A stretch of DNA of 64,000 nucleotides, taken from the NCBI GenBank assembly GCA_963813155.1, contig CAWEYG010000001.1, forward strand, positions 800,001-864,000, written 5' to 3'. Source of the stretch: an uncultured Acidobacteriota bacterium. GTDB lineage: Bacteria > Acidobacteriota > Thermoanaerobaculia > UBA5066 > DATFVB01. Below the pieces are notes generated by a model. The model saw only the letters and a list, made by a program, of their open reading frames with translations, was not told the DNA's origin and made no database searches. Of the stretch, positions 1 through 64,000 are shown one piece after another (the first letter of the stretch is position 1; the number at the start of each line of letters is the position of its first letter). The translations under genes were made by a program, and so were the position numbers.

Positions 1-1181
1 CGGACCGCGGCGGAGTCCGCGGAGAAGAGGTTCTTCGTTTCCCCCGGGTCGGCCGAAAGCTCGTAGAGCTCCGGCACGGGAAGGTCGATGTACTTGTAAC
101 CGCCGCCGATCTCTCCGCGCAGGGGCGCCCAGCCGCGGTTGTAGGTCGTCGAGAGCGACTCGAAGTACGAGACTTCCGGAGCGCGAGCCCGAAGCAGCGA
201 GACTCCCGGAAGGTCCGCGGAGGCGGGAACGTGCGCCGCGTCGAGCACCGTCGGCACGATGTCGACATGCCGCGCGAGAGCTCCGTCGACGCCGGCCGCG
301 ACGTGGCCGGGGCTCCAGAGGACCAGGGGAATGTGCAGCGTCGCCTCGTAGGCGAAAAGCCCGTGCGTCGCTTCGCCGTGATCGCCCAGGGCCTCCCCGT
401 GATCGGCGGTCAGCACGAGGAGCGTCGGCCGGCCGCCGCGTTTCGCCCGCAGGCTCTCGAACAGCGGACCGAGAGCGTCGTCGACGGAAGCCACCTCGCC
501 GTCGTACGGGACGTCGGCGTACTCGCGGTCGAACGGGGGCGGCGGGGAGTAGGGGGCGTGACAGTCGTAGAGATGGACCCAGAGGAAAAACGGCTTTGCC
601 GCGCCGGAAGACTCGGTCGAAGCGAGCCACGCCTGCGCCGCCGCCACGACCTCGGAAGCCCGGCGCTCCGGCATCACGAAATCGTACGCGTGGGCCCCGC
701 GGGGATAATTCTGATCGTAGACCTCGAAATCCTTCGCGAGGCCGAAACGGGCGTCGAGGGGAAACGCGCCGACGAACGCGGCCGTCCGATATCCCGCCGC
801 GCGGAGGCGGGTCGCGAGCGTCGGAACGCCGTCGGCGAGCCGGAACCCGTCGTTGTCGCGCACGCCGTGCTGGTAAGGGTACAGGCCGGTCAGGATGTTC
901 ACGTGCGAGGGCAGGGTGACGACGTTCTGCGCGTGGGCCTGAGAAAACCATCGACCTTCGCCCGCGATCCGGTCCAGGTTCGGCGTCCGGACCCGCCGGT
1001 TTCCCGCGAACCCGAGCGCGTCGTATCGCAGCGTGTCGACGGTCACGAGCACGACGTCGGGCGGGGTCTGCCCGAATCCCCCGGACGCGCCCCCCCGCCG
1101 GCACGCCGGCAGCGACAGGAGAACGAGCGCCGCGAGCGCCGGGGGGCCGGCAACCCGGAACACGGACCTGGCGACGGTCAC
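1..1181 (-). CDS. Sulfatase-family (alkaline phosphatase superfamily) protein, 5' part; runs off the left edge
   Basis: Manual translation from GTG at 1181 (GTGA overlap with upstream stop): signal/lipoprotein-like N-terminus, then PDVVLVTVDTLRYD...TPNLDRIA...VTLPSHVNILTGLYPYQHGVRDN. Missing from the ORF track because there is no stop in the window. Confidence 0.85.
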   Translation of the reverse strand, partial: MTVARSVFRVAGPPALAALVLLSLPACRRGGASGGFGQTPPDVVLVTVDTLRYDALGFAGNRRVRTPNLDRIAGEGRWFSQAHAQNVVTLPSHVNILTGLYPYQHGVRDNDGFRLADGVPTLATRLRAAGYRTAAFVGAFPLDARFGLAKDFEVYDQNYPRGAHAYDFVMPERRASEVVAAAQAWLASTESSGAAKPFFLWVHLYDCHAPYSPPPPFDREYADVPYDGEVASVDDALGPLFESLRAKRGGRPTLLVLTADHGEALGDHGEATHGLFAYEATLHIPLVLWSPGHVAAGVDGALARHVDIVPTVLDAAHVPASADLPGVSLLRARAPEVSYFESLSTTYNRGWAPLRGEIGGGYKYIDLPVPELYELSADPGETKNLFSADSAAV

Positions 1182-2206
1182 TTCAGGGTCTTCAGGATCT
1201 CCCGGACGACCTCGGCGTTGTCTCCCTTCGGCGCGAGCTCCAGGTACTTCCGAAAATCGGCCTTCGCGTCCGCCATGTGCTTCTGCTGGTAACGGGAGAG
1301 GCCGCGGTAGTAATAGGCGTCGATCGTCTCCGCGTTCTTCGCGATCGCCTTCGTGAAGTACGACTCGGCGTCGACCGGCTTGTTCTTGTTGTAGTAGAGG
1401 ATGCCCATGTTCATGTACGGCGTGGGATCCGTGATTCTCTCGTCGGGGACATGAGACAGGGCTTCTTTCCCTTCTTCGAATTTCCCGTTCTGAAGATCGA
1501 TCTGCGCGATCATCAGCCACATCGTCGGGTTCTCGGGGTCCTTCGCGACGATCTGGTGCGCGTACTTCTGCGCGTCGGCGGGCTTTTCAAGCCAGAGGTT
1601 TCCGACCGCAAGCCGCAGGAGGATGGAATCGTTGTCGGGAAGCTCGGCCCGGGTCTTTTCGTAAGCCGCCATCGCGGAAACGAGGGTCTCCTGGCGCTTC
1701 TTCTTCGCGGCGTCGACGCACGCCTTGTCTCCGGCGCACGCCTCCTGGTCGTTCTGGGCCTTTTCGGCGGCGGCCCAGTCGCCGTTTCCCTGCTCGATCG
1801 CGTCCGCGGTTTCCTTGCTGATCTTCTTGCCGCCGACGCTGATCTCCGGCTTCGCCGCTTCCTGCTTGACCTCGGGCTGCAGCACCATGTTCATCGGAGG
1901 CACGCGCTGGAGCTCGGTGACGTTCACGAAGGTCTTGAACGGCTGGTAGCCGGGCGCCGAAACGTCGACGTCCCACTTGCCGCCGTTCAGGCCCATCAGG
2001 GCGAAGTAGCCCTTCTTGTCGGTCTTCAGGTCGGGTCCGCGGCCCAGCTCGTCGAACTTCAGGCTCACCGTGGCGTCGGCGATCGGCGCCCCTTGCGGGT
2101 CCTTGACCGTTCCCTCGATCCGTCCCTTGCCCTGCCGCCACTCCTGCGCGCCCGCGACGGCCGCCAGGAGGAGGAGAACCGCTGTCCAGGTCGTCTTTCG
2201 GCGCAT
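1178..2206 (-). CDS. Secreted protein with carboxypeptidase-regulatory-like domain and TPR repeats
   Basis: Signal peptide, GRIEGTVKDPQGAPIADATV motif, C-terminal TPRs (AYYYRGLSRYQQ...FRKYLELAP). Confidence 0.85.
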   Translation of the reverse strand: MRRKTTWTAVLLLLAAVAGAQEWRQGKGRIEGTVKDPQGAPIADATVSLKFDELGRGPDLKTDKKGYFALMGLNGGKWDVDVSAPGYQPFKTFVNVTELQRVPPMNMVLQPEVKQEAAKPEISVGGKKISKETADAIEQGNGDWAAAEKAQNDQEACAGDKACVDAAKKKRQETLVSAMAAYEKTRAELPDNDSILLRLAVGNLWLEKPADAQKYAHQIVAKDPENPTMWLMIAQIDLQNGKFEEGKEALSHVPDERITDPTPYMNMGILYYNKNKPVDAESYFTKAIAKNAETIDAYYYRGLSRYQQKHMADAKADFRKYLELAPKGDNAEVVREILKTLK

Positions 2207-2225
2207 CTGTCCCTCTCGCTCAGTT

Positions 2226-2262
2226 AAAAAAAAACCCCGCCGGGAGAAATTCCCGGCGGGGT
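2226..2262 (-). terminator. Rho-independent terminator after the TonB-dependent receptor gene
   Basis: CCCCGCCGGGA-loop-TCCCGGCGGGG stem followed by a T9 tract on the minus strand. Confidence 0.8.
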
Positions 2263-2282
2263 AAAACGATACCGGAGAAGGG

Positions 2283-5281
2283 TTAGAAGCTCAAGCGAGC
2301 TCCAAACCGGAGGACCCGCGGGCTCACCCGCTCCTCGACGCGATTGCCCTTGCCCGGGCAGCTCACAGCCGCATTGGCCGCGCCGCAGGGCTTCGTCTGC
2401 TGCAACTGCGCCGCCTGCTGGATGACGGTGTCGCTGTTCAAGGCGTTGAACATGTCGATCGACAGGGTCAGATCCGCCTTCTGGAACAGGGGAAGGACCT
2501 TTTCCGCCCGCAGATCGAGCTGGTAGACGTTCTTCAGGCGGTGGTCGTCGCTGTTGCCGACGATGACGTTGCGCGAGCCCAGGGAGGCGCCCACGTCGCC
2601 GCCGGAGACCGACGCGTAGTAGGGGATCAGGTAGCCCTGGCGGCCGAACAGGTTGGCCGCGACGTTGAAGTTCAGCGGCAACTGGTACAGGCCGCTGATG
2701 TTGAACTGGTACTTCGAGCTCAGGAACACGTCGCCCTTCGAGCCCGAACCCGTGCGATTCCTGGAACGCCTGAACGCCGTCGCCGCAGCTCGGGCCGCCG
2801 GTCGTCAGAACGTTCGTGGGACCCTTCCAGGTGTTGACCGTGCCGAGGCAGCCGTTCGCGCCGTTGACTTTCTGCTTCCAGTCGGTGTAGGCGACGGAAC
2901 CGTGCATCATCCACCGGTTGGAGAGCCGCTTCGTCAACTGCAGCTCGACTCCGTTGTAGTCCATCGTGTACCCCGGGTCGTTCCCCAGGATCAGGCCGCC
3001 GTTGAATCCGGCCGGGGCGATGAAGTCGTAGTAGTTGCCGGTCTTGCCGATGATGTTGCCCTGCTGGTCATAGGCGTTCAAGCCGCTGCGGCTCGGGTCG
3101 AGAACGAAATCCGAGGCGTCCACGCCGATGTATTTCGTGCTGATGAAATCCGAGCGGTGGCGGTGGGTGTACGTCACGCCGGCGACCAACTCCGGAAGGA
3201 TCTGGTGGTCGATGCCGAACATGAACTCGTCGGTCTTCGTGTTCTTGATGCCCGAGGCGATCTTCTTCGGCGAGGTGAGCGAGGTCGGGTTGGCCGGATC
3301 GATGCCGGTGTAGAAGTAGTTCGCTCCGAGCTCGCCCGGATCCGCGAGACCGTTGTGGTTCGCGTCCGTGAAGGGATACGTCAGATAGGTGTAGCCGACC
3401 GGGTTGTCGTACGCGACGCTGCCCGATCCGAGCTGGTCCGCGAACCTCGCGTAAGAAGCGCGAAGCAGCGTGGACTTCTGGGCGCCCAGGGCGTAGGTGA
3501 TGCCCACGCGGGGCTCCCAGTCCTTGTAGTGCAGCTCCGTCGGGCCGCCCGGGAAGGCCAGCGCGGGGATGCAGGGGTTCGACAGCGAGAACGCCTGGCT
3601 CGGGTCGCAGGCCGAGTTGTTGCCCGGCGCGCCCGAAGCGGCGTTGAAGCCCTTCTGGTCGTCGTAGCGAACGCCGACGTTGACCGTCAGGTTGTTGGCC
3701 GTCAGCGTGTCGCCGATGAACGCATCGTAGTAGGTCATCGTCTCGTTGACCGCCAGGTTGCGCTCGAGCTTCACGTACGACTGGCCGCTGCCGTTGTAGT
3801 TGAGGTAGTGATGTCCTGGTTGCCCGGCCAGGTCGTCTGCGAGCCGCCGATGATGTGGCGGTAGCCGAACCCGAACTTGAGCTCGTGTCCGATCGACCCG
3901 GTGTTGAAGAAGTACGACGCGCTGCCCGTCGCCTGGTGCTGCGGGCGATACGTTCCGTACCGGTAGAAGGTTCCCTGCCACACTTCGTTGGCGTCCTGGG
4001 TCATGTTCGGCCCGAGGCCCGCCTGCGGGGCGAGAGCGAACCCGCCGCGCACGTAGCTGTAGGAGGCGTTCAAGACGAAGTTCGGTCCGAAGACCTGCGA
4101 GTCGTCGCCCTTCCAGATCACGGTCGGTCCGCTCTGGTTCCACGCCGTGCCCTGGCCGCGGTTGGAGACCGCCGTGCGGCCGAGCTTGATCTTGTCGCCG
4201 CGGAAGTAGAACGCGGTCGCCGAGTTGGACTCGACCGGCTGGATGTTCAGCTTGCCGGCCCAGTTCTCGAGGGTCGTCAGATCCGGGGCCGCCGAAGAGA
4301 GCTTGATCAGGTCGATCTGATCGCGCCCGTAGCTTCCCCACAACCACGCCTTGTCGGCCCAGATCGGTCCGCCCGCTTCCACACCGTAGTCCTGGATGTG
4401 GTCGATCGAGTTACCGCTGCCGACCTTGAGAGTCGTCGGCCCGCCGAGCGACGCGCTGTACGGTCCGACCGCGTCCGCGGTTCGCCCGCGCTTCGGTCTC
4501 GTTCGGCGTGTCGAAGATTCGCGCCGATCCGTGCACTTCGTTGGTGCCGCGCTTGGTCACCATGTTGAGCGTGACGCCCGGGACCGCGATCGAAGGATCC
4601 GATCCGCCCGTCGTCGCCTGCATTTCCTGGAACGCGTCGAAGTCGTAGTACGTCGAGGACGATCCCGAGAGCCGACATGTCCGTCACGGCCACGCCGTCG
4701 ACGAGCCACGCGTTCTGCGACGAGTCCACGCCCTTGCCGATGTAGACCGACTGCTGGCCGCTCTCGCTGCCCGCCACGTTGGCCCGGTCGACCTGGACGG
4801 AAGGCACCTGCTGCAACACGACCCAGGGGTCGCGCGCCGTCGGGATGCTCTTCAGCTGTTCCTGCGTGAAGTCCGATCCCGAGCTCACCCGGCGCGTGTC
4901 GAGCAGCGGCGTCTCGGAAGACACCGTGATCGTCGTCGCCACCGAGGCGATCTTCATCGGAATCGCGACTTCCGTGTTGGAACCCAGGCTCACCGTCACG
5001 TTCGTGCGCTCCACGGTCGAAAAACCGTTGAGCTCCGTCTTGACGGTGTAGGTTCCCGGCGAAAGGTTGAGGAACCGGAATTCCCCCTGACCTCCCGTCG
5101 TGCTCGTCCGCGCGGCTCCGCCGCCGGACAGCGTCACCGAGACCCCGGGCAGCGCGCCGCCCGACTCGTCGGTGACCTTCCCGTAAATGTTGCCGTACGT
5201 CGCCGAAGCTCCCTGCCCGAACAGGGGCGCGGCGCAGACGGCTGCCATCAGACAGATGGCAAATAGTCTGAACACCTTCAT
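2283..5281 (-). CDS. Oar-like TonB-dependent outer-membrane receptor, split by about 4 frameshifts (probably sequencing errors)
   Basis: MKVFRLFAICL signal, carboxypeptidase-regulatory N-domain (GNIYGKVTDESGGALPGVSV), plug (IPTARDPW...GVTLNMVTKRGTN), barrel (GGPIWADKAW...WEPRVGITY) and C-terminal PRVLRFGARLSF, spread over ORFs 4307-5326, 4411-4623, 3771-4382, 2224-4347 and 2283-2729. Confidence 0.85.
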
Positions 5282-5514
5282 CCTAAGAACTCCTTCCCGG
5301 CCCCGTCGAAGGGCCATCAAACGCAAACTCCTAGAGATCCAAATTGAGCGAGTGAAGCTATTATTGTGCCATGATGTCGAAATTGCAAACTACCAATAAA
5401 TCATTTATTAAAAGCTCTTTACGTATCTGGTGAGCCAGCCCCGAAGCGCCATTTCTCTCGATTTTTGAACGGCGATTCAGAAGTTTGGATTCTTTGCGGA
5501 TATCCTCATCTTCG

Positions 5515-6858
5515 ATGGAAGCGATCGTCGTCGGCGGGGGTTTTGCGGGTGTGGAGTGCTGCTGGCAGCTCGCCCGGCGAGGTCATCGCGTGAGGCTCTT
5601 CGAGATGCGTCCGGAGGTCCCCACGGCTGCGCACCAATCCGCGAATCTGGCGGAAATGGTCTGCTCCAACTCGTTTCGTTCCGACAACCCGCACAACGCG
5701 GTGGGGCTCCTCAAGCGCGAAATGGAGGCTCTCGGCTCGCTCGTGATGGCGCGTGCGAGGGAGTCGGCCGTGCCGGCCGGCGACGCTCTCGCCGTCGATC
5801 GCGACGCCTTTGCGCGCTCCGTCACGGCGGCGATCGAAAACGAGCCGAATATCGAGATCGTCCGCGAGGAATGCCCCGACCTCCCTGCCCGCGGGATCGT
5901 CGTCCTCGCGACGGGACCGCTCACGTCGGCGAGGCTGTCCGAGTCGATCCGGGCGCTCCTCGGGGAAGGAGAGCTCTACTTCTACGACTCGATGGCGCCG
6001 ATCGTGACGGCCGATTCGCTCGACTTCGCGAAGATCTACCGCGCCTCGCGGTACGGCAAGGGCGAAGGCGAGGACTACCTGAACTGCCCCCTCGACCGCG
6101 CGCAATACGAAGAATTCATTTCCGACCTGCTCGCGGGCGAAACCGTCCCGATTCACGAGTTCGAAAAGGGGATCTATTTCGAGGGCTGTCTTCCGATCGA
6201 GGTCATGGCGGAGCGAGGCGCCGAGACGCTGCGGCACGGCCCGCTCAAGCCCATGGGCCTCGAAGACCCGCGCACGGGCCGCCGCCCGCACGCGGTCGTT
6301 CAATTGCGGCAGGACGACCTCGCCTCGGAGCACTACAACCTCGTCGGGTTCCAGACGAAGCTTCGGGTCGGAGAGCAGAAGAGGATCTTTCGGAAAATCC
6401 CCGGCCTCGAAAACGCGAACTTCGTGCGATTCGGAATGCTCCACCGGAACACCTACATCCACTCCCCCGCCCACCTCGACCGGTTCTTCCGGATGCAGGC
6501 GAACTCCCGGGTCTTTTTCGCGGGCCAGATCACGGGCGTCGAGGGGTACCTGGAATCCGCGGCGACCGGCCTCTACGTCGGCCGGACGGTCGCGCAGCTT
6601 CTGGAGGGATCCGATCCGGTCCCGGCGCCGTTCGACACGGCTCTCGGGTCTCTTTCCCGGCACTGCTCGCAGCGCCCGCGGACGAAGACCTTCGAGCCGA
6701 TGAACGTCACGTTCGGAATGATCGAAGATTCCGCGCAGCCGGACGTTCGCGATCGGGCGCAGCGCCGCAAGATCGTGTGCGACCGCGCGCTCGAATCGAT
6801 CGGGCGCTACGAAGAGCTCACGCGCGGCCCGCGCCCCGCGGCCGCGCTCGCGGGATGA
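5515..6858 (+). CDS. trmFO: Methylenetetrahydrofolate-tRNA (uracil-5)-methyltransferase TrmFO
   Basis: GGGFAG FAD motif, LAEMVCSNSF, YFEGCLPIE, LVGFQTKL, FAGQITGVEGYLESAATG. Confidence 0.95.
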   Translation: MEAIVVGGGFAGVECCWQLARRGHRVRLFEMRPEVPTAAHQSANLAEMVCSNSFRSDNPHNAVGLLKREMEALGSLVMARARESAVPAGDALAVDRDAFARSVTAAIENEPNIEIVREECPDLPARGIVVLATGPLTSARLSESIRALLGEGELYFYDSMAPIVTADSLDFAKIYRASRYGKGEGEDYLNCPLDRAQYEEFISDLLAGETVPIHEFEKGIYFEGCLPIEVMAERGAETLRHGPLKPMGLEDPRTGRRPHAVVQLRQDDLASEHYNLVGFQTKLRVGEQKRIFRKIPGLENANFVRFGMLHRNTYIHSPAHLDRFFRMQANSRVFFAGQITGVEGYLESAATGLYVGRTVAQLLEGSDPVPAPFDTALGSLSRHCSQRPRTKTFEPMNVTFGMIEDSAQPDVRDRAQRRKIVCDRALESIGRYEELTRGPRPAAALAG

Positions 6859-7958
6859 CGACCCGGGGCGCGGCCCTCGCGGCCGCGGCGCTCGCGGGCG
6901 CTGCTCTCTTCGTCGCGGCCGGACTTTCCGCGGCTCCCCGGCCCGACAAGGCGTCGAACGCCCGTCCTCTTCCGGTCCTCCTGCGCGAGGCTCGCGACTT
7001 CGCGCAGGCGGGCGACCCGCGCGCCCGCGACCGATACCTGGACGCGATCCGCCAGAATCCGTCGGACGCTTCGGTTCGAGCCGAGCTCGCCGACTACCTC
7101 TGGGGAACCGGCAACCCGACCGAGGCAGAGGCGCAGATGGACTGGCTCGTCGCCCGCGGTCATCCGCGCCCCGGCTTTCTCCGCTTCTACGGGCTCCGGC
7201 TGTTCGAAGCCGGAAACTTCGTGAAAGCCTCGCAGATCCTCGAGAGCGCATCGCGGGAAGGGAGCCCCGACTACGACCTGCTCTTCTGCCTCGGCACGGC
7301 CCGGCTGGAAAAGGGGGACTTTCCGGGCTCCGAGCAGGCCCTGCGCGGCGCCATCCGGAAATCTCCCGGCCAGGCCTCCGCGCACCACATCCTCGGCAAC
7401 CTTCTCAAGCTGACGGCGCGGCCGCGGGAAGCGGTCGTCGAGCTGCGGCTGGCGGCCGGCGCGGAGGAGTCCTCGGCCGATACGTGGCTCGATCTGGCGC
7501 AGGCGCTCGCGGCAGACGGAGAGCGGCCCGAGGCCGAGGAAGCGTGCCGCCGGTCGATCCGCCTTCAGCCGGACCGGGCCGCCGCTCACCTCACGCTCGG
7601 CCGGATTCTCCGGGCGGAGGGGAAAGCGGAGGAAGCCGCGTCGGAGCTCGCCGCGAGCCGGTCGCTTTACGACCGCGAAGAGGAGCAGGCCGAGAAGAAC
7701 CGCGGCGCGGCCGCGCGCACGTCCCAGGGATGGGTGCTGCTCCGGATGAACCGACCGGCCGACGCGCTCGCGCAGTTCGAGAGCATTCCGGAGTCTTCCG
7801 CGTCCGGCTGGAGAGGGCGCGCCGAAGCGCTCGAGCGGCTCGGACGGCGGGAGGACGCGATCGGCGCGCTCGAACGGGCGAAGACGATGTCTCCCGACGA
7901 CCACTCGCTCGACTACGCGCTCGCCCGGCTGCGGGCCGCGGTCCCGCGGCAGCCATGA
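6855..7958 (+). CDS. Secreted TPR-repeat protein
   Basis: ATGA overlap with trmFO; signal peptide; several TPR helical pairs (C-terminal part of ORF 5556-7958). Confidence 0.8.
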   Translation: MTTRGAALAAAALAGAALFVAAGLSAAPRPDKASNARPLPVLLREARDFAQAGDPRARDRYLDAIRQNPSDASVRAELADYLWGTGNPTEAEAQMDWLVARGHPRPGFLRFYGLRLFEAGNFVKASQILESASREGSPDYDLLFCLGTARLEKGDFPGSEQALRGAIRKSPGQASAHHILGNLLKLTARPREAVVELRLAAGAEESSADTWLDLAQALAADGERPEAEEACRRSIRLQPDRAAAHLTLGRILRAEGKAEEAASELAASRSLYDREEEQAEKNRGAAARTSQGWVLLRMNRPADALAQFESIPESSASGWRGRAEALERLGRREDAIGALERAKTMSPDDHSLDYALARLRAAVPRQP

Positions 7959-9604
7959 AGCACGTCGCGATCTTTCTCGGTCTCCTGATGGGCGCGACAA
8001 TCTCGCCATCCGTGCGATCGGCGCCCCGCGCGGCTCCGGCAGCGGCCGCGGCGTGTCCCGTCTCCTTCGAAGACGTCGCCGCCCGCGCCGGGATTTCCTT
8101 TCGGCACGAGCGGGGCGCGACGCCGGCTCACCGGCTCGCCGAAACGATCGGGTCGGGCGTGGCCTGGCTCGACTTCGACAACGACGGATGGCTCGACCTC
8201 TTCGTCGTGCAGTCGGGCGCGCTTCCGGACGGAGACACGGGAAAGCTCTTCCGCAACAACGGGAACGGGACGTTTACGGACGTCACCGCGAAATCGGGCA
8301 TCGGCACGAAGCTCTACGGAATGGGAGCGGCCGCCGCCGACTACGACAACGACGGGTTCATCGACCTCTACGTCACCGGGTACGGACGCAACGTCCTGTA
8401 CCACAACAACGGGAACGGGACGTTCACCGACGTCACCGACCGCGCCGGCGCGCGCGGCTCGGCCTGGAGCACGAGCGCGGCCTGGGCGGATTTCGACGGC
8501 GACGGATTTCTCGACCTTGCCGTCGTCCGTTACGTCGACACGACGCCCGAGCCGTCTTTTTTCTGCGGAGACCGCTCCGTCAATCGCCGCGACTATTGCG
8601 ACCCGGAGCTCTACCCGCCGGCCCCGATGCTCCTCCTGCACAACAACGGCGACGGGACGTTTCGGGACATTTCCGAGTCGTCGGGAGTCGCCGCCGCGAA
8701 GGGAAAGTCCCTCGGCGTCGTCGCTTCGGATCTCGACGGCGACGGCCGGCCCGACCTCTACGTCGCGAACGACACGACGATCAACTTCCTGTTCCACAAC
8801 CTCGGATCGAACCGGTTCGAGGACGCTTCCCTCTCGTCGGGCGCGGGGGTGAACCTGAACGGCAAGCCGCAGGGGGGAATGGGAGTCGACGCCGGCGATC
8901 TCGACGGCGACGGCAAGACGGACCTCGTCGTCACGAACTTCGAATCCGAGATCAACTCGAACTTCCGCAATCTCGGCGATCTCGTCTTCGAAGACGTCTC
9001 GGCGACGAGCGGATTCGGGGGGCCCTCGTTCCCGTTTTCCGGGTTCGGGTTGAATCTCGCGGACTTCGGCAACCGCGGCCGCCTCGATGCGTTCATCGCG
9101 AACGGCCACGTGCTCGACAAGCCGAAGCTCCAGGTGGCCACCCGCGCGCAGCGCCCGTTCCTGATGTGGAACGACGGGACCGGGCATTTCCACGAACAGG
9201 GATGCGGCGCTCCGTTCTCCCGCCCGCTCGTGGGCCGCGGTTCGGCCGCCGGTGATTTCGACAACGACGGTTTTCCCGATCTCGCCGTCTCGAACTCCGG
9301 CGGCCCGCTCGAACTGCTGCGCAACGGCGGGAACTCGAACGCGTGGGCGGGCGTCCGCTTGCGCGGGACGCGGTCCAACCGCGAAGGCATCGGGGCTGTC
9401 CTGACTCTGGAGACCGACCGCGGCCGCCAGGTTCGCGAGGTCAAGTCGGGCGGGAGCTACCTCTCCTCGGGAGACCCCCGCGTGGTTTTCGGCCTGGGAG
9501 CCGGCGCGAAGATCCGGAAGCTCGAGATCCGCTGGCCCTCCGGCACGGTGCAGACGGTCGACGGGCTTCCGCTCCGGAAGTACACGCTCGTCACCGAGCC
9601 CTAG
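7955..9604 (+). CDS. CRTAC1-like FG-GAP/VCBS repeat protein with ASPIC-UnbV domain
   Basis: Repeated DxDxDGxxDL motifs, SNREGIGA, GSYLSSGDPRVVFGLG, IRWPSG. Confidence 0.9.
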   Translation: MKHVAIFLGLLMGATISPSVRSAPRAAPAAAAACPVSFEDVAARAGISFRHERGATPAHRLAETIGSGVAWLDFDNDGWLDLFVVQSGALPDGDTGKLFRNNGNGTFTDVTAKSGIGTKLYGMGAAAADYDNDGFIDLYVTGYGRNVLYHNNGNGTFTDVTDRAGARGSAWSTSAAWADFDGDGFLDLAVVRYVDTTPEPSFFCGDRSVNRRDYCDPELYPPAPMLLLHNNGDGTFRDISESSGVAAAKGKSLGVVASDLDGDGRPDLYVANDTTINFLFHNLGSNRFEDASLSSGAGVNLNGKPQGGMGVDAGDLDGDGKTDLVVTNFESEINSNFRNLGDLVFEDVSATSGFGGPSFPFSGFGLNLADFGNRGRLDAFIANGHVLDKPKLQVATRAQRPFLMWNDGTGHFHEQGCGAPFSRPLVGRGSAAGDFDNDGFPDLAVSNSGGPLELLRNGGNSNAWAGVRLRGTRSNREGIGAVLTLETDRGRQVREVKSGGSYLSSGDPRVVFGLGAGAKIRKLEIRWPSGTVQTVDGLPLRKYTLVTEP

Positions 9605-9616
9605 CACCCGCGGCGA

Positions 9617-11344
9617 TCATCGCTCCCCTTCGTCTTCCCCGATACTCCGCAGCCTCACCCTCAGCAGGTCCGACGGGCTGACGAACCCAACGAGCCGACG
9701 CGAGGACGCCGATAAGACCACCGGACACCGAGTCAAACCGCGTGTCCCCATCCGGCGAATCAGGTCCGTGACGGGCATGTCCGCGGTCGCGACGATTTCG
9801 GCAGGATGGCAGAGCTCCGACATCCTCTTGTCCAGTTCGCCTTCCCGGGCGGCGGCATCGATCGACCCCGCTTCGACGACGCCGACGAGATCGCCCCGGT
9901 CGTCGACGACCGAGTAGAAGTGATGACGATGCCCGGCGAGAGAGCTTGCGGCGTCGATCACCGACATTTCCTCTTTCACCGAGACGGCCTGCGAAGTCAT
10001 CACGTCCGAGACCTTCAGGCCCGAGAGCGGATCGACTCTTTTCTCGGTCTCGCCGAACCCCTCCTCGAGGAGCTGCTGCTCCACGATGTTGATCCGGGAG
10101 ATCTGCCGCGAGATCGTGATTCCCAGGGCGATCGCCAGCATCAGGGGGAGAATCAAGCCGTAGTCCCCCGTCACCTCGACGACGATGAGGACCGCGGCGA
10201 TGGGGCACCGGAGGATGCCGGCGAAAAACGCGCCCATCCCGACGAGAGCGTAGGAACGCGGCTCGATCGCGAGCGCGGGGAACGCGAGCTTCATCGCATG
10301 CCCCATCGAGGACCCGAGAGCCGCGCCCATGAAAAGAGATGGAGCGAACGTCCCGCCGATCACACCGGACGAGAGAGCCACGACGAACCCGATCGTTTTC
10401 GCCCCGAAGGCGAGCCCGGCCTCGCCGAGGCTGCCGCCGCCGTTGAGCCAGTTCGAGGCCGCCTCGTAGCCGACGCCGAGAATCGAAGGGGAAATCAGCC
10501 CGAGCACGCCGATCAGCGCGCCGGCGAGCCCGCCTCGAACGGCGGCACTGGGAATTCTCGTTTCCGCCTCGCGCTTGAGGCGGGGAATGATCCGCATCGC
10601 CAGGCCGGACGCGACCCCCGCCAGGATTCCCACGAGCGCGAAACCGAAGAGCTCCCGCGCGTCGGCCCAGTTCGCCGCGGGCGCCGCGAGCACCGGGCGG
10701 CCGCCCAGCAGGAAGCGCTCGACGACCGCCGCCGCGACCGCGGCCACGATCGCTCCGCCGAGAACGCCCTTCTCCGCCGTCCCGAGGACCTCCTCCAGAG
10801 CAAAAACGACCCCGGTGATGGGTGCGTTGAAAATCGCGGCGATCCCCGCAGCGGTTCCCACGGGAATCATTCCCCGCACGACCTTGCGCGGCAATCGAAG
10901 CATCCGCGCGAAGCCGGCGGAAATGCCGCTTGCGACGACCACGATGGGGCCTTCGGGACCGAGCGGCGCCCCGGATCCCAGCGAGATCGGCGTGAGGAGA
11001 AATGTCGCCGTCACGCTTCGGCCGTCGAGCAGCCCCGGATCCTGGCCATAGGCGCGCCGAACGCGAGCCAGATTCGCGCCGCCGGCTCCCGGCGCCCAAC
11101 GGCGGATCACGACGGCGATCAGAAAAGCGGTGGCCGCGGGCACGACGACGACGATCGCGGCGCGGAGGACTCCTTGTTGTCGGAGCCCGGGCGCGAGGAT
11201 CGCCGCGCGGACCACGTCGATCATCTTGTGAAACAGGTAGGCGCAGACGCCGCACAGGATTCCGATCGTCACCTGCGTCGCCAGAAGAAAGCGCCGGCTC
11301 GCGGCCCGGATGCGATCGAGCATCGACCGGCGTTCTTCCGTCAC
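9617..11344 (-). CDS. ClC-family anion channel/antiporter with C-terminal CBS domains
   Basis: GPEGP, AAGIAAIFNAPITGVVFALEE, GGTFAP, CBS pair; GTG start overlapping the MarR stop (alternative ATG at 11323). Confidence 0.9.
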   Translation of the reverse strand: MTEERRSMLDRIRAASRRFLLATQVTIGILCGVCAYLFHKMIDVVRAAILAPGLRQQGVLRAAIVVVVPAATAFLIAVVIRRWAPGAGGANLARVRRAYGQDPGLLDGRSVTATFLLTPISLGSGAPLGPEGPIVVVASGISAGFARMLRLPRKVVRGMIPVGTAAGIAAIFNAPITGVVFALEEVLGTAEKGVLGGAIVAAVAAAVVERFLLGGRPVLAAPAANWADARELFGFALVGILAGVASGLAMRIIPRLKREAETRIPSAAVRGGLAGALIGVLGLISPSILGVGYEAASNWLNGGGSLGEAGLAFGAKTIGFVVALSSGVIGGTFAPSLFMGAALGSSMGHAMKLAFPALAIEPRSYALVGMGAFFAGILRCPIAAVLIVVEVTGDYGLILPLMLAIALGITISRQISRINIVEQQLLEEGFGETEKRVDPLSGLKVSDVMTSQAVSVKEEMSVIDAASSLAGHRHHFYSVVDDRGDLVGVVEAGSIDAAAREGELDKRMSELCHPAEIVATADMPVTDLIRRMGTRGLTRCPVVLSASSRRLVGFVSPSDLLRVRLRSIGEDEGER

Positions 11345-11811
11345 GCTTTTTCCGTCAGGGCCGCGGCGAGCTTTCGAAGCACCTTCGCCGTCGCCTGAAT
11401 CTCCCGGCCGGACAGTCCCGAAAGCGCTCGCCGAACCCCGGCCTCCACCGTCCCCTCGCTGTGGCGATCGAGCTCGCGCCCTTTCGGTGTCAACGAAAGG
11501 ACGGCCCGCCGCCGGTCGCCGGCGTCCGGCCGGCTCGCGATCAGCCGGCGTGTCAGGAGCCGCTGGAGGATTCCCGTCAGGGTACTCGGATGGACGCACA
11601 AAACATCCGCGAGCTCGCCGGGAGAAATGTCGGGGAACCGGCCGATGATCCGGACGGCCAGCCGCTGCGGGCCCGTGACCCCGAGCGTTCGCGCCATCCG
11701 TTTGGAGGTCTTCTGAAGAGCGTGGTCCACCGCCCAGACGAGCCGCATGAACTCGACCGGTCCCCCCAGATCTCCTTGCAGTGGCGAGCCTTCCAACTTC
11801 TTCCGAAGCAT
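11341..11811 (-). CDS. MarR-family transcriptional regulator
   Basis: GVTGPQRL...ELADVLCVHPSTLTGILQRL...DRRRAVLSLTPKG; RBS GGAGAGG before ATG at 11811. Confidence 0.9.
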   Translation of the reverse strand: MLRKKLEGSPLQGDLGGPVEFMRLVWAVDHALQKTSKRMARTLGVTGPQRLAVRIIGRFPDISPGELADVLCVHPSTLTGILQRLLTRRLIASRPDAGDRRRAVLSLTPKGRELDRHSEGTVEAGVRRALSGLSGREIQATAKVLRKLAAALTEKA

Positions 11812-11826
11812 TTCCTCTCCCTGTTC

Positions 11827-11860
11827 ATTTGACCACAAACCGAATTGTTTGACGTCAAAC
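11827..11860. promoter_or_regulatory. Candidate MarR operator pair in the divergent marR/pal intergenic region
   Basis: Perfect palindrome GTTTGACGTCAAAC (11847-11860) and a degenerate copy ATTTGACCACAAAC (11827-11840). Confidence 0.5.
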
Positions 11861-11898
11861 GTTCGGATTATAATACAGGCTTTGAAGGAGGGTCGACG

Positions 11899-12483
11899 GT
11901 GAAAGAGTCAAACGGAAATCGAAAGACACGGGAGCCGATGCATCGCGCACTGTCCGTCCTGGGATGTCTCGGAGCGTTTCTCGTCCTCGTTTCCTCGTGC
12001 AAACATGCCCAACCTCAAACAGCGGCTCACGCCGCCCCGCCGCCGGAGACGGCGAAGCCGGCAATCGCGGCGCAGCCCGCGCCGGCGCCCCCACCCGCCG
12101 CGACCGATGCGGTCATGAGCGAGGATCTGGCGACACTGAATTCCCGGGGATATCTGAAGGACGCATTCTTCGACTACGACAGGGGCGATCTACGGGAGGA
12201 CGCGCGAACCGCCCTTGCCGCAGACTCGCAATGGCTCAAGCGCTATCCCGCGCTCCAGATCCTTGTGGAAGGTCATTGCGACGAGCGAGGCACCGACGAG
12301 TACAACCTGGCACTCGGAGAGAAGCGCGCTTCCGCGGTCGAGGGTTATCTCGCTTCGCTCGGCGTGGACGCGGCACGAGTGAAGACGATTTCCTACGGGA
12401 AGGACCGGCCGTTTTGCACCGACGCCAACCAGACGTGCTGGCAGGACAACCGCAGAGGGCACTTCGTCATAACCGCAAAATAG
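11899..12483 (+). CDS. pal: Peptidoglycan-associated lipoprotein (Pal/OmpA-like domain)
   Basis: Lipobox-like VSSC, FFDYD, VEGHCDERGTDEYNLALGEKRA, ISYGKDRP, NRR; RBS GAAGGAGG before GTG. Confidence 0.85.
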   Translation: MKESNGNRKTREPMHRALSVLGCLGAFLVLVSSCKHAQPQTAAHAAPPPETAKPAIAAQPAPAPPPAATDAVMSEDLATLNSRGYLKDAFFDYDRGDLREDARTALAADSQWLKRYPALQILVEGHCDERGTDEYNLALGEKRASAVEGYLASLGVDAARVKTISYGKDRPFCTDANQTCWQDNRRGHFVITAK

Positions 12484-12497
12484 AGAGGTGGAATCCC

Positions 12498-13046
12498 ATG
12501 GCGCGTGACACCGTCGTCATTTCCAGCCGCTCCCGAGCACACGGGGAGAATGACGGCGGCCTCACTCGGCGCGGGTGGCTGGTCGCGGCATGGCTCGGGT
12601 TCACGGCAGCCGCCCTGGCGGGCGCGGTGGCCTCGATGCGGTTCATGTTTCCCAACGTTCTTTTCGAACCGCCGACGCGTTTCGACGCCGGCTTTCCGTC
12701 CTCCTACCTCCCGGGACTCGTCGACACGCGCTGGAAGGAAAAATACGGGGTCTGGATCGTGCGGCGGGCGGACGGCGCGTTCTATGCACTTATCGCCATC
12801 TGCAAGCACCTCGGGTGCGTCCCGAACTGGCTACAGGATCAAAAGAAGTTCAAGTGCCCGTGCCACGGCTCCGGCTACTACGTCAACGGGATGAATTTCG
12901 AAGGCCCCGCCCCCTCGCCGCTGGATCGGGCGAAAATCTGGGTCTCAAACGACGGACACCTGATCGTCGACAAGGCGACGACGTATCACATGGTCGGCGG
13001 CGTGGACCCCGGCAAGCAGTACCCGGAATCCGTCCTGACGACGTGA
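12498..13046 (+). CDS. Rieske [2Fe-2S] protein of cytochrome bc type with Tat-like anchor
   Basis: TRRGWL plus TM helix, CKHLGC and CPCHGS boxes, GPAPSPL. Confidence 0.9.
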   Translation: MARDTVVISSRSRAHGENDGGLTRRGWLVAAWLGFTAAALAGAVASMRFMFPNVLFEPPTRFDAGFPSSYLPGLVDTRWKEKYGVWIVRRADGAFYALIAICKHLGCVPNWLQDQKKFKCPCHGSGYYVNGMNFEGPAPSPLDRAKIWVSNDGHLIVDKATTYHMVGGVDPGKQYPESVLTT

Positions 13047-13056
13047 GGCGAACGTC

Positions 13057-14268
13057 CTAGAACGCGACCGGCAGCGCTTCCAGCCCCCGCAGAACGAGAC
13101 TCCGGCGCCAACGCAGGGATTCCGCGGGAACGGCGAGTCGCAGCCCCGGAAGGCGGCGAAGCAGCGTATCGAACGCGATCTGCGCCTCCAGGCGAGCGAG
13201 CGGCGCGCCGAGGCAGTAGTGGATTCCCTGCCCGAACGACAGATGCCGGTTGTTGGAGCGCGCCAGATCGAGCCTGTCCGGCTCGTCGAAGGCCGCTTCG
13301 TCCCGATTCGCCGACCCGATGACGCCGAAGGCGACCTCCCCTTTCGGGATCGTCGCGCCGTGAATCGTCACATCCTCCCGGGCGAAGCGCTCCGTCGCGA
13401 GAAAGACGGGCGCCGTGTACCGCAACAGCTCCTCGACGGCGGACTTCGTGAGCGCGGGGTCGCCTCTCAGCTTCGCCAACTGTTCCGGATTCTGCAGGAG
13501 CGCGAGCGTTCCGCTCGCGATCAGGTTGACGGTCGTTTCGTGTCCCGCGACGAGCAGCAGGAACACCATGGCGAAGAGCTCGTCGCCGCTGAGCCGGTCT
13601 CCGGCTTCCTCCGCCCGCAGAAGCGCGGTCGTCAGATCGTCCCCGGGCTCGGCTCGACGACGCTCGAAGAACCGCTTGAGATAGCTTCGGAACTTCCAGA
13701 CCGCCGGCAGGAAGCGCCAGGACGGGTTCAGCGAATCCGCCGAAACGATGAAACTCGACCAGGCGTGGAACTTTCCCCGGTCTTCGGCGGGAATTCCGAG
13801 AATCTCCGTGATGATGGCCATCGGGAGCGGCAGCGCGAAATCGGCGACGAGGTCCATCGCGCCCCTGCGCCGGGCGTCGTCGATGAGCCCGTCCGCGAGA
13901 TCCTGGGCACGCGTTCGCATCCGCTCGACGAGGCGCGGGGTGAACGCCTGGTGAACGAGCGCTCGCAGCCGCGTGTGATCCGGCGGGTCCAGGTCGAGCA
14001 TGTTCCTCTCGAGCGCCCGAAACATCGGCGGAATCCAGGGTTGTCTCCGGAGCTGCCCGGGCGTCATCGCGTTCGCGCGTCGTTTCGCGAATCGCGGATC
14101 CGTCAGCAGGGAGAAGACGTCGGCGTGCCGCAGGATGAGCGTGACCGGCGTCTTGTCGGGGAGAAACGTTCGAAAGGCCGGCTGTTCGGAGCGCAGCCGG
14201 GCAAGAACCGGAAACGGGTTCGCCTTGAATTCCGGGCTGACGATGTCGATCCCGCCGGCGGCGCGCAT
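13057..14268 (-). CDS. Cytochrome P450
   Basis: AGHETT I-helix, EELLR (ExxR), FGQGIHYCLG heme ligand. Confidence 0.95.
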   Translation of the reverse strand: MRAAGGIDIVSPEFKANPFPVLARLRSEQPAFRTFLPDKTPVTLILRHADVFSLLTDPRFAKRRANAMTPGQLRRQPWIPPMFRALERNMLDLDPPDHTRLRALVHQAFTPRLVERMRTRAQDLADGLIDDARRRGAMDLVADFALPLPMAIITEILGIPAEDRGKFHAWSSFIVSADSLNPSWRFLPAVWKFRSYLKRFFERRRAEPGDDLTTALLRAEEAGDRLSGDELFAMVFLLLVAGHETTVNLIASGTLALLQNPEQLAKLRGDPALTKSAVEELLRYTAPVFLATERFAREDVTIHGATIPKGEVAFGVIGSANRDEAAFDEPDRLDLARSNNRHLSFGQGIHYCLGAPLARLEAQIAFDTLLRRLPGLRLAVPAESLRWRRSLVLRGLEALPVAF

Positions 14269-14287
14269 CGCTGCCGGCTTCCCCTCG

Positions 14288-16225
14288 TCATTCCTCCGTG
14301 ATCTTCATCCGCGAGTTCGCCTTGATCCCGGAAGTCACGACCTGGTGCTTGCCCGACGGCCAGTCGATCTCGATCTTCTCGACCGACGCCGCGCTTCCGA
14401 GGCCGAAGTACAGCGGCAGGATGCTCTGCGAGAGGTATCCCGACTTTCCGTCGTTGTACTGCATGTAGGTCTTGCCGCCCGCCGTCACGCGCACCCACGC
14501 GCCGAGGCCGTTGCGGTTCGATTTCCGGCCGACGAGGTCGATCTTGAGGTAGTGGATCTTCCGGCGCTGCGCGAGGTCGCTGATCAGCACCTGCGGATGG
14601 TCGTTGAACTCGTTCGTGACGATGTCGAGATCGCCGTCGCCGTCGAGGTCGAAGATCACGGCCGAACGGCTTCCGAGCGTGCCCGTGAGCATGACCTTCC
14701 CCGTCCGTCCTTCGCAGAGCTGCCGATCGCGGCCGGGTCCCGAGCAGTCGACTTCGAACCAGGGCTTGCGCGTGCGCCCGCCGCGGCGCGGCTCGATCCC
14801 CAGCAGGAACTCCGCGTCGCGGAAGATCTTGCCGTGGTCGTTCAGCAGGAGGGAATTGATGCCGTAGCGGAAAGGGAAGTTCATGCTGGACGTGATGAGG
14901 ATGTCCTGCCAGCCGTCGGCGTTCAGGTCCGCGACGCTCGTGCCCCAGGGCCAGTAGTTCTCGACGCCCATCTTGTCGGAGACCTCCTCGAACTTTCCGT
15001 CCCCGAGGTTGTGGTACAGCGCGTTGCCGAAAATGAATTCGTCGTTCGAGCCGCCGAGCATCTTCTCGTCGAACGTCGACGCGGGCTTCACTTTTTCCTG
15101 GTCGGGAGCGGCCAGCTTCGCCATGTCGGAGTGCATGTCCGTCAGGAAGAGATCCATCTTCCCGTCGTTGTCGTAGTCGAACCACTTGATTCCCATCGCG
15201 CCCCACGGCGTCCGCGGGAAATAGTCCTTCGTCTTGTCCTCGAACGTCTTGCCCTCGTGGTTGATGTAAAAGTGGTTCTTCCCCTGCATGTTCAGCACGT
15301 ACAGGTCCGGATATCCGTCGCCGTTGATGTCGCAGAAGCTCGCGTCGCCGCTGAAGCTGCCGTCGTGGAGGCCGGTTTCCTCCGACACGTCCTTGAAGTG
15401 CGTGCCGTCGATGTTCTTGTAGAGCACGCTGTACTCGGTGCGCTCGGGAAACATGTGGCCGTGGAACGCGTCGGCGTATCCGACGTAGTAGCCGCCCGCT
15501 CCCTTCTCGTCGGTCGTGTACTTGCCGACATTGACGAGGAACAGGTCGGGCAGGCCGTCGTTGTCGTAGTCGAAAAACACCGCTCCCGAGGAATGGCCGA
15601 CGTAGGCGACGCCCGCCTCCTTCGCGATGTCCTTGAAGTGCCCGTGCCCGTCGTTCAGGAAGAGCGCGTTGCCCCCACGCACGGTCGTCACGTAGAGGTC
15701 CGGGTAGCCGTCGTTGTTGACGTCGACGAACGTCGCGCTGACGCCGACCCGGTCCTTGAGCCCGACGCCGGCGGATTCCGTAATGTTCTTGAACTTGCCG
15801 TGGCCCAGGTTCTTCCAGAGCTCGCTTCCGCCGAGCTGGCTGACGAAATAGATGTCTTCCAGCCCGTCGCCGTCGACGTCGGCCGCGACGATCCCGTTGC
15901 CGTGATCGTAGTGGACCGCCTTGTAGAACCTGCCGGAGTCGTCCGTGATGTGCTGCTCGAACGTGATGCCGCTCTCCGGCTGACGATCGACGAACTTGAA
16001 ATTCGTGTCGACATGGAAGTCCTTCCGCGTCTTCTCCTGCGCGGCCTTGCGCGCCGCGAGCGTCTGTTCCCCGATGTCGGGATCGGGCACGTTGATCACG
16101 GGAATCGCCGGTTTCTTCGGTGCGGCCTTCTTCGACGCGGCCGGCTTTTCGGCGGCGCCGACGAGAAAGATCGCGCCGGCGCAGAGAAGCGCGAGAACGG
16201 TGAAACGGGAGCGGAATGTCTTCAT
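14288..16225 (-). CDS. CRTAC1-like FG-GAP/ASPIC-UnbV protein
   Basis: Signal peptide MKTFRSRF..., many DxDxDG repeats, SNRNGLGA, GYLSQS...FGLG, IDWPSG. Confidence 0.9.
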   Translation of the reverse strand: MKTFRSRFTVLALLCAGAIFLVGAAEKPAASKKAAPKKPAIPVINVPDPDIGEQTLAARKAAQEKTRKDFHVDTNFKFVDRQPESGITFEQHITDDSGRFYKAVHYDHGNGIVAADVDGDGLEDIYFVSQLGGSELWKNLGHGKFKNITESAGVGLKDRVGVSATFVDVNNDGYPDLYVTTVRGGNALFLNDGHGHFKDIAKEAGVAYVGHSSGAVFFDYDNDGLPDLFLVNVGKYTTDEKGAGGYYVGYADAFHGHMFPERTEYSVLYKNIDGTHFKDVSEETGLHDGSFSGDASFCDINGDGYPDLYVLNMQGKNHFYINHEGKTFEDKTKDYFPRTPWGAMGIKWFDYDNDGKMDLFLTDMHSDMAKLAAPDQEKVKPASTFDEKMLGGSNDEFIFGNALYHNLGDGKFEEVSDKMGVENYWPWGTSVADLNADGWQDILITSSMNFPFRYGINSLLLNDHGKIFRDAEFLLGIEPRRGGRTRKPWFEVDCSGPGRDRQLCEGRTGKVMLTGTLGSRSAVIFDLDGDGDLDIVTNEFNDHPQVLISDLAQRRKIHYLKIDLVGRKSNRNGLGAWVRVTAGGKTYMQYNDGKSGYLSQSILPLYFGLGSAASVEKIEIDWPSGKHQVVTSGIKANSRMKITEE

Positions 16226-16326
16226 CTGAATCTCCTCTGAACGAGAAGCGACGATATCGCGGGGACCCGATGATCTCAACCCGAAACCGACGCTGCGCGG
16301 GCCCTCCCCGGTGTTAATCTCGCGGC

Positions 16327-17754
16327 GTGGCCAGATTTCGAGTCTCGAGGATCGCGGGCGTCCTGGCAGCGACGATCCTCCTCGCCGCCGCCACACTTAT
16401 TGCGTTACCGCAAAACGCAGGATCCGCCCCGGCGAAGCCGGCCGCCAAACCCGGGGCGGCCGCGGCGCTTCTCGCGGAAGGGGAAGCGGCCCTGGCAACG
16501 AGCGACTGGGCGAAGGCCGAGCGCGCGTTCCGCGCGGCCGTCGCGAAGGCCCCGAAGTCCGCCCGCGCCCACTCGGACCTCGCGATCGTGCTCACACTCT
16601 CCGGAAAAGCCGGCGACGAGGCAGTCTCGGAAGCCGCCGCCGCGGCGAAGCTCGCGCCGACCGAGGTCGCGTATACCGTCCGGTACGGAACGACTCTGGA
16701 GGCGGCGGGGAAACTCGTCGAGGCGCGCCGGGAGTTGCGCAAGGCCCTCGAGGCGCGCCCGCGCGACCGGCAGATCCTGATGCTCCTCGCGGACTGTTCC
16801 GCCCGGCTCCACGACGACGAAACCGTTCCGCTGCTCCAGAAGGTCATCGAAACCTGGCCGGAAAACCGGAAGGCCCGGGTGGACCTCGCGGACTTTCTCT
16901 GGGAACGCGGCGACGACGCGGAGGGCGATCGAGTGATGGAGGAAGCCCTGCGGCTCTCGCCGGCCGACGCGGAGCTCCATCTGCGCTACGGCCGCTCGCT
17001 CCTGCGGCGGCTTCAGTTCCTCCGCGCGATCGACGAGCTCAACCGCGTGCGCGCTCTCGGCGTCGCGGATGCCCCGTTCTTCGTGGCCCTCGGGGGCGCG
17101 TACTGGGAATCGCAGCAGACCGACCAGGCCCGGGAGGCCTTCGCGGCCGCCGTCCAGGTGGACCCGACGTTCTTTCCCGCGCGGCTCGAGCTGGGGCGCC
17201 TGCTGCTCTGGACCGGAAAACCGGCCGAAGCGGCCGCCGCGCTGCGCGAAGCCGTGCGGCTCAAGGAGGCCTCGCCGCCGGCGCAGTGGAACCTCGGCCG
17301 CGCCCTCCAGGCGAGCGGAGACCTCGACGGCGCGGAGAAGGCGTTCCTGCGGGCCGTCGAGCTCGCGCCCCGGTCGTCGCGCTTCCATTACTCTCACGGC
17401 ATCGTGTTGAAGCTCCTGAAGCGCCCGCAGGAGGCCGCGGCCGAATTCGCCGAATTCCAGAAGAGCCAGGACGCCGAACAGGCCGCCCAATTCCAGGCGA
17501 GCTCGAGCCGCGTGGAGATGAACGGCGCGCTGGACGACCTCAAACGCGGCAAGACGGAGGAAGCGCTCGCCCGGTTTCGGGACCTTCCGGAAAGCGTCCC
17601 GTCGCTGGAGGGACAGGCGGAAGCCTTCTCGCGGCTCGGCCGCCACCGCGACGCGATCCGCGTCCTCGAGCGCGCGAGCGTGCTCGCTCCCGACGACAAC
17701 GAGATCCGCGCGCAGCTCGCGCGCGAGTACTCGGAAGACGGGGACAAGCGGTGA
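16327..17754 (+). CDS. Secreted TPR-repeat protein
   Basis: Signal peptide and about ten TPR-like units. Confidence 0.85.
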   Translation: MARFRVSRIAGVLAATILLAAATLIALPQNAGSAPAKPAAKPGAAAALLAEGEAALATSDWAKAERAFRAAVAKAPKSARAHSDLAIVLTLSGKAGDEAVSEAAAAAKLAPTEVAYTVRYGTTLEAAGKLVEARRELRKALEARPRDRQILMLLADCSARLHDDETVPLLQKVIETWPENRKARVDLADFLWERGDDAEGDRVMEEALRLSPADAELHLRYGRSLLRRLQFLRAIDELNRVRALGVADAPFFVALGGAYWESQQTDQAREAFAAAVQVDPTFFPARLELGRLLLWTGKPAEAAAALREAVRLKEASPPAQWNLGRALQASGDLDGAEKAFLRAVELAPRSSRFHYSHGIVLKLLKRPQEAAAEFAEFQKSQDAEQAAQFQASSSRVEMNGALDDLKRGKTEEALARFRDLPESVPSLEGQAEAFSRLGRHRDAIRVLERASVLAPDDNEIRAQLAREYSEDGDKR

Positions 17755-19388
17755 TCGCGCTTCTTCTCTTCCCCGCCCTGTTGGCCGCCCCGGCGGCTCC
17801 GGCCCAAAAGGCGGCCTGTCCCGTCGTCTTCACCGACGTCGCGCCCTCGGCCGGAATCCGTTTCGTTCACGAGCGCGGCGCGACGGAACAGCGCCGCCTG
17901 CCCGAAACGATGGGCTCGGGCGTCGCGTGGATCGACTACGACAACGACGGGTGGATGGACCTCTTCGTGGCCCAGTCGGGCCGGCTTCCCGAGGGTGATA
18001 CGGGCCGCCTGTACCGCAACAACGGCAACGGGACCTTCACCGACGTCACCGAGAAGGCGGGGATCTCGACGAAGGTGTACGGCATGGGCGCGATCGCCGC
18101 CGATTACGACAACGACGGGTTCACGGACCTTCTCGTCACCGGGTTCGGCCGCAACGTCCTGTACCACAACAACGGCAACGGCACGTTCACCGACGTCACC
18201 GACCGCGCGGGAATTCGCAGCTCGGGCTGGAACACGAGCGCCGCGTGGGCCGACGTGGACGGCGACGGCCGTCTCGACCTGTTCGTCACCCGTTACGTCG
18301 ACTTCCGCCTCGATCACGACTACTTCTGCGGCAACGCGATCACGGGAAAGCGCGAGTACTGCCACCCGGACGTGTTTCCCGGGATGAGCGGAACCCTCTT
18401 CCACAACAACGGCGACGGGACGTTCAAAGACGTGACGAAAGAGGCCGGAGTGGGCGCGATCGGAAAAGGCCTCGGCGTTCTCTTCTTCGATTCCGACGGC
18501 GACGGAAAGCCCGACCTCTACGTCGCGAACGACCAAATGCTGAACTCTCTCTTCCACAACTCCGGCGGAGGAAAATTCGAGGACATCTCGATCCCGTCGG
18601 GCGCGGCCGTCAGCTCGGAGGGCAAGCCGCAGGCGGGCATGGGCGTGGATGCGGCCGACGTGGACGGCGACGGAAGGCCGGACATCGTCGTGACGAACTT
18701 CGACTTCGAGATCAACTCCCTGTACCGCAACCTCGGAGACAACCTCTACGAGGACGCCTCCGTGTCCTCCGGCTTCGGCCCCCCCTCGTTCAATTTTCTC
18801 GCGTTCGGCGTGAACCTGTTCGACGCCGCGAACCTCGGACGGTTCGACGCGTTCGTCGCGAACGGCCACCTCTCCGAGTTCATCACGCGACAGGGCGTCA
18901 CGTACGCGGAGAGGCCGTTCCTGATGTGGAACGACGGGACCGGGCACTTCCACGAACAGGGCTGCGGCGAGCCGTTTTCGCGCCCACTCGTCGGCCGCGG
19001 ATCGGCCGTCGGGGATTTTGACAACGACGGGTTTCTCGACATTGCCGTGTCGAACTCCGGCGGCCCGTTCGAGCTGCTGCACAACGGCGGAAACGGAAAC
19101 GGGTGGGTCGGAGTGAAGCTCGAGGGGACGCGATCGAACCGGGAAGGCATCGGGACAAAGTTGACTCTCGAAACCGACAAGGGAAAGCAGGTGAAAGAAG
19201 TCATGGCCGGTTCGAGCTACCTCTCCTCGAGCGACCCGCGCGTCGTCTTCGGCCTGGGACCGGATGCGAAGTTCAAGAAGCTCGAGATCCGGTGGCCGTC
19301 CGGCACGGTCCAGACCGTCGAGAGCCTTCCGCTGCGCAAGTACACCGTGGTTCGCGAGCCCGCCGCCGCCCCTGCTCCGAAAAAGTAG
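17751..19388 (+). CDS. CRTAC1-like FG-GAP/ASPIC-UnbV protein (paralogue of 7955-9604)
   Basis: GTGA overlap with the TPR gene; ETMGSGVAWIDYDNDG..., SNREGIG, SYLSSSDPRVVFGLG. Confidence 0.9.
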   Translation: MIALLLFPALLAAPAAPAQKAACPVVFTDVAPSAGIRFVHERGATEQRRLPETMGSGVAWIDYDNDGWMDLFVAQSGRLPEGDTGRLYRNNGNGTFTDVTEKAGISTKVYGMGAIAADYDNDGFTDLLVTGFGRNVLYHNNGNGTFTDVTDRAGIRSSGWNTSAAWADVDGDGRLDLFVTRYVDFRLDHDYFCGNAITGKREYCHPDVFPGMSGTLFHNNGDGTFKDVTKEAGVGAIGKGLGVLFFDSDGDGKPDLYVANDQMLNSLFHNSGGGKFEDISIPSGAAVSSEGKPQAGMGVDAADVDGDGRPDIVVTNFDFEINSLYRNLGDNLYEDASVSSGFGPPSFNFLAFGVNLFDAANLGRFDAFVANGHLSEFITRQGVTYAERPFLMWNDGTGHFHEQGCGEPFSRPLVGRGSAVGDFDNDGFLDIAVSNSGGPFELLHNGGNGNGWVGVKLEGTRSNREGIGTKLTLETDKGKQVKEVMAGSSYLSSSDPRVVFGLGPDAKFKKLEIRWPSGTVQTVESLPLRKYTVVREPAAAPAPKK

Positions 19389-19395
19389 CCGCTCT

Positions 19396-20073
19396 TTACC
19401 CGAGCCCTTCCTCGCGCTCGAAGCTCGAAATGCCGCCGAGAAAGGCTACCGCCCGGCCGAGGCTGCGCCCGGCGATGTCGTCCATCAGCCGTCGAACGAG
19501 CGGCGAGCGCTCCATTCGCTGCGCGAACCGCCGCGACAGCCCGTACAACGCGGCGCTGATCGCCGCGCCCGCCATCAGGTTGACCGCCAGCCAGCCGCCG
19601 GGAAAAAGCGCGTAGCCGTCCACTCCGAGGACGCCCTTCAACGCGACGATCGTCAGGGGAACCCACAGGACGGGCCCGAGCAGAAGCGCCCACTTCGTCG
19701 TCGCGAGCCGGAGCACTCTCACCCTCTCGAGCTTTTTCTGGATCGCGACCACGGGCTGGCCGAAATCGATGTCGTGGAGCGTTCCCAGCTGATATCCGCA
19801 CGACACGACGGAAAGGACTGCGAACACGTCCAGCACGATCGCCGGAACGAGATAACGGGGCTCGGAGGAGTGATTCGAGAGGAAGATCCCGAGCAGGACG
19901 ATCGCGGGAATGCTCGCGAGCTGCTCGAACAGGATGCCGCGGAAAGCCCATTTCAAGCTGGAACCGGCCTTCCTCGTCCGGGAATCGCGAAGAAATTCCG
20001 CATTCAGCCGGATGACTTGATCGAGTTTTCGGTCCTGATTCGCCCAGAGGTTTTTCAATTCGTCGAGCTCCAT
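19396..20073 (-). CDS. Multi-pass membrane protein, probable anti-sigma factor
   Basis: MELDELKNLW start, about 4 TM helices, directly downstream of the ECF sigma gene. Confidence 0.7.
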   Translation of the reverse strand: MELDELKNLWANQDRKLDQVIRLNAEFLRDSRTRKAGSSLKWAFRGILFEQLASIPAIVLLGIFLSNHSSEPRYLVPAIVLDVFAVLSVVSCGYQLGTLHDIDFGQPVVAIQKKLERVRVLRLATTKWALLLGPVLWVPLTIVALKGVLGVDGYALFPGGWLAVNLMAGAAISAALYGLSRRFAQRMERSPLVRRLMDDIAGRSLGRAVAFLGGISSFEREEGLG

Positions 20074-20104
20074 GGTCTCTTCTCCTTTTCTCAATCGCGC
20101 TTTT

Positions 20105-20632
20105 TCAATCGCGCTTTCGGCGATCGAAATGTTTCCGCAACCGCTGCTTGATCCGGCCGATTCTCGTTCCAACGTTCGTCGCGGAGATCCCGAGGATCTC
20201 GGCGATCGTCTCGTGGCTGTTGCCGTCCAGATACAGGATGACGAGCGCCCGGCTCAGCTCGTCGAGCTCGTCCTGGATGAAAAGATCGAGCCTTCGCGCC
20301 GCGTCGGAAGTCTCGGCCGGAGGCCCGTCGGTCGCGGCGATCTCGAAAGTCAATTCGTCGACCGGTTCCGTTCCGCGCAAGCGGCGGCCTTCGCTCCGCG
20401 AAAACGAGATCGCGACATTCATCGCGATCCGGTACATCCACGTCGAGAAGCGACAGCGGCCGTCGAACCGCCCGAAGGAGCGCCAGAGCTGGAGGACGAT
20501 TTCCTGGGCCAGATCGGCGCGATCGGCAGGATTCCGGGTGTACGAGCCCGCGACCTTGAACAGGATCCTCCGGTGCTCCTCGAGGAGAGCGAGAAACCGA
20601 TCCTGGTCGGCAATCGCGGCCATTTCAGTCAT
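20105..20632 (-). CDS. ECF RNA polymerase sigma-70 factor
   Basis: DLAQEIVLQLWRS...FSTWMYRIAMN (region 2); SHETIAEILGIS.TNVGTRIGR (region 4). Confidence 0.9.
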   Translation of the reverse strand: MTEMAAIADQDRFLALLEEHRRILFKVAGSYTRNPADRADLAQEIVLQLWRSFGRFDGRCRFSTWMYRIAMNVAISFSRSEGRRLRGTEPVDELTFEIAATDGPPAETSDAARRLDLFIQDELDELSRALVILYLDGNSHETIAEILGISATNVGTRIGRIKQRLRKHFDRRKRD

Positions 20633-20739
20633 CGATACGTTATTCGCGCAAGGGCGGGAAAAATCACAAAGAATCTTCGCCGGGCGGAAGCGAAACGCCG
20701 GAGGGGCTGGGGAGGCCCTCTCCCCTGGTCGCGCCATGC

Positions 20740-20768
20740 TTGACCGGCGCGCGGGCATCCTGAATAAT
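20740..20768 (+). promoter_or_regulatory. Sigma70-type promoter of tRNA-Gln
   Basis: TTGACC-17 nt-AATAAT about 20 nt upstream of the tRNA. Confidence 0.5.
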
Positions 20769-20787
20769 CAGCGCTCTTTGCCCGCGT

Positions 20788-20861
20788 TGGGAGGTCGTCC
20801 AACGGTAGGACACGTGGCTCTGGACCACGTTATCGGGGTTCGAATCCCTGCCTCCCAGCCA
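20788..20861 (+). tRNA. tRNA-Gln (anticodon CTG)
   Basis: Acceptor TGGGAGG/CCTCCCA, anticodon arm CGTGG-CT CTG GA-CCACG, GGTTCGAATCC T-arm, encoded CCA. Confidence 0.95.
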
Positions 20862-20926
20862 ATTTTCGCAAGCCCTTCAAGCTCGTCCTGCGGCGCTTCG
20901 CGCGTCGCCGCGGAGCGGCACACCCT

Positions 20927-21937
20927 TCAAGGCAGGGTCCGGGTCACGCCGAGCGAGAGCGTGAGCCCCTGGTGAAAGGTCTGGCCCGAGCTTCCGTGGG
21001 CGAAGATCTCCCGGTAGAGCCCGGCCGAGATCGTCGTTTTCGGCGACGCCCGGAACGTGCCGCGCAGCACCGTGCCGCCGCTCGTGAACCCCGTTCCTTC
21101 GTCCTCGAGCCCATGCCATTTTCCGACGCTCTGGTACTGACCGGAGAATTGGAGCGAGACCGAGAATGCGCCCATCGGCATTGCCGGACCTACGCCCCAT
21201 TGAATGTTGACCGGCGGCTTATAACCGCCGCTGCTCTCGTACACCGGCAGCCGCGCATCGACCGCCTCTCCGAGCAGGACGTTTCCCACGCGCTCGAAGG
21301 CGCTCACGACGAGTCTCGGGTCAAACGTTCCGCTGCCGAACTGCAAGTGCTCGTGCTTTTTCCCTTCGAGACCGAGTCGCACGGGATCGGGCACGGTCTT
21401 TCCGATCGGAAGCGTCGTCCCGGCCGCGAGCGTGACTCCCCACGAAGTCCCGGAGAGAAACGCGGGCGCCTTCCAGTACAGCAGCTCGCCGTCGCTCACG
21501 CCCCAGAGAGTCTCGGTGCGGTGATGGATGTCGCCATAGGGGGGAACGTACGGCTGCCCGTCGAGCGTCTCGTAGTGAACGTGCTGGTCCTTGACGTCGT
21601 AAGGGATGCGCAGGGAGAGTTGAGAATTCGCGCCGAGCCCGTACGCCGCGAAAAGATCCGCGTGGTAGAGATCCAGCGCGATGACGTGGCGGTGCGGCGG
21701 GATCGTCATCGTTGCGCACTCGACGGGAGCGACATCGGGACACGTCGCGACGTGACTCGTATCGAATCGCCCCTCGGCGAGACTAAGCGTAACCGTCCAC
21801 CCGCCGGGTGGCGTGATCTGCTGGCCGACCTCTCGCCCGGAGAGGTTAGGGTTCGCTCAGGCCGGTCAACCGCCGGCCGCAGGAACTGCCTGAATCAGCG
21901 TGAGCATCAAAGCGGCGAGGAATCCGCGCCGGATCAT
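20927..21937 (-). CDS. Candidate double-selenocysteine (UxxU) His-rich envelope protein, probably an outer-membrane beta-barrel, 336 aa
   Basis: ATG at 21937 overlaps the upstream stop (ATGA). Frame MIRRGFLAALMLTLIQAVPAAGG-TGA-P-A-TGA-ANPNLSGRE... continues without shift into ORF 20927-21709. SECIS-like hairpin 10 nt after the second TGA. Alternating beta-strand pattern and LQFGSGTFDP motif. Confidence 0.75.
21828..21846 (-). promoter_or_regulatory. Putative bacterial SECIS element
   Basis: mRNA UGA-GCGAACCCUA-ACCUCUC-CGGGC-GAGAGGU: 7-bp perfect stem and G-containing 5-nt loop; the loop begins 17 nt after the second UGA and 26 nt after the first. Confidence 0.65.
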
Positions 21938-22599
21938 CGGGACGCCGCCTTCGCCTTTTCGATCAAGGCAAGGATCTCGTCCCACATGCCGCCGCTGCCG
22001 GCGAGTTTTCCCGCGCCGCCGTAGACACGAACGTACGGGAGGCTCGCAGCTCCCTGCCGCGTGATTTGACGGGCGGCCGCGTTGTCCCACTTCCCGATGT
22101 CCACGCGACGCAGCGCGATTTCGGGATGCAGCACCATGTAGTGCTCCAGCCGGAGCTCCAGCGTTTTGCAGGGGCCGCACCAGTCGGCGTAGTAGTCGAC
22201 GAGCGTTGTCTTGCCGGCGGCCGAAAGCCCCTTTTCGTCGACCGGGCTTTTCCCGTCGAATCGGCGGAGATCGAGCTTCGCGAGCTCCTCCGGCGGAAGC
22301 GGCTCGAATCCTCGGGCGGCCTCGCCGGGAAAGACCGCGACGAACCCGAGGTTGTCGAGCGCTGCCTTGAGCCTGTCCTTGTCGAACCCGGGCGGGACGT
22401 CGACCTCGGCGGCTTCCTTTTTCCAGTCCACGCGGGCTTTCTCGACCCCGGGCGTCGATGTCAGCGCTTTCTGTATCGGAGCCGCGCAGAGCTCGCATTC
22501 GATCCCGATGACGTGAAATCGGAATGTCTCCGCTCCCGACGGCGATGCCGAGAGAACGGTGAACAAAGAGACGATGAGGGATAAACGAGTTGCCTTCAT
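21934..22599 (-). CDS. Secreted heavy-metal-associated (HMA) domain-thioredoxin fusion
   Basis: Signal peptide; GIECELCA...PGVEKARVD HMA fold; VDYYADWCGPCKTL thioredoxin motif. Confidence 0.9.
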   Translation of the reverse strand: MKATRLSLIVSLFTVLSASPSGAETFRFHVIGIECELCAAPIQKALTSTPGVEKARVDWKKEAAEVDVPPGFDKDRLKAALDNLGFVAVFPGEAARGFEPLPPEELAKLDLRRFDGKSPVDEKGLSAAGKTTLVDYYADWCGPCKTLELRLEHYMVLHPEIALRRVDIGKWDNAAARQITRQGAASLPYVRVYGGAGKLAGSGGMWDEILALIEKAKAASR

Positions 22600-22662
22600 G
22601 GAAAACCTCCTTCCGAAAGTACGAGAGGAAGAACTGCGCGGACAGGCGCCCGCGCGGCGCGC

Positions 22663-23019
22663 TCAGACGCGCAGCGTGGAAAGGAGGATCGAAAGGCTCC
22701 GCGTGGCTTCGGGAGGACCGTGGAGGGAGGCGACGTCGGTGACAAAGCGACTCGCCGGGAGAGACGTCGAAGGCCAGGAGAACGTCGGAACCGGTCCGAC
22801 CAACAGCGAAGGCGGCGTTACTCCCGCCGATCTCGAGGAGAGGACGATCGGGGCCGCACCCTTCTTTTCGCCCCGGCAGCAGTCCGGCATCGGACAGCAA
22901 TCCGGCGACGAGGCAGCTGTTTCAAGGCTTGCGAGCGAGCAGCAGGGATGGCGCAGAGGCATCCCGAGTCCGGAAAGCAACCCGAACGAAACGAGGAGGA
23001 CCACGACGCGCTTCCCCAC
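22663..23019 (-). CDS. Small Cys-rich leader-type protein with C-terminal HGPP motif
   Basis: N-terminal hydrophobic helix, HPCC...DCCPMPDCC, Pro/Ser linker, LHGPP...LSILLSTLRV. Confidence 0.65.
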   Translation of the reverse strand: MGKRVVVLLVSFGLLSGLGMPLRHPCCSLASLETAASSPDCCPMPDCCRGEKKGAAPIVLSSRSAGVTPPSLLVGPVPTFSWPSTSLPASRFVTDVASLHGPPEATRSLSILLSTLRV

Positions 23020-23043
23020 GCTCTCGATGGTACACCTCCTGGC

Positions 23044-24232
23044 CTACCGCTCCACTTCGAGCGCGAGCGCCGTCCAGTCGTCGCCCAGATCCGAACTCGT
23101 CGCGTTCCGGACGGCCGCGAACAGCGAGTCGAGAAGCTCGCCGGTGGAAGCCGCCGCGCGCGGAATGAGGGATTGCAGCGCCTCGTAGCCGAGCGGATCT
23201 CCCGCCGCCGTCGAGGCCTCCGGCAGGCCGTCCGTGAACATCAGGAGACGCTCGCCCGCGCCCAAAGTCGATCGACAGCGATTCGTACGCGACCTCGCCG
23301 CGGGCGCCGAGCGGCAGCCGGGGCCCGGGACCGAGGGCCTCCGCGTCCTGCCCGCGGACGAGACGGTACGGGTCGGGTATGCCGGCATTGGAGAGCTCGA
23401 GAGTCCGAGACGCCGGGTCGTACCGCGCGTACGCGAGCGCGACGAATTCGCGCGCGCCGAGCTCCGCGTGGAGCTTGCGGTTCAGTTGCGCGAGGGTTTC
23501 CGCCGTCCCGCGCCCTTCGGCGATCAGCGGCAGGACCGCCTTCACGGAGGCCATGATCAGGCTCGCGCCCATTCCCTTCCCCGAGACGTCCGCCACGACG
23601 ATCCCGAGCGCGCCGTCGGAGAGGCGGAAGACGTCGTAGAAATCGCCCGCGACGAAACGCGCCGCGAGATTGCGCGCCGAGATCCGGTAGCCGTCGCCCG
23701 AGAGCTCCGGCGGCGGCAGCAGCCGGCTCTGGATCTCGCGAGCGACGGCCAGCTCTTTTTCCGCGAACTCCTGCTCCTTGATGCGGATGATCGATTCGCG
23801 CAGCCGCGTGCGCATCACGCCGAACGTGTAGAACAGCAGGCCTCCCGCGACCGCGACCCCGCCGCTGATGAAAAGCGAGACACGCAGGTCGCTCCCGTCC
23901 ATCTGGAACGGCATCAGCCCGAGCACCCGGAGGAGCAGCGTCGCCGCGAGGATGCCCAGGATGCCGCCGGCGAAGTAGATCGGCACGCCAACGAGCCTGT
24001 CCGGAAAGATCTTGCGCCGGCGGATCGGGTCGCCGACGGCATTGTCGAGCCCGTAGCAGAACACGTAGATCACGGCGCCCACGACCGCGCCGTACAACAC
24101 GAGGCGTCCGCCCCAGAAATCCCGCCGGTTGATCGTCGTCAGGAAGACGACCCCGACGCCGGCGAACGCCGAAACCGCGATCGAGCGCAGGGTCGCGGCG
24201 AAATGGTCGCGTCGGTCGGCCGGGGTGTTCAC
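23044..24232 (-). CDS. Membrane-anchored PP2C/SpoIIE-type phosphatase (frameshifted near the 3' end)
   Basis: Four TM helices, ELAVAREIQ, GDFYD, VADVSGKG, NAG; FTDGL and DDWT lie in ORF 23044-23388. Confidence 0.85.
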
Positions 24233-24315
24233 GATGACCTATCGTACGTGTTGCAGGGGCGGGAGTTTCGAGCCGGGGTAACGTCCGCGGCGGCTCGCAC
24301 GGCTAAACGGATGGC

Positions 24316-24425
24316 GCGGGTCCTGTCACGGGATTCGACCCGGCTTTTCCGCTCGCCGCGAGCCTGAGGACTTTGCTATACCCGCGTCGCGAGCGGCAAA
24401 AGGGGTCTCGCCCCGGGCCACCCGC
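24316..24425. repeat. About 110-bp palindromic repeat, copy A
   Basis: Near-identical reverse complement of 28137-28245, including the exact 35-mer CTTTTCCGCTCGCCGCGAGCCTGAGGACTTTGCTA. Confidence 0.85.
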
Positions 24426-24660
24426 GCCGGCGCCAATCCCTGAGCGAGATTCGCGAGGGTCGGGGCTTAATGGGGTCGCGAGCAACCCTTCGAGGCGCGG
24501 GCGTCGTTGTCTGAGCGACCGGATATGGCCGAGCCGCAGTCGGGAACCGCGGATGGCGAGGCCATCAAAATGCTGCGAGTTTCGCGCCCGCAACGAGAAG
24601 GCGTTGCGAGCGAACCCGAGGGGCTAAAACCCGAGCGGAGACAGAGCGAATCCCTCCGCA

Positions 24661-25551
24661 TTAATTCCTCAGAAGGCGGCCGATTCGGAATTCGGATGAC
24701 AAAAATGCCGCCGCCTGCCGGGTGAAGGACTCCGGATACTGGAAGAGCGAGCCGTGCCCGGCATCCGGGTAGATCAGCAGGACAGCGTTGGCCAGTTGCT
24801 CGACCAATCGATAGGAGTTCGTCACCGGAATCATCTCGTCGAGCACACCGTTCACGACGAGGGTGGGCTGGCGAATGGCCCGGAGCTCTGCGAATCGCTC
24901 GCCGCTGAAGCGTTCCCATTCTCGGAAGGCCGCGATCTGAGCGCTCGCCACATTCGGTCCCGACGGCGGATCAAGGTCCGCCCTCCGCGCCGCGAGGCGC
25001 GGAACGAAGGCCTCGGCGGCGGCCTGGCTCATCGGCGACGACGTGAAAAAGATCTTCTTCAAGACGTCATAGCCGCGATTGGTCGGATCCTGAAGGTGCC
25101 TGGCCAGGCTCGGTTTCTCGAGGTGCATGATGTCCTCGCCGCCACGAGGGGCGGTCCCGACGAGAATCATCCGCCGAAAAATCGACGGGCGATCCTGGAC
25201 CATCTGCAACGCGACCATCCCGCCGAGGGAGTACCCGACGACGTCGCACGTCGCGATCCCAAGGCCGTCGAGAAAGGCCATCGCGTGCCGGGCCATGGCA
25301 GCGATCGTGTCGGGCACCTCGCCGGTGGAACGCCCGACGCCCGCGTTGTCGAAGAGGATGACCTCGCGGCCCGCCGCGAGAGGATCTGTGACGGCGGGGT
25401 CCCAGTTGTCGAGCGTCCCGGTGAAATGCTGCAGGAAGAGGAGCGGCAGCCCGGGACCGCCGCCAAACCGTCTGTACGCATACGACAGGCCGTTGGTCTG
25501 AACGAATTGCGTGGGAGCGGTCGTGTTGCCCGGGGTCTTGCCTGGCGCCAT
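24661..25551 (-). CDS. Alpha/beta hydrolase
   Basis: LQHFTGTLDNWD, FDNAGVGRS, GYSLGG nucleophile elbow, YPDAGHG. Confidence 0.9.
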   Translation of the reverse strand: MAPGKTPGNTTAPTQFVQTNGLSYAYRRFGGGPGLPLLFLQHFTGTLDNWDPAVTDPLAAGREVILFDNAGVGRSTGEVPDTIAAMARHAMAFLDGLGIATCDVVGYSLGGMVALQMVQDRPSIFRRMILVGTAPRGGEDIMHLEKPSLARHLQDPTNRGYDVLKKIFFTSSPMSQAAAEAFVPRLAARRADLDPPSGPNVASAQIAAFREWERFSGERFAELRAIRQPTLVVNGVLDEMIPVTNSYRLVEQLANAVLLIYPDAGHGSLFQYPESFTRQAAAFLSSEFRIGRLLRN

Positions 25552-25577
25552 GTGATCTTCTCCCGTGCGCTCTGCCG

Positions 25578-25952
25578 TCAGGCAGGCGAAAACATCGGAT
25601 TGCCGCTCGCGGTTGCGGAAGCCGGCACTTCCTCCTGCAGAACGTCCCAGTGCTCGGTGACCTTGCCGTCCTTCACCCGGAAGATGTCGACGGCGACCAT
25701 CGGTTTCGGCCCCCAGCCGACATAGCGTCCGTGAACCATCACGAGGTCGCCTTCGGCGACAACCATGCCGGCCTCGTAGGAGAGGTCCTTGCTCAAAGTC
25801 GGGATGAGATTTGCGATCGTCTTCGATCCGCTCGGGAAGACGGGATTGTGCTGAACATAGTCAGGCGAAAAGTACCGATCGACGATCGTCGCGTCGCGCT
25901 CGACGAACGCCCCCTTGAGGACCTTCAGCACGATTTGTTTGTTGCTCTCCAT
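25578..25952 (-). CDS. SnoaL-like/NTF2 family protein
   Basis: MESNKQIV...DYVQHNP...AEGDLVMVHGR...VDIFRVKDGKVTEHWD; RBS GGAGG. Confidence 0.85.
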   Translation of the reverse strand: MESNKQIVLKVLKGAFVERDATIVDRYFSPDYVQHNPVFPSGSKTIANLIPTLSKDLSYEAGMVVAEGDLVMVHGRYVGWGPKPMVAVDIFRVKDGKVTEHWDVLQEEVPASATASGNPMFSPA

Positions 25953-25969
25953 ATCTACCTCCTCCATCC

Positions 25970-26797
25970 TTACCGATCCTCGGAGCTCCCGGCCTGGACT
26001 TGCTGCATCGCGCCCGCCCAGTTCTCCACATGGTACGCGGACGCGAGCTTGTCGCCCCGGACAGTGAACACGTCGACCGCGATCGTCTTGAAGCTCCTGC
26101 CGGTCGGGGGCGCGCCGAAGAACTCCTTCGCCGGAGTTCCGGTCGCCTCGCCGCGGACGATGACGCGATCCCCCGACACCAGGAGATCCAGGACCTTCCA
26201 GGCCAGGTCCGGGACGCTCGAGCCAATTTCCTTGAACACATCCGCGAGGGCATCGCGCGAAAGCCACTCCTCGTTCGTGGAATACGACTGGTAGTCGGCG
26301 TGACAAGCCTGCGCGAGCAGCGCGCGAACGTCCTTCGTCTGGGGCTGGTTCAAGGCTTCGTAGAGCGGCGCGACGATCTGCCGCGCCCGATCCGCGGTGA
26401 GCACCGGCGGGGCCTCCGGGAAGTCGTCCCCGAACATCGGGAGGCCGCTCCTGGACTCCTCTCGCGTCGCTTCGTCCTGAATCGTGTCCCAGTGTTCGAC
26501 GATGAGGCCGTTGGCGATTCGGATGACGTCCCCGACGACCCACGACCGGGGCAAGCCGTTGTCGGTGAACCGGCCGTGCAACAAAACGTGGTCGCCGTCG
26601 GCCGCCGCAACGTGGTTCTCGTACCGCAGGCCCGGCGGAGCGGATCGGACGAGGTCGAACAGCCCGTCTCTTCCCGGCGGGATGTGGGCGCTGTGCTGGA
26701 CGTAGTCGGGGGACCAGAGCTTCGAGGCGGTTTCGTAGTCGCGCTTGTTGAACAGAGTGTCGAATGCCTCGAGAACGAACGATCGATGGTCGGCCAT
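25970..26797 (-). CDS. Tandem SnoaL-like domain protein (ester cyclase-like)
   Basis: MADHRSFVLEAFDTLFNKRD...EHWDTIQ, then a second domain ...GDRVIVRGEATGTP...YHVENW. Confidence 0.85.
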   Translation of the reverse strand: MADHRSFVLEAFDTLFNKRDYETASKLWSPDYVQHSAHIPPGRDGLFDLVRSAPPGLRYENHVAAADGDHVLLHGRFTDNGLPRSWVVGDVIRIANGLIVEHWDTIQDEATREESRSGLPMFGDDFPEAPPVLTADRARQIVAPLYEALNQPQTKDVRALLAQACHADYQSYSTNEEWLSRDALADVFKEIGSSVPDLAWKVLDLLVSGDRVIVRGEATGTPAKEFFGAPPTGRSFKTIAVDVFTVRGDKLASAYHVENWAGAMQQVQAGSSEDR

Positions 26798-26877
26798 ATC
26801 TCCCTGCCTTTCGATCGTTGAATATGTACGAACGTATTGCTTTCTGTCAAGCCCCGAATCGAGCGGCCGGTCCGAGC

Positions 26878-27504
26878 TCAGCGAGCGCCCCGACGGGAGC
26901 CCGGTTTCGGCCTGGGGCCGCTCTTCCGAAGGAGCTGCCCGAAGAGAATCCGCTTGAAGCGCTCGACCGGAGCGGGACTGCGTTGCGCTTTCGCCACGAG
27001 GTAGGCGCCCTGGAGCGAGCTGACGATGAAGCCGGCCAGCGTCTTGACGTCGGCGTTTGGCGACAGCTCGCGAGCTTGGATTGCCGCCTCGAGGCAGTCG
27101 GCGACGGATGCCTGGTCCTCGGCGAACGCCGACGCAAGACGAGACCGAATCGCATCGCTCAGCTCGGTGGCTTCCGCGCTGAGGTTCCCGAACAGGCACC
27201 CGCGCCGCATGTCGTTCTCCCGAAGAAGCTCGAGTTGCCAATCGATCCAGGCTCGCAGGCGGCGGAGCGGCGGCAGCCGGTCGTTTCGCAGCGTCGCTCG
27301 GACACCCTCGCTCATGAACTCCCGGTAGCGCTCGAGGATCTCGACGCCAAAGGCTTCCTTCGACGCAAAATGGTTCGTGAACGACCCCTGCGGGACGCCC
27401 GCAGCCTGCGTAATATCCCGCACGCTGGACGCTCCAAAACCGCGCTCGTGGACGAGCCGCAGCCCGTCGGCGAGCAACTTTTCCTTGTTCGACGGCCGCG
27501 GCAT
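26878..27504 (-). CDS. TetR/AcrR-family regulator (NemR-like)
   Basis: GFGASSVRDITQAAGVPQGSFTNHFASKE HTH; GCLFGNLSAE. Confidence 0.9.
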   Translation of the reverse strand: MPRPSNKEKLLADGLRLVHERGFGASSVRDITQAAGVPQGSFTNHFASKEAFGVEILERYREFMSEGVRATLRNDRLPPLRRLRAWIDWQLELLRENDMRRGCLFGNLSAEATELSDAIRSRLASAFAEDQASVADCLEAAIQARELSPNADVKTLAGFIVSSLQGAYLVAKAQRSPAPVERFKRILFGQLLRKSGPRPKPGSRRGAR

Positions 27505-27588
27505 GCACCATCAATGCGCACCTCGGGACCGCTTGTCAAGAGGCCGGATCGTCTCCCGCGATGGCTCGGTGGTATCGTTTCGCACGAC

Positions 27589-28017
27589 TTGAAAACTCGC
27601 CGCCGATCCCGCCGCACCGCGCTCTTCTTCATCCTCGTCGGCGGCGCGGTGATGTGGGTCCTGGCCCTGGTGGGAGCGATCGAGGGTTGGAAGAAAGATA
27701 CGGTCGACACCCTGGTCGGCCTCCCGGTGACGATCCTCCTCGTCTACTTCGCGATCCGCCTGGTGTACTGGCTTCTTTCAACCTGGCTCCACGACGTCGG
27801 CGAGACGATCGCGGCGGGCGAGAAGAAGCACGAGACGCGGGGGCAGATCGCGGTGGACGCCGTGAAGAAAACGGGGTTCGACGTCGTGAAGCTCGGATTG
27901 GCCACGGCGGTGACGTCGCTCGACCTGGCGGCGGGGGCAGGTGGCGGCAGCGGTGGCGGCGGCTCGTCAGGGGGAGGCGGTTCGTTCGGCGGCGGAGGGG
28001 CTTCGGGGAGCTGGTGA
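27589..28017 (+). CDS. Small membrane protein with Gly-rich C-terminus
   Basis: Two TM helices; ends GGGGSFGGGGASGSW; start uncertain. Confidence 0.6.
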   Translation: MKTRRRSRRTALFFILVGGAVMWVLALVGAIEGWKKDTVDTLVGLPVTILLVYFAIRLVYWLLSTWLHDVGETIAAGEKKHETRGQIAVDAVKKTGFDVVKLGLATAVTSLDLAAGAGGGSGGGGSSGGGGSFGGGGASGSW

Positions 28018-28136
28018 GACGCACACATGCTGCCCGCCGATTCCCGAAGCTCGCGACTGCCGCCGCCGCGCACTGAGCGAAGATCTACGAGGGACTTGAG
28101 CCGAATCGCCATCCGAGGCGGGGCCGCGTGGGAGGA

Positions 28137-28245
28137 GCGGGTGGCCCGGGGCGAGATCCCTTTTGCCGCTCGCGACGCCGGTGTAGCAAAGTCCTCAGGC
28201 TCGCGGCGAGCGGAAAAGTGGATCGAGCCCCGTGACAGGACCCGC
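28137..28245. repeat. About 110-bp palindromic repeat, copy B (inverted relative to copy A)
   Basis: Reverse complement matches 24316-24425. Confidence 0.85.
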
Positions 28246-28274
28246 TCCAGCCGAGCCCCTCGCATCACGCAACC

Positions 28275-28730
28275 TCACTCCCCCTCGTCTCTCACTTTCA
28301 CATCCTTGACTTCGAGGATTTGCGAAATGACGATCGCCCGCATCCCCTTCCGCTCAAACGCAATCCCCGTCGCCCGCACGTACTTGCCCACGAACGGCAT
28401 CAGCTTCTCCGTCTGGCCGGAGTCCGGCATCTTGTCGGAAATCGGCAAATACAAATCGCCGTCCTTCGTCAGGATCGCGATCGGCGACCCGCCCTTCAAG
28501 CAATCCGTCACGCACTTCAGGCTCATGCTCGTCGCATTCCCGTCCAGGTTCTGAATCGGGCAAGCGACATCGCGCACCAGTCCTTCGATCGTCACCTCCG
28601 ACCGATTCGCCCGCGACCCCTCCATCGAAGTCTTCTGGGCGGGCTTCTGGGCAGGCGGAGCGCCCGCCGCCAACCCGACCGCGGCTATTCCGGATACTGC
28701 AACTAAGAAGAGTCTGAGGATTCGCTTCAT
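28275..28730 (-). CDS. Secreted hypothetical protein with C...CxxxC motif
   Basis: RBS AAGGAG; MKRILRLFL signal; DVAC...KCVTDCLKGGSP. Confidence 0.7.
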   Translation of the reverse strand: MKRILRLFLVAVSGIAAVGLAAGAPPAQKPAQKTSMEGSRANRSEVTIEGLVRDVACPIQNLDGNATSMSLKCVTDCLKGGSPIAILTKDGDLYLPISDKMPDSGQTEKLMPFVGKYVRATGIAFERKGMRAIVISQILEVKDVKVRDEGE

Positions 28731-28744
28731 GGCTTCTCCTTTCG

Positions 28745-29027
28745 TCAGCTCGGCGGCCAGCGGCGGGCCGCTTCTTCGTAAGCCTTTTTTCGGTGCACGA
28801 TCGCCCAGACCCGCACGCGCTTCGGCTGGATCTCGAAGACCACGCGGTAGTCCCCGACGCGCAGCTTCCACAGGCCCGCGAGCGACTGGCGGAGGCGAGT
28901 TCCGTATTTTTCGGGCTCCGAGCTCAGCCGCGCTTCGATCGCGCGGACGATCCGGCGCTGCAGGTTCTTCGGGATTTCCGGGAAGTCCTCGTCGAGGACC
29001 TCCTAGCCGGTACTCGATCTCGAACAA
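28745..29027 (-). CDS. RelE/ParE-family toxin with a one-base frameshift near 29003
   Basis: MFEIEYR / EVLDEDFPEIPKNLQRRIVRAIEARL...LAGLWKLRVGDYRVVFEI...IVHRKKAY. Confidence 0.8.
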
Positions 29028-29040
29028 GCTCGGCGCTGCG

Positions 29041-29280
29041 TCAGGAAATGCCGAGCCGGCGCTTCACGTCGGCCTGCGACACCCACCGGCCGCCGCGCGA
29101 GGCCGCGCGGCGCTTCGCGATCGCGTCGAGACCGGCGTCCTCCTGCAGCTCCAGCGCCTCGCGAACGAGGTCGTTGACCTTGTGGGACAGGGAAATGCCG
29201 TCCCGCTTCGCAAGGCGAGCGACCGCCGCGTAAGTTTCGGGGGCGAGGACGGTGTTCACGCGGGGGTTTTTCGAGGGCAT
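29041..29280 (-). CDS. Ribbon-helix-helix antitoxin
   Basis: 79 aa, RVNTVL...LAKRDGISLS..V..LVREALE; directly upstream of the toxin. Confidence 0.8.
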   Translation of the reverse strand: MPSKNPRVNTVLAPETYAAVARLAKRDGISLSHKVNDLVREALELQEDAGLDAIAKRRAASRGGRWVSQADVKRRLGIS

Positions 29281-29401
29281 GGGAGCCTCCGGGAGAAGTG
29301 TAACATAAGTGGAACACCATCGTGGGCCCGAGCGTAATACACGGAATCAAGCCCCCCAGACCGGCCCCACGCTCGAAGTGACGCTATAGAATTGGCCAAA
29401 A

Positions 29402-30544
29402 ATGACCGAAAGCAAGATTCGCGCTGGGGAAATCATTAAGTTTCTGCGTCAACGCGATTATGAACTGATTAAAGAACTCGGCCAAGGAGCGTGCGGTCAA
29501 ACGGTTCTTTTGCGTGACGAGCAGATCGACGAATACCTAGTCTGTAAGAAATATCTCCCATACTCAGAATCCCAACGTGAACAGCTTTTCGCTAATTTTG
29601 TTCGTGAAATCAAGTTGCTCCACCAAATCCACCATCCAAACGTAGTTCGAGTGTTCAACCATTACCTATATCCCGACCACTTTGCCGGCTACATTCTTAT
29701 GGAGTATGTAGACGGAACACCGATTGACGTCTTCCTGGCGGGTTCTCCAGAATCAGCCAACGACTTATTTCGGCAATCAATCGACGGGTTCACATACCTC
29801 GAGCGCGCCGGAATATTGCACCGAGACATACGTCCCGGGAACGTACTTGTTCGCGCCGATGGCACCCTCAAGATAATTGATCTCGGCTTCGGAAAGAGAG
29901 TCGAAACGTCGGGCGACTTCGATAAGAGCATCAGTCTGAACCTGTGGTGTCAACCCCCCGAAGAATTCAAAATATCTAGGTACGATTTTGCGACCGAGGT
30001 GTATTTCGTTGGCAAGCTTTTTGAGAAAATTATCCAAGACCACGGCATCGGAGATTTCAAGTACACCTCCGCGCTCAGAGCCATGTGTGTGTTAGATCCA
30101 GCTGGTCGAATTCAGAGATTTTCGGAGGTCGAGCAGTCGGTACTCGCCGACCAGTTCTCCGAGATCGGATTTGGTGACGAGGAGTTGGCGGCATACCGGA
30201 ACTTTGCGGATGCGGTGTGGAAACAGGTCACGAAGATCAAAACCGGAACAACTTACATAACAGACGTCGGTCGAGTACTAGCCCAACTAAGCGAGAGCTA
30301 TCGAGCAATGATGCTTGAACAAAATGTGCCTAACGCCGGGGTTATCCTGAGCAAACTCCTAGTCGGAAGCTACTACTACAAGCGAACAGGAATGCCAGTG
30401 CGAGTCGTAAAGAATTTTATCCAGCTTTTAAAAGGCGCGACGGACGAGAAGGGAAGGATTATTTTGGCAAACCTCCACACAAAACTAGACGCGATACCGA
30501 GATACGACGACGACCCCGACGAGGACGAGGACGTCCCGTTCTGA
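29402..30544 (+). CDS. Cytoplasmic Ser/Thr protein kinase with uncharacterised C-terminal domain (lower GC)
   Basis: LGQGACG, HRDIRPGN, IDLGFG; no TM segment; AT-richer than flanks. Confidence 0.85.
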   Translation: MTESKIRAGEIIKFLRQRDYELIKELGQGACGQTVLLRDEQIDEYLVCKKYLPYSESQREQLFANFVREIKLLHQIHHPNVVRVFNHYLYPDHFAGYILMEYVDGTPIDVFLAGSPESANDLFRQSIDGFTYLERAGILHRDIRPGNVLVRADGTLKIIDLGFGKRVETSGDFDKSISLNLWCQPPEEFKISRYDFATEVYFVGKLFEKIIQDHGIGDFKYTSALRAMCVLDPAGRIQRFSEVEQSVLADQFSEIGFGDEELAAYRNFADAVWKQVTKIKTGTTYITDVGRVLAQLSESYRAMMLEQNVPNAGVILSKLLVGSYYYKRTGMPVRVVKNFIQLLKGATDEKGRIILANLHTKLDAIPRYDDDPDEDEDVPF

Positions 30545-30649
30545 CCCGAGGCGATAGGGACGGTCTTGTTTTAGCGTATTTCGAGGCGAGCCGCCGATGA
30601 TGCGCCCTCATTCCCTGCAGCCGCGGGGAAGTGGCTGCGAGAATCGTGG

Positions 30650-31333
30650 CTACGGGGCATACGCTATTGGGTTTTGGGCGCCATCCGGCAGCAAGTGAGC
30701 GACTGAGCCGGTCAGATACCTCTGCCGAACCTGTTCCGGCGCGACCACGCCTTGGAATTCCCAGCGGCCAGGCCATCTCTCGTCGGCGACCCGGCTTTGA
30801 TATGGGGTCGCTCCCGCTGGGTGCCAGCTCCGGATCTCGTAGACTTCTCTGACAATCCCACGGTAGACCGCGAGAGCGTATTTCGCCGACTCCCGCCGTT
30901 CGCCCACCTTCCAAACTCCCCGGGTTGCATCGTAGAGCTCATCGGCGCTCATCCCCGGCACGTAGAGACGATTGATCCGGATTAGGATCAACGGGTCGGC
31001 GACGTCAACCGGCTGGGCGGCGTAGCGAACGAGCAAGTCGATAATTGGTTCACGCCCAAGTTCAATCCCCTGGCCGCGGACCTTGTTGGTAAGACGATCG
31101 GGACCGATCGCGTCGATAAGCGCTCGCTCGACGTGAAACGCTGTCGCCTCATCGGGGAGCCCGTGTGCGATAACGTCGACCCTGTGTCCTTTGAGGCGAA
31201 TCAGGTGCGCGAGCGCACGCTGTCCCCGGCCTTTTCCGATATAGCTGATTTGACCGTCGGTCGGGTTTACGTACGCGTACACGTACCAGCCCAAACGCTC
31301 AACGACGGCCTGAGGAATACGCGATAGGTCCAC
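30650..31333 (-). CDS. GIY-YIG (LEM-3-like) nuclease domain protein
   Basis: YVYAYVNP...YIGKGRGQRALAH...AFHVERALID...LTNKVRG. Confidence 0.8.
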   Translation of the reverse strand: MDLSRIPQAVVERLGWYVYAYVNPTDGQISYIGKGRGQRALAHLIRLKGHRVDVIAHGLPDEATAFHVERALIDAIGPDRLTNKVRGQGIELGREPIIDLLVRYAAQPVDVADPLILIRINRLYVPGMSADELYDATRGVWKVGERRESAKYALAVYRGIVREVYEIRSWHPAGATPYQSRVADERWPGRWEFQGVVAPEQVRQRYLTGSVAHLLPDGAQNPIAYAP

Positions 31334-31340
31334 CGACTTC

Positions 31341-34283
31341 CTACGCTTGCTTCCCTCCCGACCCCGTCGCCGCAGCTCCGCGAGGCGACAGCTTGCCGGA
31401 GGGCCGCTTTGAAATCGGTGCGGGCGTCGGAGGGTGAAGTGTATCGATGTTTGGCGCCAAGACGTCGACGGTCACTTCAGCGAGAAACGAAGTGCCAAAT
31501 TCGTCCTTGACGTCAAACTGAAAATAATCGACCCCAGAAAAACCCGGGTTCGGCGTGTAAACGACGGTTCCGTGAATCGAGTCAAAATTCGAAAGAATAC
31601 CCGACTGTGGCTGACCCACTATTTCGAAAACGAGATCCTGCGCCGCCCCGGTCGGATCGGTTGCAGACAGGTAGATGAAGTCACCCAGGCCCGGCCGGGT
31701 CGCCGCCGCGACGTCGTTCGCGAACGGTGGCATCGGGGTCACGCCCGCTTCGATGTCGAGAGAAAATGGCTGCACCGCGAGAAATCCGTCCGCATCCTGC
31801 ACCACGAGGAAGAATTTGTACTGCCCTTCGCCCGTGGGGATCCCGGAGATAAGCCCCTCCAGGGAAAGGCCGAGCCCCGTCGGAAACCGGGTGAGCTGGC
31901 CCCGAGCCGCCGACCACCCGAATCGGTACGGGGGAGTCCCCCCGGCACCGGCGAGCTGCAGGGGGCCGTAAGTCTCAAATTGCTTTGCCGAGGGTAGCGA
32001 TGCCGGCGTGACCGCCAGGCTCGGCGGACTCGACGCGATGGTGAAGAGAACGCCCCCTCCCCATTCGCCCGTGACCGCGGCGGTCCCGATGATCTGTCCC
32101 GTCGAATCGATCGCGAGGCCACCGTTCGGAAAAGCTCCATCGAGCGACGCTGAAAAACTTGTCAGAACCGTGAACCCGGACCCGTCCCTCGACACGCGAA
32201 ACACAGTGCCTGCCCCAGCGTCGTCATCGCCTCCCTGCGACGTCGCGCCGACGAGCATTCCCGATCCGTCGATCGTGAGCGGAGGAGTGGGAGTGTTCCC
32301 ATCCTTCAAGTCGAGCGAAGCGAAGGTGTGAAGTGCGGTGTAGCTGTCGCCGGACCTCGACATTCGAAAGACCGCGCTGGCGGTACACCCGTACAGAGCC
32401 CCGGATTCATCGAGAATCAGCGGACCCAACGGGGGGGCGTCGCCAGCGTGATTGAAAACCCGGATGGTCGAGAAGGAGCCGGAGCTCGTGACCTTGAAGA
32501 CCGTCGCGAGGTAGGTGCCGAAGAGGTTCCCGCTGGAGTCGCGCACCAGGGGAGCCGCCGAGTCGGCGCCCGGAAGGGACTTCAGCACTTTCAATTCCGA
32601 GCTTCCGATGGTGAGCTCATAGATTGTCCCGGTGCGAGTCATGCCGTACAGATGGCCGGCCGAATCCGAAACGACGCCGACCGGGCCGAACCCGTCGGCT
32701 CCGCCGGAAAACCGGTACAGGACCGAATAGGTGAATCCCGAAGATCCTTTCGACAGCTCAAAAATCGTCCCGGCATTCCAACGCGGGTCCCCGCCAATCA
32801 GGGTCGTGCCATAGAGGTTGCCGGAACTGTCGGCCGACAAACCGCCGGACGGGTTCGCACCGTCGTTCATCGCAACACCCGCGAACGTGTGGAGAATTTC
32901 GAGTTGAGGCGGGGACGACCCCGCGGGATGGATGGCGAGGACGGTGCCATTCCCCCAGGCCCCGCCCGCGCTCAGGGTCGTCACGATCGTGCCATCCGGC
33001 AGGGTCGTCAGGAGATCCAAGGGATGGCCCCCTTCGAGGCCTTCTCCCCCCGATAGCAGCGCGTTGAGAACATAGCCGCCGTTTCCGGGCGCCAGCTCAA
33101 AAAGCGTGTTCTTGAGATAGGGCGGTTTTCCCAGAGCGAGGACTGAACCCGCCCCGACCGCCGCCGACCATCCTGCAGGCACGAAGCTGTTCTGGTCGAA
33201 ATGCAGCAGCGTGAAAAATGTCCACGCGCTCCCCCCGGTGCCGGTGATCCTGAAGAACGAGCTCGAGGTCGAAGCCGAGGGATCGACGGCAAAGCCGTAG
33301 ATTGCGCCGTTCGCATCGATCGAGACTCCCGACCGGGCCGTCATCCCGTCGTCACCGCCCGAAAATGTGTGCAGCACATGAAACCCGTAACCGCCCGAGC
33401 CGTCGGGCGAGAGCTGGAACACGACGCCCCCGGCTGGATAGGCCCGGGAAGCGCCGAACACATTACCTTTCGAATCGACGGACAAGTCATCGAATGGGTA
33501 TCCGCCGTCGGGCCCATTCGTGAACGTGTAAATAACGCGGTACACCCAGCTCGTCGACAACTTCTGGAGCTCGAAAATGTCTCCAGCAAACCCGTCTCCG
33601 TAGTATCGCGCACCGAAGAGATTTCCTGACGCGTCAATCGAAAGGGAAAGGATGGAATTTCCATCGTATTGTTCGAATGAGTAGAGAGTCGCAAACGCCC
33701 CGGTCGGGCTCACGGAAAAGATCGTTCCTTCCCCCTTGGGGCCGCCCCGCGTCGTCGCACCATAAACCGTTCCGTCCGCCGCCACGGCGAGGTTCCCCAT
33801 CGAAACCGCGCCGTCGGAATTCTGGTTGTCGACCAGGGCCGAAAATCCGTGCAGCGTCTTGAATGCGTAGCTTCCGTTGGCCTGAGGCGAAAGCTCGAAC
33901 ACCGTACCCGGCCCGCTCGGCCCGTCCGGGTTCGGAACGCCAGCCTCCGTGGTGCCGTACAGGTTTCCGAAGCGATCGATGGCCATCCCCGCTACAGGGC
34001 TCCACCCGTCGAGCGCAGGGTTGAATGAATGGAGGATCGTCAAATTGGATGTTCCACCATCGGATTTCGAAAGCTTGAAGACGGTTCCACTGTCGAATTC
34101 TCCGCCGTCAACGGTGTCGCCGAAGAGGTTTCCGGCGCCATCCGTCGCCACTGGGTTGATCACCGTGCCGATCTTTGAAAACGGGTGCAGGACGCGAACT
34201 GAAGACGGGAGCGCCGTGGCACGCGTCGAAAGAAAACAAAAACCCAGAAGCAGTACTAGGGTCGGGCGCTTTCGAGTCATCAA
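31341..34283 (-). CDS. Secreted tandem-repeat (GloVer-like) beta-propeller protein with Ig-like C-terminal domains
   Basis: Repeats LHxF...DGxxP...DxxGNLYGTT..GG....GTxF; GGTPPY...GLISGIPT and YTPNPGFSGVDYF Ig-like modules. Confidence 0.8.
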   Translation of the reverse strand: MMTRKRPTLVLLLGFCFLSTRATALPSSVRVLHPFSKIGTVINPVATDGAGNLFGDTVDGGEFDSGTVFKLSKSDGGTSNLTILHSFNPALDGWSPVAGMAIDRFGNLYGTTEAGVPNPDGPSGPGTVFELSPQANGSYAFKTLHGFSALVDNQNSDGAVSMGNLAVAADGTVYGATTRGGPKGEGTIFSVSPTGAFATLYSFEQYDGNSILSLSIDASGNLFGARYYGDGFAGDIFELQKLSTSWVYRVIYTFTNGPDGGYPFDDLSVDSKGNVFGASRAYPAGGVVFQLSPDGSGGYGFHVLHTFSGGDDGMTARSGVSIDANGAIYGFAVDPSASTSSSFFRITGTGGSAWTFFTLLHFDQNSFVPAGWSAAVGAGSVLALGKPPYLKNTLFELAPGNGGYVLNALLSGGEGLEGGHPLDLLTTLPDGTIVTTLSAGGAWGNGTVLAIHPAGSSPPQLEILHTFAGVAMNDGANPSGGLSADSSGNLYGTTLIGGDPRWNAGTIFELSKGSSGFTYSVLYRFSGGADGFGPVGVVSDSAGHLYGMTRTGTIYELTIGSSELKVLKSLPGADSAAPLVRDSSGNLFGTYLATVFKVTSSGSFSTIRVFNHAGDAPPLGPLILDESGALYGCTASAVFRMSRSGDSYTALHTFASLDLKDGNTPTPPLTIDGSGMLVGATSQGGDDDAGAGTVFRVSRDGSGFTVLTSFSASLDGAFPNGGLAIDSTGQIIGTAAVTGEWGGGVLFTIASSPPSLAVTPASLPSAKQFETYGPLQLAGAGGTPPYRFGWSAARGQLTRFPTGLGLSLEGLISGIPTGEGQYKFFLVVQDADGFLAVQPFSLDIEAGVTPMPPFANDVAAATRPGLGDFIYLSATDPTGAAQDLVFEIVGQPQSGILSNFDSIHGTVVYTPNPGFSGVDYFQFDVKDEFGTSFLAEVTVDVLAPNIDTLHPPTPAPISKRPSGKLSPRGAAATGSGGKQA

Positions 34284-34415
34284 ACCGTTAACAAGCCTAC
34301 TTGTAAAGCGCAGCGATTGACCGGGAATTTCTACTTCCTCGGCCCCTTCGCCGCACTCGACCCCGCGGGGATCCTCCCCATCCCTCCGCCTTCGCCCGCC
34401 ACCTGCGATCGCTCG

Positions 34416-35727
34416 CTACGTCGCGATCTCTCCGCCCTCCCTCCCCGGCGCCGTCGCGGCGAAGAACAGGCACACGAGCGGCGTCAGGAGGAGGCGCGGC
34501 GCGGTCCAGCGGATCCAGAGGGACGGGTCGAGATCTCCCCCGTGCAGGTAGCAAAAGACGATGAAGCCGAGGTAGCCCTCGGCGACGAGCGCCGGGGCGA
34601 GCCACTCTCTGCGGCGGGCGCCGAAGATCGCCATCACCCCGACCACGATCCACGGCGCGTAAGCCGAGTGGTAGTCTGCGTTCACCAGAATCCCCTTGAT
34701 CACCGTCCGCGCGAACCGCAGCGTGAACGGCCCGTTCGGCTGGCCGCCGTACGCCTCCACCATGCCGTGCCCGCGCGCGTACGCGATCCACAGCGCGAGC
34801 GACGCCGCGGGCAGACTGGCGAGGACGAGCGCGGGTCGCAGAGATCGGGTCCGGAGTAACCGCCAGCCGCCGTAGACGAGAACGACGAGTCCGGCGAACG
34901 CGGCCCCCTCGACCTTCGTCAGCGCGGCCCCCGCGAGCCCGAGCGACGCGACGAGGAGGCTGCCCGGCTCCGCCGGGAGAAACGTCAGCGCGCTCAGCGC
35001 GAGGACCTCGAAGAACAGCAGCGGCGGTTCCCCGTTGCCCGCGCACAGCGACGTCGCCAGGGGAAACGCGAGCAGCAGCACGAGGAGCATCGTCCGCTCC
35101 GCCGCCTGCCGATCCGGGATCGCGCGGCGCGCGGCGCTTCCGTAGGCCAGCGCGCTCAAAAGGACGAAGAGCGGAAGCGTGAGCACCGCGGCTCCCCACG
35201 GAAGCCGGCCCGCGAAGAGCGTGCCCCACGCGTACACGAACGGGACGAGCGGCGGGTAGTCCGGACGCAGGACGAACTGCGATCGGCTCGTCAGGTACGC
35301 CGGGTCGAGCCCCGCCGCCTGGGCGAAAGTGCTGCGCCTTGGGCCCCCAGAAGAGCAGAAGGTCGTCGCTCGTGGCCCGTCCGGAACCTGCGACATACGC
35401 GCAAAGGACGAGCCCGAGCCCGGCCATGAGGAGTGGCGGGATCGCGGAACGCGCCAAGGGCACGGAGCGCGCGGGCGTCCGGCGGCTTCGCCGCCAGCGG
35501 GACAGGACTCCCGCGAGGAGAAAGGGAGCGAGCAGCCCGACGATCGTCCAGGGCAGCCCGACCCACGACTCCAGGAGCATCGTCAGCGTGAGGGCGACCA
35601 TCCCGAGCGCCGAGAGCAGCGCGAGACCGCCGCGGCGGTCGCGCCCGCGCCAAAAAAGGAGCGGCGCGACGCACCCTCCCAATACCGGAAGCAGGACGAG
35701 CGCGGCGAGGAATCTCGTGCCGCTCAT
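34416..35727 (-). CDS. Polytopic membrane protein, GT-C glycosyltransferase-like (one frameshift near 35330)
   Basis: N-part in ORF 34297-35727 (DDLLLFWGPKA), C-part in ORF 34416-35396 (RPDYPPLVP...TKVEG). Confidence 0.6.
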
Positions 35728-36170
35728 CGCGCGACGAAGAGCCTTCCTCCGGGGAACCGCTCGAGGAGGTTGTATCCGTCCGAGCGGAGCCCGCCGCGGG
35801 AGTCGTCGACCGCATACGGAGCCAGGACGCGGCCTCGCGTTTCGATCTGTGCGGCCGTGACCGGCACGACGTTCTGGTCGGGGAGCTCCGCCTCGGCGAG
35901 CAGCCAGCGATATTGCAGGATCCAGGGGTCGGCGCCGCCCGGCTGCACGAGAAGGACAGTCGCGCCGCGGGGCAGGTCAGGTCGGATCTGGCCGAGAAAG
36001 AGAATGAAAGGCTCCCATCGACGCTGAGCCGGCGGGCCGTTCGCGTAGACGGTCGAAGGGCGAGCGAGAGTCAGCGGCCCCGCTCGCCGACCCTCCGAAA
36101 CCAGGAAGAAAAGGAGAACGATCGTGCTCACCCACGCGGCGAGTGAGCCGAGGAAACTTCGACCGTTCAT
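35724..36170 (-). CDS. Hypothetical membrane-anchored protein
   Basis: N-terminal TM; stop overlaps the next ATG (ATGA). Confidence 0.55.
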   Translation of the reverse strand: MNGRSFLGSLAAWVSTIVLLFFLVSEGRRAGPLTLARPSTVYANGPPAQRRWEPFILFLGQIRPDLPRGATVLLVQPGGADPWILQYRWLLAEAELPDQNVVPVTAAQIETRGRVLAPYAVDDSRGGLRSDGYNLLERFPGGRLFVAR

Positions 36171-36352
36171 CCGCCTTCGCCCTGCGATCTTCGATGGCGA
36201 CGCTTCCGACTACGCCAGCAGGCTTCGTCGCGACGGGTCGGCGCGATCTACTTCGCGGGCGCGGCCCCCTCGATTCCTCGTTCATCATCCGCCTTCGCGC
36301 GACCAGCTGCGCTGGTGGGCTACGGCGCGATCTTCCCCCTTCGCCGGTCGCA

Positions 36353-38403
36353 TCACTTACTCCTCGTTCCCGTCGACCCTGGCGTTTCGAATTCCTCCCC
36401 CATCCACTTCTTGAACGCGTCCATGTTCTGCGCGCGGCCGAGGAAGTTCTTGACGATGTCATTCGCGGATTCCGTGCCGCCCGGCTCGAGGACCGTCTTG
36501 CGGTAGCGCATCGAGGGACCGTCGGCGAGGAAATTGGATTTGTCGAACTGCGAGGCAAAGTCTTCCGCGATGACCTTGTCCCACAGGTACGTGTAGTACG
36601 CCGACGAGTAGCCTCCCAGATGCCCGAACGCCGCCCAGAAATGCGTGCCGGGGATCGGGACGACCTTCGTATATTTCTTCCACGCGTCGTACGTGATCTT
36701 GTCCGGATCCAGTTTCGACGGGTCGGCGATGTAGATCTCGTGCGAGATCGCCGACAGGGCGTCCTGGCCCGCGGCCCAGCTGCCGCGGCCGAACGCGGAG
36801 GCGCGGTTCATCCGGGCCACGAGCTCCGCCGGAATCGTCTCGCCCGTCTTGTAGTGCTTCGCGAAACCCGCGAGCACCTGCGGGCTGCGCAGGAACTCCT
36901 CGAGCATCTGCGACGGCGCCTCGATGAAATCGGCCTCCAGGTTCAGCGGGTTCGCGCCCGCCCACTGCTGCCGACCGGAGAGGATCCAGTGCACGAGATG
37001 GCCGAACTCGTGGAAGAACGTGACGACGTCGCCGTATTCCATCAGGCCGGGATCCGAATCCGTTTTCTCCGGGAAGTTGCAGACGAGAGCGGCTTCCGGC
37101 ATCTGCTTGCCCTGCGACGCCGTCGAATAGCGGGACCATGTTCGCGTGCGTGAACTTCCCCTTGCGCGGGTGCATGTCGAGGTAGATCCGCCCGATTCGC
37201 TGGTCCCCTTCCCACACCTGGAACGTCTCGACGGCCGGGTCCCAGCCGCCCGCGTCGGTCTCGGGCTCGAACCGGACGTGGAAGAGCTTCGCGGCCGTGT
37301 CGAGGATCCCCTGGCGGACCTGCGGGTACGGAAAGTACGGCCGCACGGACTGCGAGTCGAAGTCGTAGCTCGCGCGCCGGAGCTGCTCGCTCAGGTAGCT
37401 GTTCTCGAAGTCGTACACTTCCGTCGCTTTCGGATCGTGCTTGCGCTTTTCCGAGAGAATCATTCCGTACTCGCGCTCCATGATCGGCTTCGAGGCGGCG
37501 TTCACGTCCCGGATGAACCGGGCGACGCGTTCGCTCGTCACCGCCATCTTCGGCGCGGCGTCGGAGTCCGCCCACGTGCCGAATCCCAGAAGCTTCGCGA
37601 TCTCGGCGCGCGTCGCGGCCATCTTCAGCAGAGTCTCTTTGTTCTTCGGATACGCCCGGCTGTCGAACGCCTCGAACAGGCGGCGGCGGAACGCGGAGCT
37701 CTCCGCGAACTTCAGGGCCGGCAGCGTGTCCGGGTACGCCGACGTGATCTTGACCTTGCCGTCCGCGCCCGGCTTGTGCCGGTCGATGTAGTCCTGCGGC
37801 AGCCCTTTCAGCTCCGCCGGGTCGGCGTCGGTCGTCCGGAGGTCGTCGGCGATCGCGCGCTCGAACCCGGACTGTTCTTCGGTGAGGTCGTCGTTCAGTT
37901 TTTTGAGCTTCGCGCGGGTCGCGTCGTCCTTGTCGACGCCGCCGAGTTTGTACAGGACGAGCTGGCGCTGGACGTAATACTTCGTGGCGGGATCCGACGC
38001 GGCGAGGTCGAGCGCCGCGAGCGCGTCGTAGACGGCGCGGTTCAACGAGAGGTCGGTCTGCACGGCGCTGACCTTCCCCCTCATGGCGGTGGCGGCATCC
38101 CGGTAAGGCGCGTCGGCGGCGACCTGTTCCATGAGGTAGGCGAAGTAGATCGCCGAGTCGAGCTCGCGCGTCGCCTCGTCGTACGGGACGAGCGTGTTGT
38201 CGATCGTCCGCTTGCCTTTGGCCGCGACGATCGCGTCGATCGACTTCTTCGCGGCGTCGAGATGCGCGTCGTCGATCTTCTGGAACGCCGCGATGTCCGG
38301 CTTGTCCGCCCAGAGCGGCGGCGGAGAGCGCGGGATCCGCCGCGAGGGCGAGGGGCGCGGCGGCGAGGACCGCGAAGGAAACGCCGAGAAATCCGATGCG
38401 CAT
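36353..38403 (-). CDS. Secreted M3-family metallopeptidase (thimet oligopeptidase-like), frameshifted
   Basis: YLDMHPRKGK, FFHEFGH, DFIEAPSQMLE, FGHLGGYSSAYYTYLW; signal MRIGFLGVSF; pieces in ORFs 37042-39528, 36459-38132 and 36353-37102. Confidence 0.9.
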
Positions 38404-38458
38404 GGGTGATCTCCTTTTCAAGAAGCTATTTACGACCACCGAGAGCCAGGGTTTCATA

Positions 38459-38519
38459 ACCTCACCCCCGGCCTTCGGCCACCCCCTCTCCATCTGGAGA
38501 GGGGGACGGGGGGTGAGGT
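38459..38519. repeat. About 61-bp REP-like palindromic element, copy 1
   Basis: ACCTCACC-CCCGGCCTTCGGCCA-CCCCCTCTCCA-TC-TGGAGAGGGGG...GGTGAGGT. Confidence 0.85.
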
Positions 38520-38525
38520 CAGTTC

Positions 38526-41181
38526 TCATCGATTCAACAAGCCCTTCCAGTTCAGGACGAGGCTGAACGGAGGGGTGATCTGGTCGCTCAGCGCGAGGGC
38601 CACGAGGAATTTCCGGCCGTCGGGAGAGACGTCGAAAAACGAGTTCGCGCCCGAACGCAGGTCGAAGAGGGTCGACGGCGCGCCGGCGTGAAACGTCGGC
38701 GAAACGCTGATCGGGACGGCCAGGACCTTGAAGTCGAGAGACTCGTAGTAGAGCTCCTTCCCGTCGCGGCTCCAGACGGGGTTCCCGCCGCCGGACGTGG
38801 AGATCTGCCACCGGCCCGGGCCTTCCGGGAAGGGGCGCACGTAGACCTCGAACTTCCCGGATCCGTTCGACGCGAACGCGATCCACCGCCCGTCGGGGGA
38901 AAACCGGCTCGCGCTCTGGGCGTCCGCGTCCACCGAGAAGGGAGCGACCTTGCCGCCTTTCCCGGTTTCCGCGATCCACAACTGGGTATTTCTCTTCCCC
39001 ACCGCCGGAATGGCCGTCAGGGAGAGGAACCGCCCGTCCGGCGACCAGTCTTCCGGCGAGCGGTCGTCGGGCGATTCGAGGAGGGGCTCCTCCGGGCTTC
39101 CGTCGACGCGCTTGACCCAGAGGTCGCGCTTCGCGCCCTTCGTTTTTCGATTCGAGGCGAATACGATTCGGTCGCCCTCCGGCGACCAGACCGGGGTCGT
39201 ATCGGCAAAGTTGGAGGACGCGAATTTGTTGCCGGCCCCGCTCGCCGCGTCGAAGACCCAAACCTCGAGGTTGTTTCTCGCCGTATCGAACACGTCGGCC
39301 GCGATCCGCCGGCCGTCCGGCGAAAGGCGCCCGGTGTTGAAGGCGCGGGACTCCCCGGCCGTTCCCAGAGAACGGCCGTTTCGATCGAGCCACGTCAGCT
39401 GCAACGGAATCGCGAGGGTCGGCAGGTAAACGAGCGCCTGATCGGAGACGGAGAACAGGGCATAACCGAACCAGTTGCTCGAAGAAACGCGCTCGCCGAT
39501 CGCCGCGGGATCGCCGATCATTTCCCACCGGGAGAGATCGATTCTCTGCGCGAGAAGAGCTCCGGAGCGGCTATAGAAAAGATTCCCGCCGGCGTAGTCG
39601 GCGTTCGAGGCACCTGGAACGAGGGTCTTGTCGAGCTTCCCGTCGAGCGAGCCGACACGAATCGAGTTCGCCGAGTCGCCGGCCGGCGCGGAGGGATTCA
39701 TCGACATGTAAAGGAAATGCCGGCCGTCGGGAAGGAACCTCGGGTACCGGTGGGCCGTCACGTGCAGCGACGCATCAAGCTTCGTCACCGCGACGGGAAC
39801 GCCTCCCGAAGCCGCGACGCGGAAAAGCGGTGACGTAAACCCCGGCGCGAAGAGAATCGTCCCGTCGGGGCTCCACGATCCCCCCAGGCCCCGCTCCGCA
39901 TCGCAAATCGTCAGAATCGGACCTCCGGCGGCATCGACGCGCTTCAGCGATCCCTGGCTGAAGAACGCGACGAACCTGCCGTCGGGCGACCAGAACGGGA
40001 AGATTCCATCCTCCGCGCCCGGCACGGGTTTTGCGGCCGGCTCGGAAAGCGCCCGGATCCAGAGCCCCGGCTGCGAGCCCGGCGGGGCGGCGCAAAAGGC
40101 GAGCTTCGAGCCGTCGGGCGACAGGGCAATGTCGGAAATGAGCAGCTTATCGGGCGGAACGAGTGTGGCGAGAATCGGCTTTCCCTCCCGCGGCGATCGG
40201 CGGAAATATCCGGCGGCAAAGAGAAGCGCGGCGAGTCCCGCCACGCCCGCGCAGATCCACGCAATGCGCTCGCGGTTCTTTCGTTTCGACACGACGACGG
40301 CCGGCGCCCCCGCCTGCGAGCCCGCCTCCGCGATCCACGCGAGCTCGCTCTTGACGTCGCGCGCGCTCTGCCAGCGATCTTCGGGGTCTTTCGCGAGGCA
40401 CGTCTTGACGACCCGGTCCAGCGCGGGCGCCGTCATCGGGACGACGGCCGAGATCGGCGGCGGCTCGTCGCGCAGGATCGAGCTGATCAGCGAGACGCGG
40501 CTCGCGCCCTTGAACGCCTTCTGCGCCGTCGCCATCTCGTACAGGACACATCCGAATGAAAAGATGTCGGACCGGGCGTCCGCGTCCTTCCCTTCGAGCT
40601 GCTCCGGAGCCATGTATTGGAACGTTCCGAGGATCGTTCCCTTCTCCGTCACGGCCGGGGCCGCTTCCGTCGGAAGCGACGTGATGTCGGGCTCGCGCGC
40701 CGCGGCGAGCCCCTTCGCGAGTCCGAAGTCGAGCAGCTTGACGCCCGATTTCGTCATCATGATGTTACCGGGCTTGAGGTCGCGGTGGACGATTCCGGCC
40801 CGGTGCGCCTTGTCGAGCGCGTCGGCGATCTCGACGCCGGAGCGAAGGACCTGCTCGGGAGGCAGCGGCCCCCTCTCGAGCCTCTCGGAGAGCGTCTGCC
40901 CCTCGAGCAGCTCCATGACGAGATACTCGACGCCGTCGGCCGAGCCGACGTCGTACAGCGTGCAGATGTGCGGATGTGTCAGCTGCGAGATCGCCCGAGC
41001 CTCCCGCTCGAAGCGCTGCTTGAACTCGGGATTCTGCGACAGATGCTCGGGCAGCACCTTGATCGCGACGTCGCGCCCGAGCCGAGTGTCCTTCGCCTTG
41101 TAAACCTCTCCCATGCCGCCCGGCGCCGAGCGGCGAGAGGATTTCGTACGGGCCGAGACGGGTACCGGTCGCAAGACTCAC
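38526..41181 (-). CDS. Ser/Thr kinase + TM + TolB-like/PD40 beta-propeller (5' frameshift)
   Basis: [34 protein letters not shown], repeated WSPDG/FSPDG. Confidence 0.9.
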
Positions 41182-41199
41182 GCGGCGTTCCTCAATTCA

Positions 41200-41260
41200 A
41201 CCTCACCCCCCATCTCCCTCTCCAGCTGGAGAGGGGGTGGCCGAAGGCCGGGGGTGAGGT
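41200..41260. repeat. REP-like element, copy 2 (inverted)
   Basis: ACCTCACC...CCCTCTCCAGCTGGAGAGGGGG-TGGCCGAAGGCCGGG-GGTGAGGT. Confidence 0.85.
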
Positions 41261-41303
41261 CGGCAGATTCTAACCTCGCGGCGGGTCGAGGCCGGCCCGG
41301 GAA

Positions 41304-42206
41304 TCAGGAAACGCGTTTCACGAGCTCGCGAGCGTCCCGGGCCGGCGTCCGGAACGCCTGCCGCCGGAGCTCCGACGGAGTGAGCCCGAGAACGCGACGA
41401 AATGCCCACGTGAAGTGGCTGTGGCTGGAAAAACCGAGATCGACGCCGATCTGGGCCAGGTCCGAATCGCCCCCGAGCAGGCGCTCCACCGCGGCGTGAA
41501 GTCGGGCGCGCGTGCGGTACCGGTGCAGCGACGTGCCCGTCGAGTGCCGAAACGCCCGCATCAGGGAATAGGGCGAGCACCGGAGGCGCGCCGCGAGACT
41601 CTCCAGCCCCATCGGCTCGCCGAGGCGGCTCGAGAGAAGCGCCTTCGCGGTCTCCACGGCTTCCGCGCCGGTCGAGGACGTTCTCCGGGCCGGAGCGGGC
41701 TCGCGCGCCGCGGCGGCGAGCACCTCGTCTCCGAGCTCGATCGCGATCTCTTCGACCGAGAGGGCGTCCCGATCTTCGGCTCGCCGGAAGAGAACGTGCT
41801 CCAGGAGCTGGGCGCGGGGCGTCCGGGGGACGATCTCCGCCCGAAACGGCGCCTCGGGCGTGTCCGCGGCTCCCGGGTCGTGGCGGCGAACGATGTCGGC
41901 GAGAACGTCGGCCCGAAGCGTCAGGATGCGCCCCGTGTCCCCGCACCCGAAGGGATGGCTCGTGCGAAACGTCGAATACGCGTTGTGCAGGCTCACTTCA
42001 TTTCGCCCCGCGACGACGGGGCCCCGCTTCCCGTGAAAAAAGAAGGGCTTCCGGTCGGGGAACGCCATCCCATGGGAAGCGAGGTACCGCTCGCCCGTCA
42101 AAGTCGCATCGAGGTTCGAGCACTGCCACCTCGAGAGCCGGACGAACGGGCTCTCGAAGAGCACGGCGCCCCTCAATCCGGGCATGCCCCGCTCGATCTC
42201 GCGCAT
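41304..42206 (-). CDS. AraC-family regulator
   Basis: C-terminal LESLAARLRCSPYSLMRAF...LGFSSHSHFTWAFRRVLGLTPS. Confidence 0.85.
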   Translation of the reverse strand: MREIERGMPGLRGAVLFESPFVRLSRWQCSNLDATLTGERYLASHGMAFPDRKPFFFHGKRGPVVAGRNEVSLHNAYSTFRTSHPFGCGDTGRILTLRADVLADIVRRHDPGAADTPEAPFRAEIVPRTPRAQLLEHVLFRRAEDRDALSVEEIAIELGDEVLAAAAREPAPARRTSSTGAEAVETAKALLSSRLGEPMGLESLAARLRCSPYSLMRAFRHSTGTSLHRYRTRARLHAAVERLLGGDSDLAQIGVDLGFSSHSHFTWAFRRVLGLTPSELRRQAFRTPARDARELVKRVS

Positions 42207-42288
42207 TTCCACGAAGGGAATTGTCCGCCCTCGCGGCGGCCGGCTTCTTGAATGTTCCGAACCTGTCCAATTTTTCGTCCGGCGGCCG

Positions 42289-42317
42289 TTGACCGCCGCC
42301 CGGCGCCGGTCTAGTTT
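42289..42317 (+). promoter_or_regulatory. Probable leaderless-mRNA promoter
   Basis: TTGACC-17-TAGTTT; ATG 7 nt after the -10 box; no SD sequence. Confidence 0.45.
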
Positions 42318-42324
42318 CTGGGGC

Positions 42325-43572
42325 ATGAGCGAAGAAAAGCGTCCCTCCTCGTGGCGAACCGGCACCCGCGTCGTCCACTCCGGTTTCCCGTCCCGCGCCG
42401 ACGGAGAGGCCGGCTACTCCCTCTCCTCGCCGATCTGGCAGACCGCGACGTTCGGCTTCGACAACCCGGAAGACATCGCGCAGGCCGGTCTGGAGCATCA
42501 CCCGGCGACTTACTACACGCGCTACGGCAACCCCAATTTCCTGGAAGCGGAGCGGACGCTCCGCGAGCTGGAGCGCGGAGAAGCGGCGCTCGTGACGGGC
42601 TCCGGAATGGGCGCGATCAGCCTCGTGTTTCTCGGTCTCCTGAAGGCGGGCGACCACGTCGTCGCGCAGAAGACCCACTACGTCGGGACGGTCAAGCTCC
42701 TGACGCGCTGGCTGCCGTCGCTCGGAATCGAAACGACGATGGTCGACCAGACCGACCCGGGGAATTTCGAAGCGGCGATCCGCCCCAACACCCGCCTGCT
42801 CTACGCCGAGACGCCGGTCAACCCGACGCTCTCGCTCACGGACCTCGCCGCGGTCGCCGCGCTCGGCCGCTCCCGCGGGATCCGAACGTGCGTCGACAAC
42901 ACGTTCGCGACCCCGCACAACCAGCGGCCGATCGAGCTCGGAATCGATCTCGTCGTCCACAGCGCGACGAAGTACCTCTCCGGCCACAGCGACGTCACGG
43001 CCGGCGCGGTCGTGGGCGGCCGGGACGCGCTCGATCGCCTGTGGGAAGCGCTGATCGTCTACGGCATGACGCTCCACCCGATGGAGAGCTGGCTGCTTTC
43101 CCGGGGGCTCCAGACGTTTCCGATGCGGATGGATCTTCACAACCGTAACGCCGGGGAAATCGCCCGGTTCCTCGAAAATCATCCGCGCGTCGCGCGCGTT
43201 CACTATCCGGGCCTCGAGTCCCACCCGCAGCACGCGCTCGCGGCCCGACAGATGAGCGGCTTCGGGGGAATGCTCTCCTTCGAGCTCGCGGGCGGCTACG
43301 AGGACGCGCGCGACTTCACGAGCCGGCTGCGGCTGGTCCGCCGCGCCGTGAGCCTCGGGGGAACGAAGACGCTCGCGGCCCACGCCGCGTCGATGGTTTT
43401 TCCCCATCTCGGCCCGGAAGAGCGGGCAGCGGCGGGGATTTCGGAGAATCTCGTGCGCCTTTCCGTCGGGATCGAGGACCCGGAGGACATCCGGGAAGAC
43501 CTGGACGCCGCGCTCTCGGGAGCCCGCCCCGCCGCCGGCGCGGCTACGGGGTCGAAACGGGCTTCGCGCTGA
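42325..43572 (+). CDS. PLP-dependent trans-sulfuration enzyme (methionine gamma-lyase/cystathionine gamma-synthase family)
   Basis: YTRYGNP, SGMGAI, ETPVNP, VDNTFATP, HSATKYLSGHSD, LVRLSVGIED. Confidence 0.9.
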   Translation: MSEEKRPSSWRTGTRVVHSGFPSRADGEAGYSLSSPIWQTATFGFDNPEDIAQAGLEHHPATYYTRYGNPNFLEAERTLRELERGEAALVTGSGMGAISLVFLGLLKAGDHVVAQKTHYVGTVKLLTRWLPSLGIETTMVDQTDPGNFEAAIRPNTRLLYAETPVNPTLSLTDLAAVAALGRSRGIRTCVDNTFATPHNQRPIELGIDLVVHSATKYLSGHSDVTAGAVVGGRDALDRLWEALIVYGMTLHPMESWLLSRGLQTFPMRMDLHNRNAGEIARFLENHPRVARVHYPGLESHPQHALAARQMSGFGGMLSFELAGGYEDARDFTSRLRLVRRAVSLGGTKTLAAHAASMVFPHLGPEERAAAGISENLVRLSVGIEDPEDIREDLDAALSGARPAAGAATGSKRASR

Positions 43573-43690
43573 GAATCAGGACGACCCCGACGACCGCGGC
43601 GCCGACCGATTCCCAGCGCAGGTCGGGCTTGGAAAAAACGAGGGCGCCCGCCGCGCCGAGCAGGACCACGAGGAGGCCGACGATTCGCAT
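43544..43690 (-). CDS. Possible 48-aa two-TM small protein
   Basis: MRIVGLLVVLLGAAGALVFSKPDLRWESVGAAVVGVVLILSAKPVSTP; fills the gap between genes and is below the ORF-track cutoff. Confidence 0.45.
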   Translation of the reverse strand: MRIVGLLVVLLGAAGALVFSKPDLRWESVGAAVVGVVLILSAKPVSTP

Positions 43691-43720
43691 CCCGGCATCA
43701 TAGCCTCGCGCCGGCGCGGA

Positions 43721-44569
43721 TCAGCGGGCGGCCCCGGGGGGCCAGAGCGACAAACTCTGCGAGGCCCGGCGAAAGCGCGCGGGAGAGCGGCCCGCCTCGC
43801 GGCGGAATTCGCGCGTGAAATGGCTCTGGTCGGAGAAACCGGTCGAGAGGGCGATCTCGGCGAGCGATTCTTTTCCCCGGAGCAGCCGACGGGCGGCGTC
43901 GTCGACGCGGCGCGCCCGCAGGAATCCGGCGATCGAACACCCGAAACTCCGGCGGAAGAGGCGCGCGAGGTAGACCGGATGCACGCCGGCGGCCCGGGCG
44001 ATCTCTTCGACGCGAAGCGGGCGGCGAAAATTCTCGCGAATGTATTCGCACGCAGCCCGGATGCGGCGCGCCGCGGCGGAACGGGCGTCGGGAATTCGAA
44101 GGCGCGCTTCCCGCGAAAACTCGAGGCAGAGCTCTTCCGCGCGGAGCGCCAGCGAGGAGTCTCCCGACCGAAACGCGTCGTAGACACCGAACGCGTACGC
44201 AGACAGCGTTCCGACCGTGACGGAAGTCTCCTCGATCCAGTCCGGGGGAAGCCCGCAGAGCCTGTCCACCCCGAGCTCGAGGATGAAGAACCGGACGTCC
44301 GATCGGCCCATCCGGTCTTCGTGCAGCTTCTCCGCGGGCCGGAACACGACGCTCCGGGGCTCGCACTCCAGCTCGCGGCCCGCCGAGACCTCGAGGAACG
44401 AGCCGCTCAGCGTGAAATAGATCGTCGCGAGCCGGTGCGCGTGGAGGGAAACGTGCGTCGCGGCGGGGTGGGCCGACTCCGTCAGGCGGAAGCCTTCCAC
44501 CGACGCCTGACGCACCGTCGCGCCCAGGGTCGGCGACTCCAGCGAGAAACGATTGCCCACGGCTTTCAT
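43721..44569 (-). CDS. AraC-family regulator with cupin N-domain
   Basis: LHAH cupin; IARAAGVHPVYLARLF...GFSDQSHFTREF. Confidence 0.9.
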   Translation of the reverse strand: MKAVGNRFSLESPTLGATVRQASVEGFRLTESAHPAATHVSLHAHRLATIYFTLSGSFLEVSAGRELECEPRSVVFRPAEKLHEDRMGRSDVRFFILELGVDRLCGLPPDWIEETSVTVGTLSAYAFGVYDAFRSGDSSLALRAEELCLEFSREARLRIPDARSAAARRIRAACEYIRENFRRPLRVEEIARAAGVHPVYLARLFRRSFGCSIAGFLRARRVDDAARRLLRGKESLAEIALSTGFSDQSHFTREFRREAGRSPARFRRASQSLSLWPPGAAR

Positions 44570-44689
44570 GTCCTTCGCCCTATGGCTTTCATGATCCTTC
44601 GTCTACAAGACGAAAATCCAGCCCCAGGGTTTCATTTCTTCAAGACGCCGGAGACGGCCCCGGCGAGAATCGCGGCCGGCACAGGAGGA

Positions 44690-45802
44690 ATGAACATGAA
44701 AAGGGCTATCGCCAGCGCGGTGCTCGCATCGGCGTTCTCCGTCGGAATCGCGGCGGCTTCGTCGGACGCGCGGGACCCCTATTCGAACAGCTTCGACGTG
44801 CAAAAACTCGCGGAAGGCGTGTACGCGCTCGTCCGCAACTATCCGGCCGGCTTGATGGTCGACGGCAACTGCGTGTTCATCGTCAACGACGACGACGTCG
44901 TCGTCGTCGACGCGCCGGAGGCCTCGCGGGACATGCTCGCGGCGCTGCGGAAGATCACCTCCAAGCCGGTGCGATACGTCGTCAACACCCACTGGCACGA
45001 TGACCACATCACCGGAAACCATATCTACCGCGAGGCGTTCCCCGGGGTTTCGTTCATCGGCCACCGGAGCCTTCGCTACTACCTGCCGACGACGGGGCTC
45101 GTCAACCGGAAACAGATGATCGAAGGAGCTCCCGGCTTCGCCGCGCAGGAGAAGGAAATGCTCGCGAAGAACAAGAGCTTCCTCGGCGGCGAGCTGACCG
45201 ACGAAGAGCGCGCCGGCATGGCAAGCGACCCGAGGCTCGTCGACCGTTACATGGCGGAAGTCCCCGGAGCGGAGATCATTCTCCCCGACATCGCCGTCGA
45301 CGAACGCCTCACCCTGTACCGCGGCAAACGGACGATCGATATCCTGCACCTCCCCGGGCACACGGCGGGGGACCTCGTCGTCCACTTGCCGGCCGAGCAC
45401 ATCGCGATCACGGGAGATCTCGTCGTGTGGCCGATTCCCTTCATCGGGGACCCGCAGTCGCACATTGCCGACTGGGCGGCGAGCCTCAAGGCGATTCGAG
45501 GGCTCCACGCTTCCGCGTACGTGCCCGGCCACGGCCCGGTGATCCGCGACGATTCGTACGTGGCCCTGATGGAAGAGCTGATGACCTTCGTCAGCGCGAA
45601 GGTCCGGGAGTCGGTCTCGCGCGGCGAAACCCTCGAACAGGCGCGAAAGAACACCGACTTGAAGGACCTGCGCCGGCGCTTCGCCGGAGACTCGAAATGG
45701 AAGGGATTCATCTTCGACAACTACGTGACCGGCCCGTCGATCGACGCGGCCTTCCACGAAATGTCGGCGGAAAAAGGAGCGCCCCAACCGGGAAGAACCT
45801 GA
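44690..45802 (+). CDS. Secreted metallo-beta-lactamase-fold hydrolase
   Basis: RBS AGGAGG; signal peptide; NTHWHDDH, GHTAGD, TGDL, PGHG. Confidence 0.9.
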   Translation: MNMKRAIASAVLASAFSVGIAAASSDARDPYSNSFDVQKLAEGVYALVRNYPAGLMVDGNCVFIVNDDDVVVVDAPEASRDMLAALRKITSKPVRYVVNTHWHDDHITGNHIYREAFPGVSFIGHRSLRYYLPTTGLVNRKQMIEGAPGFAAQEKEMLAKNKSFLGGELTDEERAGMASDPRLVDRYMAEVPGAEIILPDIAVDERLTLYRGKRTIDILHLPGHTAGDLVVHLPAEHIAITGDLVVWPIPFIGDPQSHIADWAASLKAIRGLHASAYVPGHGPVIRDDSYVALMEELMTFVSAKVRESVSRGETLEQARKNTDLKDLRRRFAGDSKWKGFIFDNYVTGPSIDAAFHEMSAEKGAPQPGRT

Positions 45803-45824
45803 CGAATGGCGTAGGATACGCCCA

Positions 45825-47216
45825 ATGTCCCTGGAGCGAACTCTCAAGACGAGGGACCTCGTCCTGTTCAACGTGGCCGCGATCGTCGGCATGCGATGGG
45901 TCGCGCTCGCCGCACACTCCGGCCCCTCTTCGCTGGGTCTCTGGGTGCTCGCCGCCGTCGCGTTCTTCGTCCCCCAGGGTCTCGCCGTGACGGCGCTCTC
46001 CTCGGCGATTCCGGAGGAAGGCGGTCTCTACGTCTGGTCGAGCCGGGCGTTCGGCCCCCGGCAGGGTTTCGTCACCGGCTGGCTGTACTGGACCTCGAAC
46101 ATCCTCTATTTCCCCACGCTGACGCTTTCGACGGTGGTTTTCGCGCTCTACGTCTTCAACCTGCGGTTCGCGGCGCTGGAGAACAACCGCACGTATGCCG
46201 CGGGCGCCTCGCTCATCCTGCTCGCGATCGCGCTCGCGTTCAACATCGTCGGCCTGAAGACGGGCAAGTGGGTGCAGAACATCGGCGGGCTCGCGCAGTG
46301 GCTGCCGTCGGCCGTGCTGCTCGGCGTCGGAATCGTCGCGCTCGCGAGCTCCGGCTCGGCGACCCCGATCCCGGCCGCCGCGCTGCTCCCGTCTCTCGCC
46401 CACCGCGACACGATCATCTTTTTCGCGCAGATCTGTTTCGGGTTCGCGGGCCTCGAGCTCGCGCCGATGATGGCGGGCGAAGTGCAGGACCCGAAGAGGA
46501 CCTTTCCGCGCGCGATCTGGATCTCGGGCCTCACGATCGCCGCGTGCTACATCCTGGGAACGCTTTCGCTGATGTGGGCGCTTCCGTCGTCGAAGGTCTC
46601 GATCATCGCGGGCGTCAACCAGGCGATCGCGCAGGCCGGCGCGGCCCACGGCCTGCCGTGGCTCGGGCCGCCCGTCGCGCTCCTGATGACGATCGCCGGC
46701 CTCGGCGGCCTTGGCGCGTGGCTGATCGGAACGGCTCGGCTGCTCTTCGTGGGCGGCCTCGACCGCTACCTCCCGCCGGTGTTCGGGAAAACGCACCCGA
46801 AGTGGAAGACGCCCTACGTCGCGCTGCTCGTCCAGGCCGGGCTCTCGGCGCTTTTCATCCTCGCCGCGACGCAGGGGTCCACCGTGCACTCGGCGTACCT
46901 CATGCTCGTCGACGCGACGCTCATCGTCTACTTCATTCCGTACCTGTACATGTTCGCCGCCGCGATCCGGCTGCGCCGCTCGATCGCGGAAACGCCCGGC
47001 GCGATCGCAGTGCCCGGCGGGACGGCGGGGAGCTGGCTCGTCAACGGAGTCGGGTTCGCGACGACGCTCCTTGCGATCGTGCTCGCGCTCGTTCCGCCGT
47101 CGGACGAGGCCGGAAAGCTCGGGTTCTTTCTGAAGGTGTTCGGGGGATCGCTCGTGTTCCTCGTCGCGGGTTTCGTGTTCTACGCCTGGGCCGAGAAGCG
47201 CCGCGCGAGAACCTAA
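45825..47216 (+). CDS. APC-family amino acid permease
   Basis: About 12 TMs, EEGGLYVW, FAGLEL, HPKWKTP. Confidence 0.9.
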   Translation: MSLERTLKTRDLVLFNVAAIVGMRWVALAAHSGPSSLGLWVLAAVAFFVPQGLAVTALSSAIPEEGGLYVWSSRAFGPRQGFVTGWLYWTSNILYFPTLTLSTVVFALYVFNLRFAALENNRTYAAGASLILLAIALAFNIVGLKTGKWVQNIGGLAQWLPSAVLLGVGIVALASSGSATPIPAAALLPSLAHRDTIIFFAQICFGFAGLELAPMMAGEVQDPKRTFPRAIWISGLTIAACYILGTLSLMWALPSSKVSIIAGVNQAIAQAGAAHGLPWLGPPVALLMTIAGLGGLGAWLIGTARLLFVGGLDRYLPPVFGKTHPKWKTPYVALLVQAGLSALFILAATQGSTVHSAYLMLVDATLIVYFIPYLYMFAAAIRLRRSIAETPGAIAVPGGTAGSWLVNGVGFATTLLAIVLALVPPSDEAGKLGFFLKVFGGSLVFLVAGFVFYAWAEKRRART

Positions 47217-47277
47217 CCTCACCTCCGGCCTTCGGCCACCCCCTCTCCAGCTGGAGAGGGGGCCGGGGGGTGAGGTT
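47215..47277. repeat. REP-like element, copy 3, between convergent genes
   Basis: TAACCTCACC...GGTGAGGTTA; the ends coincide with both TAA stops. Confidence 0.85.
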
Positions 47278-48898
47278 ACAGGTCCGCGAGCGTCAGCGGC
47301 GCGTCCGCGCCCTTCCACGCCTCTTCGAACCGGCGCTTCACCCACGCCGCGTCGACGTCCTTCTTCTGCGATTCGAGGCTCTTCCACAACCCGAAGAGCG
47401 AGCGGGGATTGCGCGGGTTGCGATCGAGATCGTCGCGAAACGCCTTCTCCGCGTCGGCCGCGCGGCCCGCGCGAAGCAGCGCCGCTCCGAGCGCCTCGCG
47501 GGACGGCGAGATCCAGTCCGGCGGCTCGTCGTACGCGAGCGCGTCCTCCGCTTCGACGGCATTTTTCCAGGCGGCGATCGCGGCGTCGGTCTTGCCCTGC
47601 TTCTCGAGAATCCGCGCGTCCATCGTGGGCCGCATCACGGCGACGAAACGCTGGCCGTCGTTGAGCGTTCCGAGGAGGGCGTCGGGCACGACCTTCGCCG
47701 CCTCCGACTCGAACTCCGCGCGCTCGCGCCCGGCGGCCGCGAGATCGCCCGACATCGCGGCGGCGATTCCGCGGGCGAAGAACGTCTCGGCCCGGGCCAG
47801 GTGAAAGTCCGCGGCGGGCGGCTCCGCCTTTCGCGCCTCGTTCCATTTCGCGAAGCGCAGGTCCACGAGCGCGGGCAACGGCAGGACGTATTCGATGAAC
47901 GGAAGGTCTTTCGCGGCCGGCGTCACGTTGCGGGAGAGCTCTTCGGCCGTCTTGCGGGCCTCCGCGTAGCGGCCGGCCATCGACGCGGCGACGGCCTCGA
48001 AGCCGACGTTGTGGTTGTAGTACATCAGCGGGTACATGCCCGCCGCGCCCGTCGCGGCGATGTACGCGCGATCGACGCCGGCCGCCTTCGCGTTCGTGTC
48101 CGCGGCCGCGGCGTAGTCGCCGGTCCGCATGTACACGTGCGCCGGCATGTGAACGAGGTGGCCGGCTCCCGGCACGAGGGACTCCAGGCGCCGGGCGGAG
48201 ACGAGCGCCCGCTCCGGGTGAGGGGACTGCTCGGTCGCGTGGATGTAGTAGTGGTTCGCGCCGACGTGCTGCGGGTCCCGGCGGAGCACGGACTCGAGCA
48301 TCGAAACGAGCTCTTCCGTTCCGGGCGTCGGGGTCCCGTCGGGGCTCCACAGCTGCCAGGGGTGAAGGTCCATCATCGCCTCCGCGGCGAGCGTCGTCGC
48401 GTCGAGGTCGTCGGGGTACCGGCCCGCGACGTCCTTCATCGCGGCCGCGTAGTCCGCCGCGAGCTTCTTCAGGTCCGCCTTCGGGTCGTCCGAGTAGCGC
48501 TTCGAGAGCGCTTCCACGTACGCCCGCTCGACGGGCGGCGCTTTCGGCGCGAGCGCGAGCGCGCGGGCTTCGGCGGCGAACGCCGCCTTCTCCTTGTCGG
48601 CGTCGACGTCCATGTTGATGTTCGGGCCGAGCGAATAGGCGATTCCCCACAGCGGCATCACCGCCGTGGGATCCAGGCGCGCGGCTTCCTCGAACGAGCG
48701 GATCGCCTCCTCGTGGTTGAACCCGTACACGAGCGTCATGCCCTGGTCGAAAAACTTCTGCGCCTGCTCGCTCGAGGTCGAGATCGGGTGGTGGAGAGAG
48801 CCCAGGCCGGGCAGGAGGCTCGCGGCCGGCGGAGGAGGCTCCCCCGCGGCCAGGCCGGCCCCGGCCAGGACGAGAACGATTCCGAGCGCTCGTTTCAC
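47276..48898 (-). CDS. Secreted TPR-containing protein
   Basis: AQKFFDQG...YGFNHEEA, HVGANHYYIH, GHLVHMPAH, YDEPPDW. Confidence 0.8.
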   Translation of the reverse strand: MKRALGIVLVLAGAGLAAGEPPPPAASLLPGLGSLHHPISTSSEQAQKFFDQGMTLVYGFNHEEAIRSFEEAARLDPTAVMPLWGIAYSLGPNINMDVDADKEKAAFAAEARALALAPKAPPVERAYVEALSKRYSDDPKADLKKLAADYAAAMKDVAGRYPDDLDATTLAAEAMMDLHPWQLWSPDGTPTPGTEELVSMLESVLRRDPQHVGANHYYIHATEQSPHPERALVSARRLESLVPGAGHLVHMPAHVYMRTGDYAAAADTNAKAAGVDRAYIAATGAAGMYPLMYYNHNVGFEAVAASMAGRYAEARKTAEELSRNVTPAAKDLPFIEYVLPLPALVDLRFAKWNEARKAEPPAADFHLARAETFFARGIAAAMSGDLAAAGRERAEFESEAAKVVPDALLGTLNDGQRFVAVMRPTMDARILEKQGKTDAAIAAWKNAVEAEDALAYDEPPDWISPSREALGAALLRAGRAADAEKAFRDDLDRNPRNPRSLFGLWKSLESQKKDVDAAWVKRRFEEAWKGADAPLTLADL

Positions 48899-49004
48899 GG
48901 TTCCTCCTTCGAAAAATCGGGCCGATTATAGGCCCGGCGGGCAGCGAAGATCCTGAGGCCGGGCCGGCCGCGGGGTTTCTGATAAATTCCGTCGGCTGGA
49001 GGTC

Positions 49005-50561
49005 ATGCACTTGAGCTTTCCCGAATTTCGAAACGAGCCCCTGACCGACTTCTCGAAGGACGAAAACCGAAAGGCCTATACCGAAGCGCTCGCGAAGGTT
49101 ACCTCCCGCCTGCCGCTCCGCGGAAAGCTCCGGATCGGCGGAGAGTGGACCGAGAAACCCGAGACTTTTTCGTCGGTCAACCCGTCCCGCAAGAACGAGG
49201 CGATCGGGCATTTCGCGAAGGGCACCCGCGCCGACGCGCTGCGCGCTGTCGACGAGGCGGCCGGCGCGTTCGAAACCTGGAAGAACGCCCCCGCGAAGGA
49301 GCGGTGCGACCTCCTCGTCCGGATCGCGACCATCCTTCGAAACCGCAAGCACGAATTCTCCGCGATGATGACGGTCGAGGCGGGCAAGACGTGGCCCGAG
49401 GCGGACGCCGACACGGCCGAAGCGATCGATTTCTGCGAGTTCTACGCCCGGGAGATGTGGCGCCTCGCGCAGCCCCAGCCCGTCACGCCCGTCCCCGGAG
49501 AGAGGGGCTTCGTCGAGTTCCTTCCGCTCGGCGTCGGCGCCGTGATTCCGCCGTGGAACTTTCCGCTCGCAATCCTCGCCGGAATGACGACGGCGGCGAT
49601 CGTCGCCGGCAACACGGTCGTTCTGAAACCCGCTTCCGACACGGCCGGCATCGCGACGATGTTCGTCGAGGCTGCAGTCGAGGCCGGGACTCCCGCGGGA
49701 GTGCTGAACTTCGTGACCGGGCCGGGGGCCGAAGTCGGCAACGCGCTCGTCGAATCGCCGAAAGTCCGCTTCATCGCGTTCACGGGATCGAAGGCCGTCG
49801 GCCTGGAGATCAACGAGAAGGCCGCGAAGGTCCCGAGCGGGCAGATCTGGATCAAACGCGCGATCCTCGAGATGGGCGGCAAGGACTTCATCCTCGTCGA
49901 CGAGACGGCCGACCTCGAATCCGCCGCGACGGGAGTCGTCGCCGCCGCGTTCGGGTTCCAGGGGCAGAAGTGCTCCGCCTGCTCGCGCCTGATCGCGGTG
50001 GACTCGATCCACGACGAGCTCGTGAAGAAAGTCGTCGAGAAGACGAAAGCGCTGAAACTGGGCGACGCGGCCGACCCCTCTTCCCACGTGGGCCCGGTCA
50101 TCAACGCCGGCGCGCAGAAGAAGATCCTCGAGTACGTCGAGACCGGCAAGAAGGAAGGAAAGCTCCTCGCGGGAGGCGGGCCGGGGCCCGCGGAGGGATT
50201 TTTCGTTCAGCCCACGGTCATCGACGACGTGAAGCCGAACGCGAGGATCGCGAAGGAGGAAATCTTCGGGCCCGTCCTCGCGATCCTCCGCGCGAAGGAC
50301 TTCGACGAGGGCGTGCGCCTCGCGAACGACACCGAGTACGGCCTGACCGGGGCGCTCTACTCGCGCGACGCGAAGCGGATCGAGCGGGGAAAACGCGAGC
50401 TGTTCTGCGGAAACCTCTACATCAATCGCAAGTGCACGGGCGCGCTCGTCGGCGCGCACCCGTTCGGCGGTTTCAACATGTCGGGCACCGACTCGAAGGC
50501 CGGCGGACCGGAGTACCTGTACCTGTTCACGCAGGCCAAAGCGATCGCCGAGAAGATTTAG
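49005..50561 (+). CDS. pruA: L-glutamate gamma-semialdehyde (1-pyrroline-5-carboxylate) dehydrogenase
   Basis: FRNEP, PWNFPLAI, FTGS, EMGGKD, GQKCSACSR, EEIFGP, PFGGFNMSGTDSKAGGPEYL. Confidence 0.9.
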   Translation: MHLSFPEFRNEPLTDFSKDENRKAYTEALAKVTSRLPLRGKLRIGGEWTEKPETFSSVNPSRKNEAIGHFAKGTRADALRAVDEAAGAFETWKNAPAKERCDLLVRIATILRNRKHEFSAMMTVEAGKTWPEADADTAEAIDFCEFYAREMWRLAQPQPVTPVPGERGFVEFLPLGVGAVIPPWNFPLAILAGMTTAAIVAGNTVVLKPASDTAGIATMFVEAAVEAGTPAGVLNFVTGPGAEVGNALVESPKVRFIAFTGSKAVGLEINEKAAKVPSGQIWIKRAILEMGGKDFILVDETADLESAATGVVAAAFGFQGQKCSACSRLIAVDSIHDELVKKVVEKTKALKLGDAADPSSHVGPVINAGAQKKILEYVETGKKEGKLLAGGGPGPAEGFFVQPTVIDDVKPNARIAKEEIFGPVLAILRAKDFDEGVRLANDTEYGLTGALYSRDAKRIERGKRELFCGNLYINRKCTGALVGAHPFGGFNMSGTDSKAGGPEYLYLFTQAKAIAEKI

Positions 50562-50596
50562 CGCGCAGGGCTCACCGCCGTGAGCCCGCAGCGCTA

Positions 50597-50662
50597 AATC
50601 CCGAGCGGCAGCGAGGGATCTCCCGGGCAGATTCCTTCGTCGCTTCGCTCCTCGGAATGACA
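50597..50662. repeat. Single REP-like palindrome of a different family
   Basis: ATCCCGAGCGGCAGCGAGGGATCT...AGATTCCTTCGTCGCTTCGCTCCTCGGAATGACA between convergent genes. Confidence 0.55.
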
Positions 50663-50751
50663 GAGCCTGCGCGGGCGCCGTCTCGCATCGTTCTCGCCGC
50701 GCCTCACCCTCTTCGCCTCGCGTCGGTCTCGACCCGCTTGGTGTTTTTCGC

Positions 50752-51483
50752 CTACTTCGCTTTCTCCGCCATCATCTTCTTGACCATCTCCTCGAACTTC
50801 GCGTACTCGGCGCTGTCGGTGTCGAACGTCATGAACATGTAGTTGCTGTTCGCGAAATCCCACTTCGCGGCGTCGTTGTACGTCTGGCTGGTCGTCACGC
50901 CCTGGCTCCAGGACTTGTGCATCGGATCGGGCAGCGGCGGATTCGAGATCGTCGGGGTGCCGCCGAGGCCGCCCGAGAGCACGTGCGCCGAAAAGCTGCC
51001 GTAGTCGCCGATCTTCACCTTGTGCTCGTTGCCTTCGATCGTGCGGGTGATCGGGACGTACCGGATCTTCATGCGGTCGGCAGGCACGGGCGGGAAGACC
51101 TCCTGCGCGATCTTGACGAGCGCCTCGCGCTGCTTCGGGTCCGCCTTCGAATCGACGTAGAGGTACCCGAAGTTCCAGTTGCCAATCGACTCCATCATGG
51201 TCTTGCCTTCCGGGCTCTGGTCGAATTCCGCCATCGCGAGGCCGTCGAGCCTGACGCCGCCGTAGCTCCCCTTGTCGACGAAGATCGCCTCGGCGCCGCT
51301 GCACGTCATCTTCGTCGGGTGGTTGCCCCACCAGCAGGGACAGGCCCCGTCGCACGAGCACGACTCCTCCACCTGCCCGCTCATCTTCCAGTCAGAAGGA
51401 ACGGCGGGCGAGGAGTCGGCCGCGAGGGCGGGGGTCAGGCCGGCCGCGAGGGCCGCGCACAGGAGCCAGGCAAATCGTTTCAT
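50752..51483 (-). CDS. DUF1326-like Cys-motif protein with signal peptide
   Basis: WKMSGQVEESCSCDGACPC...C; YVDSKADPKQREAL. Confidence 0.75.
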   Translation of the reverse strand: MKRFAWLLCAALAAGLTPALAADSSPAVPSDWKMSGQVEESCSCDGACPCWWGNHPTKMTCSGAEAIFVDKGSYGGVRLDGLAMAEFDQSPEGKTMMESIGNWNFGYLYVDSKADPKQREALVKIAQEVFPPVPADRMKIRYVPITRTIEGNEHKVKIGDYGSFSAHVLSGGLGGTPTISNPPLPDPMHKSWSQGVTTSQTYNDAAKWDFANSNYMFMTFDTDSAEYAKFEEMVKKMMAEKAK

Positions 51484-51564
51484 CACAGACCTCCTTTTTC
51501 CCAATGATAATTCCCGCGCGAAGGTTTCGCGCCCCTTTCCCCATTTCCCGTAATATTCACGCGT

Positions 51565-51641
51565 CTGCCCGTAGCTCAGTTGGATAGAGCAACGGCCTTC
51601 TAAGCCGTAGGTCGCGCGTTCGAATCGCGCCGGGCAGGCCA
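51565..51641 (+). tRNA. tRNA-Arg (anticodon TCT)
   Basis: Acceptor CTGCCCG/CGGGCAG, D-arm GCTC...GAGC, ACGGC-CT TCT AA-GCCGT, GTTCGAATC, CCA. Confidence 0.95.
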
Positions 51642-51822
51642 ATTTCCCCTTTCTGATCAGCGGAATGCGATCGAGGGGAAATTCTCGGTCCGAATCCGGG
51701 TCAAATCCGGGCTACAGCGAGCCGGGCTCAGCCCGGTCCAGCCCGGTTCCCGACGGGCGAAATGTGAAGGCTCCCGGGGAACCGATTCAAATTCAGAATT
51801 CAAGATCGGTGCGAAGGGAACC

Positions 51823-54233
51823 CTACTTCGGCAGCGTGACGTTGAAATCGATCTTCGCCAGCTGCTCCGGCGCCTTGCCGAGCTTGCGCAGGAACGGCAG
51901 CCAGCGCGGGTCGGCGTGGATCTTGTCGAACAGGTTCTCCGTCACGATGTCGCTGATGCCGGGGTCGCCGTACGCGACCGCCTTGTCGAGCCACGCGAAC
52001 GCCTTGTCCGCCTCGCCGCGGAACGCGTAGACGTAGGCGATGTTGTAGGGCGCATCCTTCTCGTACTTCGCGATCAGCGCGGCGAGCGCAGCGTCGGAGT
52101 CGGCCTTGCGCCCGAGCGCGTGGTACGCCATCGGCAGACCGATCATCTTCCACAGGTCGACCGTCTCCTGCTCGAACTCCGCCAGCGCGCCCTGCGGATC
52201 GCTCTTCAGCAGCAGCGCATTGCCGAGTTGGGCGTGCGCGCCGCCCCGGCCCGGGGCGAGGCTCAGCACGGTACGGCACGACGCGATCGCCGCGTCGAAC
52301 CGGCCGGCCAGCCGCTGGTAGCAACCCAGGTTGAAGAGCGCCTGCACGTTCACCGGATCGCGGCGGACGACGATCTCTTCGAGCGCCAGCGCCTCACCCA
52401 GGCGGCCCAGAGACTGGAGCAGCGAGGCGCTGTTGGTCAGCACGTCCAGATCCGTGGGATCGATCGCCAGTGCACGCTTGAAGTGCTCCGCCGCTCCGGC
52501 GAGGTCGTTGTCGCTGTCTGCGATCCAGCCGAGGTGGGCGTGGGCCGGTGCGTAGTCCGGATCGATCGCGAGTGCCTTCATCGCCGCCTCACGCGCCTGG
52601 GCGAACCCTTCCTTGTTGGGCAGCAGGCCTTGGCCTGTCTCGTTGGCGAGGTTGCGGGCCAGCCCGTCCCACGCCGGGGCGTAGCGTGGATCGATCGCTA
52701 GCACCTTGCGGAACAGCGCGTCGGACTGCTGGAATGCCTCGGCGGTCTTCTGTCGTTCGAGCTGGACGGCCTGCAGGTACAGCGCGTAAGCCTCGGGATC
52801 GGTCGTGCGCGCCTTCGGTGCCGCGCCGAGCAGCGTGACCTTGAGCTGCTTCACCACGTCGGCCGCGATCTCGTCCTGGATCGCAAAGATGTCGGTAAGC
52901 TTTCGGTCGTAGGTCTGCGACCAGAGGTGCGTGTCCGTTCCAGCCTTGATCAACTGCGCCGTGATCCGAACCTCGTTTCCGGCCTTCCTCACCGAGCCTT
53001 CGAGCACGTGCGCCACGTGCAGCGTGCGCGCGATCTCCGGAATCGCGACCTCTTTCCCCTTGAACGAGAACGACGACGTCCGCGCCGTGACCTGGAGCTC
53101 CGGGATCTTCGCGAGCAGGTTCAGAAGTTCTTCGGAGATGCCGTCGGAGAAGGACTCATTCGCTTTGTCGTCGCTCATGTTCACGAACGGCAGCACGGCG
53201 ATCGACTGCTCGGATATGTCGGCCTGGGCTCCCATTCGCCAACCGCCGCGTTTCAAGAGCAAGAGACCGGCGACCACGGCAACGAGAACGCCCGCAGCCG
53301 CAAAGATGGCGATTCGACGGCTGGCCGGAGCCTGAGCAGCCGCCTGCACGCCACTCGCGCTTGAGCTCGCGCTCGTCGAGCCGGAAGCTTCCGAAAGCGC
53401 GAAGACAATGTCCCGGGCGGCCTGAAAGCGATCCTCGGGTTTCTTCTCAAGACAGTGGCGGACGACGTGATCGAGCGCGATCGGGATGTTTCGACCCGAT
53501 TCGGTCAGGTCGGGCGGGTCGTCCCGCATGATCGCCGCCATCGTGTCGCTCGGCGTGTCCCTCTTGAAGGCCCGATGGCCGGAAAGCATCTCGTAGAGGA
53601 CCGCTCCGAAGGAAAAGATGTCGGAGCGGTGATCGACTTCGCGCCCCCGCACCTGCTCGGGCGACATGTATCCCATCGTTCCCATCACGGTGCCGGGCTC
53701 GGTCCCCTTCGACTCTGTCGGCGCGCTCGTCTCGTCCTCGCTCTTGGTCATCTCGGTCCTTTTCGCCAGGCCGAAGTCGAGGATCTTCGACGTGCCCGTC
53801 TTTCGAGACGAAGAGGTTCTCGGGCTTCAGGTCCCGGTGGACGATCCCCTTCTCGTGCGCGGCCGAGAGCCCCTGCGCGACCTGCATCGCAAAATCGACG
53901 AGCCTGCTTCTGCGGGAGCGCTCCGGAGTCGAGCCGGTCGCGAAGTGTCTGGCCCGAGAGCAGCTCCATGACGGCGTAGGCAACGCCGTGATCGGTCCCG
54001 AAATCGAAGATCGAGAGGATGTTCGGGTGCGAGAGCGCGGCGACGGCCTTCGCTTCGCGTTCAAACCGGGCGAGCATGTCCGGGTTCGACGCGACCGCCT
54101 CGGGAAGCACCTTGATCGCGACGTCCCGATCGAGCTTCGAGTCCTTCGCCCGGTACACCTCGCCCATCCCTCCGGCGCCGATCGGCGCAAGAATCTCGTA
54201 GGGACCGAGGCGGGTGCCGGAAGCTAGGCTCAA
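51823..54233 (-). CDS. Ser/Thr kinase + TM + TolB-N-like (SIAVLPF) + TPR; two frameshifts
   Basis: Pieces in ORFs 53748-54233, 53447-54190 (HRDLKPEN) and 51823-53751. Confidence 0.85.
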
Positions 54234-54392
54234 GATTTCTCCTGTGGTGGTGATTCTATCCTTCCCGCCAGAAGGGCGGTTCTCGGCCGCGACTCGGATC
54301 GAGAAGGCCTCTCAAAACGCCGAGACCGGGGTTTAAAGACGCGATCGGTGGTGAGGGGTTGCGGGTTCGCCCGCGAACGTTGGCTGGGTAGG

Positions 54393-57074
54393 TTACGGCG
54401 CCTTCGCTTCCCGGAGTTTTCGTTTCACTTCTGAAAACCAGTTGATGGTCATGTTGAGTCTTGTCTGCGCTCCGGGGTTTGGGTCCTCCGCGACGATGAA
54501 TCGTTTTCCATCATGGGCGACATCGAAGGCGAAGATCTCGTGGTTCTCGAACAGGGTACGGGGAGCTCCGGCCGCGAATTCGTCCTTTGCCGAGCTGACG
54601 GGAGCCGCGAGAAATTTCGTGCCGCACAGATAGAAGATCTCGTTTCCGGTCGGCGACCAGACAGGGACCGCCCCTCCATCGGTTGAGACCCGCCATTTCC
54701 TGTCCTCACCTGAAGAGGGCCGCACGTAGATCTCCGCCCGGCCGGATTCCTCCGACTGGTAGACAACCCATCGGCCGTCAGGCGAAAAGGATGCGGTGAA
54801 GGGGTCCAGAAACATCGACTTGAAGAGGACCTTTCTTTCCTCTTGAGAGGATGCGCCGCTCAGGCGGCGAACACAAAGCTCGTTGAGACCGTCGGAGAGG
54901 GTTCGGACATAGAGCACTTTCGAGCCATCCGAGGAGATTCTCATGGGGTCTTCCTCGGAATCCGACGGAAAGAGAAGTTGTGCGCTGCCGCTGTCGTCGG
55001 CGGCCTTCGAGAAGATCTGGTAGAACTTGTCCTTCTCGAGACCGAAATAGATCCGGCGTCCGTCGGACGACCAGGCGGGATCCTCCGCTCGTGCCGGGAG
55101 CGAGAGCGTCGTCAGAGAGAGTCTCGCCAGGTCAAGGATCGCCATGGAATTGCCAATGTTGATCGCGACCCGGCTCCCGTCGGGCGATAGAGCCAGCAAC
55201 AAGTATTCGTGATGGGGCACTTTGATCGGCTCGGCGTGTCCCTCGCGATCGATCCAAGAGAGCATCGATTCGCCGACGGCGGCGTTGGCGGGAGCAGTCA
55301 CCAGGATGCCGTCCCTGGAGAAATCCATCTGGGAAAAGCCGGCGGTATTGAGCAGGACGTTGCGAGCGACCTCCACAGGAGATCCTTCGACTTTCAATGA
55401 CCGAGTGTCGAAGGAGACGGCATAGAGCGCCCCGGCCCGGGCGTAGACGAGAAAACCGCCCGGCAGATAACGCGGGTAGGTTCCGCCCTTGATCAAGACC
55501 TTGCGCTCGCCGTTGTCGAGCCGCTCGGCAACGATTGTCGCCTCGTCCCAATCCGCGCCTTTGCCGATCGCATAGAGGAGGACCTTCCCGCCGGGTAAAA
55601 GCTCGGGCCAGCGATGCAGCTGTTCCCCCTCCTTGGTCCGAATCCGCGTCACCGGGGCAGCCGCGCCGCCATCCGCCGAGACTCGATAGATCGGCACGTA
55701 CATGTTCGGGACGAAATAGATCGATCCGTCTTCGCCCCAGGTGGCGCCGCGAAAGATCGGAGCGTCGCAGAGCGTGACCGGCGTGCCGCCGGCGAGCGCC
55801 ACTTTCTTGAGCTTCGGGCCTGCGACGAAGCCGATCCATTTTCCGTCGGGGGAGAAGAAGGGAAAGCTCCCGCCTTCGGTTCCGGGGATCGCTGCCGATT
55901 CCTCGGAATCCAGCGATCGCAGCCGAAGCTCTGAAGTCACGCCCTTCACAACGCTGTAGACGAGCCGGGAGCCATCCGGCGAGATCGCGAGGGTCCTCCA
56001 TTGGTTCAAAGCAAGACGCTCGCCTCCGCTCGGGAGAAACTGGGCCCGTAGGACTCTCTGCTCCCGCTCTGTCGCCCGTCGCATCGAGCCGAACAGAAAA
56101 AGACCGAGCAGAAGCGCCAGGAGCGTCGAGCCGGAGGCGATCCCCCAGCCAATCCTCTCCCGGCTCTTTCTCCGCGAGACAACGGTCGCGGGTGCTCCTG
56201 CCTGCGACCCCGCCTCGGCGATCCACGCGAGCTCGCTCTTGACATCGCGTGCGCTCTGCCAGCGGTCCTCCGGATCCTTGGCGAGGCAGGTCTTGACGAC
56301 GCGGTCGAGCGCCGGGGGCGTCATCGGGGCAACCGCCGAGATCGGACGCGGATCGTCCCTCAGGATGGACGGAAATCAGCGACACCCGGCTTGCCCCTGT
56401 GAACGCTTTTCTTCCGGTCGCCATTTCGTAGAGCACGCAGCCGAACGCGAAGATGTCGGACCGCGGGTCGGCCTCCTTGCCCTCCAGCTGTTCCGGCGAC
56501 ATGTATTGGAACGTCCCGAGAATCGTTCCTCTGCTCAGTCAGAGGGCGCTCGGCCTCCGTTGGCAGCGACGAAAGATCCGAAAGTTCGGTTCGTGAACCC
56601 ACGGCTTTGGCAAGGCCGAAGTCGAGGAGCTTCACGCCCGACTTCGTGATCATCACGTTGCCGGGCTTCAAGTCCCGGTGGACGATACCGGCCCGGTGGG
56701 CCTTGTCGAGCGCGTCGGCGATCTCGACACCGAACTTCAGGACCTGCTCGGTCGGGAGTGCCCCCTTCTCGAGCCTCTCGGACAGCGTCTGGCCCTCGAG
56801 TAGCTCCATGACGAGATACTCGACGCCCGTCGTGATTCCCCACGTCGTGGAGCGTGCAGATGTGAGGATGGGTGAGTTGCGAGATCGCCTTTGCCTCGCG
56901 CTCGAAGCGTGCTTTCAGGTCCGCGTCGGCCGAGAGGTGGGAAGGAAGCACCTTGATGGCGACGCTTCGGTCGAGCCGTGTGTCCCGCGCCTTGTACACC
57001 TCCCCCATGCCACCCGCGCCGAGCGGCGAGAGGATCTCGTAGGGGCCGAGGCGAGTACCGGCAGCGAGGCTCAA
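54393..57074 (-). CDS. Ser/Thr kinase + TM + PD40/TolB-like propeller; about three frameshifts
   Basis: Pieces in ORFs 56535-57074, 56360-56809, 55132-56502 and 54393-56324. Confidence 0.85.
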
Positions 57075-57117
57075 GGATTCTCCTGTGGCGGGGATTCTAT
57101 CCTCTCAACCCGAACAC

Positions 57118-57208
57118 CGCCGGGCAGGCCAACTTCCCCTCTTCGGATCAGCGGGATGCGATCGCGACGAAATTCTCTAGGCTCGAATCCGGGTCAAAGT
57201 CGGGCTAC
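57118..57208 (+). repeat. Copy of the tRNA-Arg 3' end (14 bp) plus about 75 bp of degenerate downstream flank (att-like)
   Basis: CGCCGGGCAGGCCAA.TTCCCCT...GATCAGCGG.ATGCGATCG...GAATCCGGGTCAAA..CGGGCTAC, matching 51628-51715. Confidence 0.8.
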
Positions 57209-57278
57209 GGCGGGAAGAAAGCGGTTTTGGTTTCGCGCGATGAGCTTCTCGATCGTGGCCGAACACTTCGTGATTGAT

Positions 57279-58448
57279 CTAACGCCGCGGTTTTCTGAAG
57301 AAGTCGGCAAACGCCACTGCGTGCTTCCAGCCACCAGCCTTTCCCCATGAATTCGTCGCGATAGCGGCGACAAGATCCTCCTGCGGAAAATTCACAAGGC
57401 AGGCATTGAACCCATCCACACTCCCACACTCGTAGACCATGGTGCGGCCAGCCGAGTCGTTGACGACCCGCCACATCAGCGCCTGTTTGTAGGCCTCGTG
57501 ACCGGGCGGACCGTTTTCGCGGAACCAGAGTTTGGGGCTTGTCTGCGGAGAGAACATGGCTTTGACCGTCTCGGGTTTCATCAGCCGTCCGTGGTTGAGG
57601 GCGGCGCCAAGCCGGACGAGATCCTCCGACGTCGAGAGCATTCCGCCGCTGGCAAATTTGTAGGTTCGGTCGTAAACCGGGATCGGAACGGGCGGTACCT
57701 TGTCGATGTGATAGCTCCGCGCTCGATTGTCGTCCACCCGACCTGGCACGTCAAAGGACGTCCGCGTCATCCCGGAAGGTTCCCAGACGTTCTCTTTCAT
57801 GTAGGTCTCGAACGGAGCGTGAGTCGCCTCCTCGATTACGCCTTGCAGGAGATTGACCGCGTAAGAGGAGTAGAAGAAATACTTTCCCGGCGTGAAGAGC
57901 AGCGGGTCGTCCTTGAAGAGCGCGATGGCCTGTTCAAATGTGGGGTATGCCATCGTGTTGCCCTGCACCGGCATGTCGGGAACATCCGTATCGCGATAAT
58001 GACGGATGCCGGAGGTATGGCTCATCAATTCCCGGATCGTGATCGGGACTCCCTTGTCCGGGAACGACGGCACGTAGCGACGGACATTGTCATCCAACCG
58101 GATCGTCCCTCTCTCGACAAGCTGCATCACGGCAACGGCGGTATTGGCCTTCGAGAGCGATCCGATGTTGAAGACGGTGTCGCTGCGCGCCGCGACGTGA
58201 TTCTCCAGGTCCGCGACGCCGGCGCCCTTCGAGAAGACGATCTTTCCCTTCGAGGCAACCGCGGCTGTCAGAGCCGGCGTACCGCTCGTTTTCTGGACAT
58301 TCTCGAGGTAGGCCGTTGCTTTGGCTTCAGCGGCGGGCGTGGCTAAGGTAGCGGCTTTCGGCGCCGTGGCTAGACCGACGACAGGCGTGGCTAGACCGAT
58401 GACAAGGATGACTCCTTGCCGGAGCAGACGAGTCGAAATGGTTTTCAT
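57279..58448 (-). CDS. Serine hydrolase, beta-lactamase class C-like family
   Basis: FNIGSLSK (SxxK), LMSHTSG, YSS; signal peptide. Confidence 0.9.
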   Translation of the reverse strand: MKTISTRLLRQGVILVIGLATPVVGLATAPKAATLATPAAEAKATAYLENVQKTSGTPALTAAVASKGKIVFSKGAGVADLENHVAARSDTVFNIGSLSKANTAVAVMQLVERGTIRLDDNVRRYVPSFPDKGVPITIRELMSHTSGIRHYRDTDVPDMPVQGNTMAYPTFEQAIALFKDDPLLFTPGKYFFYSSYAVNLLQGVIEEATHAPFETYMKENVWEPSGMTRTSFDVPGRVDDNRARSYHIDKVPPVPIPVYDRTYKFASGGMLSTSEDLVRLGAALNHGRLMKPETVKAMFSPQTSPKLWFRENGPPGHEAYKQALMWRVVNDSAGRTMVYECGSVDGFNACLVNFPQEDLVAAIATNSWGKAGGWKHAVAFADFFRKPRR

Positions 58449-58599
58449 GCAACCCAGTATACGGAGCTGGCAACGGAGCTGGCAGTGGCAGCGTCGATTC
58501 CTGTATTGCATTCGATCGAGAGCCCGGGAAATGCCTTCATTCACTGAGTTGAGGCTTCGTCAGCCGCCACTAACGTTCGCCTCGGTCGTTGAAGGTTTG

Positions 58600-58627
58600 G
58601 CGCGTTCGAATCGCGCCGGGCAGGCCA
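58600..58627 (+). repeat. Exact 28-bp copy of the tRNA-Arg 3' end (att-like)
   Basis: GCGCGTTCGAATCGCGCCGGGCAGGCCA equals 51614-51641. Confidence 0.9.
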
Positions 58628-58688
58628 TCCGCCTTCGCCCTGTCAAGCGCTGCTGCGCTTGACGAAGCTACGGCGCGATTCGCCCCGC

Positions 58689-61103
58689 CTACTTCGGCAG
58701 CGTCACCTTGAACTCGATCTTCGCCAGCTGCTCCGGCGCCTTGCCGATCTTGCGCAGGAACGGCAGCCAGCGCGGGTCTTTGTGGATCTTGTCGAACAGG
58801 TTCTCGGTCACGATGTCGCCGAGGCCGGGGTCGCCGTAGTCGACCGCCTTGTCGAGCCACGCGAACGCCTTGTCGGCCTCGCCGCGGTAGGCGTAGTTGT
58901 AGGCGATGTTGTAGGGCGCGTCCTTGTCGTACTTACTGATCAATGCGGCCAGAGCGGCGTCGGAGTCGGCCTTGCGCCCCAGCGCGTGGTACGCCATCGG
59001 CAGGACGATCATCTTGAAGTCGTCGCTCGTCTCCTGCTCGATCTCCGTTAGCGCGCCGGAGGCATCCCCCTTGAACAGCAGCGCTATGCTGAAGGGGGTG
59101 TGTGTGCCGCCATAGCCCGGACTCAGGCTCCGCACGGTGCGGTAGGAGGCGATCGCCGCGTCGAATTGGCCGGCCATGCGTTGGTAAAGAGCTAGATTGA
59201 AAAGTGCGTTCACGTTCAGCGGGTCGCGGCGGACGAGGGCCTCGTCGAGCGCCAGCGCCTCGCCCAGGCGGCCGAGATATCTGAGCAGTGTGGCGCTGTT
59301 GCGCAGAACATCCGTATCCGCCGGATCGAGCGCCATCGATCGATCGAAGTCCCGCGCCGCGCGGGGAAGGTCGTTTTCGGCAATCATCGCGATCCAGCCG
59401 AGACTTGCTTGGGCCGGCGCGTAGGTCGGATCGATCGTGAGCGCCTTCGTGGCTGCCTCGCGGGCTTGCGCGAATCTCTCCTTCGTGAACTGCGGGTCCA
59501 GGCCCGCCTCGTTGCAGAAGTTTGTGGATAACCCGTCCCACGCCGGGGCGTAGCGCGGATCGATCGCCAGCGCCTTGCGGAAGAGTGCGTCCGATTGCTT
59601 GAAGGCGTCTGCAGTGAACTGCTGTCCGAGTTGTTTGGCCTGAAGGTATAGCGCGTACGCCTCGGGGTTGGTCTCCCGTGCCTTCGGAGCCGCGCCGAGC
59701 AGCGTGACTTTCAACTGTTTGACCACGTCGGCGGCGATCTCGTCCTGGATCGCGAAGATGTCGTCGAGCTTGCGGTCGTAGCTCTGCGACCAGAGCTGCG
59801 TGTCGGTCTCGGCGTCGATCAACTGCGCAGTGACTCGCACCTGATTGCCGGCCTTTCTCACCGAGCCTTCCAGAACGTGCGCCACGTGAAGCTGCTTCGC
59901 GATCTCCGGGATCGCGATCTCCTTGCCCTTGAAGGAGAACGACGACGTTCGCGCCGTCACCTGCAGTTGCGTGACTTTCGTCAGCAGGTTCAGCAGATCC
60001 TCGGAGATGCCGTCGGCAAAATATTCCTGTTGCTTGTCATCCGAAATGTTCGTAAAGGGCAGCACGGCGATTGAGTGAGCCGAGACACCGGGTGCCGAAG
60101 CGGTCCCATTCGTCCCGGAAAAGCGCTGCTTGAGGTAGACGCCGGCGACGATCAAGGCGGCGACGATGGCCGCCGCGGCGACCACGACGACGGTGCGCCG
60201 CCGGGAACCGGTTGCAGCCGTCTGCACACCGCTCATGCTCGTGCTCATCGAGCCCGACGCCTCCGACAGCGCGAATACGATGTCCTTGGCCGTCTGAAAG
60301 CGATTGCCCGGATCTTTCTCCAGGCAGTGGCGGACGACGTGATCGAGCGCGACCGGGATGTTTTTCCCCGACTGGGAAAGCTCCGGCGGCTCCTCCTTCA
60401 GGATCGCCACGATCGTGTCGCTCGGCGTGTCCCTCTTGAAGGCCCTGTGGCCGGAAAGCATCTCGTAGAGGACCGCTCCGAAGGAAAAGATGTCCGAGCG
60501 GTGATCGACTTCGCGCCCCCGCACCTGCTCGGGCGACATGTAGCCCATCGTGCCCATGACGGTCCCCGGTTCGGTGCCTCTCGATTGCGTCGGGGCGCTC
60601 GTCTGTTCCTTCTCCTCGCTGTCCTCCGCTCTCTTGGCCAGGCCGAAGTCGAGGATCTTGACGTGCCCGTCCTTCGTGACGAAGAGGTTCTCGGGCTTCA
60701 AATCCCGGTGGACGATCCCCCGCTCGTGGGCGGCCGAGAGACCCCGGGCGATCTGCATCGCAAAATCGACAACCTGTTTCTGCGAGAGCGCTCCCGAGTC
60801 CAGGCGGTCCCGAAGCGTCTGGCCGGAGAGCAGCTCCATGACCGCGTAGGCCACGCCGTCCTGGTGGCCGTAGTCGAAAATCGCGAGGATGTTGGGATGC
60901 GAAAGAGCCGCGACGGCTTTAGCCTCGCGCTCGAAGCGGGCGAGCATGTCCGGGTTCGACGCCACCGCCTCGGGAAGCACCTTGATCGCGACGTCCCGAT
61001 CGAGCTTCGAGTCCTTCGCCCGGTACACCTCGCCCATCCCTCCGGCGCCGATCGGCGCAAGAATCTCGTAGGGCCCGAGGCGGGTGCCGGAAACTAGGCT
61101 CAA
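58689..61103 (-). CDS. Ser/Thr kinase + TM + TolB-N-like + TPR (close paralogue of 51823-54233)
   Basis: Intact 804-aa ORF with a TTG start; [21 protein letters not shown]. Confidence 0.9.
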   Translation of the reverse strand: MSLVSGTRLGPYEILAPIGAGGMGEVYRAKDSKLDRDVAIKVLPEAVASNPDMLARFEREAKAVAALSHPNILAIFDYGHQDGVAYAVMELLSGQTLRDRLDSGALSQKQVVDFAMQIARGLSAAHERGIVHRDLKPENLFVTKDGHVKILDFGLAKRAEDSEEKEQTSAPTQSRGTEPGTVMGTMGYMSPEQVRGREVDHRSDIFSFGAVLYEMLSGHRAFKRDTPSDTIVAILKEEPPELSQSGKNIPVALDHVVRHCLEKDPGNRFQTAKDIVFALSEASGSMSTSMSGVQTAATGSRRRTVVVVAAAAIVAALIVAGVYLKQRFSGTNGTASAPGVSAHSIAVLPFTNISDDKQQEYFADGISEDLLNLLTKVTQLQVTARTSSFSFKGKEIAIPEIAKQLHVAHVLEGSVRKAGNQVRVTAQLIDAETDTQLWSQSYDRKLDDIFAIQDEIAADVVKQLKVTLLGAAPKARETNPEAYALYLQAKQLGQQFTADAFKQSDALFRKALAIDPRYAPAWDGLSTNFCNEAGLDPQFTKERFAQAREAATKALTIDPTYAPAQASLGWIAMIAENDLPRAARDFDRSMALDPADTDVLRNSATLLRYLGRLGEALALDEALVRRDPLNVNALFNLALYQRMAGQFDAAIASYRTVRSLSPGYGGTHTPFSIALLFKGDASGALTEIEQETSDDFKMIVLPMAYHALGRKADSDAALAALISKYDKDAPYNIAYNYAYRGEADKAFAWLDKAVDYGDPGLGDIVTENLFDKIHKDPRWLPFLRKIGKAPEQLAKIEFKVTLPK

Positions 61104-61125
61104 ACTTTCTCCTGTGGTGGTGATT

Positions 61126-63777
61126 CTATCCGACGAGTCTCTTGAACCTCGGATTCCCGCGCAGCGGATCGAAATCCGGGTCGATCTTGAGCCACCCCGG
61201 CGAGAGGTAGTACGGAATCTTCAGAAGCGGCTCGAGCGTGTCGATCGCCTTCTCGTGTTCGCCCGTCAGGATGTAGATGCGCACGAGGGAGTGCTGGAAC
61301 GTCGCGCCATCGATGGCGTCCACGGAGATCGGCCTCGAGAGGACGCCCTCGATTCCCTCGTGGATCGCTTCCTCCTTCCTTCCCGCCAGGGCGAGCGCGA
61401 CGCCGAGCGTCGAGTGCCGGCCCGTCATCGGCCCGGCCGCGGGCTGTTGCCTCAGCAAATCGACAGCCTCGGCCGCGAGCTCGCGCGACCTCGCCGCATC
61501 GCCGTCGAGCGCGCGAATTTCCGCGAGGCAGAAAGCCCAGAGCGCCCGATCGCCGCCAAATGCCGCAGGACTCGACCGCACAAGCAGATCGCGGTCCTCG
61601 CGATCGGGAACCCAGAAGAGGTCCCAGAAGTTCGCAAAGAGCGCCGCGATCGCGGTCCGATCGGCCTGCGGGCGCGCGTTCCGGATGACCGCCCGCGCTG
61701 CCTCGAGGTCGCCGGCCGAAAGCTCCGCCATCGCCCGGTACTCGAGGACCGGGATGTTGCCCGGGTCGAGTGCCAGCGCGCGGTCGAGCGGCGCCCGCGC
61801 CTCTGACGGGCGGCGCAGCCAGATGTACGTGAACCCGAGCCTCCGGTGGCTCAGGACGGACAGCGGATCGGCGCGAAGGGCGTCCTGGAGATCCCGGATC
61901 GAAGCATCCCACCGGCCGAGGGCCTGTTTTTCGACCGCGACCGACTCGATCGCGTCGGCGTTCGAGGGCGCGAGGCGGCGCGCCCGCTCGAAGAGCTCGA
62001 GGCCTCGGACGTTGTCGCCGCGCACGAGCCGCTCAACGTTCGCAAGCGCGAGATAGCTCTCCGCTCGATCGGGCGCGAGCGCGACGGCGCTGTCGGCGGC
62101 ATGATTGGCCGCAACACCCGATCCGACCGTCGGCGTCATGTTGACGTACCCCAGACTTCGGGACATGGCGAGGTGCGCCCAGGCGAGCGCGAAGGAAGGG
62201 TCGAGCGCGACGGCGCGCTCATAGTGTCCGATCGCCGTTCGGACGCTCTCTGCGTCGGTCCGTGCGATGAGCTCCTGCCCCTTCAGAAACTCGTCGTACG
62301 CGGTGAGGTTCGCGGTCGGCTTCTCCGCGAGCCTCTTCGCGTCCGCGCCGCCGAGTGCCACGCCCAGTTCGCTGGCGACCCGCGCGGCAATGTCCGACTG
62401 AACTTTGAACACGTCGGTCTGCGGAGCATCGAAGCGTTCCTGCCAGCGCGAAACGGGAGCGCGATCCTCCTTGACCTCCACGAGCTCCGGCGCAACCTCG
62501 AGGTTCCCGCCGCCGCCCGATTTCTCCGAACGGACCGTACCCGTGAGGAGGTACGCGACGTCGAGCTCGCGCGCGATCTGCTGCGGGGTTTTCGTGGTTT
62601 TCCTGTAGGGCGTCGAGCTCGCGCGCGCGATGACGGCGAGCGACGGAAGCGACGTGAGCTTCCCGCGCACTTCGTCGGCCACGCCGTCGGCGAAGTAGTC
62701 CTGATCCGCGGGGCCGAGGTTCTCGAAGGGAAGCACCGCGATCCGCGTCGGGCCGACAGGCGCGGAAGACGTCCGGTGCCGGGCGAGGAAAATGGCGGCG
62801 GCCGCAAGCGCCACCGCGAGCCCGAACACTCCGAAGAGCAGGAACCGTTGTCGTGGCGGTCGGGCAGCCGACTGCCCCGAGGCGCCAGCCGATGTTCCAA
62901 GTGCCGCCTGCGAAAGGCCGAATGCGATGTCCCGCGCGGACTGAAAGCGGTCCTCCGGTCTCTTTTCGAGGCAGTGCTGGACGAGCGCATCGAGGACAGG
63001 CCCCGAAGTCGCGGTCCCGGCAGGCTCAGCGGGCGTGGTTGGATCGTCGCGCAGGATCGCCGACATCGTCTCGGCCGCCGTGTTCCGGTGGAACGCCTGC
63101 CTGCCCGTCAGCATCTCGTGGAGAACCACGCCGAATGAGAAAATGTCGGAACGGTGATCGACGCGCAGGCCCTTGACCTGCTCGGGCGACATGTAGTCGA
63201 GCGTTCCCATGACGGTGCCCGGTTCCGTAGCCCCGGCGGGACGCCCCGGCAAGACGGAAGCCGTCGGCGCGCTCGTCTCCTCTCTCGTTGGCGGAGGCTC
63301 CTGCTGCTTGGCGAGGCCGAAGTCGAGGATCTTGAGATGACCCTCTCGGGAGATGAAGAGATTTTCGGGCTTCAAGTCGCGGTGGACGATCCCCTTCTCG
63401 TGGGCCGCCGCCAGGCCATTCACGATCTGGGTCGCATAGTCGATCGCGATTTTCTGCGGCAGCGCTCCGGAGTCGAGCCTGTCGCGCAACGTCTGGCCCG
63501 ACAGCAGCTCCATGACCGCGTAGGAAACGCCCTCGTGAGTCCCGAAATCGAAGATTGCGAGGATGTTGGGATGCGAAAGAGCGGCGACGGCCTTCGCCTC
63601 GCGCTCGAAGCGGGCGAGGGCGTCGGGGTGACGGGCGATCGACTCCGGCAGCACCTTGATCGCGACGTCGCGATCGAGCTTTTTGTCGCGCGCCCTGTAC
63701 ACCTCGCCCATCCCCCCCGCGCCGATCGGCGCGAGGATCTCATACGGGCCGAGGCGGGTGCCGGGCGAAAGGCTCAG
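61126..63777 (-). CDS. Ser/Thr kinase + TM + TolB-N-like + TPR
   Basis: [14 protein letters not shown]..., IAVLPFENLG, C-terminal DPDFDPLRGNPRF; start (CTG) inferred from paralogues. Confidence 0.9.
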   Translation of the reverse strand: MSLSPGTRLGPYEILAPIGAGGMGEVYRARDKKLDRDVAIKVLPESIARHPDALARFEREAKAVAALSHPNILAIFDFGTHEGVSYAVMELLSGQTLRDRLDSGALPQKIAIDYATQIVNGLAAAHEKGIVHRDLKPENLFISREGHLKILDFGLAKQQEPPPTREETSAPTASVLPGRPAGATEPGTVMGTLDYMSPEQVKGLRVDHRSDIFSFGVVLHEMLTGRQAFHRNTAAETMSAILRDDPTTPAEPAGTATSGPVLDALVQHCLEKRPEDRFQSARDIAFGLSQAALGTSAGASGQSAARPPRQRFLLFGVFGLAVALAAAAIFLARHRTSSAPVGPTRIAVLPFENLGPADQDYFADGVADEVRGKLTSLPSLAVIARASSTPYRKTTKTPQQIARELDVAYLLTGTVRSEKSGGGGNLEVAPELVEVKEDRAPVSRWQERFDAPQTDVFKVQSDIAARVASELGVALGGADAKRLAEKPTANLTAYDEFLKGQELIARTDAESVRTAIGHYERAVALDPSFALAWAHLAMSRSLGYVNMTPTVGSGVAANHAADSAVALAPDRAESYLALANVERLVRGDNVRGLELFERARRLAPSNADAIESVAVEKQALGRWDASIRDLQDALRADPLSVLSHRRLGFTYIWLRRPSEARAPLDRALALDPGNIPVLEYRAMAELSAGDLEAARAVIRNARPQADRTAIAALFANFWDLFWVPDREDRDLLVRSSPAAFGGDRALWAFCLAEIRALDGDAARSRELAAEAVDLLRQQPAAGPMTGRHSTLGVALALAGRKEEAIHEGIEGVLSRPISVDAIDGATFQHSLVRIYILTGEHEKAIDTLEPLLKIPYYLSPGWLKIDPDFDPLRGNPRFKRLVG

Positions 63778-63842
63778 TAGGCATTCTCCTGTGGAAGGGA
63801 TTCTATCGTTCCAGCGGGAACGGCGCGGTGGCGGTCGTCCTC

Positions 63843-64000
63843 CTACCGGCCCGACGTCCACGTCCCGCGGTGGAGCGGAGACGCCGACGGGTCCTTCGAA
63901 TTGTTGTCGTTGATCGAAGCGAGCCCGGAGATCCCGGAATCGCCGCTCGTGATCTCGGCGAAAACAACGAGCGTGTCTTCCTGCGCCGGGTTGGCGCCCA
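63843..64000 (-). CDS. 3' end of a gene entering from the right edge
   Basis: Open frame ...VVFAEITSGDSGISGLASINDNNSKDPS...GR-stop. Confidence 0.4.
   Translation of the reverse strand, partial: GANPAQEDTLVVFAEITSGDSGISGLASINDNNSKDPSASPLHRGTWTSGR

Follow-up and report, generated by a model that had tools for sequence, protein, structure and literature searches.

What role do three tightly packed genes, one of them carrying two in-frame TGA codons near its start, play in the envelope of an uncultured Acidobacteriota bacterium? The genes lie on the minus strand of the window, the 64,000-nucleotide stretch of DNA that we analyzed, and the initial annotation had described them as three co-oriented genes with a 63-bp gap and an ATGA overlap, all of which is present in the sequence. 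The first, taken from the ORF listing, encodes a Cys-rich small protein of 118 aa, hereafter the leader (22663..23019, minus strand); 63 bp further on, the second encodes a secreted HMA-thioredoxin (HMA-Trx) fusion of 221 aa (21934..22599, minus), recognized by its Pfam domains and 27 homologues; and the third, which shares the ATGA at 21934-21937 with the second, encodes in 336 codons plus a stop (20927..21937, minus) what homologues, an AF2 model, and fold matches suggest is an outer-membrane barrel with two selenocysteines (Sec). The thiol and selenol motifs that had been noted (three CC pairs, CELC with WCGPC, and UPAU) were all found, as was the convergent tRNA-Gln (CTG) at 20788..20861 on the plus strand, the downstream limit of the cluster. 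Within the gap between leader and HMA-Trx, a GC-rich hairpin that ends in a T-rich tail (22636..22655, minus) may be an attenuator, a terminator, or a product of chance; the site scan found three terminator-like sites with 2.5 expected, which is not significant, and an anti-hemB Rfam match over 22598-22680 was sub-threshold (28 bits versus 49.5). The promoter scan found no minus-strand promoter, and no metal-related gene flanks the module within the window.

A crucial question is how the barrel gene is read. Its frame opens at the ATG at 21937 (MIRRGFLAALMLTLIQAVPAAGG), contains TGA at codon 24 (21866-21868) and codon 27 (21857-21859), and stays open after both until the stop at 20927-20929. 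Were the TGAs true stops, the gene would be broken, or its protein would start from the ATG at 21709 and comprise 260 aa with no signal peptide. The annotation of relatives, in which only a shortened ORF appears, agrees with true stops and with Sec decoding alike: the called proteins of close relatives lack the N-terminus, and among the 120 matches listed the query coverage never exceeds 88%. The comparative record argues strongly in the other direction. One genome from each of 185,579 species yielded 503 confirmed loci, the best 80 of which we compared. In 54 of these 80, spread over several phyla, TGA-x-x-TGA follows straight after the signal peptide at the same two codons, with Cys in the rest (CxxC in 24, CxxU in 1, and 1 truncated gene), so that the UxxU motif proposed at the outset is real. 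Six other genomes of the phylum also carry two TGAs each, at protein identities of 31-46%. Because the arrangement recurs in these 54 loci and six genomes, it exceeds chance by sequence comparison. Behind the signal peptide, C-x-x-C-x-N-P is found in 15 of the 15 full-length representatives retrieved, and our family alignment (A1) shows no variation in columns C24 and C27. The in-frame signal peptide upstream of the TGAs (residues 1-23, 21869..21937, minus) is likewise conserved; in homologues it ends in A-x-A (for example AYA, AFA, or LHA) followed at once by U/C-x-x-U/C, and cleavage is predicted right ahead of the first Sec. A barrel deprived of this peptide would be unable to reach the outer membrane. 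Contigs from three soil-metagenome runs, each from a separate study, span the TGA pair, and among the 40 differences listed (143 more exist) none falls at 21857-21868.

The full Sec machinery is encoded in the genome, with SelA at 456.5 bits (cut-off 267.9), SelB at 351.2 bits (cut-off 242.25), SelD at 331.9 bits (cut-off 125), and tRNA-Sec at 71.3 (cut-off 47). Every Sec-type carrier tested has SelA or SelB above cut-off (SelA in four of five; SelB in G230, G278, and G250), and in G230, a genome 95% complete, the UxxU gene occurs with no SelA match above cut-off. Of 401 genomes of the phylum, 297 have SelA above cut-off, so its co-occurrence with UxxU discriminates little.

A candidate SECIS hairpin, ACCUCUC-CGGGC-GAGAGGU (21828..21846, minus), was identified by folding and comparative pairing, and its stem starts 10 nt past the second UGA. 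As a single sequence it is no more stable than its shuffles (z -0.37, with 64 of 200 shuffled versions reaching the same stability), another point on the side of true stops. In 29 sequences of the Acidobacteriota/Thermoanaerobaculia type, the equivalent hairpin has 91% of its cells paired and one compensatory pair (CG in 23, UA in 6, unpaired in none), and a second comparative set has 94% of cells paired with four compensatory pairs. Some Cys-type genes fold at the same place (locus L085, -32 kcal/mol), the Rfam search returned no bacterial SECIS match, and RNAalifold on the Thermoanaerobaculia-type set gave a different, invariant long-range stem of eight pairs that includes the second UGA and has no covariation. 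Given SelA, SelB, SelD, and tRNA-Sec in the genome, the UxxU and CxxC locus counts, and the conserved hairpin after the TGA pair, both TGAs very probably encode Sec, and we read UGA-CCG-GCC-UGA (21857..21868, minus) as Sec24-Pro-Ala-Sec27, with Cys at both positions in homologues. We consider true stops extremely improbable.

The AF2 model of the encoded protein has a pLDDT of 86.3 and a pTM of 0.83, with an N-terminal arm of low confidence (pLDDT 53-65). Foldseek matched it to FapF and 4rl8 at E values of about 1e-10 (1.6e-10 for 4rl8), and VIA-align superposed 251 of 268 residues on 4rl8_C (Z 24.3, rmsd 2.6) and gave a Z of 23.8 for FapF, with the following group of structures at 18.3 or below. 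On these models, we confidently assign the product to the 12-stranded outer-membrane barrels of the COG4313/FapF class, as the initial annotation had anticipated in calling it a barrel; AF2 strands, invariant columns, and fold matches place the predicted beta-barrel domain at residues 47-336 (20930..21799, minus). Pfam matched the window barrel to no family at E values up to 1. PF13557 matched 3 of 20 A1 members weakly (best E 0.0013); because the window protein misses this model and only the distant representative P0242 passes it (31.5 bits against a cut-off of 22), we class the barrel as a family of its own that is related to PF13557. When 20 family members were scanned, none had an NCBIfam match in its barrel part, and the barrel profile retrieved from the PDB sequences just NanC, at a meaningless E value of 4-5. 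The selenol pair had been proposed to capture metal at an outer-membrane pore. As the predicted mature N-terminus of a barrel with 12 strands, the motif would by topology start in the lumen or on the periplasmic face rather than at an outer pore mouth.

The barrel residues that are invariant in A1 include H62, H84, H138, H139, R140, D149, H195, H197, Y233, and W274. The six His among them, which include H138-H139-R140 (21518-21526) and H195-x-H197 (21347-21355), would be odd ligands for Hg(II); Cu, Zn, or a catalytic site would fit better. Such residues could belong to an outer-membrane metallo-enzyme or redox protein in which the Sec/Cys pair and the six His form a fixed metal center, of copper for example, and for which HMA-Trx would be an assembly factor, keeping the pair reduced for metal loading and delivering the metal in the manner of TlpA and PcuC/Sco for CuA. 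The invariant His together with R140, D149, Y233, and W274 resemble an active site more than a conduit, and LpxR, a 12-stranded barrel enzyme, is among the VIA-align matches (Z 13.9). The best structural relatives, however, are the channels 4rl8 and FapF; the Pfam, NCBIfam, and PDB profile searches revealed no likeness to any enzyme family, and the gene context yields no substrate candidate.

The upstream gene product, HMA-Trx, has a predicted signal peptide at approximately residues 1-23, an HMA domain (PF00403; 33.0 bits, cut-off 24.8) at residues 28-86 that includes C35-E-L-C38 (22486-22497), and a Thioredoxin domain (PF00085; 34.9 bits, cut-off 23.5) at residues 126-177 that includes W140-C-G-P-C144 (22168-22182). 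Residues C35, C38, W140, C141, P143, and C144 are invariant among 27 homologues (alignment A6). Its product is predicted to be secreted to the periplasm as a MerP-like HMA domain fused to Trx. Of the 80 best loci, 64 have this gene directly ahead of the barrel gene (41 of 54 UxxU loci and 23 of 24 CxxC loci), and among nine long barrel representatives seven carry a C-terminal Trx domain and one a C-terminal HMA domain; the search found no longer fused forms of at least 589 aa, which is a weak negative. This adjacency and the barrel-Trx and barrel-HMA fusions make a two-gene module of barrel and HMA-Trx the real unit, as judged from gene order and domain composition. The direct fusion of Trx to the barrel in seven of nine long representatives also counts in favor of a metallo-enzyme.

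The three-gene unit originally supposed is not conserved: the HMA-Trx/barrel pairing recurs in many phyla, but a leader-like gene was recognized beside only 7 other loci. The leader has a hydrophobic N-terminus, three CC pairs (HPCCS, PDCCP, and PDCCRG), and a C-terminus reading ...LSILLSTLRV, and it is predicted to be exported or anchored. Vicinal CC pairs of this kind are typical of MerT and MerA. Eight proteins of the same architecture (alignment A2) all have one CC that does not vary and, at the C-terminus, L-x-x-LR[LIV]. No Pfam family matched any of the eight, the window leader had no match in Pfam or NCBIfam, and a profile search returned 20 matches, all hypothetical, of which P0288 is 69% identical. 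Inspection by eye of the region ahead of HMA-Trx at 28 Sec-type loci (22 of them Acidobacteriota/Thermoanaerobaculia) revealed no leader-like ORF, a weak negative because high GC keeps every frame open. On this distribution of sequences, the leader is an occasional accessory third member, in some lineages only.

Which metal, then, might such a module handle? Mer-type genes lie within 4 kb of 13 of the 17 Bacteroidota CxxC loci. The genes beside Cys-type loci include MerA at 501 and 514 bits (cut-off 454), MerTP at 268, 202, and 185 bits (cut-off 180), and GDCCVxC at 102 and 99 bits (cut-off 40). The soft-metal role first suggested for the cluster fits this setting, and by analogy with the Cys-type homologues the module most likely handles mercury-like metals. 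At the window locus itself no mer operon was found, with no MerA or MerT nearby; the genome has no MerA above cut-off (best 346.5 versus 454.45) and no MerTP or MerT above cut-off, and only one of five other Sec-type carriers has MerA, on a different contig. The mercury link thus comes from one Cys-type clade only. When HMA-Trx was scored as a MerP (TIGR02052), it reached 25.9 bits against an equivalog cut-off of 92.55.

The same architecture and relay could instead serve copper or silver, taking up or disposing of Cu(I) across the outer membrane with the help of a CopZ-like chaperone in the periplasm. The HMA domain resembles CopZ models no less than MerP (36.2 bits for CopZ_AFE_1862, 25.9 bits for MerP), both under cut-off; Cu is a good fit for the His clusters, six Bacteroidota loci adjoin CsoR-family regulators, and most carriers are without MerA. 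Among the best 80 loci, however, CopA, multicopper oxidase, and Cus genes do not recur beside the module, and the named neighbors that do recur are MerA, MerTP, and GDCCVxC. We grant copper or silver a minor share of the probability. The same gene context bears on the metallo-enzyme, which would agree with a module standing alone in the window genome without MerA or MerT, but the mer-operon setting of the Cys clade implies a metal that is transported rather than held as a cofactor; we consider such an enzyme unlikely.

On balance, we favor, with confidence somewhat above even, a thiol/selenol relay module that would carry Hg-type soft metals between the outer membrane and the periplasm and be kept reduced by Trx. 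SelA, SelB, tRNA-Sec, and the downstream hairpin would decode both UGAs, and the mature N-terminus would read Sec-Pro-Ala-Sec. The diselenol of the barrel arm (a dithiol in the Cys relatives) would bind a thiophilic metal, and the invariant His cluster of the lumen or loops would probably take part; Hg(II) would be the best-supported metal in the relay, with Cu(I) or Ag(I) possible. A ligand swap would then pass the metal between the arm and the HMA domain, creating a protein-bound path between outer membrane and periplasm, and the Trx domain would re-reduce the readily oxidized Sec/Cys pair. A point against the relay is that a dithiol acceptor would have to draw the metal away from a diselenol, which is a thermodynamically uphill step. 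The all-Cys version of the Bacteroidota would feed the MerTP/MerA pathway; in the window genome, which has neither MerA nor MerT, the module would operate by itself, either trapping metal with high affinity or giving it a way out or in. The comparisons establish the gene structure, the Sec/Cys homology, the Sec machinery, the fold, the synteny, the fusions, and the mer setting; that a metal is bound, which metal it is, which way it moves, what Trx reduces, and where the electrons come from are inferences. More tentatively, and with somewhat less than even confidence, we propose that the module may be the missing outer-membrane component for Hg and soft metals: a channel with a mobile dithiol or diselenol arm and its own HMA-Trx, mostly in double-Sec form, that would capture Hg(II) independently of MerA. 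If this is true, it would be the first outer-membrane barrel family with Sec rather than Cys as its prevalent state, and its diselenol form would give MerA-independent, high-affinity Hg(II) capture at the cell envelope.

These loci add a widespread selenoprotein family, the best 80 alone spanning the Acidobacteriota, Planctomycetota, Bacteroidota, Myxococcota, Gemmatimonadota, Eisenbacteria, Poribacteria, and Pseudomonadota. Because gene callers systematically shorten these genes, counts of envelope proteins and selenoproteins in soil bacteria are too low. The module also provides a hypothesis, open to testing, for the passage of thiophilic metals through the outer membrane or their capture there, and its Sec and Cys forms are a natural system pair for asking why selenium is favored in metal sites.

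Several known systems resemble parts of this module. The COG4313 channel (Pput2725, 4rl8, PF13557 Phenol_MetA_deg) and FapF (5o65), described as channels for hydrophobic substrates and for amyloid subunits, respectively, are 12-stranded like the window barrel and also have an N-terminal segment before strand 1; the superpositions (Z 24.3 and 23.8) extend over 251-259 residues at rmsd 2.6-2.8, while sequence identity is 12-18%. Within its own alignment, the barrel family is defined by the C/U-x-x-C/U-x-N-P motif and the invariant His. The MerP/MerT relay (TIGR02052; NF033556 MerTP) shares a periplasmic HMA domain with a Cys pair, and Cys-type modules adjoin MerTP and MerA; here, in contrast, the HMA domain is fused to Trx, and its partner is an outer-membrane barrel rather than the inner-membrane MerT. 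The accessible part of a 2021 review of mer systems depicts the crossing of the outer membrane as diffusion (PMC8261052).

As first supposed, the module appears to be undescribed: the barrel has no Pfam or NCBIfam model, the accessible portions of the literature contain no description of it, and the family is absent from the accessible part of a 2026 catalogue of 119 selenoprotein families (PMC13188914). Table 1 of that catalogue includes two double-Sec families, NF041115 UxxU_metal_bind (a "metal-binding (seleno)protein" of HMA type) and NF045683 (a MerT/CopZ fusion-like selenoprotein), which also place a Sec pair or Sec in a heavy-metal-binding protein. NF041115 scores 31.6 bits on HMA-Trx against a cut-off of 95, hits this gene only in a genome search (33.9), and does not match the barrel. 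In those two families the Sec pair lies inside the HMA domain, whereas here the HMA domain keeps its CxxC and an unrelated barrel protein carries the Sec pair. The same table lists outer-membrane selenoprotein barrels, namely the TonB-dependent receptors of FCYXU type (NF049945) and the GSU2204 MtrB/PioB family (NF041027) (PMC13188914 Table 1); these have a single Sec, belong to other barrel families, and carry other motifs than the window barrel with its pair.

The barrel gene in the window belongs to a genuine, widespread and unannotated family of double-selenocysteine outer-membrane barrels with a dedicated periplasmic HMA-thioredoxin (HMA-Trx) partner. The gene (20927-21937, minus strand) opens with an ATG and a typical signal peptide and carries TGA-CCG-GCC-TGA as codons 24-27, beyond which the frame stays open for 309 further codons. 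An ATGA overlap joins it to the HMA-Trx gene (21934-22599, minus strand), whose 221-aa product is led by a signal peptide and scores above cut-off for two domains, HMA at residues 28-86 (C-E-L-C, 33.0 bits, cut-off 24.8) and thioredoxin at residues 126-177 (W-C-G-P-C, 34.9 bits, cut-off 23.5). A 63-bp gap separates the HMA-Trx gene from a leader gene (22663-23019, minus strand), which codes for 118 aa that begin with a hydrophobic stretch and include three vicinal Cys pairs. The three genes are co-oriented; a gene for a SpoIIE/PP2C phosphatase flanks them on one side, and on the other tRNA-Gln (20788-20861, plus strand), which is convergent with them, forms one border of the cluster. The surrounding genes of the window (PP2C, ECF sigma factor, hydrolases, FG-GAP proteins) are unrelated. 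All of the sequence details that the initial annotation listed for the three genes (ORFs, spacing, motifs, TGA pair and tRNA-Gln) proved correct.

Three features of the flanks and spacers were also observed. Two further soil-metagenome runs (X2 and X3) yield contigs that match the window across the barrel gene and diverge at 20925, just beyond its stop, and the tRNA-Gln junction is therefore not common to all related strains. Upstream of the leader, the SpoIIE/PP2C gene lies in two reading frames (22922-24232 and 23044-23388, both minus strand); the division of its Pfam profile over them (positions 1-123 in one, 119-191 in the other) suggests that near 23390 there is either a frameshift or an error in the sequence. 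Within the gap between the leader and HMA-Trx genes (22598-22680, minus strand) there is a hairpin, GC-rich and followed by a T-rich tail, together with a below-threshold match to Rfam anti-hemB (28 bits versus 49.5); this may be due to chance, or it may allow the leader to be expressed independently of the pair of genes downstream.

The two TGAs of the barrel gene are, we consider nearly certain, selenocysteine (Sec, U) codons, making the protein a selenoprotein. By curated cut-offs, the window's genome, which is 90.8% complete, encodes SelB (351.2 bits versus 242.25), SelA (456.5 versus 267.9), tRNA-Sec (71.3 versus 47) and SelD (G000:C3:921620-922561, locus L125; 331.9 versus 125); the last has one in-frame TGA, so this selenophosphate synthetase is probably a selenoprotein itself. 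Genome-wide recoding of TGA was ruled out because other genes of the cluster terminate in TGA. A word-indexed protein search with the barrel returned 313 relatives; the 120 matches listed cover at most 88% of the query at lengths of 222-296 aa, as expected if gene callers begin downstream of the TGAs. Six-frame reading of 401 genomes of the phylum, a tally that takes in three unpublished genomes (G049, G152 and G024) on which no specific claim rests, found a barrel match in 12; two in-frame TGAs are present in seven of these (protein identity 31-46%), among them the window's own, and a single TGA in one further match. Scanning one genome per species across 185,579 species yielded 503 confirmed barrel loci, and among the best 80 the residues directly behind the signal peptide read UxxU in 54, CxxC in 24 and CxxU in 1, with the pattern lost at a contig end in 1. 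At E of 0.001 or lower, an exhaustive HMMER search found 430 representatives, and all 15 full-length ones fetched have C-x-x-C-x-N-P at that site. Across a 20-sequence alignment both motif positions are always C or U, followed by an invariant N29-P30.

Two of the UxxU loci are irregular. At L036 (G250:C12, about 6414-8793) the barrel gene is in two pieces ~1.2 kb apart, its own HMA-Trx is N-terminally truncated, and transposase-like ORFs lie both downstream and upstream; the barrel gene seems to have been disrupted, perhaps by an insertion. The homologue at L066 (about 4016 onward) has a further stop or TGA only 85 codons past the motif; this could represent a third Sec codon, result from a frameshift or mean that the gene is broken.

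A quick tree of 78 rows, which left out L066 (frame ending after 85 residues) and L092 (without the motif), places two Cys clades, one of 17 Bacteroidota rows and one of 7 rows, mostly Myxococcota, among the Sec lineages and demands at least three Sec/Cys state changes, the direction of which cannot be claimed because the tree is unrooted. Two near-identical copies in one Poribacteria MAG (L093 and L117) differ in the leading residue of the pair, C-S-A-U against U-G-A-U, and look like a snapshot of Sec/Cys exchange.

A SECIS element after the second TGA is probable rather than proven. The 29 Acidobacteriota/Thermoanaerobaculia-type sequences, the window's among them, share a 7-bp hairpin (CCUCUCC-GGC-GGAGAGG) starting 11-12 nt past that codon, with pairing in 91.1% of cells; one pair changes from CG to UA in six sequences with zero unpaired cells, and the covariation score is 0.129 versus 0.080 in shuffles (reached by 0 of 500), slid controls giving at most 0.080. 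Ten unpaired cells at one hairpin position would, on our own reading of the alignment, reflect variant pairing via a one-base bulge. Twelve Planctomycetota/Acidobacteriota "SNPS-type" sequences have a second hairpin with a conserved apex (CCGG-UYC-GG), 94% paired, with both-sided changes in four of seven pairs and a whole-structure score of 0.418 versus 0.169 (reached by 0 of 500). Against a SECIS, the window hairpin by itself is not unusually stable (z -0.37), RNAalifold favoured a different, invariant stem, and some Cys-type genes also have a hairpin at the same place, just behind the CxxC-x-NP codons (L085, about 4063-4125, -32 kcal/mol; Bacteroidota such as L070). Given the nesting of the Cys clades in the tree, these may be relic SECIS elements after Sec-to-Cys replacement, or structures with another role.

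The protein is very likely an outer-membrane barrel. An AlphaFold2 model from the 20-row alignment (pLDDT 86.3, pTM 0.83) has 12 strands over residues 47-335 and an N-terminal arm (residues 21-40) at pLDDT 53-65. Foldseek placed the amyloid-subunit channel FapF and the COG4313 channel 4rl8 on top (E about 1e-10, TM 0.55-0.69), and VIA-align agreed (4rl8, Z 24.3, rmsd 2.6 over 251 aligned; FapF, Z 23.8), with autotransporter barrels clearly below (Z at most 18.3). Several autotransporter alignments begin at model residues 23-25; such ranges give end points alone, in a region of low confidence, and hint at most that the arm may sit inside the lumen of the model. The window barrel matched no Pfam or NCBIfam model. 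Among the 20 aligned members, PF13557 weakly matches the barrel in three (best E 0.0013), and in all 20 the barrel part is without an NCBIfam match, the only scores there coming from HMA and Trx domains in fused forms. The PF13557 threshold is reached by one distant representative. Ten residues are invariant in the alignment (H62, H84, H138, H139, R140, D149, H195, H197, Y233 and W274); strand order in the model puts all of them at strand ends or in loops on the side away from the termini. By general porin topology an even strand number places both termini of a barrel in the periplasm, so these residues would face the extracellular half or the lumen.

Barrel and HMA-Trx are quite likely partners. 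The initial annotation proposed a three-gene module; the HMA-Trx/barrel pair held up, 64 of the best 80 loci (41 of 54 UxxU, 23 of 24 CxxC) having a same-strand HMA-Trx match that ends no more than 400 bp upstream of the barrel, but the leader is a real, sporadic accessory. A match of this kind is missing at 16 loci: 10 from Planctomycetota, two of which have less than 500 bp of upstream flank, 2 from Poribacteria, L097, L113, L116 and the truncated L092. All-against-all ORF clustering of the best 80 loci revealed no other widely common neighbor. CxxC and WCxPC are invariant in 27 HMA-Trx homologues. Leader-like proteins were selected by eye on three traits: hydrophobicity at the N-terminus, many Cys in the middle, including an invariant CC, and L-x-x-LR[LIV] at the C-terminus. 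Their genes precede the module at seven related loci (L035, L071, L073, L083, L090, L093 and L104); the C-terminal motif is present in six of eight aligned sequences, L090 and L093 lacking it. None was recognized by eye in 28 Sec-type loci, 22 of them Acidobacteriota/Thermoanaerobaculia, and a leader profile search found 20 proteins only, every one unnamed.

Nine long barrel representatives (393-488 aa) comprise seven with a C-terminal thioredoxin, one with a C-terminal HMA domain and one plain PF13557-type barrel. Since the barrel C-terminus is periplasmic, the fused domains share a compartment with the N-terminal Sec/Cys pair, and the fusions argue for direct functional coupling with it. At one Acidobacteriota locus (L021/L033 in genome G322, 7117-8487) a UxxU barrel continues in-frame through a His/Glu-rich linker into a thioredoxin with W-C-I-P-C, and no separate HMA-Trx match turned up at this locus.

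A soft-metal role for the module is somewhat favored. The sole named gene context is in Bacteroidota, where mer-type genes lie within 4 kb of 13 of 17 CxxC loci: MerA (NCBIfam 501 and 514 bits, cut-off 454), MerTP (268, 202 and 185, cut-off 180) and GDCCVxC (102 and 99, cut-off 40). None of these stands beside Sec-type loci, L108 having a small thioredoxin only; in the window's genome no MerA reaches its cut-off and MerTP is lacking, and only one of five other Sec-type carriers (G230) has MerA away from the module. From two-gene conservation, fusions, CxxC/UxxU and HMA chemistry and the mer context, we infer a relay in which a thiophilic metal would pass by ligand exchange between the Sec/Cys arm of the barrel and the HMA domain, while the Trx domain would hold the Sec/Cys pair reduced; the relay would be joined to MerTP/MerA in Bacteroidota and act alone in the window's genome. 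Mercury-type metals appear most likely, with Hg(II) the best supported. The His cluster of the barrel and the unfavorable energetics of selenium-to-sulfur metal transfer lead us to keep in play two other roles, one in copper handling and one in which the barrel houses a fixed metal centre and HMA-Trx serves as its assembly factor.

The initial annotation did not recognise the system as a described one, which agrees with literature text searches, in which no description of the module was found, with NCBIfam release 20.0 and with Table 1 of a 2026 review of prokaryotic selenoproteins (PMC13188914), where the double-Sec barrel is not among the 119 families. Closest to it in that table are an HMA-type UxxU protein (NF041115), selenoproteins of the MerT-like and P-type-ATPase kinds, a CxxU-bearing TonB receptor and an MtrB/PioB-type barrel, each a different family from the window's barrel, which the NCBIfam models, those of these selenoprotein families included, leave unmatched. 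Passages of a 2022 review (PMC9312934) have no closer entry. Crossing of the outer membrane is depicted as diffusion in passages of a 2021 mer review (PMC8261052). The module would represent a new form of metal handling by thiol relay.
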